Shown piece by piece: positions 1-64,000 of a DNA stretch of 64,000 nt. The position numbers and the translations under genes are program-made. The first letter of the stretch is position 1. Every line of letters begins with the position of its first letter. Source of the stretch: Squalus acanthias (taxonomy: Eukaryota); NCBI GenBank assembly GCA_030390025.1, contig JASTWF010000033.1:4342001-4406000 (forward strand), read 5' to 3'. The notes beneath the pieces were generated by a model that had not been told where the DNA came from, made no database searches, and saw only the letters and a list, made by a program, of their open reading frames with translations.

Positions 1-29
1 GCTGCCACCGGTGTGTCATTTGCAATATA

Positions 30-2558
30 ACTATTATGTTGCAAAGTGTTAGTCCATTGTAATTTTCGATTGCATTGCAAATGATAATTATATTGCTGTG
101 ATATTCCATTGCAATGTTCTATTGCATTGCAAATGACTATTATATAGCAACGTGACATTCGATTGCAATATTCTATTGCATTGCAAATGATGATTATATT
201 CCAAATTGATATTCTATTGCAATATGCTATCTCACGACCAATTATGATTCATTTTAAAGCGATATTCAATTACAATGTGATATTGCATTGTAACTGACTA
301 TTATATTGCAAATTTATATTCCGTTGCAATTTGCTATTGCATTGCAAATGACAATTATATTGCAAAGTGATATTCCATTGCATTGTTCTGTTGCATTGCA
401 AATGACGATTATATTGCAAAGCGACATTTCATTCCAATGTGCTATTGCATTATAAATAACTACTATGCTGTTAAGTGATATTACATTGTAATCTTCTAAT
501 GCATTGCAAATGACTATTACTTTGCAAACTAAAATTCCATTGCAAAGTGCTATTGCAATGCAAATGCCTATTATATTGCATAGTGACACATAATTACAAT
601 ATGCTATAGAATTTCAAATGACAATTATATTGCAGTGTGATATTCTATTGCAAAGTGCTATTGCATTGCAAATGACAGTTTATTGCCAAGTTGCATTGTT
701 CTGTTGCCTTGGAAATGACTATTAGATTGGAAAGTGAAATTGCATTGCAATGTCCTATTGCCTTGGAATTGACTATAATATTACAAAGTTATATTCCATT
801 GCAATGTGCTATTTCATTGCAAATGACTATTAAATTGCAAAGCGACATTGCATTACAATGTGCTATTGCATTGTAAATGACGATTGTAATGTAAAGCGAT
901 ATTCCATTGCGATGTGCTATTACATTGCAAATGACGATTCTATTGCAAAGTGATATTCCATTGCAATATGCTATTGCATTGTAAATTGATGTTATATTGC
1001 AAAGTGATATCGCATTGCAATGTCCTAATGAATTGCAAATGACTATTACATTGAAAAGTGATATCACATTGCAATGTTCTCTTGCATTGCAAATTACTAT
1101 TATGTTGCTAAGTGATATTCCATTGCAATGTTCTATTGCCTTGAAATTGACTGTTATATTGCAAAGCGAAATTGCATTACAATGTGCTATTGCTTTGCAA
1201 ATAACGATTTTATTGCAAAGTAATATTCCATTGCAATGTTCTATTGCATTCAGAATGACAATCATTTTACAAAAGCGATATTCCATTGCAATGTGCTATT
1301 ACATTGCAAATGACTATTATATTGCAAAGTGATATCGCATTGCATTGTTCTATTGTCCTGGAAATGACTATTAAATTGCAAAGTGATATTGCATTGTAAT
1401 GTTCTATTGCATTGCAAATGACTATTATATTACAACGAGATATTCCATTGCATTTTGCTATTGCTTAGAAAATGACCACCATATTGCAAGGCGACATTGC
1501 ATTAGAATGTGCTATTGCATTGCAAATGACAATTATATTGCAAAGCGATATTCCATTGCAATGTTCTATTGCATTGCAAATGACGATTATATTGCAAAGG
1601 GATAACACATTGCAATGTTCTATTGCATTGCAAATGACAGTTATACTGCAAAGCGATATTCCATTGCAATGTGCTATTACATTGCAAATTAAAATTATAT
1701 TGCAAACTGAAATTGCATTGCAATGTTCTATTGCATTGCAAATGACGATCATATTGCAAAGCGATATTCTATTGCAATGTGCTATTGCATTGCAAATGAA
1801 TATTTTATTGCAAATTAATATGACATTGCAATGTTTTATTGCATTGCAAGTGATGATTTTATTGCAAAGTGATATTCCATTGCAATATACTATTGCAGTG
1901 CAACTGACAGTCATATTGCATAGTGATATTCCAGTGCAATATGCTATTGCGTTGCAAATGATAATTATATTGGAAATTGATATCGCATTGCAATGTTCTA
2001 TTGCATTGCAAATGACTATTTTATTCCAAATGAATATTCCATTGCAATGTTTTATTGCCTTGGACATGACTATAATATTACAAAGTGATATTCCATTGCA
2101 ATGTGCTATTGCATTGCAAATGACTATTACTTTGCAAAGCGACATTGCATTAGAATGTGCTGTTGCTTTGCAAATGACGATTAAATTGCAAAGTAATATT
2201 CCATTGCAATGTTCTATCGCAGTGCAAATGACAATCATATTGCATAGTGATATTCCATTGCAATGTTCTATTGCATTGCAAATGATGGTTATATTGCAAA
2301 ACGATATTCCATTGCAATGTGCTATTACATTGCAATGACGACTCTATTTCAAACTGATATTCTATTTCAATGTTGTATTGAATTGCAAATGACGATCGTA
2401 TTGCAAATCGATATTCCATTGCAATGTTTTATTGCATTGCAAATGACTATTATTTTGCAAAATTATATTTCACTGCATTGTGCTATTGCATTTTAAATGA
2501 CGTTCATATTGCAAGGTGATATTCCACTGCAATTTGCTATTGCATTGTAAATTACTAT
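30..2558. repeat. Satellite, 54-bp unit built from three diverged 18-bp monomers (TTGCAAAGTGATATTCCA/TTGCAATGTTCTATTGCA/TTGCAAATGACTATTATA)
   Basis: Direct periodicity; 18-aa periodic pseudo-ORFs in several frames. Confidence 0.95.
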
Positions 2559-2662
2559 TGAGGGATCCAGCTAGTTCCCAAAGAATTCTGCGATACCTGG
2601 CTAGGTTTAACCCTCCCAATGAAGGTAACTAAGAAATAACTCACTGAAAGGTTCAGCTTGTT

Positions 2663-4212
2663 ATAAGAACATAAGTACATAAGAAATAACAGCAGGAGTA
2701 GGCCAATTGGCCCCTCGAGCCTGCTCCGCCATTCAATGAGATAGAGTCATAGAGTCATAGAGTTATACAGCACGGATAGAGGCCCTTCGGCCCATCGTGT
2801 CCGCGCCGGCCATCAAGCCCTGTCTAATCTAATCCCATATTCCAGCATTTGATCCGTAGCCTTGTATGCTATGGCATTTCAAGTGCTCATCCAAATGTTT
2901 CTTGAATGTTGTGAGGGTTCCTGCATCCACAACCCTTTCAGACAGTGAGTTCCAGACTCTAACCACCCTCTGGGTGAAAAAGTTATTTCTCAAATCCCTT
3001 CTAAACCTCCCGCCCTTTGCCTTGAATCTTTGCCCCCTTGTTATAGACCCCTCTACTAAGGGAAAAAGCTCCTTAGTATCCATCCTATCTATGCCCCTCA
3101 TAATTTTGTACACCTCAATCATGTCCCCCCTCAGCCTCCTCTGCTCCAAGGAAAACAAACCCAATCTGCCCAGTCTCTCTTCATAGCTGAAGCAATCCAG
3201 CCATGGTAACATTCTGGTGAATCTCCTCTGCACCCTCTCCAAAGCGATCACATCCGTCCTGTAGTGTGGCGACCAGAACTGCACACAGTATTCCAGATGT
3301 GGCCTACCCAGTGTTTTATACAGCTCCATCATAACCTCCTTGCTCTTATATTCTATGCCTTGGCTAATGAATGCAAGTATCCCATATGCCTTTTTACCAC
3401 CTTATCCACCTGTTCCGCCGCCTTCAGGGATCTGTGTACTTGCACACCAAGATCCCTCTGACCCTACGTCTTGCCTAGGGTCTTACCATTCATTGTATAT
3501 TCCCTTGCCTTGTTAATCCCTCCAAAGTGCATCACCTCGCACTTTTCAGGATTAAATTCCATTTGCCACTGCACCGCCCATCTGACCAACCCATCTATAT
3601 CGTCCTGCAGACTGAGGCTACCCTCCTCGCTATTTACAACCCTACCAATTTTCGTATCACCCGCGAACTTACTGATCATACCTTTTACATTCATATCCAA
3701 GTCGTTAATGTAGAACACAAACAGCAAGGGACCCAGCACCGATCCCTGTGGTACCCCACTGGCCACAGGCTTCCAGTCACAAAAACATCCTTCGACCATG
3801 ACCCTCTGCCTTCTGCCACTGAGCCAGTTTTGTATCCAATTTGCCAAGGCACCCTGGATTCCATGGGCTCTTACCTTCTTGACCAGTCTCCTGTGCGGGA
3901 CTTTATCGAAGGCCTTACTGAAATCCATGTATACCACATCCACTGCGTTACCCTCACCCCCTCAAAAAATTCAATCAAATTAGTCAGACATGATCTTCCC
4001 TTGACAAAGCCATGTTGGCTAACCCTGATTAATCCTTGGCTCTCCAAGTGGAGACTGATTTTGTCCCTCAGAATTTTTTCCAATAATTTTCCTACCACTG
4101 TTGGCTGATCTAATCCTAACCGCCAATCTACTATCACAGAACTATCTCCTGAACATAACAGAATTGGACACACGAAATAGGAGCAGGATCAGGCTACACG
4201 GCCCCTGGGCTC
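2663..4212 (-). mobile_element. CR1 3'UTR fragment (about 2663-2742 plus 4101-4212) split by a second CR1
   Basis: Both halves align in order to the CR1 tail at ~19470-19670 (ATAAGAAC repeats, GGCCCCTCGAGCCTGCTCCGCC ... GGAGCAGxATCAGGCTACAC). Confidence 0.8.
2743..4100 (-). mobile_element. 5'-truncated CR1 LINE (RT and C-terminus, degraded)
   Basis: QHGFVKGRSCLTNL, YMDFSKAFDKVPH, GVPQGSVLGP, RPHLEYCVQFWSP; (CATAGAGT)n tail. Confidence 0.95.
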
Positions 4213-5034
4213 AAATAATTCTGGGATACTTGATTATGTTTAACCCTCTCATAAAAAAGGCACTTGTAAGGAATAGCTGTAGATTCAAAGATGGGGCTTA
4301 ATTAAAACGGAGACTGACAACATGCAGCTGGGAACAGATAGCAGGGATGTAAGCGAGGTCGAATATCGAACATCAAAGACCAGTAAAAGTGATAAGGCGA
4401 TCTTAAACTGCAAGGAACAGGCACTTTTGCAGGCTGCAAGGCGTCTCTTCACTAATTAAACTTCGGGATGTGTATCCACAGCGCCTTAGTGGAGTCACTG
4501 TCCAAGCACGATCTGTCCTCCCAGGACATAAGGGTACCAATTATCAAACATGGTACGAGTTCGCTGGACACATGGATCACTGTGGCTTTGTGCTTGTTCG
4601 GCAGCTAAGGTTAAAACCGGTCCTCTCGAACAATAAACTATGCTTATAGCGAGGAAGAGATAACAACAGGAATGTGGAGGTAGGGTTACTCCCAACATCT
4701 GTGTCCAGCATGGGCAGGGGGGGGGGGGGGGTGGAGGGGCACCTGAGTTCAGGGGATGGGCCCAACAGTTGAGTGACGAAACACCGAAACCAATAAAGAG
4801 TAACTGTGGTGACGTAGTTTGTACGTGTACGCCCCCATTCTGTAGTAAGTGGGCATTGCTTATAGAACTGTATATCTTGAATGAACCTCTGTTTTTCCTT
4901 TGTGAGTGCTCCTCAAGCTTGAGGAAGCTGGGTGGCTCTCCTTGTGCGCAAGTCTCTCTTAGTTGTTTTTATAAATTTTGTTCTTGTCCTCAATTCCGTT
5001 TCCATCTAGAGTTTCACCAAATTCGAATCTAACA

Positions 5035-7920
5035 CTATTATATTGCAAAGTAATATTCCATTGCAATGTGTTATTGCATTGCAAATGACTATTACATTGC
5101 AAAGTCATATTACATTGCAATATTATATTGCATTGCAAGTGACTATTATATTGCAAAGTGATATTCCATTGAAATGTTCTACTGCCTTGTAAATGATATT
5201 ATATTGCAAAATTATATTCCATTGCAACGTCCAAAAATGTGCGGGTTAGGTTGATTTGGCTATGATAAATTGACCCTCAGTGTTAGGGGGGGATTAAATA
5301 TGTGGGGTTATGGGGAAAGGATGGGATATGTTAGGGGGAATTAAATACGTGGGGTTACGGGGGTAGGGTGGGATATGTGTACTGTGGGGATTAAAGCAGG
5401 GACAGGGTACTGGATTTGGATGATCAGCCATGATCGTATTGAATGGTGGAGCAGGCTCGACGGGCCGAATGGCCTACTCCTGCTCCTAGATTCTATGTTT
5501 CTATGTTTCTATGTGATATTACATTGTAAATGTCTATTATATTGCAAAGCGATATTCCTTTGCAATGTTCTATTGCATTGCAAATGACTATTATATTGGC
5601 AAAGTGATGTTCCATTGCAATGTACTATTGCACTGCAAATGATGATCATATTGGAAAGCAACATTACATTACAATGTGCTATTGCATTGTAAATTACAGT
5701 TATATTGCAAAGTGCTATTCCATTGCAAAGTGTTATAGCATTGCAAATGAATAATATATTGCAAAGTAATATTCCATTGCAATGTTCCATCGCATTGCAA
5801 ATAATGATTATATTGCAAAGCGTCATTCCATTGCAACGTGCTATTACATTGCAAATGACGATCATATTGAAAAGCGATAATCCATTGCAATGTGCTATTA
5901 CATTGCAAATGACTATTATATTGCCAAGTAATGAGCCATTGCAATGTTTTATTGCATTGCAAGTGACAATTAATTTGCAAAGTGTTATCGCATTGCATTT
6001 TTCTATTGCATTGCAAATGACTATTATATTGCAAAGTGATATTCCATTGAAATGTTCTATTGCCTTGTAATTGACTATAATATGACAAAGTTATAGTCCA
6101 TTGCAATGTGCCATTTCATTGCAAGAGTCTATTATATTGCAAAGCGACATAGCATTACAATGTGCTATTGCTTTGCAAATGACGGTAATCTTGCAAAGTG
6201 ATATTCCGTTGCATGTGCTACTCTATTGCAAATGACTAGTATATTGCAAAGTAATATTTCATTGCAATGTTCTATCGCATTGTAAATGTTGATTATATTG
6301 CCAAGCGATATGCATTTCAATGTTCTATTGCATTGCAAATGACGATTCTTTTGCAAAGTGATATTCCATTGCCATGTGCTATTGCATTGCAAATGACGAT
6401 TATATTGAAAAATATATTCCATTGCAACATGCTATTGCATTGCAAGTGACAATTATATTGCAAAGTGATATTCCATTGCAATGTGCTATTGCATTTCAAA
6501 TGACGATCATATTGCAAAGTGATATTCCATTGCAATATGCTATTGCATTGCAAATGACTGTTATATTGCAAAGTGATATCGCATTGCATTGTTCTATTGC
6601 CTTGGAAATGACTATTAAATTGCAAAGTGATATTGCATTGCAATGTTCTATTGCATTCCAAATGACTATTATATTGCTAAGTGATATTCCATTGGAATGT
6701 GCTATTGCATTGCAAATGCTGATCATATTGCCAAGCGATATTCCATTGCCATATGCTATTGCATTGTAAATGACTATTATATTGCAAAGTGATATCGCAT
6801 TGCAATGTCATATTGCATGGCAAATGACTATTACATTGTAAAGTGATATCACATTGCAATGTTCTATTGCATTGCAAATTACTGTTATATTGCAACGTGA
6901 TATTCCATTGCAATGTTCTATTGCCTTGGAATTGACTATAATATTACAAAGTGATATTCCATTGCAATGTGCTATTTCATTGCAAAAGACTATTATATTG
7001 CAAAGCGACATTTGATTACAATGTGCTATTGCTTTGCAAATAACGATTTTATTGCAAAGTGATATTCCATTGCATGTACTATTGCATTTTAAATGTCTAT
7101 TGTATTGCAAAGTAATCTTCCATTGCAATGTTCTATCGCATTGCAAATGATGATTAAATTGCAGAGCGATATTCCATTGCAATGTTCTGTTGCATTGCAA
7201 ATGACGGTTATATTGCAAAGCGATATTCCATTACACTGTGCTATTACGTTGCAAATGACAATTCTATTGCAAACTACTATTCCATTGCAATGTTCTATTG
7301 CATTGCAAATGACGATCGTTTTGTAAAGCGATATTCATTTGCAATGGTTTATTGCATTGCAAATAACTATCATATTGCAAAGTGATATTCCATTGCAATG
7401 TTGTACTGCATTAGAAATAACTACGATATTGTTCAGTGATTTTCCATTGCAATGTGCTATTGCATTGCAAATAAGTATTATATTGCAATGTGATATTTCA
7501 TTGCAATGTTCTATTGCTTTGCAAATGACTATTATATTGCAAATTCAGAATTTATTGCAATGTGCCATTGCATTGCAAATGATTATTATATTACAATGTT
7601 ATATTTGGTTGTAATGTACTATTGCATTGCAAATAACTGTTACATTACAAAGTGATATTCCATTGCAATATGCAATTGCATTGCAAATGACTATTATATT
7701 GCAAAGTCAGATGCCATTGCAAAGGGAGATTTCACTCCAAAGCACTATTATATTGCAAAGTGATATTCCATAGCAATGTTCCATTCCATTGGAAATGACT
7801 TTTATATTGCAAAGTGCAATTCAATTGCAATGTTCTATTGCATTGCAAATGACTAATATATTGCAAAGTGATATTCAATTGTAATGTTCTATTGCATTGC
7901 TAATGACTGTTATACTGAAA
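5035..7920. repeat. Continuation of the 54-bp satellite
   Basis: Same unit as 30-2558, interrupted at ~5230-5513. Confidence 0.95.
5230..5513 (+). mobile_element. 5'-truncated HE1-like SINE with CR1-derived 3' tail
   Basis: GGGTTAGGTTGATTTGGCTATGATAAATTGACCC core; tail ending (TTCTATGT)n matches CR1 end at ~55920-56040; second copy at 10043. Confidence 0.7.
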
Positions 7921-7924
7921 GAAA

Positions 7925-8085
7925 ATTTAAAGTGGCCATTGTGATTAAGTAGGATTCTTCCGATGACTTTACCTGTGGCAGGCAGCAGGGTAACTCCTCT
8001 GCTATTACCGCAATCGGATTTGTCACCTTTCTTGAAGATGTTCACGATTACGGCGTGGGATAGCAGGATGGTGTCTGGCAGCAAA
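7925..8085 (-). mobile_element. Short RTE-clade LINE fragment
   Basis: KKGDKSDCGNSRGVTLLPATGKVIGRIL, homologous to the element at 11350-13750. Confidence 0.8.
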
Positions 8086-10042
8086 TAAATTTGAACTATG
8101 TCTGTCTGTCTCTGTCTGTCTTTACCTCTCTCTGTCTGTTTCTGTCGCTGTTTGTGACTCTGCCTCTTTATAACAATGTCTCAGTCTGTATTTATATGTC
8201 TACCTGTCTCTTTGTCTGTCTCTCTGTCTCTGTCTGTCTCTGTTTCGCTGTCTAAATCTGGCTCTCAGACTGAGTCTTGTCTGTCTATCTCTGTCTGTCT
8301 GTCTGCATCTTTGTCTGTATCTGTCGGTCTGACCGTCTCTTTCTCTGTGTATGTTGGTCTATCTCTGTCTGGTTGCCTGAGTCTCTCTCTGTCTATTTCC
8401 ATGTCTGTCTCTCACACTTTGGAGCTATTTCTCTTTCTCTCTCTCTATCACTGGTTCTCCAGCTCTGTTGTCTCTCTCAGTCTGAATCTGGCACTGCCTG
8501 TCTGTCTCTACATGTCTGTCCCTGGCTGTCTGTCCATGTCTGCGTGTCTGTTTCTATTGGTCTTTCACTGTCCGTCTTTGACTCTGTCTCTGTCCGTCTG
8601 TGTCCCCGTCTGAATGTGTCTCTGTCTGCCTGTCTTTTTCTCTGAGTTTGATTCCCTGTCTGTGTCTGTCTATCTCGGTGTCTCTCTCTGGCTCTGTCTG
8701 TCTTTGTCATTCAGTTTCAGTTTCTGCCGCTATCTTTGTCTGCTGTGTGCCTGTCTTAGTCTGTATGTCTATCTCTGTGTCTCTCTGTCCGTCTCTGTCA
8801 TTCTTTGTCTCTCTCACTCACTCTCTCTCTCTTTGTGTCAGTTGTTGTTGCTGCCTTTGTCTCTATCCGTCTGCATCCCTTTCTCTTTCTGACTGTCTGT
8901 CTCCCATCTATTTCATTTTCTGTGTCTACCTCTGTCTGGCTGTATCAATCTGAGTCTATTCCTCTGTCTGTCTGTGCTCTGCCTGTCTGAGTTTGTCTGT
9001 CTCTGTCTATCTGTCTGTCTCTGTATGTCTATTTCCATATCTCTGCCTATGTATCTCTCTCTGTCTGGCTCTGCATGTCTTTCTGTCTCTCTCTGTCTGT
9101 CCTTGTTGTTGTCTGACTATCTCAGTCTGTCTGTGTCCCTGTCTGTCTGTGTCTCTGTCTGCCTGTTTGTCTGTCTTCATATTTCTGGCTGTTTGTTGGT
9201 CTCTCTCTGTCCATCTGTGTCTCGTTTTCTGTCTGTCTGTCTCATTCTGTCTACGTTTCTCTGTCTCTCTCTCTGTTCTCTCTCTGTCTCTCTCTCTCTG
9301 TCAGTTTCTGTCGCAGTATGTGTCTCTGCCCGTCTGTGTCAGTATCTCTGTCATTCTGTCTCTATCTGCTTGTTTCTGACCCTGCCTACCTCTGCCTGAT
9401 TCTTTTTCACTCTCTGTCTCTCTGTCTGTCTCTGTTCGTCTGTCTGTATCTGTCTGTCTCTCTGTCTGTCTCTCTGTTTCTCTCTATCTGTCTGGATCTG
9501 TTCGCACATGCCTCTGTCTCTGTCTCTCTCTTTGTCTCTCTCTCTCTCTGGTTCCCTCGCTCTGTTGTCTCTGTCAGTCTGAGCCTGTCCCTGCCTGTCT
9601 GTCTGTCTCTGCATGTCTGTCCCTGGCTGTCTGTCCATGTCTGTCTGTCTCTTTCTGTTGGTCTGCCACTGTACGTCTGCGTCTCTGTTTGTCTATCTCC
9701 CCCTCTCTGTCTCTCGCTGTCCTTCTCTTTCTGGCGCTGTCTGTATTTGTGTCTGTCTCTCTCTGTGTCTCTGTTGCTATCAGTCTGTCTCTGTCTGTCT
9801 ATGCCCCCTTTGGAATGGATCTCTGTCTGCCTGTCTGTATCTGTCTGTCTTTCCCTTCACCTAAATCTGAACTCTGCCTGTGTCTCTGTGTTTGTTTCTC
9901 CGTCTATGTCTGTTTGTCCCAGTCTCTCTGTCGGGCTGCATTTCTCTGTCCCTCTCTCTGGCTGTCTGTCTTTGTCTTTCACTCTGTCTGTTTCTGTCGC
10001 TGTCTTTGACTGCTGTCTGCCTGTGTCAGTCTGTCTGTCTAT

Positions 10043-10324
10043 GTGTGGGTTAGGTTGATTTGGCTATGATAAATTGACCCTTAGTGTTAGGGGGGATTAA
10101 ATATGTGGGGTTATGGGGATAGGATGGGATATGTTAGGGGGAATTAAATACGTGGGGTTACGGGGGTAGGGTGGGATATGTGTACTGTGGGGATTAAAGC
10201 AGGGACAGGGTACTGGATTTGGATGATCAGCCATGATCGTATTGAATGGCGGAGCAGGCTCGACGGGCCGAATGGCCTACTCCTGCTCCTAGATTCTATG
10301 TTTCTATGTTTCTATGTTTCTATG
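10043..10324 (+). mobile_element. Second 5'-truncated HE1-like SINE copy
   Basis: Near-identical to 5230-5513. Confidence 0.7.
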
Positions 10325-11349
10325 TCTATGACTGTCACTATTTCTGTCTATATCTGTCTCCCTCTCTCCCGCTCTCTCTGTCTTTGCCTCTCTCTCTCTC
10401 TGTCAGGTTCTGTTACTTCTGTTTCTCTCTCCATCTGCCTCTCTCTCTCTCTCTGTCTGTCTCTTTCTCTATGTGTACCTCTGTCTGGCTCTGTCACTCT
10501 GAGTCTATTGCTCTTTCTGCCTCTCTATCTCTGTCTGTCTCTGTCTTTCTGTATCTTCCGTTTTCTCTGTATATCTCTCTCTCTGCCAACGTCCGTCTGA
10601 CTATCTCAGTCTGTCTGTCACTGCCTTTCTACATCTCTCTCTTTGTTTGTCTCTATCTGTCTCTATCTCTTTGCCAGTCTCTGTCTCTAAGTTTTTCTCT
10701 CGCTCTCTGTCACTCTGTCTGTATGTCTGTCCGTGACTCTGACTGTGCCTCTCCCTCTGTCTCTGCATATCTCTGTCTGTCGACGTTTCTGTATCCTTCT
10801 GTATGTCACTCTTTCTCCCTCTCTGTCTGTCTGATTTTGTTTGTTGGTTTATCCTGTCTATCACTTTCCGTTTGTGTCTCTGTCTGTCTTTCTGCCTCTT
10901 TGTGTTTCTCTATCTCTGTCTGTCTGAGTCTTCCATTCTCTGGCTGTCCCCATCGCTGTCAATCTGTCTCCGCCTGTCTTTGTCTGTTTCTCTGTCTGTC
11001 TGTCTCTCTGTGTCTCTATCTTGGCCTCATTTTCTGTCTCTGTATATCTCTGTATGTCTCTGCCTCCGTCTCTCTGCTTGTGTCTCTGGCTTTGTCTGTC
11101 TATCTGTCTCTGTCTGTTTTTCTGTCTCTGTCTGAATGTCTGTCGCAGTCTGCCTCAGTCTCCTTCTGCCTCACTATCTGTCACTTTCTTTCAGGCTCAG
11201 TTTTCCACTGTCTCAGTCTTTCTTTGTCTGTCTGTCTCTGTCTCTCGGCCTGTCTCTTTCAGATTGGCTGTCTCTGTCTGTCTGTCTCTGACTGTCTCTA
11301 TTTCTGTCTATCTCTATCGCCCTCTCTCCGGCTCTGTTCTCAGTGTGCC

Positions 11350-13750
11350 TAATCCGCTCTGTCATTTCCATCAATGCCGCAGGAAAATCAATGCTGGAGC
11401 ACACAAAGACCATGCTAAGAATGCCCTATTCAGCCTGCGCCTCACAACCAACCTGGCGACTCCCAGTGAGCCAGAGTCACAGAGTGCCCACATCGCCTGG
11501 TCTGCACTCAAGGCCTCCATAATCAGCACCTGTGAACAGACGCTGATCACTCGACCAGGAAACACCAAGACTGGTTCGACGAGAATGACCAGGAGATCCA
11601 GGAGCTAATAAGCCGGAAGCGCACGGCATTCCTGATCAGGAAACAGCAACAGAACTCGAGAGAAAGAAAGAAGCTCCACAGACGCCTGAAGGCCGAGGTC
11701 CAAAAAAACTCGCGACCTAAAGAACAGATGATGTGTGGAGAAAGCGCAGGAGGTCAGGCAGCTAGCCGCAACCACGACATGCTTGGATTCTTTAGCGCAG
11801 TCAAGACCACCACCGGCCCATTCACCCAAGTTCCTACCCCATTGCGGGTCAAGAACGGAGAGGTACTCATCAAGGACAGAGAGGCAGTCAGTGCCCGCTG
11901 GAAGGAGGACTTCGAAGATCTCATAAACCGAGACTCTGTCTTCAATGCGAGTGTGCGCAAATCCATCCCGCAGCATTCTACCCGCCACCACCTCAGTACA
12001 ACCCCAGCCCGACATGAGGTTGAAAAGGCTATCCGACAACTGAAGAACAACAAGACCTCAGGATCCGATGGAATCCCCGTCGAGGCACTAAAGCATGGCG
12101 AAGAAGCAGTATTGACGCGAATACATGAACTAATTTCGCTTATCTGGAAGGAGGAGAGCATGCCAGGGGATCACAGAGACGCCATAATCTTGACCTTCTT
12201 AAAGAAAGGTGACAAGTCCGATTGCGGTAATTACAGAGGAGTTTCCCTGCTGTCTCCCACAGGGAAAGTCATCGCAAGAATCCTCATCAATTGCCTTCTC
12301 CCAGTGGATGAAGAGCTCCTACCAGAGTTACAACGCGGAATCCGCCCACTAAGGGGCACAATGGACATGATCTTCACCGCATGTCAACTACAATAGAAAT
12401 GCTGGGAACAGCACCAACCTCTGTACATGGCCTTCTTTGACCTCACAAATGCCTTCGACACTGTCAACCGTCAGGGATTACGGAGTGTCCTCCTCAAATT
12501 CGACAGCCCTCAAAAGATTGTCATCATCCTGCGCCTGCTTCACAACGACATGCAAGCCGTGATCCTGACCAACGGATCCACCACAGACCCAATAAACGTA
12601 TGGACCGGTGTCAAGCAAGGCTGTGTCATCGCACCAACGCTCTTCTCGATCTTCCTGGCTGCAATGCTCCATCTCACTCTTAGTAAGCTCCCCGCTGGAG
12701 TGGAGCTAATCTACAGAACAAACGGGAAACTGTTCAACCTCCGTCGCGTCGCCTCCAGTCCAGATCCAAGTTCGTCCCATCCTCTGTCATCGAATTACAG
12801 TATGCAGACGTCGCTTTGTCTGCGCACACTCGGAGTTCGAACTCCAAACCATTCTCAACACCTTCACCGAAGCGTTCGAGAGCATGGGCCTTAAACGAAG
12901 CATCCTTAAGACAAAGGTACTCTACCTACCTGCCCCGACACACGGTACTGCTCCCCGATTAACAAAATCCACGACGAGGCCTTGGATAACGTGGACCACT
13001 TTCCATACCTCGAGAGCCTACTGTCAACAAGGTCAGACGTCGATGACTTGGTCCAACACCGCACTCAGTGTGCCAGTGCAGCCTTCGGTCGCCTGAGGAA
13101 GAGAGGGTTTGAAGAGCAGGACCTCAAACTCAGCACCAAGCTCATGGTCAACAGAGCAGTGGTGATTCCCGCCCTCCTGTATGCTTCAGAGATATGCACC
13201 ATGTACAGCAGGCAACTCAACGCACTGGAGAGGTACCAGCAACGCTGCCTCCGCAAGATCCTGCAAACCCATTGGCAGGATAGGCGCACCAACGTCAATG
13301 TTCCCGCTCAGGCCAACATCCCTAGCATCGAAGCTTTGAGCAGGCTCTAACAGCTCCAATGGACCGGCCACAACATCCACATGCCCGATACGAGACTCCC
13401 TAAACAAGGGCTCTACTCGGAGCTCCGACAAGGTAGGAGAGCCCCAGGTGTGCAGAGGATACACTTCAAGGCCACCTGGGATTACATGGCCGAAGATCGC
13501 TCAAAGTGGAGGTGAAGCATCCCGGAAGGCGCCGAACACATCGATATTCTTCGCCGGGAGTAAGCGGAAGCCAAGCGCAAATAGCGGTAGGAGCGCACGT
13601 CAACCAAAGCACCCTACCCTTCAACCACCGTCTGCCCCTCCTGTGACAGAGACTGCAGGTCCCGCATTGGACTCATCAGTCACCTGAGAACTCATCTTTA
13701 GTGTGGGAGCAAGTCATCCTCGGTTCGAGGGACTGCCTAAGAAGAGAAGA
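11350..13750 (+). mobile_element. RTE-clade LINE, 5'-truncated, with stops/frameshifts
   Basis: KKGDKSDCGNYRGVSLLS, FFDLTNAFDTVNR, TGVKQGCVIAPTLF, QRCLRKIL; ends in (GAAGA)n tail. Confidence 0.92.
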
Positions 13751-14624
13751 GTCTACCTCTGTCTGGCTCTGTCTGTCTGAGTCTATTTATTTTTCTGCCT
13801 CTCTATCACTGTCTGTCGCTTCTTTCTATTATCTGTCTCTCTGTCCATGTCCGTCTGACTACCTCAGTCTGTCTCTCATTGACTGCCTGTTTCTGTCTCA
13901 TTTTTCTGTCTCTGTCACTTAGTTTGTCTCTGTCTGCCTCTATCTCTCTGCCTGTGTGACTAGCTCTGTCTCGCTGTCTCTGTCTGTCTGTCTTTGTCTG
14001 TTTCTCTGTCTCACTGTCTATGCCTCTTCATCTGTCTCTGTATATCTCTGTCTGTCGCTCTCTGTTTCTCTGGCTGTCTGTCTGTTTGTCTGTGTCTCTG
14101 TATTGGCCTCGCTCTCTGTCTCTCCATATCTATGTATCTCTCTGCCTCTGTCTGTCTGTATCACTGCCTGTGTCTCCGGATTTACATGTCTCTCTGTCCC
14201 CGTCGGTTTATCGGCATCTTTCTGATTGTCTGTCTAATTCTCCGTCAGTCTCATTCAGTCACGTCAACAGTCTTCTGCTATCTTTCTCTTCTGTCAGTCT
14301 CAGTCAGCCTCTGTCTGACATAGTCTGTCTATATCTCTTTGTCGGTCTCTTTTTGCGTGTGTTTCTCTGTCTTCCTGTCTGCCTCTGTCTGTCTGCCTCT
14401 GTCTGTCTGTCTCTCCGTCTATTTCTGAGTTTCTGCGGTTGTGCGTGCGTGTGTGTGTGTGTGTGTGTATGTATATGTGTGTGAGACAGACAGAGGCAGG
14501 CAGATGGAGAAAGACATAGAAACAGACAGACTGTGCCAGACAAACAGACAGAGACAGACACGCAGAAAGAGACTGACAGAGAGAAACAGATAGACTGTGC
14601 CTGACAGAGGCAGACTGAGAGAGG

Positions 14625-16200
14625 AAGTATTACGGGATTTAAGCTTTGAAAGTAGATAAATCCCTAGGTCCGGATGAAATGTATCCTAGGTTATTAAGAG
14701 CAGCAAAATAGGAAATAGCAGAGGCTTTTACCATCATTTTCTAATCCTATCTGGCTACAGGTGTGGTGCCGGAGAACTGGAGGACTGCCTTTGTTTAAAA
14801 AGGGAGAAAGGGATAGACCGAGTAATTACAGCCCAGTCAGTCTAACCTGGGTGGTGGGAAAATTATTGAAAAATGTGCTGAGGGACAGGATAAATCTTCA
14901 TTCAGAAAGACACGGATTAATCAAGGATAGTCAGCACGGATTTGTTAAGGGAAGATCGTCTCTGATTAACTTGATTGGATTTTTTGAGTAGGTGACAAGG
15001 AGGGTCGATGAGGGTAGTGCGTTTGCTGCAGTGTATATGGATTTTAGCAAGGCTTTTGATAAGGTCCCACATGGCAGACTGGTCACGAAAGTATAAGCCC
15101 ATGGGGTCCACGGGAAAGTGTCAAGTTAAATTCAAAACTGGCTCGGAGACAGGAAGCAGAGGGTAACTGGTTAATGGGTGTTTTTGTGACTGGAAGGCTG
15201 TTTCCATTCAGGTTCCGCAGGGCTCAATACTAGGTCCCTTGCTTTTCGTGGTATATATCAATCATCTATACTTGAATATAGGAGATATGATTAAGAAGTG
15301 TGCAGATGATACTAAAATCAGCTGTGTGGCTAACACTGCAGAAGGAAGCTGTAGACTGCAGGAAGATATTAATAAAATGGTCAGGTGGGCGGAACAGTGG
15401 CAAATGGTATTCAATCGGGAGAAGTGTGAGGTAATGCATTTGGGGAGGGCTAACACGGCAAGGGAATACACATTAAATGGCAGGACACTGAAAAGTGTAG
15501 AGGAATAAAGGGATCTGGGAGTGCATGTCCAAAGATCCGTAAAGATAGCAGTCCAGGTAGATAAGGTGTTTAAGAAGGCATACGGAATGTTTGCCTTTAT
15601 TAGCCGTGGCATAGAATACAAGATCAGGGTTGTTATGCTTCAACTGTATCAAACACTAGTTAGGCCTCAGCTAGAGTACTGCGTGCAGTTCTGGTCACCA
15701 CAGTGTAGGAAATATATGATTGCACTAGAGAGGGTACGGAGGAGATTTACAAGGATGTTGCCGGGAGTAGAGAATCTTAGCTGTGAGGAAAGACTAGAAA
15801 AGGTAGGATTCGTTTTCCTTGGAGCAGAGGAGGCTGAGGGGAGAACTTATTGAGGTGTATAAAATTATGAGGGGCCTAGATAGAGTGGACAGGAAGGGTC
15901 TATTTCCCTCAGCAGAGGGTTCAAAAACCAGGGTGCACAGATTTAAAGTAATTGGTGTAAGGTTTAGAGGCGATTTCAAGGGGAAATGTCTTCAGCCACA
16001 GGATTGTGAGTGTCTGGAACTCACTGCCTGAAAGGATGTTAGAGGCAGGAACCCTCATCACATTTAAAAAGTGCTTGGATGTACACTTGAAGTGCCGTAA
16101 TCAACAGGGCTACGGAGCAACCGCTAGAAAGTGGAATTAGGCTGGATAGCTCTTTTTCGGCAGGCGCGGACAGGAGGGGCCGAAATGTAAATTTCTATGA
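14625..16200 (+). mobile_element. CR1 LINE fragment (degraded RT)
   Basis: FKKGERDRPSNY, QHGFVKGRS, ADDTK, RPQLEYCVQFWSP. Confidence 0.93.
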
Positions 16201-17742
16201 TTATATTTCTATGATGCTATGTATGTGTGTCCCTGTGTGTCTCTCTGTGTCTGAATTTGTTGTTCAGTTTCTGTCTGTCTCTGTCAGTCTTTCACTCTCC
16301 GCCTGTACTCTGCCTGTCTGAGTCTGTCTGTCTCAGTTCATCTGTCTCTCTCTGTATGTCTATTTCCATCTGTCTGCCTCTCTCTGTTTCTGTCTCTCCC
16401 TCTCTGTCTGGCCCTGTTGGTCTATCTGTCTCCCTCTGTCTGTCCTTGTTGCTCTCTCTCTGTCTCAGTCTGGCTGTGTCCCTATCTGTCTGTGTCTCTA
16501 TCTGTCTCTTTGTCTGACCATATATTTATGTCTGTCTGTTGGACTCTCTCTGTCCATCTGTGTTTCTTTCTCTGTCTATCTGTCTCATTCTGTCTATGTG
16601 TCTGTGTCTCTGTCTGTCCCTCTCTCTCTGTCAGTTTCTATCGCTGTCTCTGTCTCTGTCCGTCTGTGTCCCTGTCTATGTCATTCTTCTCTATCTGCCT
16701 GTTTCCTTCTCTGCCTACCTCTTTCTGTTTCTTTGTCTCTCTGTTTGTCTGTCTATAACTCTCTGTTTTTCTGTCTGTATCTGTCTGCCTCTCTATTTGT
16801 GTCTCTCTGATTGTCTCTCTGTTTCTCTCTGTCTGTCTTTATCTTTTCTCGTATGTCTCTGTCTCTCTCTGTCTCTCTCTCTCTCTGGTTCTCTCCATTT
16901 GTTGTCTCTGTCTGTCTGACTCTGTCCCTGCCTATCTCCCTGTCTCTGCATATCTCTCCCTGGCTGTCTGTCCATGTCTGTGTGTCTGTTTCTGTTAATC
17001 TGCAACGGTACGTCTGTGTCTCTGTCTGTCTATCTCCCCCTGTCTTTCTCCCCCTGTCCCTCTCTATGTTGCTCTTTCTGTCTTTGTGACTCTATCTGTT
17101 TGTCTCTGTTGCTGCCTGTCTGTCCCCGTCTGTCTATTTCCCTGTCTTAATTTATGTCTGTCGCCTGTCGGTATCTGTCTGTCAGTCTGTCCATCTGAAT
17201 CTGTGTCTCTGTCTGTGTCTGTGTGTTTGTTTCTCTGTCTATGTTTGTCTGTCTCTGTCTCTATGTCGAGCTGACTTTCTCTGTCCCTCTCTCTGGCTCT
17301 GACTGTCTTTGTCTTTCACTCTGTCAGTTTCTGTCGCTGTATTTGTCTGCTGTCTGCCTGCCTCAGTCTGTCTGTCTGTGACTGTCTCTATTTCTGTTTG
17401 TCTCTGTCTCCCTCTCTCCGGCTCTGTCTATCTTTGTCTCTCTCTCTCTCTCACTTTCTGTGTCAGTTTATGTTGCTGAATGTGTCGCTGTCCGTCTGTG
17501 TGTCTCTCTCTCTTTGTCTGTCTGTCTGATTCTCTGTGTCTACCCCTGTCTGTCTCTGTCTGTCGGATTCTATTTCTCTTTCTGCTTCTCTATCTCTGTA
17601 TTTCTGTGTCTCTGTCTGCCGGTCTCTCAGTATGTATCTGTCTCTCTGGCTATATCCGTCTGAGTATCTCAGTCTGTCTGTCACTGCCAGTCTGTCTCTG
17701 TCTCTTTGTTTGGATCTGTCTGTCTCTAACTCTCTGCCTGTC

Positions 17743-20310
17743 TTTTTTAACTCGTTTCTGGGATGTGGGCGTCGCTGGCAAGGCCAGCATTTATTGCCCA
17801 TCCCTAATTGCACTTGAGAAGGTGGTGCTGAGCCACCTTCTTGAACCGCTTCAGTCCGTGTGGTGAAAGTATTCCCGCAGTGCTGTTACGGAGTGAGTTT
17901 CACCCAGCGACGATGAAGGATCTGCGATATACTTCTAAGTCAGGATGGTTTGTTAATTGGAAGAGCTCTTGGAGTTGCTCGTGTTACCATGCGTCTGCTG
18001 CCCTTGCCCTTCAAGTTGGAAGAGTTCACGGGTTTGCGAGGTGCTGCCAAAGACACCTTGGCGAGTTGCTGCAGTGCATCTTGTAGATGGTACACACTGT
18101 AGCTACGGTACGCCGGTGGTGGAGGGAGTGAATGTTTGAAGTGGTGGATGGGGTGTCATTAATGCGGCTGCTTTGTCCTGGATGGGGTCGAGCTTCTTGA
18201 GTGTTGTTGGAGCTGCACTCATCCAGGCAAGTGGAGAGTATTCTATCACACTCCTTACTTGTGCCTTAAAGATGGTGGAAAGGATTAGGGGAGTCAGAAT
18301 GTGACCCACTCGCCGCAGAATACCTAGCCTCTGACCTGCTCTTGTTGCCACAGTATTTATGTGGTTGGTCCAGTTAAGTTTCTGGTCAATTGTGAATCCC
18401 CAGGATGTTAATGCTGGTGGATTCGGCGATGGTAATGCCGTTGAATGTCAAGGGACGTAGGTTAGACTCTCGCCTGTTGGAGATAATCATTGCCCTGCTC
18501 TTCTGTGGCGCGAATATTGCCTGCCACTTATCAGCCCAAGCTTGAATGTCGTCCAGGTCTTGCTGAATTCTGGCATGGACTGCCTCATTATCCCTAGGGG
18601 CTGAGAATGGAACTGAACACTGTGAAATAATCAGTAAACATCCCCAATTCTGACCTTATGGTGGAGGGAAGTTCATTGATGAAGCAGCTGAAGGTGGTTG
18701 GGCCTAGGACACTATCCTGAGGAACTCCTGCAGCGATGTCCTGTGCCTGAAATGATTGACCTCCATCAACCACAACCATCTTCCTTTGTGCTAGTTATGG
18801 CTCCAGCCAGTGGAGTGTTTTCCCCTTGATTCCCATTAACTTCAATTTTGATAGGGCTCCTTGATGCCACACTCGGTCAAATTCTGTCTCTCTCACCTCA
18901 CCTCTGGTATTAAGCTCTTTCGTCTATGTTTGGACCAAGGCTGTAATGAGTTCTGGAGCCGAGTGGTCCTGGCGGATCCTGAACTGATCATTGGTGAGCA
19001 TCTTATTGCTGTGTAAGTGCTGCTTGATAGCACTGTCGATGATACCTTCCATCACTTTGCTGATGATTGAGAATAGACTGATGGGGTGGTAATTGATCAC
19101 ATTGGATTTGTCCTGCTTTTTATGGATATGACATATTTGGCAGGTTTCCACATTGTCGGATAGATGCCAGTTTTGTTGCTGTCCTGGATCAGCTAGGCTA
19201 GAGTCCCGGCTAATTCTGGAGCACAACTCTTCAGCACGACAGCCGGGATGTTGTCAGGGCCCATAGCCTTTGCTGTATCCAGTGCGCTAAGCCTTTTCTT
19301 GTTATCACGTGAAGTGAATCGAATTGGCTGAAGACTGGCTTCTGTGATGGTGGGAACTCAGAAGGATCCTCCACTTTGGCACTTCCGATTGAAGATGTTT
19401 GTAAACGCTTCAGACTTGTCTTTTGCATTCATTGAGGATGGGGATATTCCTGGAGCCTCCTCCTCCCATTACATAAGAACATAAGAACATAAGAAATAGG
19501 AGCAGGAGTAGGCCAATCGGCCCCTCGAGCCTGCTCCGCCATTCAATAAGATCATTGTGATCTGATCCTAACCGCCGATCTACTATCTACTATCACAGAA
19601 CCATCTCCTGCATCTAACAGAATTGCACACACGAAATAGGAGCAGAATCAGGCTACACTGTCCCTGGGTCCGCTCCACTACCCACAGGGCCATGACCGGA
19701 TCCGAACCTAGACTCATGTCCAAATTCCTGCCCGCTCCCTGTAACCCTTAATGCCCTTTACTTCTAGGAAACTGTCTATTTCTGTTTTAAATTTATTTAA
19801 TGATGTAGCTTCTACAGCTTTTTGTGGCAGCATATTCCATGGACCTACCACCCTCTGAGTGAAGTAATTCCTCCTCATCTCAGTTTTGAAAGAGCAGCCC
19901 CTTATTCTAAGACTATGTCCCCTAGTTCTAGTCTCACCCGTCATCGGGAACATCCTCCCCGCATCCACCCGATCCAACTCCTTCACAATCTTATATGTTT
20001 CAATAAGATCGCCTCTCATTCTTCTGAACTCCAATGAGTAGAGTCCCAATCTACACAACCTCTCCTCATATGACCAACCCCTCATCCCCGGTATTAACCG
20101 AGTGAACCTTTTTTGCACTGCCTCGAGAGCAAGGATGTCTTTCCTTAAGTAAGGACAGCAAAACTGTATGCAGTATTCCAGGTATTAGTTGTTTAATGGT
20201 CCACCAGCATTCACGACTGGATGTGGCTGGAATGCAGAGCTTTGTTCTGATGCGTTGATTGTGGGACCGCTTAGCCCTGTCTATAGCAAGCTGCTTCCGC
20301 TGTTCAGCAT
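17743..20310 (-). mobile_element. CR1-group LINE of a distinct family (17743-~19465 and ~20185-20310), interrupted by a CR1
   Basis: YHPISLFSIISKVME, GVPQDSVLGP, RAGQRLGILRR, KAQVRSVIEYSPLAW; 3' end shared with the SINE at 29055. Confidence 0.85.
19470..20183 (-). mobile_element. CR1 LINE 3' fragment
   Basis: QKRFTRLIPGM...LGLYSLEFRRMRGDLIE; (ATAAGAAC)n tail. Confidence 0.93.
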
Positions 20311-20311
20311 T

Positions 20312-21790
20312 TTTGCTCCTCCATATCTTTCCCACTAGTTGGTGGCCTATAAAATACACCTAGTCGTGTAATGGCACCTCTATTATTTATTACATCTAAC
20401 CAAATAGGTTCTGTCCTTGATCCCTCCAGGACATCCTCTCTCTCCAGCACTGTAACATTCTACTGAATCAATACTACCACAACTCCTCCTTTCTTTCCTT
20501 CCCTTACTTTCCTGAACACCTTCTCCCCAGGAATAATTAGTACCCAATCCTGCCCTTTTTTGAGCCAGTTCTTCGTTATCACCACGACATCATATTTCCA
20601 TGTGTCTATTTGCGCCTGCAGCTCAACAACCCAATTAACCACACTTCATGCATTTACCCACATGCACTGCAAACCTGTATTGTATTCTCTTAGTCTGACC
20701 CCACATAATACCTTATTATTTATGACCCTTGTGCTATCCGTGTCTCCCAATTCTTTGTGCACCTTGTTTCTCCTTTCTGAAGCTACAGCCTGGTGCCCAC
20801 CCACTGCCAAATTAGTTTAAAACCACCTCAACACTACGACCAACCCACCCCGTCCCCGGCAAGGCCATTGGTTGTGGCCCTGTTCATGTGCAACCTGTCT
20901 GGCCTGTACAGGTCCCACCTCCCCGAGAACCAGTCCCAATGTCCCAGGAATCTAAAGCCCTCCCTCTTGTCGCATCTCTCCAGCCACACATTCATCTGCT
21001 CTATCCTCCTATTTCTATACTCACCAGCACAGGCACCGGGAGTAATTGGAAGATTACTACCTTTGAGGTCCTGATTTTAATCTCTTTCCTAGCTCCCTAA
21101 ATTCTGCCTTTAAGTCTTCATCCCTCTTTCGACATATGTCATTGGTACCGATATTGACCATGACCTCTGGCTGTTTAACCTCCCCCCTCAGAATGTTCTT
21201 CAGCCGCTCAGTTCATTCTTAACCCTGGCATCCGGGAGGCAACATCCTATCCTGGATTTACGTAAGCGGACGCAGAAACACGTGTCTATTCCCCTAACTA
21301 TTGAATCCCCTATCACTATTGCTTTCCTGATCTTTCTCCTCGCCAATCCTGAAACACACTGTACAGCTGATCCACCCGTGGTGCTCTGGACTTGGCTCTG
21401 GCTGTACTCGCCACATGAACCATCTTCCTCTCCAGTATTTAGAAATGAATACCGGTTAGAGAGTGAGATGCACTCAGGGGACTCCTGCACTACCTGCCTG
21501 TTCCTCCGTGTCTGTCTGGCGGTCAGCCATTCCCTCTCTGCCTGCACATTCTTAAGCTGCGGGGTGACCACCTCCTGAAACGTGCTATCCACGTAGCTCT
21601 CAGCCTCACGGATGCACCGCAGTGACGTCAGTTGCTGCTCATGCTCCGAAACCCGGAGTTCGAGCTACTCCAGCTGACGACACCTCCTGCACATGTGGTT
21701 GTCCAGGACACGGGAAGAGTACTGGAGATCCCACATGGCACAAGATGTGCATTCCACGGGAATGAGGTGCCCCGCCCTGCCTTTATTTAA
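20312..21790 (-). mobile_element. 5' part of a CR1 LINE: ORF1 (zinc finger plus SGNH/esterase-like) and start of the APE endonuclease
   Basis: CTSCAMW...HMCRRC, LSNRY, KAIVIGDSIVRG; YDVVVITKNWL...GKKGGVVV. Confidence 0.85.
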
Positions 21791-22004
21791 TAGACCATTA
21801 CTAACTTAACAGAAATAAACTCAAGACGTTTAAATATATATTTAGAATTCGCATTGTTAAACTGTTCAAATAATCTGCACAATCAGTTCTTGTTAGCCTG
21901 GTAACGACCTCTTGGTGTCTGGCAAGTGAGATCCCATGCACTGTGATTTTGTGGGAACACGAGATTACAGGACTTTGGAACAGAGAGGCGGTGGGCGGGT
22001 CTGG

Positions 22005-23182
22005 CTATTAGTTTGAGGATCTGTAATATTTTGAGGGTGTTGTATCACTTTGAGGTACTCTATTAGTTTGAGGGGGTGTATTATGTTGAGGTACTGTATT
22101 AGTTTCGGGGGCTGTATTGGTTTGAGGGGATGTAATACTTTGATGTTCTGTATTAGTTTGAGGTACTGTATTTTTTGTGGGTGTGTATAACTTTGAGGGG
22201 CTGTATTAGGTTGAGGTACTGTATTTTTTGAGGGTGTGTATTAGTTTGAGGTATATTAGTTTGAGGTATTGCATTAGTTTGAGGTATTGCATTAGTTTGA
22301 GGTACTCTATTAGTTTGAGGGGCTGTATTAGTTTGAGGTACTCTATTAGTTTGAGTTACTCTATTAGTTTGAGGTACTGCATTAGTTTAAGGTGCTGTAT
22401 TAGTTTGAGGGGCTGTATTAGTTTGAGGTACTTTACTAGTTTGAGGGGCTGTATTAGTTTGAGGTACTTTATTAGCTTGAGGAGCTGTATTAGTTTGAGG
22501 GGCTGTATTAGTTTGAGGGGCTGTATTAGTTTGAGGTGCTGTATTAGTTTGAGGTACTTTATTAGTTTGAGGGGCCGTATTAGTTTGAGTTACTGTATTA
22601 GTTTGAGGAGCTGTACTAGTTTTAGGGGCTGTACTAGTTTGAGGGGCTATATTAGTTTCGGGGGCTGTATTAGTTTGAGGGGATGTAATACTTTGATGTT
22701 CTGTATTAGTTTGAGGTACTGTATTAGTTTGAGGGACTGTATTAGTTTGATGGGGTGTATTAGTTTGAGCGGCTGTATTAGTTTGAGGTACTGTATTAGT
22801 TTGAGGTACTTTATTAGCTTGAGGGGCTCTATTAGTGTGAGCGGCTGTATTAGTTTGAGGTACTGTATTAATTTGAGGTACTTTATTAGCTTGAGGGGCT
22901 GTATTAGTTTGACGTGGTGTATTAGTTTGAGCGGCTGTATTAGTTTGAGGTACTTTATTAGCTTGAGGGGCTGTATTAGTTTGAGGTACTTTATTAGCTT
23001 GAGGGCTGTATTAGTTTGAGGGGCTGTATTAGTTTGAGGGGCTGTATTAGTTTTAGGGGCTGTACTAGTTTTAGGGGCTGTACTAGTTTGAGGGGCTGTA
23101 TTAGTTTGAGGGGCTGTATTAGTTTGAGGGGCTGTATTAGTTTGAGGGGCTGTACTAGTTTGAGGGGCTGTATTAGTTTGAG
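22005..23182. repeat. 18-bp minisatellite (TTAGTTTGAGGGGCTGTA / TTAGTTTGAGGTACTGTA)
   Basis: Direct periodicity, 6-aa periodic pseudo-ORFs. Confidence 0.95.
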
Positions 23183-23610
23183 TATCCATCGACACAAATT
23201 CCTCACTTTAATTGTTTAAATAAATGGCCACAGTTAAGGCGGACAGCCCCATCCCAGTGTGCAGCAGAGCAGCCCTGAGAGCACATCCTAACATTTGGAA
23301 TTTAGTTACTGAATGGCCACAGCGGAGTGAAAGACATCACCGAAACAATGTGAGATCCAGAGATGGGCCTGGTGGTGTTTGAAACAACAACCCAATTCCT
23401 GGGAGAATACAGCTGGCAATTGTCATTAGTTAATTCATGTGATCAGAAATGTCCGATCTTTGGGGTTTTCAATTTCAATCTCAGCACTAAATATATTCCA
23501 TCACAGCAGGGAATTAACTCGGCTGTCGTCATCTGTTTTTAAAATGTTTTTTTTAAATAGTATTTTCAGCGATGTTGCTACCTCACTGTCCTCGTGGAGA
23601 TCCCACAGGG

Positions 23611-23620
23611 TATATATGAA
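23611..23620 (+). promoter_or_regulatory. Candidate TATA box of the GPCR gene
   Basis: TATATATGAA ~90 bp upstream of the ATG at 23703. Confidence 0.45.
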
Positions 23621-24079
23621 AGGCTCTGGGAATGTCGCGCCTCAGAGTTTAATTCAGAGAGATTGCCTGCATCACGAAGGGACACATAGCTTCACACAGA
23701 AAATGCATCGACCAATTCAACATATGGAGAAAATATGCTACATGATCATTGCCGTCATTGGTGTTCCTGGTAAGTGATTATAACCATTGAATTGTGTAAA
23801 TCTGATTGTGAGCTGGTCTCTGGTCTGGCTCTGTGACTGATAATGTTACATCCTGATCTATTAGTCACCGTTACACAGACACCCGATCAGTGATAACATT
23901 TCGGTTAGTGTAATGTCGTGAATTACTTCTGAAGTTTTATTCCATTGCCTCAACTGAAAGTAAAATTCTGTTTGTAACTCACGGGCTCGCTGATTTATGA
24001 AGTTATTGCTTTTAGTGAAATATTGTGTACTTTTGAATCAGACCTCAGCAAAATCAAACCTGTGAGAGTAGGTATTAGT

Positions 24080-24640
24080 GGAAGGGACTGTCACTGTAGA
24101 AAGACTGAGTGTGGGTGACCAACTGGGGTGGAACACCTCATCCCAGTGGCCATGAATTACTGGGATTGCCTGTCTTGTAGAACTGTACTGAGTGTGGGTC
24201 AGTAACAGCAGTGCAACAACTGACCCCAGTGGCCATGTATTACTATGAGTGGCTGTCACTGTAGACCTGTACTGAGTGTGGGTCACTAACTGGAGAGCAA
24301 CAACTGACCCCAGTGACCATGTATTACTGGGAGTACCTGTCACTGTAGAATTGTACTGAGTGTGGGTCACTAACCGGAGTGGAACACCTGACCCCAGTGG
24401 CCATGTATTACTGGGAGTATCTGTCACTGTAGAATTGTACTGAGTGTGGGTCACTAACCGGAGTGGAACACCTGACCCCAGTAGCCATGTATTACTGGGA
24501 GTATCTGTCACTGTAGAAATGTACTGAGTGTGGGTCACCCACTGCAGTGGAACACCTGACCCCAGTGGCCATGTATTACTGGGAGTATCTGTCACTGTAG
24601 AATTGTACTGAGTGTGGGTCACTAACAGGAGTGGAACACA
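24080..24640. repeat. 84-bp tandem repeat, ~6-7 copies, in the GPCR intron
   Basis: Unit GTATTACTGGGAGTATCTGTCACTGTAGAATTGTACTGAGTGTGGGTCACTAACCGGAGTGGAACACCTGACCCCAGTGGCCAT. Confidence 0.92.
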
Positions 24641-24779
24641 TCGGTTCGAATTTGAAATTATTATTTGAGATAATTGATATCTCCCCTTCATGGAGCTGCA
24701 TTCGTGTTTTCTCAATATAACCAACGGCAAAGGGGAAGATTTTTGCTGTTGGTTGAAAACGTTTGGTTATAAGCATATG

Positions 24780-25272
24780 AGGCGCTGCAGCGAAGGTTCA
24801 CCACATTGATTCCTGGGATGTGAGGGCTGTCCTATGATGAGAGATTGTGTAGAATGGGCCTATACTCTCCGCAGTTTAGAAGAATGAGAGGTGATCTCAT
24901 TGAAACATAGAAGATTCTGAAGGGAAAAGCCAGGGTTAGATTCTGAGAGGTTCTTTCTCCTAGCTGAAGTCTCTAGAACTGGGGGGGCATAGTCTCAGAA
25001 TAAGGGGAAGTCAATTTAAGACTGAGATCAGAAGGATATTCTTCACTCAGAGGGTTGTGAATCTTTGGAATTCTCTGCCCCAGAGGCCTGTGAAAGTATA
25101 TTCAAGACTGAGATATGTAGATTTTTGGACTCTAGCGGAACCAAGGGATATAGAGATCGGGCAGGAAAGGGCTATTTAGGTCGATGATCAGCCATGATCT
25201 TATTGATTGGTGGAGCTGGTTCGAGGGGCCGTATGGCCTACTCCTGCTCCTATTTCTTATGTTCTTATGTTC
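24780..25272 (+). mobile_element. CR1 3' fragment
   Basis: GAAGAATGAGAGGTGATCTCATTGAA; tail GGCCTACTCCTGCTCC(TTCTTATG)n. Confidence 0.85.
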
Positions 25273-25837
25273 ATATATAAGGTGAAATTTATTGATAATG
25301 CTTTGTTTCCTACTGAACTGCACCAACAGAAACAGATCTTAACTAATTACTGACAACTAAACAGCAGGAGCGCAGTGTTACAATATTCAAATCCTCTTGT
25401 ATAATGATGTATTCTTACTTTATGTATCGTTATCGTAAACAATTTAATTGTTTTGGTGCTGATTTATCCCCTTCCCGCAACACGGCCCTGAGAATCTCTG
25501 GGGCATGAGTGCTGAATTTCATTATGTTACCGTTAGACGGATGAATATTGGGCTGTGGTCATTGATTATTCCACTGCTGTAACTGATTAAGGTTTGAAGA
25601 ACCAGTTCTTATCTCTGATTCAGAGTCTCTACCTGCGAGGAGGGACACGTATAACTGATAGAACACGCATATCAGGTTTTCATAATACAGAGATCAGTCC
25701 CGGGGGCAGTAAATAATAGCATCAATGCATCGATAATGATCAAATAAATAGTGCAATGCTTCAATAACTAACACACTTCAATGATTAAATGAACAGATGA
25801 ATGTGATTAGTTTGTTCAAGTTACGGAGAACTCCTTA

Positions 25838-27062
25838 GAATTTACAGCACAAAACAGGCCATTCGGCCACACTAGGTTATGCCAGTGTTTATGCTCCACA
25901 GGAGCCTCCTCCCACCCCTCTTAATCTCACCCGATCAGCATAACCTTCTACTGATTTCCATCTCGTGTACTTCTCTAGCTTACCCTTAAATGCATCTCTG
26001 CTATTCGCGTCAAGTACTCCAAGTTGTAGCGAGTTCCACATTCTAACCAATCTCTGAGTAAAGAAATTTCGCCTCAATTCCGTGTTGGATTTATTCGTGA
26101 CTCTCTTTTATCGATAATCTCCAATTTTGCCCTCACGTCTCAAGTATAAACATCTACCCTATGTTACCACTTCAAAATGTAAAGGCCTCTATTCGGCCAC
26201 CCCTCTGCCTTCGCTTTTGTAAAGAAAGGAGACCCAGCCTGTTCAATCATTCCTGATGGTTATAATGTCTCAGTTCTGGTGTCATCCTTGTAAAAAAATT
26301 GCACTTTCTCCTGTGTCTTAATATCCTTTATGTAATATGGAGATCAGAACTGAACACAAAACTCTCAGTGTGGTATAACCAAGGTTCGATATAAGTTTAA
26401 GCTAACCACCTTGCTTTACGATTCTATTCCTCTAGAAATGAACCCCGGTGCTTTGTTTCTATGTTTATTGCCTTGTTAACATGCGTTGCTACTTTAAATG
26501 ATGTATTAATCGGTACCCCTCTACCACATTCCCGCTCTGATTTTCCAAGGAGTATTTGGGAACATTTTTCTTCCTACCAAAATGCTATACCTCTCACTCA
26601 GCTATATTGAAATTAATTTTCCATTTAAACGCCCTTTCTGCAAGTGTATTAATGTCTTCAGGTATTGTGTTGCATTCTTCCTCTGCATGAACTCTATTCC
26701 CAATCTGGATTCATCTGCAAATTTTGAATTTGTGCTTCTGCTTCCTGAATCAATATCGTTTGTGTAAATGATGAACAACAGTGGTCCCAACGCCGACCCT
26801 TGTGGAACATCACTTCTCACCATCCAACTAGATGAGTAAATAGCTTTATCCACTACTCCCTATTTTCTGTTCTTGCAGCCATCTTGCTATCCATTCTGCT
26901 GCTTGTCTCCTAACTCCACTTGCTCTGTGATTCAGTCTGCTATGTGGTACCTTATCGAATGGCTTTAAAAAATCAAAGCATATTACATCTATTACATTAA
27001 CCTTACCTAATCTTTCTGGCACGTATTCAAAGAATTCACTAAGGTTACTCAAGCAAGACATT
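25838..27062 (-). mobile_element. Old CR1 fragments
   Basis: RRNFFTQRLVRMWNSL, VPQGSALGPLLF, DFLKPFDKVPH. Confidence 0.8.
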
Positions 27063-27800
27063 CCAAAGGGTGTGCAGAAACAGATGGACCCGGGGGTACA
27101 TGTACAAAATCGATGAAGGTGGCAGGGCAGGTAGAGAAAGCGGTTAATAATGCTCACGGGAATCTGAGCTTTATAAATAGAGGAATAGAATACACAAGCG
27201 AGGAAGTTATGATAAATATTTATAAACATTGGTTAGGCCACAACTGGAGTAGTGTGTCCAATTCTGGGCACCGCACTTTAAGAAGGGGATGAAAGCTTTA
27301 GAGAGGGTGCAGAAAAGATTCACAAGAATGGTTCCAGGGATGAGGGACTTCAGTTACGTAGTTATACTAGAGAAGCTGGGGTTGTTCTCATTAGAGCAGA
27401 GAAGATTGAGAGGAGATTTGATAGAGGTGATCAAAATCATCAGGGGTCTAGACAGTGTAGACAGAGTAGATAGAGAGAAGCTGTTCCCATTGGTAGAACG
27501 GTCGAGAAACAGAGGATACAGGTTTTAGGTGATGTGCTGAAGATGCAAAGGCGACATGAAGAAAATCTTTTTAAGGCAGTGAGTGGTTATGATCTGGAAT
27601 GCACTGTTTGAATGGGTGGTGGAGGCAGATTCAATCGTGGCTTTCAAAAGAGAATGGGATATGTACCTGAAGGAAAATAATCGCAGGGCTATGGCGAAAG
27701 GGCGGGGGATTGGGATTAGCTGCAGTGCATGTGCAGAGAGTGAGCTCGGGATCGACGGGCCCGGATGGCCTCCTTCTGTGCAGTATCCATTCTATGATTG
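27063..27800 (+). mobile_element. CR1 3' fragment
   Basis: LERVQKRFTRMVPGM...LEQRRLRGDLIEV. Confidence 0.88.
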
Positions 27801-27974
27801 CCTTTTGGAATAACTGCTGAATACTCGTTATTATATTTTTGTTTCTAGATGTTTTTCTGTTACATTTTTGAGTAAGGATTCCATTATATTTCCTAGCATC
27901 GACGTTTTTCTAACTGGCCTGTAGATCGTTGGAATTGTTCTATCTTCCATTTTAAATACAGGAATAACATGTAA

Positions 27975-29782
27975 ATGGTGAACCACAGTGGTCTTCCCAT
28001 CACTTCCTTGACTTCTCGATCTCCATTTCAGGGTTTAGGCTGTCCACCAATATCTACTATGATCCCACCAACTCCCACAGGAATCTTGAGTAGACTTCCT
28101 CCCACCCAGCTTCCTGGACGGGCTCTATTCTATTCTCAAAGTTTCTCCGCCACCGTTGCATACGTTCTGACGATGCCACCTTGCACATCAGTGCTTCCGA
28201 AATCTCTTCATATTTTCTCAGCCGAGTATTCACCTCCATTGTGATTGACAGGGCCCTCGACCGTGTCAATCCTACATTGCTCCCGTCACCACTTGCCCTC
28301 CCGGCTGGAACCCAGATAGGGTTTCCTTTGTCCTCAGCTTCCAGTGCACCAGCCTTCACATTCAACGGATTATCCTCTGCCATGTCCGTCATGTCCAGCT
28401 AAGGCCACCAACAAACATCCCATCCCCCGGCTCTCGCAACACCCTGATCCACTCTTCCGTCACCCCTAACATCTGCTCCCCTTCCCTGGCACCTTCCTAT
28501 GCAAGTGCAGGAGATGCAACGGCTGCCATTTGCCCCTTTTCCATCCCAAGAGTCAGGGCCCCAAACAGTCCATCCACGTGAAGACTAATTTACTTCTACT
28601 TCTTCCAATTCAGTATATCGTATTCGCTGCCCACGATCCAGTCTCTTGTACATTGGGTGGACTAAACGCAGATTGAGTAATTGCTTCGCTGAACGCCTCC
28701 GTTCAGTCCGCAAGTGTGATCCTGAGCTTCAGGTCACTTGCCACTTTAATTCTACACTCCCACTCCCACTCTGAACTCACTGTTCTCGGCATCCTGCACT
28801 ATTCCCCTTTTAAACTCAATGAGGAACAGCACCGTATTTTTCGGTTAGGCAGTTTATTGCCTTCCGGACACAACACTAAGTATAAATGCTTCAGATTATA
28901 ACCTCCACTCCCGTTTTCTCGAACGACATGCGCTGGCAATGGAAGATGGTTCCACAGAGCCACTGGGCGTGGAGGAGCTGTGGGCTGGGGTTTTGTGCTG
29001 TCCAACCCGGTACACCGCTAGCGGACTGGTCCAAACATCTGGGGTGTACCCAGCTTTTTTTTTAATTCGTTCTTGGGATGTGGGCGTCGCTGGCAAGGCC
29101 GACATTTATTGCCCATCCCTAATTACCCTCGAGAAGGTGGGCTATTTCAGAGGGCAGTTAAGACTCAATCACCTTGCTGTGGGTCTGGAGACACATATAG
29201 GCCAGACCGATTAAGGACGGCAGATTTCCTTCTTCTAAAGGGCATTAGTGAACCTGATGAGTGTTTACGACAATCCGCCAGTTTTATTGTTACCATTACT
29301 AATACTAGTTTTTAAATTCCAGATTATTTTAATTGAATTTTAATTCCACAACTGCTTGTGGTGGGATTTGAACTCTTGTCTCGTATTATTAGTCTAAGCC
29401 GCTGGATTACTAATCCAGTAACATAGCCACTATGCTACCGTATCCGCATCTCTGCCGCATGTGCCCTACTACCCCTCCCCCTTGTTATTCTGCTGTACCC
29501 ATTTACACCTCCTCTCGACCCATCTTCTGTTTCTTTAATTGTCCCATTCGCCTTGCACCATCATCCCTTTTGTCATTGAATCACTCCTGCCCTCCAGCCA
29601 ATCATAGACTTTGTTCTTTCCTTATGCAACCGCACTTTTCTCTGACTCTATCATTGCTTTAATACTATTAATCTCTGATATCTTCCAGTTCTGATGAAAG
29701 GTCATCGACCTCAAATGTTAACTCTGTTTCTATCTGCAAAGATGCTGCCTGACCGGCTGAGGGTTTTCAGCATTGTTTTTCT
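27975..29782 (+). mobile_element. Degraded Penelope-like element (RT C-terminus, GIY-YIG endonuclease, 3' pLTR), interrupted by a SINE
   Basis: ~28600-28710 reads SSNSVYRIRCPRSSLLYIGWTKRRLSNCFAERL (GIY-YIG-like); pLTR with hammerhead-like CTGATGAAAGGTCATCGACCTCAAA at ~29691. Confidence 0.8.
29055..29445 (-). mobile_element. tRNA-derived Deu-domain SINE (SacSINE1-like)
   Basis: Minus strand: A-box-like GGTAGCATAGTGG, B-box GTTCAAATCC, core GGAAATCTGCCGTCCTTA...GGCCTATATGTG, LINE-derived tail, poly(A). Confidence 0.8.
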
Positions 29783-29784
29783 TA

Positions 29785-32527
29785 ATTAAATTAAATCTAC
29801 TATTAAGTCAAAGGAAGAAGCTTATAAAGTTGCCAGAAAAAGCGGTCAGCCTGAGTAATGGGATCTTTTTAGAAATCAGCTAAGGGAGACCAAGAAATTG
29901 ATAAAGAAATGGGAAATGGAATACGAGCACAAACTAGCGAAAAATGTATAAACGGATTGTTAAAGCTTCTATAGGTATGTGAAACATAGAAACATAGAAG
30001 ATAGGATCAGGAGTAGGCCATTCGGCCCTTGTAGCCTGCTCCGCCATTCAATGCGATCATGGCTGATCATCCAAATTCAGAACCCTGTCCCTGCTTTCTC
30101 CCCATATCCCTTGATCCCTTTAGCCTTAAGAAATATATCCAACTCCTTCTTGAATATATGTAATTAATTGGCCTCTACTGCCTTCTGTGGTAGAGAATTC
30201 CACTGGTTCACCAATCTCTGGGTAAAGAAATTCCTCCTCATTTCTGTCTTAAATTGCTTACCCCTTATCCATAGACTGTGACCACTGGCTCTGGACTCTC
30301 CGACCATCGGGAACATTCTTCCTGCATCTAGTCTGTCCAGACCTGTCAGAATTTTATATGTTTCAATGAGATCCCCTCTCATTCCTCTAAACTCCAGCGA
30401 GTATAAGCCCAATCGAACCAATCTCTCATCATACGTCATTCCGGCCATCCCCGGTATCAGCCTGGTGAATCTTCGCTGAACTCCTTGCATGGCACGAACA
30501 TCCTTCCTCAGATAAGGCGACCAAAACTGCACACAATACTCAAGATGTGATCTCACCAAGGCCCTGTACAACTGCAGCAAGACATCCTTGTTGCTGTACT
30601 GAAACCCTCTCGCTACGAAGTCCAACATACCATTTGCCTTCTTAACCGCCTGCTGCACCTGCATGCTTACCTTCAGCGACTGGTGCACAAGGACACCCAG
30701 GTCTCGTTGCACTGGCGAAGATAAATGTCGATCCGTTACAGTCAGAGACGGGATAATTTATAATGGGGAATGAGGAAATGACAAATAAAATTAAATAAAT
30801 ACTTTGTTTCTGTCTTCACGGAGGAAGACACAAAAAACCTCCTAGAAATACGAGAAAACCAAGAGTGTGGCGAGAATGAGGAACTTAAAGAAATTATTAT
30901 TACTAAAAAAACAGGACTAGCAAAAGTAATGAGACAGAAAGTTGATAAATCTCAAGGACAGGATGACCAACATCCTAGAGTTTTGAAAGAGGTGGCCATT
31001 GGGATAGTGGACGCATTGGCTGTCATCTTCCAAAATTCTATAGATTCTGGAACGGTTCCTGCAGATTGGAGGAGAGCAAATGTAACTCTGCTCTTTAAGA
31101 AAGGAGGGAGAGAGAAATCGGGGAACTAGAGGCCTGTTAGTCTCGCATCAGTAGTTGCGAAAATGCTGGAATCTATTATAAAGGATGCAATAACTGGGCA
31201 CTTAGAAACTAATAGTAAGATTGGGCAGAGTTAACATGGATTTATTAAAAGGAAGTCCTTTTTGACAAACCTATTGGATTTCTTTGAGGATGTAACTAGT
31301 GGATTAGACAAAGGGGAACTGGTAGATGTGGTGTATTTCGATTTTCAGACGGCCTTCGATCAGGGCCCACACAAGGGGCTGGTGAACAAAATTACGGCAC
31401 ATGGACTTGGGGGTAATATAATAGCATGGATTGAGAATTGGTTACAGACAGAAAACAAAGAGTAGGGATACACGGGTCTTTTTCAGGATGGCAGGCTGTG
31501 ACTAATGGGGTACCGCAAGGATCGGTGCTTTGGCCTCAGCTATTCACAATCTATATCAATGATTTGTATGAGGGGACTTAATGTAACATTTCCAAATTTG
31601 CTGATGACACAAATTTCGCTGGCAGTGCCAGTTGCGAAATGGATGTGAAGAGGCTTCAAGGGGATCTCGAGAGGCTCAGTGAGTGGGCGAGATCATGGCA
31701 GATGGAATATAATGTAGATAAGTGTGAAGTTATCCACTTTGGTAGAAAAAACAGAAAGGCAGTGTATTTCCTAAATGGTGAAACATTGGGGAATACAGAT
31801 GCTCAAAGGGCGCTGGGTGTCCTTGTACATGAATTACTGAAATTGAATTTGCAGGTGCAGCAAGCCATTAGAAAGGCAAATTGTATGCTGGTTGTCATTA
31901 CAAGAGGATTTGACTACCGGAGAAAAGAAGTCTTACTCCAATTATGTAGGGTCTTCGTGATGCCACATCTGGATTACTGTGTACAATTTTGGTCTCCTTT
32001 CCTAAGGAAGGATATACTTGCCACAGAGGAAGTGCAACGAAGGTTCACGAGATTGATTCCTGGGATGGCGGGACTGTCGTATGAGAAGAGATTGAGTAAA
32101 CTAGGCCTGTATTCTCTTGAATTCAGAAGAAAGAGAAGCGATCTCATTGAAGCATACAAAATTATTGCAGGGCTTGATAGGATGGATACTGGGAGAATGT
32201 TTCCCTTGGCTGGGGAGTCTAGAACCAGGGGCCACAGCCTCAGGATAAAGGGTAGGCCATTCAGGACTAAGATGAGAAGACATTTCTTCAAACAGAGGGT
32301 GGTGAATCTTTGCAATTCTCTACCCCAGAGGGCTGTGGAGGCTCAGTCATTGGGTATATTCAAAACAGAAGTCGATAGATTTCTGACTAGTAAGGGCATC
32401 AATTTGGCAATTGGGCCGGTGAATGGAATTGAGGCAGAAGATCAGCCATAATCTCATTGAATGGCAGAGCTGGCTCGAAGGGCCGAACGGCCTACTCCTG
32501 CTCCGATTACTTATGTTCTTATGTTCT
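29785..32527 (+). mobile_element. CR1 LINE (ORF2 part), interrupted by an antisense CR1
   Basis: FKKGGREKSGN, YFDFQTAFD, HLDYCVQFWSP; (TTCTTATG)n tail. Confidence 0.92.
29984..30713 (-). mobile_element. Nested CR1 3' fragment
   Basis: ORF 30164-30712 HLEYCVQFWSPYLRKD; (CATAGAAA)n tail. Confidence 0.92.
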
Positions 32528-32867
32528 TAACCGATATACAGCAGCCTCAGTATTTTGCATTTGGTCATATACTTCCGCCTGGATATTAAGAGAGGCGGGT
32601 TATGTACGATGGCCGGAGGGTACGGGGTGGATACAGAATATCAGACAGGATACCTGGAAGTCCAGGTATTCCCGGACGTTGGCGTGTCTTAACTCCACAG
32701 CGTACGTCCTTTCTCCTTGACTGGTTCCCCACCCGGTAAGTCAGCCTGATTGACAGTCGGGCTGCCAGTCAGACAGGGTGGGGGGACTCCGGAGCAGGAC
32801 CAGGTAGATCCGATGGACGAAAGTGGGTTGGATGGGGCGTCTGATAACGCGGTGTGTCCGATCACGG

Positions 32868-33360
32868 ACTCGGGGGTTTGACCAGTCCAGGAGGTTTAAC
32901 CGGTCCCGGGGGGTTTGACTGGTCCCGGGGGTTTGACCGGTCCCGGGGGTTTGACCAGTCCCGGGGGTGTGACCGGTCCCGGGGGTTTGACCGGTCCCGG
33001 GGGTGTGACCGTTCCCGGGGGGTTTGACCGGTCCCGGGGGTGTGACTGGTCCCGGGGGTTTGACCGGTCCCGGGGGTGTGACTGGTCCCGGGGGTGTGAC
33101 TGGTCACGGGGGGTTTGAACGGTCCCGGGGGTTTGACCAGTCCCTGGGGTGTGACCGGTGCCGGGGGTTTGACCGGTCCCGGGGGTGTGACCGTTCCCGG
33201 GGGGTTTGACCGGTCCCGGGTAAGTGACTGGTCCCGGGGGTTTGACCGGTCCCGGGGGTGTGACTGGTCCCGGGGGTGTGACTGGTCACGGGGGGTTTGA
33301 CCGGTCCCGGGGGTTTGACCGGTCCTGGGGGTTTGACCGGTCCCGGGGGGTTCGACCGCT
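32868..33360. repeat. GC-rich ~20-bp tandem repeat (GGGTTTGACCGGTCCCGGG / GGTGTGACCGGTCCCGGG) within a GC-rich repeat-like segment ending GTTAAAATCCAGCCC at ~33717
   Basis: Direct periodicity. Confidence 0.9.
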
Positions 33361-34257
33361 CCTGGGTGTTTGTCCAATCCCCAGTCTTAGGGATGTCCGA
33401 ACCCGACCCCAGGATTCTATCGTTGGGGTGCTCGGGCAGTGGGTAGAGCTTGCGGGGTGGGGCTGACATCATTCCCGAGGCCCAGGAAGCCCAGCCAGTC
33501 GTAGTTAAACCTGTAAAACAGGTTAAACCAGAGCTTGCCCGCCTCATTAAAATATTTCACTTGCCAACCCGCCTCCTGGGAGCGGTTCGCTGCCCGCACC
33601 CTGTCCCATCTCCGTTAAACTCGGAAGCGGGCGGGTTGGGTTCGGGAGAATATTGTTCAATTTTCACCTCAGACCCGAACTCAACCCGCCGGTTTTTGCG
33701 GTGTTAAAATCCAGCCCTACTGCCTGGGTTCAGACACTGAGAATGTTTGATCAGTAATTTCCAGTCTCTTTTCCCTTCTGTGTTTTACAGTGAATTTGCT
33801 GGCGATTGTGATCCTGTCCCGGGGAAAGTGCGGGCTCTCCACCTGCACCACCCGCTACCTGGTGGGCATGGCAGCGGCGGATCTCCTGGCCATTGTCATT
33901 GAGGTCATACTGAGGAGGATTAGAATGTATTATTTCCCATGGTCTTTCCTGGGCATCACCCCTGTGTGTAGTGTTCTCGTTGTCCTGTCCTGTGCAGCCA
34001 CAGACTGTTCTGTCTGGTTCACTGTCACTTTCACCTTTGATCGATTTGTGGCCATTTGTTGCCAGAAGCTGAAAACTAAATATTGCACCGTGAAAACTGC
34101 GGCTGTGGTTCTGGCAACAAGCTGCATTCTGCTCTCTTTAAAAAACGTTCCCTTCTACTTTATATATCATGATGTGGAGATGCCGGCGTTGGACTGGGGT
34201 GGACAAAAATGAGAAGTCACACAACACCAGGTTATAGTCCAACAGATTTATTTAATT

Positions 34258-34296
34258 TTACAAGCTTTCGAAGCAGTTTGCTCCTTCGTCAGGTAA
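34258..34296 (-). ncRNA. Minimal hammerhead ribozyme motif, identical antisense copy
   Basis: Exact reverse complement of 34771-34809. Confidence 0.7.
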
Positions 34297-34770
34297 GTTA
34301 GCAATGAGAGAATCTCCCAGAATTCACAATTTAAACCCAGACAACATCTATTCACATTATTCCCTACAACAAAGAGCACAGCCAAGACAATGAGATGTGT
34401 CCCAGGGGGTCCAACGTGTCAAACCACCTGCTGGCTGCATATCCTGTCAATTTGTGTTCTTGTGTTAAGTCTTTTTTTTAAAAAAAAACCCTGGGAAGAC
34501 CGGCCATGATGTCAAGTCACGTTCTGTATCGCGACATGAACCCGATATCGCGATTGAGGCCATCCTCATGAGTGCGGAACTTGGCTATCAGTTTCTGCTC
34601 TATGATTTTGCGCTGTCGTGTATCTCGAAGGCCGCCTTGGAGAACGCTTACCCGCAGATCCGAGGCTGAATGCCCCTGGCTGCTGAAGTGCTCTTTGTTG
34701 TAGGGAATAATGTGAATAGATTTTGTCTGGGTTTAAATTGTGAATTCTAGGAGATTCTCTCATTGCTAAC

Positions 34771-34809
34771 TTACCTGACGAAGGAGCAAACTGCTTCGAA
34801 AGCTTGTAA
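34771..34809 (+). ncRNA. Minimal hammerhead ribozyme motif (PLE type)
   Basis: TTAC-CTGACGA-A-GGAGC(AAACT)GCTTC-GAAA-GCTT-GTAA: core, stem II, palindromic AAGCTT stem III, TTAC/GTAA stem I. Confidence 0.7.
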
Positions 34810-35729
34810 AATTAAATAAATCTGTTGGACTATAACCTGGTGTTGTGCGACTTTATATATCAACCCAGGAGGATAATCGACAATGTGCCGTGGTTCTGTG
34901 CCGCAATCCCGAGCTTTCGTACTGAGCCCGGGTGGGTGGGATTTGACTGGCTTAATACGGTTTTAACCCCATTGCTCCCATTCGCTTTAATTCTGTTGCT
35001 CAACGCTCTGACAGTCAGACACATTTTCGTGGCCAGTCGGGTCCGTAAGGGACTGAGGGGTGAGAGCAAGGGAGAGAATGGCAGTGACCCAGTGATGGAG
35101 AGCAGAAGGAAGTCTGTGATTTTACTCTTCACCATTTCAGCTAGCTTCATACTGCTGTGGCTGCTTTATGTTTTAGTTTTCTTATATTATACCATTACAG
35201 GAACCATTTATTACACTGATTCATTACTTATCTTTCAACGAGTCGGATTTATGCTGCGGAATTTAAATTGCTGCACAAACACATTTATTTACGGGGTGAC
35301 CCAGTCCAAGTTCAGAGAGCATGTGAAGAGGGCGGTGAAATATCCGCTTACCACAATTATTCAAATCATTAATAATCAGAAACAACTAAGTGCACCCCAG
35401 AGGCGGATCCCAGTGTTTCCAGCCCAGGAATGTAAAATTCAGCCCCAGACTGCCATCCACTGAATTACACCAGCAAACGCTGGAGATCTGAAGATACAGC
35501 CAGCGGCGGGGTGAGCACTGTGTTTAGGACTCGGCACTGTTTCTGACTGACATTTCCCACATTGTCTTTCGGGACAGGACCATTAGTTTACTGCTTTCAC
35601 TCTGAGCTCTTCTGTAAAGAGTCCCTGCAGCTATTGAGGGCAGCAACTCATTCGTAGCTTCCAGATTAAGAGCCTGGTCAGTAGGTAGGCAGACAGAGCT
35701 GAGCTGCCGTTCAGAGGATTATATTACAT

Positions 35730-38700
35730 GGAATATACAGCACACAAACAGGCCATTCGGCCGAATCAGTCTGTGCTGGTGTTTATGCTCCAGACCAGTC
35801 TCCTCTCATTGCATCGACCTCATCTCAGCCGCTCAGAATATCTTTCTATTCCTCTTTCTAGCATTTACTCATCATGTTTGATTCTGAAAGTATCTAAAGT
35901 ATTTTGCTCAACCACTTCCTGTGCGAGTTTGTTCCAAATTCTAACCACTCTCTGAGTAAAGAAATTCCTCCTTATTTCCCTATTGAATTTATTAGTAACT
36001 ATCTTGTATTTATGACCCCAAGTGTTGCATTCTCCCACAAGTGGAAACATTCTCTCCACATCTACCCTGTACAACCCATTCTTAATTTAAAGATCTCTAT
36101 CAGGCCTCATCACAGTCCTCTCTCTTCAATAGCAGAAAGGTCCAACCTGTTTAATCTTTTCCGATAGCTGCAATCTTTCAGTTCTGTTGCCATCCAACTA
36201 AATATTTGTAAGACCGAAGCTATTGGCCCACTTCACAAAGTCCGTTGCCTAAACACCGACTCCATCCCTCTCCTTAGCACCAGTTTGCTGTTTGCAACCT
36301 TGGTGTCGTATTTGACCACGGGATGATCTTCCGACCGGAGATTCACTCCATCACCAGGACTGCTCACCTCCACCTCCGTAACATCGCCAAACTTCGCCCC
36401 TGCCTCAGCTCATCTGCTGCTCAAACCATCATCCATGCCTTTGGTAGCTCTAGACTTGATAACACCAACTCTCTCTTGGCCGGCTTCCCATCTCCCACCC
36501 TGCATAACTTGAGTTCATCCAAAGCTGTGCTGCCCGTCACCTAACCCACACCAAATCCCGGTAAACCACCACCCCTGTGCTCGCTGACCTACAGTGACTC
36601 CCGTTCCGGCAATGTCTCAATTTAAAAATTATCTACCTTGCTTTCAAATCCCTACATGGCCTCGCCCTCCCTACCTCTGCAAGCTCCACCAGCCCCACAA
36701 CACTCCCGAGATCTCTGTGTTCCTCTAATTCTGGCCTCTTGCACATCCCCCATTGTAACCGCTCCACCATTGGCGGCTGTGCTTTCAGCTGCCTGGGCCC
36801 TAAGCTCAGGAATTCACCTCCCTAAACCTCTCTGCTTCTCCAAATCTCCCTCCTCCTTTATGATGCTGCTGAAAACTTACCTCTTTGACTAAGCTTTTGG
36901 CATCTTTCCTAATATCTCCTTATGTGGCTCAGGATCAGGTGTTGTTCAGTAACGCTCCCTGAATCGCTTGGGTCATTTTACTATGTTAAAGGCGCTATAT
37001 AAATACAAGAAGTTGATGTTGTAAGTATTTTTTGCACTTTCTCCAGTTCTTCTTTGACCTTTTTATATTATGGAGACCATAACTATACACAGTTCTCTAA
37101 GTGTGAGCCGACCCCGGTCCTATACATGTTTAATACAATTTACAAAGTATTTACAGCACAGAGACATGCCATTCGACTCAAAATGTTCATGTTGGTGTCC
37201 ATGCTCCACACGACCCTCCACCCACCCTCCTTCATCTAACCCAGTAAAAATATCGTTCTATTCCTTTCCCCCTCATGTGCTTGTCTCGCTACCCCTTAAA
37301 TGTGTCTGTGCTATTCGCATCAACTACTCCTCGTGGTAGCGAGTTCCACATTCTGACCACTCATTTGGTAAAAAGGTTTCTATTAAATTCCCCTATTAGA
37401 TTTATTAATGACTATCTTAAATCTATGACCCCAAGTTCTAGTCTCTCCTGAAAGTGGAAACACCTTCCGTAATCTGCCCTATGAAACCCTTTCATTAATC
37501 TCAAAGAACTCTATCTGATCATCCCTCAGACTTCACTTTCCAAAAGGAAAGAGCCCCAGCCTCTTCAGTCTTTCCTGACAGGTATAACCTCTCAGTTCTG
37601 GTATCATTCTAGTAAATACTCTTTGTACCTTCGCCAGATCCTCTATGTCCTTTTTTAAGATGGAGACCATGTTCGCAGTACACCAAGTGTGGTCTAACCA
37701 AGGTTCCACACAGGTTCAACATCACTTCTATTCTTTACAATTCCATCCCTCTAGAAATGAACCCCAGTGCTTTCTTTGTTTTTATGGCCTCATCAACCTG
37801 CATTGCAACTTTTAGTGATTTATGTAACTGTACCCTCACATCCCTCTGTCCCTCAACCCCGTTTAGAACTTATTTTCCAAAGAGTATGCGAACTCCGTAT
37901 TCTTCCTATTAAAATGCACTACCTCGCATTTCTCTATATTGAGGTTCATTTGCCAGTTACACGCCCATTTTGCCAGTTTAATAACGTCCTCCTGTATTTT
38001 GTCGCAGTCCTCCTCTATATTAAGTATAAACCCCCATTTAGGTGGCATCCATAATGTTTGAAATTGCACTTCCGATTCCTGAGTCCTAATTGTTTAAGTA
38101 AATGGTGAACAAAAGTGTTGCCAGCACCGATCCTTGTGAAACACCACTTCTCCCCATTGGCCAACTTCACTTCTTTTGAATTCTATTTCCTTAGAAATAA
38201 ACCCCAATTCATTGATAGCATTTTAATTGTTTTGCTGTCCTGAGATACTGCATTTAATTATTTGTTCACCTGTAGCCCGAGAGCCCTTTACTCTTCTGCC
38301 ACGTTCAGTTTCTTATTTTCTAAGGTATCGGTGATTATAGAATCATGGAATGATACAGCACAGAAGGAGGCCATTCAGCCCACCGTACCTGTGCCGGCTG
38401 TTTGGTACAGCTGTCCAATTAATACCACTCCTCTCCTCTTTCCCCAGTATTTTTTATTATCTCAACTATTTTTCCAAATCCCCTTTGAAAGTTACTATTG
38501 AATCTGCTTCCACGACCCTTTCAGGCAGCACATTCCAGATCACAACAACTCGCTGTGTAAAAGAAAATCCTCCTCATGTTGTCTTCGGTTCTTTTGCCAA
38601 TCACATTAAATCTGTGTCATCTGGTTACCGACCCCACTGCCACTGGAAACAGTTGCTCTTCAATTACTCTATTAAATCTATTTAGGCTTTTGAACCCCTC

Positions 38701-39125
38701 TATCAAATCTCTTCTTAAACTTCTCTGCTGTAATCAGAACAACCCCAGCTTCTCCAGTCTCTCCACATAACTGAAGTCCCTTGTCTCTGGTACCATTCTA
38801 GTAAATCTCTTCTGCACACGCTGCAAGGCCTTGACATTATCCTAAAGTGTGGTGTCCAGAATTGGACACAATGCTCCTGCTGAAACCTAATCAGTGCTTT
38901 ATAATGTTTTCGCATAACTTCCTTGCTTTTGTACTCTACTGTTTATTAATAAAGCGAAGGATCCCTTATGCTTTATTAACATACTTCTCAAATTGTCCGG
39001 CCGCCTTCAAAGATTAGTGTACATACATGCTTTATCCCTCTGTTCCTGCACTCCCCTTATAGTTACACCATTGAGATCACATTGCCTCTTCTCATTTTTC
39101 ACTTCACAATTCTCTGTGTTAAATA
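35730..39125 (-). mobile_element. Cluster of old nested CR1 3' fragments
   Basis: RRNFFTQRVVRIWN, KWACNWQMNLNIEKCEVVHF, EHCVQFWTPHF; several CR1 tails. Confidence 0.75.
36205..37022 (+). mobile_element. L2-clade LINE 3' fragment nested in CR1
   Basis: RTAHLHLRNIAKLRPCLS...IHAFGSSRLDNTNSLLAG, LKTYLF; 3' end AAAGGCGCTATATAAATACAAG. Confidence 0.85.
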
Positions 39126-40277
39126 GAATCTGACAAGTGTCTGCCTAATTGAATCAGAGTTCGGGTTATGCTGTAAGCAAAGGGAAAGGATTCCGAAAGA
39201 AACGCCATCAGACAAGTGTAGGATCATGTCAGGGCCTAATCTGAAGCTCTCAGACCCTCCAGCCTGAGGAACAGTTTATAATGGTAAACACCCAGCCAAA
39301 TTTTCTTGGCATTTAGTGTCTTGCTTTTGGTTCCAATTATATTTTATTCTGCTAATGCAAAATATGCCAGTAAACTGAGTAAGGGGTAACTTTATATGCA
39401 GGAATGAGGGTCAGTTAGAAGGTGTTGCATGAAATACTTTTTAACCGAAGGTCAGCCATGATCGTATTGAATGGTGGAGCTGGATCGAAGGACCGAATGG
39501 CCTACTCCTGCTCCTATTTCTTATGTTCTCTTGTTGACCAGTCAGTCTACGTCCTCCTGAAGTCTGTGACTATCCTCCTCATTGTGTGCTACATTTCCGA
39601 GATTCGATGCCCTGTATACCCAACTCTAGGTCATTAAAATATATCAAAGAGAGCACTGGTCCTAATAGCGACCCCTGGGGAACACCACTGTGTACTTCGC
39701 TCCAGTCTGAACAACAACCCGTCACCACTACTCTCTGCTTTCGGACACTTGGCCAATTTGGTATCCATGGTGCCCTGTCCCATTAATCACATGGACTACA
39801 ATTTTATGACCAGGTATGTCATGTGGTACTTTGTCAAACGCCTTTTGAAAGCCCATATACACAACATCAACCGCACTACCCTCATGATGTTTCTACTGTC
39901 CTACCAAAGTGCATCGCCCCGCATTCATCGATGTTAAAGTTCACTTGTCACTTAACTGCGCAGTCTGTGTGTTTTCCAATGTCTATTCTGAGATGCCATG
40001 TAGAGAAATGTCTTTTGAATATTTGAACCAAAGCATTAGTGTATTGAATAAAAAACAATAATAATTAATAAAGGCAGCCATCTAAAACTGTGTGTGGTTT
40101 TGGAATTTTATCAGAAAATCTGACGATTTATTGCAGAGTAAACTCCTGGCTTGTCACTTTGTACCACTATTTTTCGAAGAAGTTGGTGAAAATATTATTT
40201 ATTTCAAATAACAGAACTGGTCTCCACTTTCCTTCAGCCTCACTTTGTGACTTTCGATATATGCATCGCACATCGTA

Positions 40278-42048
40278 AACTCCTCCTCACCCCAACTAAT
40301 ATCCTCAGCTCCTCCCCACCCCACCTGTAATCCTCAGAACCTCCTCACCCCATCTAATATCCTCAGCTCCTCCCCACACCACCTATAATCCTCAGAACCT
40401 CCTCACCCCAACTAATATCCTCAGCTCATCCCCAACCCACCTAATATCCTCAGCTCCTCCCCACCCCATCTAATATCCTCAGCTCCTCCCCACCCCATCT
40501 AATATCCTCAGCTCCTCCCCACACCACCTATAATCCTCAGAACCTCCTCACCCCAACGAATATCCTCAGCTCATCCCCACCCCACCTAATATCCTCAGCT
40601 CCTCCCCACCCCATCTAATATCCTCAGCTCCTCCTCACCCCACCTAATATCCTCAGCTCCTCCCCACCCCACCGAATATCCTCAGCTCCTCCCCCACCCC
40701 ACCTATAATCCTCAGAACCTCCTCACCCCACCTAATATCCTCAGCTCCTCCCCACCCCATCTAATATCCTCAGCTCCTGCCCACCCCACATATAATCCTC
40801 AGAACCTCCTCACCCCACCTAATATCCTCAGCTCTTCCCCACCCCACATAATATCCTCAGCTCCTCCCCACCCAATCTAATATCCTCAGCTCCTCCCCAC
40901 CCCACCTAATATCCTCAGCTCCTCCCCACCACACCTAATATCCTCTGCTCCTCCCCACCCCACCGAATATCCTCAGCTCCTCCCCACCCCACATAATATC
41001 CTCAGCTCCTCCCCACCCCACCTAATGTCCTCAGCTCCTCCCCACCCCATCTAATATCTTCAGCTCCCCCCCCCCAACACCACCTTTTATCCCCTGCTCC
41101 TCCCCACACCACCTAATATACTCAGGATATTCCCAACCCACCTAATCTCCTCAGCTCCTCCCCACCCCACCTAATATCCTCAGCTCCTCCCCACCCCACC
41201 TAATATCCTCTGCTCCTCCCCACCCCACCTAATATCCTCAGCTCCTCCCAACCCCCCCTAATATCCGCAGCTCCTCCCCACCCGACCTAAAATTCTCAGC
41301 TCCTCCCCACCCCACCTAATACCGTCAGCTCCTCCCCACCCCACCTAATATCCTCAGCTCCTCCCAACCCCATCTAATATCCTCAGCTCCTCCCCACCCG
41401 ACCTAAAATCCTCAGCTCCTCCCCACCCCATCTAATATCCTCAGCTCCTCCCCAATCCACCTAATATCCTCAGCTCTTCCCCACCCAACCGAATATCCTC
41501 AGCCCCTCCCCACTCCGCAAAATATCCTCAGCTCCTCCCCACCCCACCTAATATCCTCAGCTCCACCCCACCGCACCTAATATCCTCAGCTCCTCACCTC
41601 CCCACCTAATATCCTCAGTCTCTTCCCATCACACCTAATATCCTCAGTTCCTCCCCACCCCACCTAATATCCTCAGCTCCTCCCCACCCCACCTAATATC
41701 CTCAGCTCCTCCCCACTCCACCTAATATCCTCAGCTCCTCCCCACCCCACCTATTACCCTCAGCTCATCTCCACCCCACCTAATTTCCACAGCTCCTCCC
41801 CACCCCACCTAATATCCTCAGCTCCTCCCCACCCCACCTGATATCCTCAGCTCCTCCCCACCCCACCTAATATCCTCAGCTCCTCCTCACCCCACCTAAT
41901 GTCCTCAGCTCCTCCCCACCCCACCTAATATCATCAGCTCCTCCCCACTCCACCTAATATCCTCAGCTCCTCCACACCCCACCTAATATCCTCAGCTCCT
42001 CCCCACCCCACCTAATATCGGCAGCTGCTCCCAAATCCACCTAATACC
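40278..42048. repeat. ~29-bp C-rich minisatellite (CCTAATATCCTCAGCTCCTCCCCACCCCA), ~60 copies
   Basis: Direct periodicity. Confidence 0.95.
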
Positions 42049-43067
42049 TGAAGAGATCGCAAAGTCTCTGTTTGAAGAATGGACTCTGTCGAGAATAATT
42101 TGTGGACTTTATGGGATTTTTCTGAGAGTTATTTCCCTGTGATGGGATCACCCTTTGTAAATATGTGAAAAACTGGTTTGTTAAAACTCCAGAGAACGCA
42201 TGGCAGTTGGGTGTGACAAAATAACTGTCAGTCATCCAGAATATGCAAAAGCACTTCTCAACTCCATCTAAGAAGAGAAGCAGAACAATGAACCCACTGG
42301 CCTAGCCAGCCGAAGAGGAGTCAGTTTTTCCCAACACAAAAACCGAAATATATCCCAGACTTAGGGCCATTAGTCCAATCATGGAATACTCATGGCCTGA
42401 GGATGACACCATCACTGATTAAGCACCGAAGTGCTCAGAAACAAAAGGATTTTAAATATTGGCGGGAAAGATAGGGGTAGCAAGACTCCTATAAAGATAA
42501 ACCCTTTCCCACCATCTCCCTCTCTCTCTGTCTCGCTCTCGCTGCACCAAGATCGACCTAACAAGAAGTACCAGAGGAAGAGGCAGCTAATTGGAGCGAT
42601 CGAGACCGACTGAGTGTGGGGTTAAGCAAGGTCTCGAGTGTCACAAGCCGGTAACCAGAGGGCTGAGAATTTTTCTCAGAAGTGAAGCTTTTGGGCTATT
42701 TCGAGGGTGGGAGCTTTGTTTGGTTCAGCCAGGCGAAGGGACTTATGCGACTGGGTAATTCGTTGGTAGGGGTGGAATTAGAGTCCACCATAGCAACAAG
42801 AGAATTACTGTTTTGGACTGTATGTATGCTGTTTGTAAACTGGATTGTATTCTCCACAGAGTCAGTGATTTATGTTAGTAGTGAATGTTTTAGCCAGTGT
42901 ATGATAGACCAAATAAATATAAGTTTGATTTTCCACTGAAGCATTCCTGTCCGAGACTTATCTAATTTACACACTGAATAATAATTCCCGGGTATAGAAC
43001 GTTCGTAAGGCGGGGGCGATTCGAACCGTCCGTCTCGCAATTGGGCTAGGATCAAAAACCACTTACA
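42049..43067 (+). repeat. 5' LTR
   Basis: TGAAGAGATCGC...CCACTTACA; TATAAA ~42490, AATAAA ~42912. Confidence 0.93.
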
Positions 43068-43072
43068 TCTCT

Positions 43073-43089
43073 TGGCGACCGCGGCAGGA
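43073..43089 (+). promoter_or_regulatory. Primer binding site, possibly tRNA-Ser
   Basis: TGGCGACCGCGGCAGGA 5 nt after the LTR; partial match to the tRNA-Ser complement TGGCGTAGTCGGCAGGA. Confidence 0.6.
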
Positions 43090-43116
43090 CATGGGTTACA
43101 GGAGTGTAAATCAGTC

Positions 43117-44733
43117 ATGGACAGCGCTTCTGGCGAAAGATCCCAAATGGAGGAAAGGATTTCTTCATATGTGTTTAAGAAGGGTAACGTCACTAAGAAG
43201 TGGGTGCTAGGCTTGTTGCGTGCTGAGCGTCCGTTGGATGCAACAGCAGAATGGACGGAGGGCAAGGAGCATAGGCGCAGCATTGAAAAGGCGATATGGC
43301 TCGTCTGTCTACAAAGACAAGTCCAACTGCTAGATAAGCAGGTTGCTAAGTTAGAGGCAGAGCTCAGCGAGTCCGAGGCACAGTCAGACGCAAGAGCTGT
43401 AGTAGGGAGCAGGTTATGCACGGAGCTAAGGGATGAGAAGCAGGGAAGAATAAGCCAGGAGAAAACCTTCCCTTACCATAAGGAGTTCCTGCAATGCCAG
43501 GTAACTGAGGCAAAGGGGAACGAGAGGGTGGTTAGGGAGGAGAACGCTCGCTTGTCGAGTGAGGTAAAGGTGCTGGGAGAGCAGTTGAAGGATATTCAGG
43601 TGGCATACAGAGTCCCCAGCACTAGAGGGTTTGATACGGGTAATCATGGTCCTTGCCAGGAGCAGATCCGGAATTTGAACGATACTCTATCTAAGGCCAA
43701 AGGGATGGTCTGCTTGGTAGCTCCGGGAATGGCCCGGGTGGATGATGAAGAGCAGGAGGGAGATAAGGAGGACTGTGAGGCAGAGGAGGACGCTCGACCA
43801 CCGCCCGAAGTGCCGGGACCAGGACCCATGTGCCCTGTCCGGCAGCGGAAATACGGTGCGCCCGTAGACGGTCAAGAGCAAGGAGCACTGCAGAGTGAAT
43901 TCGTGGTCCCGTATCCGACCCCCCAGCTGCGGGCAATGGTCTCTAACCTGACCAAACTGACCAGCAAAGGGGACCCATCTCTCCATTTTACGGATGTGGA
44001 GCAGGTGGGGGGGATCAATAATTGTAACCAAGCTGAGACAGACAAATTACTTTTATTTTCCCTGGATAGTAGGTTGTACAAGTCGCTCTCAGCGGATAGC
44101 AAGAGGGGGCAGGGTAAGTTAGAGGGGATAAAGGATGACATCCTAGAGGCTATGGGCCTCAGTGATGGAAGTACCTTCTCCCGAGTGGAAAGGACACTGC
44201 AGTCAGCTGGGGAGACACCGCAGGCTTTCGCGGACAGGCTTTGGCCTCTCTACCGGAGTGCCTGTGCGTGGCTGCCCGACCGGGCGCAGCTGCAGAGGGA
44301 GCCTAGGGCTCATTGGCTGAGGACCCTGGTGGCGAACAGCCTGCCCAGGATCAAGGCCAAAGCAGAGGGGTGTTTCGATTCCAGGGATCCCCAGACCACA
44401 GAAGAGAGTGTGATCCGGCAGTTGACTCTCTCTTTTAAGAATGGTAGGGGTGAGGATGACAAACCAAAGGGCAGAGTACACGAGTTAAAGCCTAGTGGAG
44501 GCAACGTTAGAAGATGGTGGCGCCAGGAAGGGGCTAGCTCAGAGAAGAAGCAGGGTTGTTATGGGTGCGGGAGTAAAGGGCACTGGAGGAAAGACTGCCC
44601 AGTCTCTGTCAAAAGGAGAGGGAAAGGTGATCCTCCAGCGCCAGTGCAGAAAGCCGCAGCTGTGGCAGGAAGTAGCACTGATCCGTTCGCGGTATTAGTG
44701 GCTGCTCTCCGCGCAGTCTTTCCGGCAGAGTAG
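43117..44733 (+). CDS. gag: Gag polyprotein (N-terminal coiled coil, capsid-like region, CCHC knuckle); ancestral end probably 44791
   Basis: Open ~538 codons from ATG 43117; heptad-rich LQRQVQLLDKQVAKLEAEL; ETPQAFADRL; CYGCGSKGHWRKDC. Confidence 0.88.
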   Translation: MDSASGERSQMEERISSYVFKKGNVTKKWVLGLLRAERPLDATAEWTEGKEHRRSIEKAIWLVCLQRQVQLLDKQVAKLEAELSESEAQSDARAVVGSRLCTELRDEKQGRISQEKTFPYHKEFLQCQVTEAKGNERVVREENARLSSEVKVLGEQLKDIQVAYRVPSTRGFDTGNHGPCQEQIRNLNDTLSKAKGMVCLVAPGMARVDDEEQEGDKEDCEAEEDARPPPEVPGPGPMCPVRQRKYGAPVDGQEQGALQSEFVVPYPTPQLRAMVSNLTKLTSKGDPSLHFTDVEQVGGINNCNQAETDKLLLFSLDSRLYKSLSADSKRGQGKLEGIKDDILEAMGLSDGSTFSRVERTLQSAGETPQAFADRLWPLYRSACAWLPDRAQLQREPRAHWLRTLVANSLPRIKAKAEGCFDSRDPQTTEESVIRQLTLSFKNGRGEDDKPKGRVHELKPSGGNVRRWWRQEGASSEKKQGCYGCGSKGHWRKDCPVSVKRRGKGDPPAPVQKAAAVAGSSTDPFAVLVAALRAVFPAE

Positions 44734-46879
44734 GGTGGATGCAGCAGCGGGCAGCGTACTCCCATCCGCCCCGAACAATCCCGACCCATGACTAGGGGAT
44801 CCTCAGCCCGTTTACCTGTGCCCACTAAGATATGATGCTTGGAAGAGGCCGTGCGTGAAGATGGGGGTGGAGAAGGTGCAAGGGACCTATCTGCTGGACA
44901 CTGGAGCTTCAAGCACCATTGTCGATGCGGATAACCCGACCACATCACCTCTATCGAGCGGGGTCCCATATAACTTAGTAGGGTTCACCGGGAACGAACA
45001 GGCTGGGTCTTTCTCCATCCCGCTAGCCATCGATCTGGGTACACACTGTAAGGAGTGGAAATGTGTCCTGATGCGGTGGGAGCGGGAGGGAATAGGCATT
45101 TTGGGGGCAGACTTCATACTGGCCCACAAGATATTGGTGGATTTCCGGAATCACTGTCTATGGGGGACAGTATGCACGGGAAAGGAGAAGGAGGTGGTAG
45201 TTATACCAGGGAAGCAAGGCAAGGGAACCGTGTGTACGATGAAGCCCAATATTAGTTATGACCTGGAACTTTTGGTCACTTCTACCCCGGCGGAGTACAT
45301 AGCAGCTGTAAGAGCCAACCTCGCGGCATTCGCTACACACAAGCACGACTGTGGAAGGGTAATAGGGGTGGAGGTCAGAGTAGAAGGAAACCCCATGGCC
45401 CGACCACTGAAACAGTACAACTTCCCCAGAGAGGCAGAGGCGGATTTAGAGATGGCATTGGGATCACTGGTTGAGCAGGGTGTGTTGAGACCCTTAGCAA
45501 CCCATGTGAACTCTCCGATTTGGCTGGTTAGGAAACCGGACAATTCGTGGAGAGTCACTATGGACTATCGGGTTCTTAAAGAACACCCCAGACTGTGCCC
45601 CCACCATTGCAGCCGTAGCTGACCTGATCGGGAGTATCCCGGCATCCGCGAAAACATTCACGGTGCTGGACACTTCGAATGAATTCTGGTCTATCCCTCT
45701 CAAAAGGGAGGACCAGTATAAATTCGCATTTACTTTCAAGGGTCAGCAGTACACATGGATCTGCCTCCCCAAGGGTTTCATAACAGTCCTTCTATTTTCC
45801 ACCAATATATGGCCAACTGTTTAAAAGGGTTCAGCAGACCGCAGCAGCTTGTACAGTACGTGGACGACCTGTTTTTGTTCTCCAACGAGGGGGAGGACAA
45901 TGGCCCCCTGCTGGCTGAGCTGCTGAGTCTGTTAAAGGAAGCTGGGTTCAAGGTTAATCCCAAGAAAGCACAGATCGGCCAGCAGGAAGTAAAATTCCTC
46001 AGGCTGACCATACGTGCTGGGGAGAGGGCCATCGATGAGGCGAAAAGGAAGGCGGTACAGGAGCTACCTGCCCCGACCACGATAACGGAGGTAAGATCCT
46101 TCCTGGGACTCAGAGGGTATTGCAGGTATTTCGTAGAGGACTATGCCGCTACGGCAGCTCCTCTACTCCGGCTCCTTCACAAGGGAGTGGGATGAGGACT
46201 GCATGGCAGCTTTTAGTCGTCTGAAGAGAGATCTGCAGACCGCACCGGCTTTAGGAGCGATTGATGGGGGAAAGTAGTTATTTTTGGAGGTAGCTGCCAC
46301 CGTGGACAGTTTGAGGGCAGTGCTGCTCCAGGAGTGGCGTGCAATCTGAGGCCTGTGGTATACTCATCAAGAATCCTCACAGATGTAGAGAGGGGCTATT
46401 CCAATTGTGAGAGGCACCTGCTTGCCACACATTGGGCCGTGGGGAGATCACAAATCTTCACGGGGGCGTCCCCGTTAACTCTCTTAACCCATCATTAGCC
46501 CACTCAGATGCTTCTGGATGGGAGGATAAAGGAAGGCACGGTGAGCAGTGCACGCATTGCTCGCTGGACTTCATTGCTCTCTCAGACAAATTTGAGTGTG
46601 AAAGGCCTCTGTGAGCCCAAGCTCGCCGCAAATTTGATCTACCCAGGGGTGGCCCACAAATGTTCTGTTCAAGGGGTATGGGACGTAGACATAGGGTTTC
46701 GGGCTGGGATCCATGTGGACGGGTCCAGTACAGTGGTGGCAGGGGAGCAACTCACTGGATGCGGGATTTTTGTCCCAAAGGCAGGCATTGCCAAGGCCAT
46801 TAAACTCCCGAGCACCATGAGCGCCCAGCACGCTGCACTGTCGGCTGTGGTGTATGTGGTTACTCACCCCGAAGTGTGC

Positions 46880-48632
46880 CATAAGAACATAAGAACATAA
46901 GAAATAGGAGCAGGAGTAGGCCAATCGGCCCCTCGAGCCTGCTCCGCCATTCAATAAGATCATGGCTGATCTGATGCTAACCTCAAATCTAAAGAACACA
47001 AGAAGTAGGAGCAGGACCCGGCCACTCAGCCCCTGGGCCCGCTCCGCCACCCACAGGGCACTGACCGATCCGAACTCAGCCTCATGTCCAATTTCCTGCC
47101 CGCTCACCGTAACCCCTAATTCCCTTTACTTCTAGGAAACTGTTTTAAATTTATTTAATGATGTAGCTTCCACAGCTTCCTGGGGCAGCAAATTCCACAG
47201 ACCTATTACCCTCTGAGTGAAGAAGTTTCTCCTCATCTCGGTTTTGAAAGAGCAGCCCCTTATTCTAAGATTATGCCCTCTAGTTCGAGTTTCACCCATC
47301 CTTGGGAACATCCTTACCGCATCCACCCGATCAAGCCCCTTCACAATCTTATATGTTTCAATAAGATCGCCTCTCATTCTTCTGAACTCCAATGAGTAGA
47401 GTCCCAATCTACTCAACCTCTCCTTATATGTCCACCCCCTCATCCCCGGGATTAACCGAGTGAAACTTCTTTGTACTGCCTCGAGAGCAAGTATGTCTTT
47501 TCTTAAGTATGGACACCAAAACTGTACGCAGTATTCCAGGTGCGGTCTTACCAATACCTTATATAATTGCAGCAATATCTCCCTGTTTTTATAATCTATC
47601 ACTCTAGCAATAAAAGCCAACATTCCGTTGGCCTTCTTGATCACCTGCTGCACCTGCATAGTAACTTTTTGATTTTCTTGCACTAGGACCCCCAGATCCC
47701 TTTGTACTGCAGTACTTTCCAGTTTCTCGCCATTAAGATAATAACTTGCTCTCTGATTTTTCCTGCCAAAGTGCATAACCTCACATTTTCTAATATTGTA
47801 TTGCATCTGCCAAACTCCGCCGACTCACCCAGCCTGTCTATATCCCCTTGTAGGTTTTTTATGTCCTGCTCACTTTCTACTTTCCCTCCCATCATTCTAT
47901 CATCTGCAAACTTAAATATGTTACACTCGGTCCCCTCCTCCAAATCGTTAATATAGATTGTAAAGAGTTGGGGACCCAGCACCGACCCCTGCGGAACAAC
48001 ACTGGCTACTGGTTGCCAGTCCGAGAATGAACCATTTATCCCAACTCTCTGCTTCCTGTTAGATAACCAATCCTCCACCCATGCCAGAATGTTACCCCCA
48101 ATCCAGGGATTTTTTATCTTGAGCAATAATCTTTTGTGTGGCACCTTGTCGAATACCTTCTGGAAGTCTAAATACACGACGTTCACTGATTCCCCTTTAT
48201 CCACCCTGTACGATATGTCCTCAAAGAACTCAAGCAAATTTGTCAGACATGACTTCCCCTTCATAAAGCCATGCTGACTTTGTCCTATTAAATTATGTTT
48301 ATCTAAATGTTCCGTTACTGTCTCCTTAATAAAATACTCCAAAATTTTACCCACCACAGATGTTAGGCTAACTGGTCTATAATTTCCAGCCTTCTGCCTA
48401 CTACCCTTTTTAAATAAGGGTGTTACATTAGCAGTTTTCCAATCTTCCGGGACCTTTGCTGAGTCCAGGGAATTTTGGAAAATTATTACCAAAGCATCCA
48501 CAATCCCTACTGCCACTTCCCTCAAGACCCTAGGATGAAAGCCATCAGACCCAGGGGATTTATCCGCCTTGAGTCCCATTATTTTACTGAGTACCAATTC
48601 CTTAGTGATTTTAATCGTATTTAGCTCCTCCA
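46880..48632 (-). mobile_element. CR1 inserted in the proviral RNase H
   Basis: ORFs 47683-48633 and 47132-47806 with CR1 RT motifs; RH reading resumes after ~48640. Confidence 0.95.
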
Positions 48633-49109
48633 CTATAGTACCTTACGCCCTATAATATTTGCTCGGACAGCATGTTCACCTGCAATTCGTGTGCAGAATA
48701 TTTAGCCATTTGGTCTCGTCGCGGGTTCACATCTGCAGACGGCAAACCCCTAGCAACAAAGCCATTGTTGCAACAGATCATAACATCGATAGGAACCGAG
48801 GGGGAATTCTATATCCACAAAGTTAAGGCCCATTCAAAGGCGGAACCCCGTGCGGAGGGCAATCAGCAGGCCAACGTGATGACCAAAGAGGGTGCTCGAA
48901 CGGGCACGTTTTGGGATCCATATGGGTCGAGTCAGGTAGCAGCGATCAGAGACAGAGGTGGGGCCCAAGGGAGTGCAGGGGTAGCATTGGCCATGGACCT
49001 AAAGATTGTCCAGGCACGGGATCTGTCCTAAAGACTGTTCTGGAGATGCTGGCTAAGGGAGATAAGGTAGAGCGTCCATAAGGAGTGGCAGGTATCTCGG
49101 TAAATACGT

Positions 49110-50533
49110 AGTACCATTATTCAAGAAGGGTAGTAGGGATAAACCAGTGAATTACAGGCCAGTGAGCCTAACATCAGTGGTAGGGAAATTATTGGAAAAA
49201 ATTCTGAGGGACAGAAATATTCTCCACTTGGAGAGGCAAGGATTATTCAAGGATAGTCATCATGGCTTTATCAGTGGGAGATCATGTCTGACCAATTTGA
49301 TTGAATTTTTAGAGGGGGTGACTAGGTGTATGGATGAGGGTAGTGCAGTTGATGTAGTCTACATGGACTTCAGTAAGGCTTTTGACAAAGTCCCGCAAGG
49401 GAGACTGGTCAAGAAGGTAAAAGCCCATGGTATCCAGTGCAACTGGCACATTTGATCCAAAATTGGCTTAGTGGCAGGAGGCAGAGGGTGATGGTCGAAT
49501 GTTGTTTTTGTGACTGGAAGCCTGTGTCCAATGCTGGGTCCTTTGCTGTTTGTAGTGTACATTAATGATTTAGATATGAATGTAGGAGGTATGATCAGTA
49601 CGTTCGCAGATGACACGAAAATTGGTGGGGTGGTAAATAGTGAGGAGGGAAGCCTCCGGCTACAGGACGATATAGACGGGTTGGATAGATGGGTAGAACA
49701 GTGGCAAATGGAATTTAACCCTGAAAAGTGTGAGGTGATGCATTTTGGGAGGACTAACAAAGCAACGGAATACACAATGAATGGTAGGACCCGAGGAAGG
49801 ACAGAGGATCAGAAGGACCTTGGTGAGCATGCACATAGATCCCGGAAGGCAGCAGGACAGGATGATAAGGTGGTTAAAAAGACATATGGGAAACTTGCCT
49901 TCATTAGCCGAGGCATAGAATATAAGAGCAGCGAGGTTATGATGGAGCTGTACAAAACGGTAGTTTGGCCTCAGCTGGAATACTGTGTGCAGTTCTGGTC
50001 GCCACACTATAGGAAGGATGTGAGTTAATTGGAGAGGCTGCAGAAGAGATTCACCAGGATGTTACCTGGGCTGGAGCGCTTCAGCTATGAAGAGAGACTG
50101 GACAGGCTGGGGTTGTTTTCCTTAGAGCAGAGAAGGCTGAGCGGGGACCTGATTGAGGTGTACACAATTATGAGGGGCATAGATAGGGTAGATAGAAAGG
50201 AACGTTTTCCCTTAGTAGAGGGGTCAATAACCAGGGGGCATAGTTTCAAGGGAAGGGGCAGGAGGTTTAGAGGGGATTTGAGGAAAAACTTTTTCACCCA
50301 GAGGGTGGTTGGAATCTGTAACTCACTGCCTGAAAGGATGGTAGAGGCAGGAACCTTCACAACATTAAAGAAGCATTAAATGAGCACTTGAAACGCCATA
50401 GCATACAAGGCTACGGACCAAGTGCTGGAAAATGGGATTAGAATAGACAGGGCTTGATGGCCGGTGCGGACTCGATGTGCCGAAGGGCCTCTTTCTGTGC
50501 TGTATAATTCTATGACTCTATGATTCTATAACT
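49110..50533 (+). mobile_element. CR1 inserted at the start of the proviral integrase
   Basis: NYRPVSLTSVVGK, FADDTK, LEYCVQFWSP; (CTATGACT)n-type tail; same family as 2743-4100. Confidence 0.93.
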
Positions 50534-51454
50534 CTAAAGGAAGGGATGGTTTTCAGAGGGGAACAGTGGAAGTTCCGCAGCAGCACCGGAGAGAAGTCCT
50601 TCAGTTGGCCCACGAGGGTCCAGGAGCGGGGCACCCCGGGCCGGAGACCACCTGGCAACGGGTGGAACAGGCAGGGTGGTGACCGCAACTGAGGGAGCGC
50701 GCCGCGACTTCTGCGTGGATTGCTTGTTGTGTGCTGCAAACAACCCTGACTCCCAAAAAAGGAAGGTATCCATGGGACACACTAGGAGAGTGGAGGGACC
50801 ATGGCTGTCCATACAGGTCGATTATATCGGACCGCTGCCCACCGCGCAGGGGAGTTACAAGTACTGCCTGCTCCTGGTGGATGTGTTCACTAAATAGGTG
50901 GAAGCCTTCCCATGCCGAACAGCCACAGCTTTGTGGACCGCAAAGATTCTAGTGAGATAAGTGTTCTCTAGGTGGGGGCTATCACGGTATGTGGAGTCCG
51001 ATCAGGGGAGTCACTTCACAGGGGCAGCCATGCAGGTGACTCTGAAGATGCCAGGTGCAGACTGGTGTAGAGGGTAAATGGCACGTCACACACAACCCGC
51101 AGTCATCGGGGATTGTGGAGCGGATGAATAGGACCATCAAGGAAAGGTTACGGTAGGAGACAGGAGACTCGCCTCGAAAATGGGCAGAGGTCTTGCCGTT
51201 AGTTCTGATGGGTGTCCGAGCCAGCCCGTCCAGAAGCACAGGGTATTCCCAGTATGAGCTCGTGACTGGCAGGGTGGCGCTGTACATAACTTATTTCTCT
51301 CCTGTCTGTTGCCTTAGCTTGTCTGTATAGTTTGGATTTACATGTATGCTGTGGATACCAAATGTAATCGTGTGTAGCTGCGTCTGGAAAGGTGAGGCAT
51401 CACCCAAGGACAACGTTGCTTTCTGTGTCTTTTCAGGGAACGCCTAAGAACAAG

Positions 51455-52699
51455 ATGAAGTCAGCCATGGTAATCCTAATCTTCATGATTGAAGCAAGCG
51501 CGAGTCACAGGGGCGACCCCGGGAATCGGTTGTCTTCTCCTGCACCGGCGGAGACGGACCGACCGTGACCACTGGAGGTGGCTCGAATGATGGGGCGAGC
51601 GTCTATCTCCACGAGGGAAGATGTCCTGGATGGCTGTGCTCGAATTCCACCCGGTATTCCAGCCATGACAAGTTAACCTATGGTGAAGCGTCCATCCCAT
51701 TCCTGAGAATAGGGGTTAGCACCTCCCGGGTTAGGGTAACAGAGGGTAAACGGGTGTGCCTTAGCTGTAGGGGACACATTCCACTGGGAAGGTGGTGGTG
51801 GCTCAGGAAACAGAGCATGGATACAGGGGACCAGACAGCTGACTGTGAAAGACTAAGTACTGACACGTACCGGACGATCACGGGTTCTCAGGGAGGAGTG
51901 AATGTGTGTTGGGATAAGTGGTGGGAATCCGAGGAAGGGATTTATGTGTGTATGTGGGGGTCGGAAAAGATCTGCCCAGCGGGTGTGTTGATCGCGTTTA
52001 GCAGGCGATGGCAGGACGCCAGGGGTGGGATCGGTTGGGATCGGAGTGTGTACTCCTGTTTGATCCCAATACCCCCGAATACCATCAACGCCACAGAGCT
52101 CATCCAACACACCAGGAAGCCCCCGCCCAGAGCCCCGACGGTACAGACGGCTGTAGATGGGTGTCCCACCACCACCAGGGGTCCAGGGAATGGGTTGGTG
52201 TTAATCCCGACTGACAAAGTGTTGTTTCAGAACGTGCTCTACGCCGTGGCATCCGTGACCCTGAACCTGACTGAAGTCCATCTGCCTGTGTGGTGTCCAA
52301 GGAAGACGGAGAAGCTTTATGAAGCTCTGTTAAAAGCGATGTTTCAGGAATTTTTTGAACTGGACCATGGACATGTAGAGAAAGAAGAGCTTAATAATCT
52401 GAATGTTGGGGATAGTGTGGGGTCCGGGAGGCAGTGAACAGGGACCTGGAACGATTCCTTTTCTGCCGGAACATCTCACTGAGTTAATAAAGACCGTTGA
52501 ACTCTCCCAGAAACATTTTTACACTTTGGAGCAAAAGACAGTAGAAGTGGGGGAGGAGATCAGGGGGATTGTCTCGCCACCATGGTGGGATATCGGTCTG
52601 AGTGTAGAGATTCCTCCCTGGATCCGCATCTGTTCCCATGCATTAGTTATCATACAATTGTTGCTTGTAAGCTACTTGTTCTACACCAGCTGCAGGTGA
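51455..52699 (+). pseudogene. env: env-like gene: signal peptide, Ig-like domain, fusion-protein-like remnant, heptad and TM anchor; frameshifted and internally deleted
   Basis: Acceptor TTTCTGTGTCTTTTCAG at 51436; MKSAMVILIFMIEASAS; ORF 51565-52437; C-terminal LTELIKTVELSQKHFYTLEQK...HALVIIQLLLVSYLFY. Confidence 0.75.
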
Positions 52700-52854
52700 T
52701 GGAGACAGATGCTCCGAGCGCGGTGACAAGGGGTGTTAGATCGATCCGGAAAGGTGTCATTGATTTATGTTGATGATGGTTTCTCCCTGCAAAAACTTGT
52801 AATGTACCAAGGTTCTGTTAGCAAGTGTATTGTATTCTGGTTATAGTTTTACAC

Positions 52855-53098
52855 TCTGTATTGTGCGATGTGCGCTGTTGTATTTTTGTAATGTGTTACC
52901 ACCTGTCAATGCTGTACTGTGTGATGTGCGCTGTTGTATTTTTGTAATGTGTTACCACCTGTCAATGCTGTACTGTGTGATGTGCGCTGTTGTATTTTTG
53001 TAATGTGTTACCACCTGTCAATGCTGTACTGTGTGATGTGCGCTGTTGTATTTTTGTAATGTGTTACCACCTGTCAATGATGTACTGTGTGATGTGCG
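52855..53098. repeat. 56-bp tandem repeat, ~4 copies, in the proviral 3' untranslated region
   Basis: GTGATGTGCGCTGTTGTATTTTTGTAATGTGTTACCACCTGTCAATGCTGTACTGT repeated. Confidence 0.93.
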
Positions 53099-53375
53099 CG
53101 GTGACCTTTTGGTAACGTCCTGTGGATCTTATTAATTTTCTGTATTTTGACTTGAAGTTTGTCGGTGGGAATTGGAACCCAGCCATTTGAATGTGTTCAG
53201 AAGCCGTTTCGCTGATGTTTTGACTCGGTAGAAGGGAACTATGACACGCGGTAAGGGGGTACAGTTCTGAGGTTAAAATGTAAAATTAGGGAAACAGCTT
53301 CACTTGTGGGAGACTTTGGCCTTTGCTCTCTCACCGAGTGATGCTTTGTGTAAAGACAAGCATCATACGGGGGAC

Positions 53376-54407
53376 TGAAGAGATCGCAAAGTCTCTGTTT
53401 GAAGAATGGACTCAGTCGAGAATATTTTGTGGATATTATGGGATTTTTCGGAGGGTATTTTCCCTGTGATGGGCTCACCTGGGCAGATATGTGAAAAAGT
53501 GGTTTGTTAAAACTCCAGAGAATGCATGGCAGTTGGCTGTGACAAAAGAACTGTCAGTCATCCAGAATATGCAAAAGCACTTCTCACCTCCATCTCAGAA
53601 GAGAAGCAGAACAATGAACCCACTGGCCTAGCCAGCCGGAGAGGAGCCAATTTTTCCCAACACAAAGACCGAATTATGTCCCAGACTTAGGGCCATCAGT
53701 ACAAACACGGATACACATGGGTCTGAGGATGACCCCATCACTGATTAAGCACTGGAGTGCTTAGAAACAAAAGGATTTTAAAGGTTGGCGGGAAAGATAG
53801 GGGTAGCAAGACTCCTATAAAGATAGATCCTTTCCCACCATCTCTCTCTCTCTCTGTCTCTCTCTCGCCCCAACAAGATCGACCTAACAAGAAGTACCAG
53901 AGGAAGAAGCAGCTAAGCAGAGCGATCGAGACGGACTGTGTGTGGGGCTAAGCATGGTCTCGAGTGTCCCAAGCCGGTAACCAGAGGGCTCAGAGTTTTT
54001 CTCAAAAGTGAGGCTTTTGGGCTATTCTGAGGGTCAGAGCTTCATTTGGTTCAGCCAGGGGAAAGGGCCTTATGCGACTGAGTAATTCGTTGGTAGGGGT
54101 GGAATGAGACTCCACCATAGCAACAAGGGAATTGCTGCTTGTCATAGTCCTCAGTTTTGTACTGTATGTATGTTGTTTGTAACCTGGATTTTATTCTCCA
54201 CAGAGTCAGTAATTTCGTTTAGTAGTGCATGTTTTAGCCAGTGTATGTTAGACCAAATAAATATAAGTTTGATTTTTCACTGAAACATTCCTGTCCGTGA
54301 CTTATTTCACACTCTGAATAATAATTCCCGGGTATAGAACTTTCGTAAGGCGGGGGCGATTCGAACCGTCCATCTAGCAATTGGGCTAGGATCAAAAACC
54401 ACTTACA
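53376..54407 (+). repeat. 3' LTR
   Basis: Colinear with 42049-43067; preceded by a short purine tract GGGGGAC. Confidence 0.93.
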
Positions 54408-56040
54408 TAGGGAAATGGTGTTAGGGAAATTGATGGGATTGAAGGCCGATAAATCCCCAGGGCCTGATAATCTACATCATAGGGTATGTAAGGAAGTGGC
54501 CAAAGAAATAGTAGATGCATTGCTGGTCATCTTCCAAAATTCTATCGACTCTGGAACAGTTCCCATGCATTGGAGGATAGCTAATGTAACTCCACTATTT
54601 AAAAAAGGTGGTCCAGAGAAAACAGGGAATTATAGCCCGGTAAGTCTGACATCGGTAGTGGAAAAAATGCTTGAGTCCATTATAAAAGATGTAATAGCAG
54701 AGCACTTGGAAAACAGTGACAGGATCGGACAAATTCAACATGGATTTACAAAAGGTAAATCATGCTTGACTAATCTACTGAAATTTTTTGAGGATGTAAC
54801 TGGTAGAATAGATAAGGGAGAACCAGTGGATGTGGTGTATTTTGACTTTCAGAAGGTTTTCGATAAGGTCCCGCATAAGAGATTAGCAAGCAAATTTAAA
54901 GCACATGGGATTGGGGGTAAGGTACTGCCTTGGATAGAAAACTGGTTGGCAGACAGGAAGCAAAGAGTTGGAATAAACGGGTATTTTTGACAGTGGCAGG
55001 CAGTGACTAGTGGGGTACCGCAGGGATCGGTGCTAGGACCCCAGCTATTCACAATATATATTAATGATCTAGACGAGGGAACTAAATGTAATATCTCCAA
55101 GTTTGTAGACGACATAAAGCTGGGTGGGTGTGTATGCTTTGAGGAGGATGCAGAGAAACTCCAGTATGATTTGGACTGGTTGGGTGATTGGGCAGATGCA
55201 TGACAAATGCAGTATAATGTGGATAAATGCGAGGTTATACACTTCAGTGGCAAAAACAGGAAGGCAGATTATTATCTGAACGGCAATAGATTGGGAAAAG
55301 GGGAAGTGCAACGAGACCTGGGAGTCCTTGTGCACCAGTCGCTGAAGGTAAGAATGCAGGTGCAGCAGGCAGTTAAGAAGGCAAATGGTATGTTGGGCTT
55401 CATAGCGAGAGGATTCGAGTACAGGAACAAGGATGTCTTGCTGCAGTTGTACAGGGCCTTGGTGAGACCACACCTTGAGTATTGTGTGCAGTTTTGGTGG
55501 CCTTATCTGAGGAAGGATGTTCTTGTCATGGAGAGAGTGCAGCGAAGATTCACCAGACTGATACCTGCGATGTCAGGAATGACATATGAGGAGAGATTGG
55601 GTCGATTAAGCTTATATTCGCTAGAGTTTAGAGAATGAGAGGGGATCTCATTGAAACTTATACAATTCCAACAAGACTAGACAGACTAGATGCAGGAAAG
55701 ATGTTCCCGATGGCGGGGGAGTCCAGAACTTGGGGTCACAGACGAAGGATAAGGGGTAAGCCATTTAGGACTGAGATGAGGAGGAATTTCTTCACCCAGA
55801 GAGTGGTGAACCTGTGGAATTCTCTACCACAGAAGGTAGTAGAAGTCAATTCATTAAATATATTCAAGAAGGAGCTAGATATTTTTCTTAAGGCTAAAGG
55901 AATCAAGGGATATGGGGAGAAAGCAGGGACAGGGTACTGAGTTTGGATGATCAGCCATGATCTCATTAAATGGCAGAGCAGGCACGAGGGGCCGAATGGC
56001 CTACTCCTGCTCCTATCGTCTATGTTTCTATGTTTCTATG
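54408..56040 (+). mobile_element. CR1 LINE (RT to 3' end)
   Basis: KADKSPGPD, DFQKVFDKVPH, GVPQGSVLGP, RPHLEYCVQFW; (TTCTATGT)n tail. Confidence 0.95.
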
Positions 56041-56059
56041 AAACTGACAACAGGGGAAG

Positions 56060-56290
56060 TAAGGGGAACACGCTAACTGTTTAATTAGAAAAAGTGAACA
56101 GGGGGAGTAAGGAAAACACGGTAATTGTTTAGTTAGATATAGCGGACAGGACCATTATGGGGAACACAACAACTGTTTAAATAGAAATAGAGGAGTTGGA
56201 AATTTAGTGGAACACAGTGACTGTTTATTTGGAAATAGAGAAAGGGGAATTAAGAGGAACAGGGCAACTTTTCAATTAGAAATGGAGGAC
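56060..56290. repeat. Degenerate ~48-bp tandem repeat, ~5 copies
   Basis: Recurring GGAACAC..AACTGTTTA.TTAGAAA. Confidence 0.6.
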
Positions 56291-56299
56291 ATAAATAGA

Positions 56300-58738
56300 G
56301 GTCTTCAAATATCCTAATATATACTGGGATAGAAATCGTGTAAAGGGCAGAGAGGGGAACCAATTTCTGAGGTGTGTTCAGGAGAACTTTCTTGATTAGT
56401 ATGTTCCCGGCCCAACGAGGAAGGGGAGATTGCTAAATCTGGTTCTGGGGGATGAGGTGGGTCAAGTGGATCAATTTCTGTAGGGAACAATTAGGGAACA
56501 GTGATCATAGAATCATAAGGTTTAGATTAGATATTAAAAAAAGACAGGGAGCAATCTAGAGTAAAAATAGTTATTTGGAGGAAGGCCAATTTCAGTGGTT
56601 TGAGAACTGATCTCGCCTGGGTAATTTGGAATCAAAGATTGGCAGGCAAAGCTGTAATTGAACAAGGGGCTGCCTTTAAAGAGGAGATGGTTTGGGTACT
56701 GCCGAGGTACTTTCCCACAAGGGGGAACGGTAGGGCAACAAAAGCCAGAGCGCCCTGGATGATGAAAAAGATGGAGAATAAGATGAAGGAGGAAAAGGGG
56801 GAGTATGACAGATGTCTGGCTGAGAATACAAGTGAGAACCAGGCTGAATATAGAATGTTCAGAGTTGAAGTGAAAAAGGAAATAAGAGGGGAAAAGAGAG
56901 TAGGAGAATAGACTGACAGCTAACATAAAATGCAATCCAAAAGTCTTATATATGCATATAAATAATAAACGGGTAGTAAGAGGAGGGGTAGGACCGTTTA
57001 GGGACCAAAAGGGAGACCTACGCATGGAAGCAGAGGGCATGGCTGAGGTACTAAATTAATACTCTGCATCTGTCTTTACCAAGGAAGGAATGCTGCCAAA
57101 GTCATAATGAATGAGGAGGTACATGAGATACTGGATGGGATAAAAATAGGTAAAGAGGAGGTATTAGAATGGCTAGCAGTACTTAAAGTAGATAAGTCAC
57201 CAGGAAGGGATGGGATGCATCTAGGATACTGAGGGAGGTAATGGTGGAAATTTAGGAAGTACTGTCCATAATCTTACAATTCTCTTTAGATACAGGGGTG
57301 ATGCCAGAGGAAAGGAGAATTGCAAATGTTACACCCTTGTTCAAAAAAATTCTGGAAGGATAAACCCAGCAATTACAGACCAGCCAGTTTAACCCCGATA
57401 GTGGGGAAGCTTTTAGAAACGATAATCCGGGACATAAGTAACAGTCACTTGGACAATTCTGGATTAACTAAGGAAAGCCAGCACGGATTTGTCAAAGGCA
57501 AATCGTGTTTAACTAACTTGATTAATTTTTTGATGAGGTAACAGAGAGGGGTGATGAGGGCAATGCGGTTGATGTGGGATACATGGACTTCCAGAAGGCG
57601 TTTGATAAAGTACCAGATAATAGGATTGCCAGAAAGTTGAAGCCCATGGAATAAAAGGGACAGTGCCAGCATGGTACGAAATTGGCTAAGTGACAGTACA
57701 CAGAGAGTAGTGGTGAGCGGTTGTTTTTCAGACTGGAGGAAAGTATGCAGTGGTGTTCCCGAGGAGTCGGTACCAGGATCACTGCTTTACTTGATATATA
57801 TTAATGACTTGGACTTGGGTATACAGGGCACAATTTCAAAATTTGCAGATAACACAAAACTTGGAAGTATAATGAACAGTGAGGAGGAGAGTGATCGTCT
57901 TCAAGAGGAAATAGATAGGCTGACTGAATCGGTGGACACCTGGCAGATGAAATTTAACCCAGAAATATGCGAATGATACATTTCAGGAGGAAGAATGAAA
58001 AGAGGCAATATAAACTAAAGAGTACAGTTCTGAAGGGGTTGCATGAACAGAGCAACCTGGGGGTATATGTGCACAAATCGTTGAAGGTGGCAGGGTTGGT
58101 CGAGAAAGCAGGATCCTGGGCTTCATAAATAGAGGCAGAGAGTAGAAAAGCACGGAAGTTATGATGAACCTTTACAAAACACTATTTCGGTCTCAACTCC
58201 AGCATTGCGTCCAATTCATGGCACCACACTTCAGGAAGGATGTGAAGGCCTTAGTGAGGATTCTGAAAAGATTTACAAGAATGGTTCCAGGTATGAGGGA
58301 CTTCAGTTACATGGATAGACTTGAGAAGCTGCGGTTGTTCTCCTTAAAGCAGTGAAGTTTGAGAGACGATTTGATAGATGTGTTCAAAATGATGAGGTGT
58401 ATCGTCAGAGTAAAGAGAGCAAAACTGTTCCCATTGGCGGAAGGGTCGCGAACCAGAGGACACAGCTTTAAGGTGATTGGCAGAAGAACCAAAGACGACA
58501 TTTGGAAAAAAAAATTATGCAATGAGTGGTTATGATCTGGAATGCCCTGCCTGAAAAGGTGGTGGAGGCAGATTCAATCGTGGCTTTCAAAAGGGAATTG
58601 GATATGTACATGAAGTAAAAATTATCAGGGCTACGGGGACAGGGAAGGGGAGTGGGAATAGTTGAAGTTCTCTTGCAGAGAGCTGGCACGGGCTCGACGT
58701 GCCGAATGGCTTCCTTCTATGCGGTAAATTTCTATGAT
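56300..58738 (+). mobile_element. Degraded CR1 LINE (late endonuclease to 3' end)
   Basis: KDKPSNYRPASLT, QHGFVKGKSCLTNL, FADNTKL, QHCVQFMAPHF. Confidence 0.9.
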
Positions 58739-58747
58739 TTTATTATT

Positions 58748-58945
58748 GTCCTTTGCAATGGAATAGCACTTTACAATGGAATAGATCTTTTCAATATAAT
58801 AGTACTTTGCAATTGAACAGCACTTTGCAATTTAATAGTACTTTGCAATGGAAAAGCAATTTGCAATATAATAGTCCTTTGCAATGAAATAGCAACTTGC
58901 AATGGAATAGTCCTTTGCAATGGAATAGCACTTTGCAATATAATT
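58748..58945 (-). repeat. 18-bp monomer array related to the 54-bp satellite, inverted orientation
   Basis: CTTTGCAATGGAATAGCA is the reverse complement of TGCTATTCCATTGCAAAG. Confidence 0.8.
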
Positions 58946-59249
58946 GAGCTTTGCGGTGGACTGTGATTTTAAATGGGCGCCACTTGTGTTGCAGGATGGG
59001 GTCCCGCCCCGCTGCTTTGTGCCATTGTCTGGAGCCGCTCACAGGCAGTGCTGCTGCTCACACATACCCAGGCAGGCAGCACATGGTGCAGGGAGGAAGG
59101 AAGGAAGGAATGGCGGCTGCAGATCGCCAGCTCGGCTCCTGTGTGAGTGAGCGAATGTGGAGCTCAGGACCACAAGGGCCTGGGGGATTGGAGGGGGTGA
59201 AATGCATGTAGGGGGTGATTGACGCCCGAAGAGATGGGCACGGAAGGAG

Positions 59250-62200
59250 GGTGAAAAGAAGCAAATAAAATCAAGAATAAATAATAATAATAGCATATCT
59301 ACTTTACTTCTGTAAATTAAATCTCTGCATTCTGTGATTTGAGTGGAGTGGAATAAAATGAATGGAAAGATCTCACAGCAGCTTTTGCTCTGAAAACACT
59401 CGACAAACATTCCCCAATGGAGCCCAGTCAAGAAAAACATCAAATGAATTATTCTGAAAATAATAATAAAATAAATATAATATATATATACTTTGTTTTT
59501 ACAAAAGTCTTGTCTGTCTTAGTTGGGTTGGGAATTAAAGGGAGAGTAAGGTCCAACAGCAGGATATGCTCTGACATATCCCACAAACATTCCCCTATAA
59601 AGTCCAGTCCAGAAAAGTATCAAATGTCTTGATGTATATAATAGAGATTTGCTTTTTCAAAATTCTGGATAGAAGGGCAAAGAAAGATCCCACTGCATTG
59701 CAGTCTGGAATGAAATCAGTATGTTATAATGGTATATACTTTCTGTTTTTTTCAGACATGAGATGCAATACCAATGCACACGGCAGATAACTTGAACACA
59801 GACAAGCCCTGCATACACACCAGCTTTTGCTGTCTGTCTCTGTCTCACATACACATATAGGCACAAGCCAGACTGCAAAATTGCCACAAATCACTGTCAG
59901 AAATGAAAGAATGTTGATTTATATCATTGCTCTGCTCAGCTTGGCAGTTTAAAAGAAAACAGAGAGTTTTCATTATTTTATCTTTTCAGTTTGCGGCCTA
60001 CAGAAACAGGCTTTCTATTCTGCATTAAAAGCAAATGTTGTGGATGTGGGAAATCTGGAAAAAAAACAGAAAATGCTGGAAATACTCAGCAGGTAAGGCA
60101 GCATCTGTGGAGAGAGAAAGAGTGTTAATGTTTCAGCTCGATGACCTTTTGTCAGATTCTGGCAAGGTTCTGACGAAAGGTCATTGAGCTGAAACATTTA
60201 CTCTTTTTATCTGTATCTCCACTGATGCTGCCTAACCTACTGAGTATTTCCAGCATTTTCTGTTTTTATTTCTATTCTGCATGTTGTCTTGATTTCATGT
60301 GTGTCTCTCACTGCCTGGCAGCCTGCCTGCCTTGTCTTGAATTTAGTAGTGTGGAATAAAAATAATGCAAATAGCCCAGAGCAGCTTTTATTGTCAGACA
60401 GTCCACGTATACATTTTTCAGTATCTCACTGACTGACTGTCTGTCTTGCAGTGATGTGAAATGAAATAAAGTGTAATGAAGTGATACACAACAGCATTAC
60501 ATGTGGACCAGGCCAGAATGAAATCAATAGGGTTTAATACAACAAGAACTGGTAATTAGACAGCAGACCACATCTCACACAAACACCAGCTTTTGCCCTC
60601 TCTCTCTCTCTCTCTCTCTCTGACACACACACACACACACAGAGACATCACAGCCTGGCCAGCCTGCAGAATGATGACTGCCATGTTGTAAAATTAAAAC
60701 CAAAAATACACTTTTCCATAGCTTATCTTTTCACTTTGTGGCCTACAGAAACAGGCTTTCTATTATGCATCTTGCCTTTTGATTTCATGTCTCGCTCTCT
60801 CACTGGCTATCTGTCTGTCTGTCTCTCACTCACACACTCTCCCTCCCATCCAGAGTGAACTGAAACTTACAGTGACATGTCACACAGACACACAGAGACT
60901 CTGCAATTTGCAGACACACAGACACCCACTTACATACAAACTCACTCACACAGACTCTGCAATTTGCAAAAACTTACACACACACATTTATTTTGAAAGA
61001 TTTGCAGCCTGGGACTGTCAATGTTTGATGATGTCTCTTCCTGGCTGTGCGTCCATGTTTGATGAGGACAATCAAACAGGAAGATGTGAAGCCGAGACCC
61101 CAGAAATCCGGGACCCCGAAAGGAAATGAAAGCCCGTGAGGGTGAAAAGAAGTAAATACAATCAGGATTAAATAAAATATATACTTTACTTCTGTTAATT
61201 AAATGTCTGCCTGTCTGTGGTTTGACTGGAGTGTAATACAATGAATGGAAAGATCCCACAGCAGCTTTTGCTCTGAAAACATCCCAAGCACATTCCCCAA
61301 TAAAGACAAGTCCAGAAAAAAATCAAATGGATTATTTGAAAACAATCAAAAAATATAATATATACTTTTGCTCTAACAAATGTCTTGTCTTGTTTGTGTT
61401 GGGCTGAAGGGGAGATCCCACAGCAGGATGTGCCATAGAACACTCCACAAACATTCCCCTCTAAAGTCCAGTCCAGAAAAATATCAAATGGCTTGATGTA
61501 TATATTTAGAATTGCTTTTTACAAAATTCCTGAAAGAAAGGCAAAGTAAGATCCCCAAACAGTGCAGTCAGGAATTAAAACAATATGATCAAATGCAGTA
61601 AACTTTCTGTTTCTTTCAGACATGAGATGCCGTACCAATGCACATGGCAGATAACTTGAACACAGACAAGCCCTGCATACACACCAGCTTTTGCTGTCTG
61701 TCTCTCTCTCTGTCGCACACTCACACACACACACACACACACACACACAGCCAGCCTGCAAAATTGCCACAAATCACTGTCTGCTATGTTTGGCAGTTTT
61801 AAAAGCAAACAGACAGTTTTCAGTATTTAATTTTTACATTTTGCGGCCTACAGAAACAGGCTTTCTATTCTTCATCAAAAGCAAATGCTGTGGATGTAGG
61901 AAATCTGAAATGAAAACAGAAAATGCTGGAAATAGTCAGCAGGTAAGGCAGCATCTGTGGAGAGAGAGAAACAGAGTTAATGTTTCAGCTCGATTACCTT
62001 TTGTCAGTTTCTGGGAAGGTTCTGACGAAAGGTCATCGAGCTGAAACATTTACTCTGTTTTTCTGTATCTCCACTGATGCTGCCTAACATACTGAGTATT
62101 TCCAGCATTTTCTGTTTTTATTTCTATTCTGCATGTTGTCTTGATTTCATGTGTCTCTCTCACTGCCTGTCTGCCTTGTGTTGATTTGAGTAGAGTGGAA

Positions 62201-64000
62201 TAAAAAGAATGTAAAGATCCCAGAACAGCTTTTATTGTCAGACAGTCCACAAAGACATTTTTCGGCATCTCACTGTCTGACTGTCCGACTTGAAGTGAAG
62301 TGAAATGAAATAAAGTGCAATAAAGTGATACACAACAGCATTACATGTGGACCAGGCCAGAATGAAATCAACAGGATTTAATACAACAACAGCAAGTAAT
62401 AAGACAGCAGAACACATCTCACACAAACACCAGCTTTTGCCCTCTCTCTCTCTCACACACACACACACAATCTGGCCAGCCTGCAGAGGGATGACTGCCG
62501 TGTTGGAAGATTAAAACCAAAAAGACACTTTCAGTATCTTATCTTTTCACTTTGTGGCCTACAGAAACAGGCTTTCTATTCTGCAACTTGCCTTTTGATT
62601 TCATGTCTCTCTCGCTCTTACTCTCTGTCTGTCACTCACACAGTCTCCCTCCCACCCACATTGAACTAAAATTTACAGTAACATGACGCACACACTCATA
62701 CAGGCTCTGCAATTTGCAGACACAGACAACCCCTCACTTACAGACACACTCACACAGTCTCTGCAATTTGCAGACACACAGACACCCATGCACACAGACA
62801 CACTCATACAGGCTCTGCAATTTGCAGACACAGACAACCACTCACTTACAGACACACTCACACAGTCTCTGCAATTTGCAGAAACTCACCCTCACACACA
62901 CACATCCATTTGGAAAGATGTGGAGCCTGGGAGTGTCAATTTTTGATGATGTCCCTTCCTCGCTCTGCGTCCATGTTTGACGAGGACAATCAAACAGGAA
63001 GTGGTGAAGCCGAGACCCCAGAAATCCGGGTCCCCGAGAGGAAATGAAAGCCCGGGAGGTAGAAAAGAAGTAAATACAATCAGGAATAAATAATAATATA
63101 TATACTTTAATTCTGGTAATTAAATGTCTGCCTGTCTGTGGTTTGCCTGGAGAGTAATAAAATGAATGGAAAGATCGCACAGCAGCTTTTGCTGTGAAAA
63201 CATCCCAAGCCCATTCCCCAATAAAGCCCAGTCCAGAAAAAAAACAAATGGATTATTCTGAAAATCATTAATAAAATATAATATATACTTTTTCTTTAAC
63301 AAATATCATGTCTTGTTTGAGTTGGGCTTAAGGGGAGAGTAAGATCCCACAGCAGGAAATGCCATGAAACGCTCCACAAACATTCCCCAATAAAGTCCAG
63401 TCCAGAAAAATATCAAATAGCATGATGTATATATGTAGATTTGCTTTTTACAAAATTCTTGTAAGAAAGAGAAAGTAAGATCCCACAACAGTGCAGTCTG
63501 GAATTAAATCAGTATGATCTAATGGAGTTTACTTTCTGTTTTTTTCAGATATGAGATGCAGTACCAATGCACACGGCAGAGAACTTGAACACAGACAAGC
63601 CCTGCAGACACATCAGCTTTTGTTGTCTCTCTCTCTCTCTCTCACAAACACACACACACACACACACACAGCCAGTCTGCAAAACTGCCACAAATCACTG
63701 TCAGCAATGAAAGAATGTTGATTTCTATCATTGCTCTGCTCTGTTTCTCAGTTTAAAAGCAAAGAGACGGTTTTCAGTATATTATCTTTTCAGTTTGTGG
63801 CCTACAGAAACAGGCTTTCTAATCTACATCAAAAGGAAGTGCTGTGGATGTGGGAAATCTGAAATAAAATCAGAAAATGCTGGAAATACTCAGCAGGTAA
63901 GGCAGCATCTGTGGAGAGAGAGCGAAACAGAGTTAATATTTCAGCTCAATTACCTTTTGTCAGATTCTGGCAAAGTTCTGACGAAAGGTCATCGAGCTGA
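59250..64000. repeat. ~1.9-kb tandem macrosatellite/segmental repeat, ~2.5 units, running off the window
   Basis: Unit starts at ~59250, ~61141, ~63058 (GAAAAGAAG.AAATA.AATCA.GA); colinear internal blocks. Confidence 0.9.
60026..60268. mobile_element. Palindromic PLE pLTR pair (hairpin) with degenerate hammerhead motifs; copies at ~61877-62120 and ~63830-64000
   Basis: Arms AGAAAATGCTGGAAATACTCAG / CTGAGTATTTCCAGCATTTTCT; CTGACGAAAGGTCATTGAGCTGAAAC at 60170; TSD TTTCTATTCTGCAT. Confidence 0.8.

Follow-up and report, generated by a model that had tools for sequence, protein, structure and literature searches.

F-type fusogens normally depend on a second attachment protein, and to our knowledge the only retroviral Env shown to carry a binding domain of its own on an F scaffold is that of foamy viruses. 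Its receptor-binding domain (RBD), as described in passages of Fernández et al. 2024 (PMC11468914), has a novel fold and is inserted ahead of the furin site, and in the authors' view F serves as a scaffold for binding modules. Lokiretroviruses also combine an F-like Env, with signal peptide, RxxR site, coiled coil and transmembrane (TM) segment, with a pol that has dual RNase H; according to the parts of Wang and Han (PMC7947760) drawn on here, they were present in 0 of 6 chondrichthyan genomes, and 22 of the 23 Env entries showing the N-terminus are headless, the signal-like segment leading straight into the (P)GPxxG motif. The RBD of gamma-type Env is a modified IgV fold, Env-Dbi carries a captured SIRP-like host IgV, and RBD transfers between distant Env groups have been described, in portions of a study that hold no shark or fish-wide survey (Hötzel, bioRxiv 10.1101/2024.03.17.585361). 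Endogenous retroviruses resembling snakehead retrovirus (SnRV), including CmiERV lineage I of the elephant shark, have been described from cartilaginous fish and from coelacanth (Han 2015, PMC4422223; PMC4977317), and the passages covered of these two sources state nothing on the fold of SnRV Env.

Within a 64,000-nt stretch of the Squalus acanthias genome (contig JASTWF010000033.1, positions 4,342,001 to 4,406,000; hereafter the window), we found a broken LTR retrovirus. Its env encodes a signal peptide followed by an Ig-like domain, a Pro/Thr linker and the first part of an F-type fusogen. The F module of this family opens with the same (P)GPxxG-aliphatic motif as that of lokiretroviruses (PMC7947760, in part). 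In contrast to the foamy RBD, the head is Ig-like and N-terminal, in a spike-like position. As in gamma-type Env and Env-Dbi, the latter with a B–F disulfide and an extra one, the Ig domain precedes the rest of Env, whereas the fusion unit is gamma-type there and class Ib F-type here (Hötzel 2024, in part). The earlier note on this DNA had held that the SU of classical retroviruses does not have an Ig fold, which is wrong for the N-terminal part given that RBD fold; an Ig domain in published loki Env, which by its account would have lessened the novelty, is absent from the headless entries. Its surmise of an undescribed architecture stands in part: within the limited literature covered, with SnRV Env outside the comparison, we found no published account of an F-type retroviral Env that carries an Ig head, but Ig-fold RBDs and captured IgV domains are known on gamma-type Env. 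The family Env is probably a previously undescribed combination of two known themes, and an Ig head on an F/foamy-type fusogen, together with varied heads on one F module, appears to be new. Such a head would unite the Ig-fold RBDs of gamma-type Env with the F-type Env of loki and foamy viruses, and would add SnRV-like Pol lineages to those with an F-type Env, a point relevant to whether F was the ancestral retroviral fusogen.

Structure and lineage of the element

The features of the element, from LTR to LTR, are collected in Table 1.

Table 1. Features of the retroviral element, in window positions.
Feature	Position	Strand	Evidence or remark
5′ LTR	42048..43068	+	89.1% identity to 53375-54408, K2P 0.092; 5′ end apparently shortened
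TATA-like box in 5′ LTR	42490	+	sequence context
Leader splice donor region	near 42621	+	donor context
Primer-binding site	43073..43090	+	complement of tRNA-Arg(TCG) 3′ end
gag frame, 574 aa stop to stop	43009..44733	+	CCHC zinc knuckle, zf-CCHC E 7.7e-05
pol 5′ part, fragmented: protease, RT, tether (degenerate RNase H)	44792..47135	+	RVP E 0.002, RVT_1 E 6e-17, RT_RNaseH E 8e-07
pol piece, second RNase H amid LINE-like insertions	48639..49031	+	RNase_H E 3.7e-09
pol piece, broken integrase remnant	50538..51290	+	by-eye comparison with sister-family Pol, which carries rve; no Pfam match on the window piece itself
env splice acceptor, pyrimidine tract and AG	51415..51436	+	sequence; run X5 contig joint; sibling LTR donor
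Signal-peptide-like Env start, ATG 51455	51455..51508	+	frame break near 51520
N-terminal segment ahead of Ig core	51520..51693	+	conserved to skate copy; pLDDT <50; dN/dS 0.32
Ig-like (V/I-type) domain	51694..52002	+	motifs, profile, fold comparisons; dN/dS 0.15
Cys/Trp segment and Pro/Thr-rich linker	52003..52161	+	Pro/Thr content in sibling frames; dN/dS 0.33
F2-like start of class Ib fusion module	52162..52437	+	stop codon inside furin-type site
Junction of inherited ~1.0 kb deletion	52452..52455	+	16/30 loci; 1,018 nt vs locus L016
Second heptad region, TM anchor (52628-52684), short tail	52456..52699	+	sequence, sibling frames, sister-copy model
3′ LTR, part homologous to 5′ LTR	53375..54408	+	probable true start near 53260 after short purine run

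The earlier note had framed the element around lokiretroviruses, and dual RNase H and an F-like Env, both loki traits, are present in the element's families. Compared by eye, however, the sister-family RT motifs LDISNGFWSI and LPQGFHNSP resemble snakehead retrovirus, and the SnRV motifs LDISNGFWSI, QQYTWxxLPQGFHxSPxIFHQ and QYVDD in RT and CTxYLAxWxRRG..ADG in RNase H all recur in the sister family, as against LDCAQGYWTI and LPFGY in loki RT (PMC7947760 supplement, in part). Pol lacks the long N-terminal region present in two loki Pol entries, and the Env is not headless. The element's Env thus probably works like loki Env, but the element is itself probably not a lokiretrovirus; by the sister-family motifs it is probably snakehead-retrovirus-like. 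Its nearest Pol proteins are one 82% match, followed by frogs and coelacanth at 42-44%, and a 65-row RT tree, built without SnRV, loki or foamy references, separates it from 14 gypsy-like rows and puts it outside a 30-row gamma/epsilon-like Pol group. The SnRV primer is an arginine tRNA.

LINE-like insertions, which we take from their motifs to be CR1-like, lie inside pol (47132-48642 and 49066-50379) and directly 3′ of the 3′ LTR (54409 onward). Between env and the 3′ LTR there is a ~53-base tandem repeat (~52850-53110), whose copy number differs between sibling loci, and a large satellite with 18/54-base periodicity lies at the window's start (146 to ~2000 and beyond). Elsewhere in the genome, tandem arrays of ~1.6 kb period carrying tRNA-Arg(TCG) and tRNA-Ser(GCT) occupy G000:C26 39.0-42.2 Mb (L058, L059), and this pattern has 422 matches genome-wide.

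The window env is decayed and shares a deletion with its siblings

All env motifs reported in the earlier note (acceptor, ATG, Ig motifs, linker, GNGLVLIP and TM) were found where it had placed them, with CLSC at 51757-51768, WWWL at 51793-51804, EEGIYVC at 51931-51951 and GNGLVLIP at 52186-52209. They do not form the single open reading frame that it had described, and the window copy is instead split over three pieces in two frames: the signal-like start in one frame is terminated by a stop at 51566-51568, the Ig domain, linker and F2 occupy 314 codons of a second frame (51493-52437), and the tail through the TM anchor returns to the frame of the signal start. The ~1 kb deletion takes out the fusion peptide, first heptad repeat and Cys-rich core. 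The window copy, which also has a frameshift and a stop codon within its cleavage site, is incapable of making a fusogen.

At least 150 matches were detected in the 3.7-Gb genome, and among the matches listed 59 fall at 77-100% and 91 at 62-65% protein identity, therefore forming two families. The fusion-core deletion is common to 16 of the 30 best loci, including the window, and is therefore inherited, marking a subfamily that spread without a fusogen of its own; the other 14 continue past the deletion point, and one contig of sequencing run X2 bridges it with ~1 kb of intervening sequence. At 12 of the 30 sibling loci the signal-like start and Ig motif share one frame, by a pattern that missed 3 loci outright. 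In both families, although absent from the skate copy, an RGD tripeptide (window 51509-51517) stands just after the signal peptide.

The strong acceptor noted earlier ahead of env is joined to LTR-leader-like sequence, at 51436, in one contig of run X5, which comes from another organism and whose RNA nature is only a guess. A canonical donor is present exactly at this joint in two sibling LTRs, whereas the window's own LTRs are non-canonical there. The joint, in one contig of a relative, and the sibling donors support the acceptor and a spliced env message.

An Ig-like head precedes a class Ib fusion module

The fusion module is firmly predicted to be class Ib F-type, as the earlier note had proposed. 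This was assessed on a sister-family copy, the window copy being without most of the module: Foldseek matched it to hPIV3 F at E 1.5e-10, and it shows domains I-III, the long central helix and the second heptad region. Sibling long frames carry a furin-type site followed by an N-terminal peptide, heptad repeats and a C-terminal TM segment; the window copy has this series in broken or deleted form. Scanned singly against Pfam, 2 of 40 members matched Fusion_gly over the module (best E 0.026). A gamma/epsilon-type Env was rejected, since CX6CC and LQNR were absent from the three long frames of two families checked and the family's long frames gave no gamma-Env or retroviral coat Pfam match.

Some 220 residues separate the signal peptide from the F module, and in sibling frames the combined Pro and Thr fraction is 0.31-0.37 in the 35 residues preceding the module vs 0.12 within it. 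The Ig fold of the head is probable. A B–F cysteine pair 61 apart, a Trp at +11 and the F-strand [DE]xGxYxC are invariant in 6 of 6 aligned rows; in shuffles of the 314-codon frame a loose Ig pattern arose 32 times in 200,000 and a stricter one 0 times in 200,000, both patterns having been composed after the sequence was viewed. The top profile matches are immune-cell Ig-superfamily domains (CRTAM, CD79b and TCR V), with CRTAM the best in the PDB at E 0.009, the matches in two fold comparisons are nearly all Ig, and language-model features point to Ig at 0.88-0.90. The earlier note's V/I-set assignment draws support from the canonical spacing, CRTAM match and Ig fold matches, but the head model has a mean pLDDT of 41 (52-64 in the core) and all Pfam Ig scores fall under the curated cut-off (best 20.4 bits vs 30). 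Likewise, the structural comparison that it had called for returned almost only Ig folds, but with no Foldseek match at E <= 0.001, and VIA Z stayed below 8 throughout, which by the tool's own account may reflect merely a common arrangement. The head also has an atypical Trp-rich E–F segment, an extra cysteine pair and a CxxC, and is under purifying selection (dN/dS in Table 1). No host donor gene for it was found, including in a search of 1.8 billion proteins.

Related Envs carry different heads

That search returned 48 matches to the Env; the named relatives belong to frogs, sharks and a skate. For 13 relatives, E values run from 1e-17 to 3e-110 over the F module but are >= 0.016 over the head; that these relatives share the module under heads unalignable to the window-family head, some of them Ig-like, suggests swappable cell-attachment heads. 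When 28 pairs of head groups were compared with hhalign, 27 gave E > 0.02 and one fell below; the P0011-family head, labelled Ig-like by its source record, aligns with the window-family head over 79 columns in Ig register (E 0.0097, probability only 4%). The heads of P0032 and of the Env start fused to the frog Pol P0066 are V-set-like (Pfam E 0.045) with the canonical cysteines missing. In the frog Env P0020 (Pelodytes, KAM8960540.1), residues ~90-185 match antibody heavy-chain V with a J-like WGxG strand (best E 0.0049), and this head may have been captured from a rearranged antigen-receptor transcript. P0048, sister to P0032 in the Env tree, has no head, a state that may reflect a deletion in the record. 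In this 17-row, midpoint-rooted tree the Ig-like heads are not grouped and lie on both sides of the root.

The same genome carries several further F-type env families (L049-L056, L043-L048), each with its own head, and seven heads from this genome gave no Ig match. The families adjoin different Pol types, which suggests env exchange between lineages. So many heads in one genome make capture and exchange testable through comparative structure alone. We tentatively suggest, at rather less than even likelihood, that a widespread clade of basal retroviruses of sharks, rays and frogs uses one F-type fusogen as a common chassis, to which interchangeable N-terminal heads are joined by a Pro/Thr stalk, several of these heads having been captured independently from the host Ig superfamily and that of P0020 perhaps from a rearranged antigen-receptor transcript. 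If true, these viruses would offer a retroviral counterpart of the coronavirus spike layout, as well as a natural series showing how a bare F protein acquires a receptor-binding module of its own.

Role and origin of the head

We favour, with moderate confidence, a reading in which the window env is the decayed env of an SnRV-like endogenous retrovirus of cartilaginous fish. The family Env would be one polypeptide, translated from a spliced leader-env mRNA, with signal peptide, V/I-type Ig head, Pro/Thr stalk and a class Ib module like paramyxovirus F or foamy Env, including furin site, heptad repeats and TM anchor. The head would stay attached to the F2-like subunit after cleavage and serve as a built-in module for attachment or receptor binding, which is otherwise missing from F-type fusogens; it would probably derive from a host Ig-superfamily gene, with heads swapped between lineages over a conserved fusion module. 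The window copy is a member of the deletion subfamily, which went on spreading with no fusogen of its own. Attachment seems to us the likeliest role. A genuine Ig head might instead act on immunity or shield the fusion module, as a CRTAM/nectin-like or CD2-like mimic or a decoy; this would fit its best matches, the headless state of P0048 and of published loki Envs (in the entries covered), by which a head may be dispensable for entry, and the strong purifying selection, which suits a conserved host ligand equally to a receptor. Gamma-type Env, however, carries its RBD in just such a place, N-terminal and on a Pro-rich stalk, and the window element shows no separate attachment gene, so that we consider an immune role rather improbable.

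As to origin, recombination within env could have brought in a gamma-type RBD-C with its proline-rich region from another retrovirus in place of a host domain. Transfers of this kind between distant Envs are documented and fish ZFERV Env has an IgV-like RBD-C (in the passages covered), the head shows a CxxC as well as a Pro/Thr stalk, and F-type env adjoins varied Pol types here, so recombination would be common; but RBD-C lacks the B–F disulfide, whereas the head here keeps both cysteines and the canonical E/F-strand spacing without exception, the fold and profile matches listed include no retroviral RBD, and with neither CX6CC nor a gamma-Env match in the long frames we give such an origin little credence. 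A single ancestral Ig head, clade-wide and diverged past recognition with some losses or replacements, would dispense with repeated captures and accords with the Ig-register alignment of the P0011-family head and with Ig-like heads on both sides of the midpoint root; the differing Ig subtypes of the frog heads (V-set-like without canonical cysteines in P0032 and P0066, VH-like with WGxG in P0020) and the 27 of 28 head-group pairs that fail to align make it unlikely, though deserving of some weight. That the head is a beta-rich viral domain, Ig-like by convergence or chance, could explain the low pLDDT, sub-threshold Pfam scores, lack of a significant Foldseek match, atypical Trp-rich segment and additional cysteine pair, and is very unlikely given that motif spacing, HMM profile, language-model features and both fold comparisons indicate Ig alone.

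Other env-derived products

At 2 of the 30 loci (L008 and L010, 443-codon frames) the deletion leaves the signal-like start, Ig head, F2 and TM anchor in frame, and the predicted product, a membrane-anchored Ig head without the fusion core, could if expressed act as a receptor blocker. Four public gene models (P0002, P0003, P0010 and P0036) fuse env-family pieces to host genes (zinc finger, Niban-like, cadherin-like and F-box) and represent either annotation artefacts or exonised env pieces.
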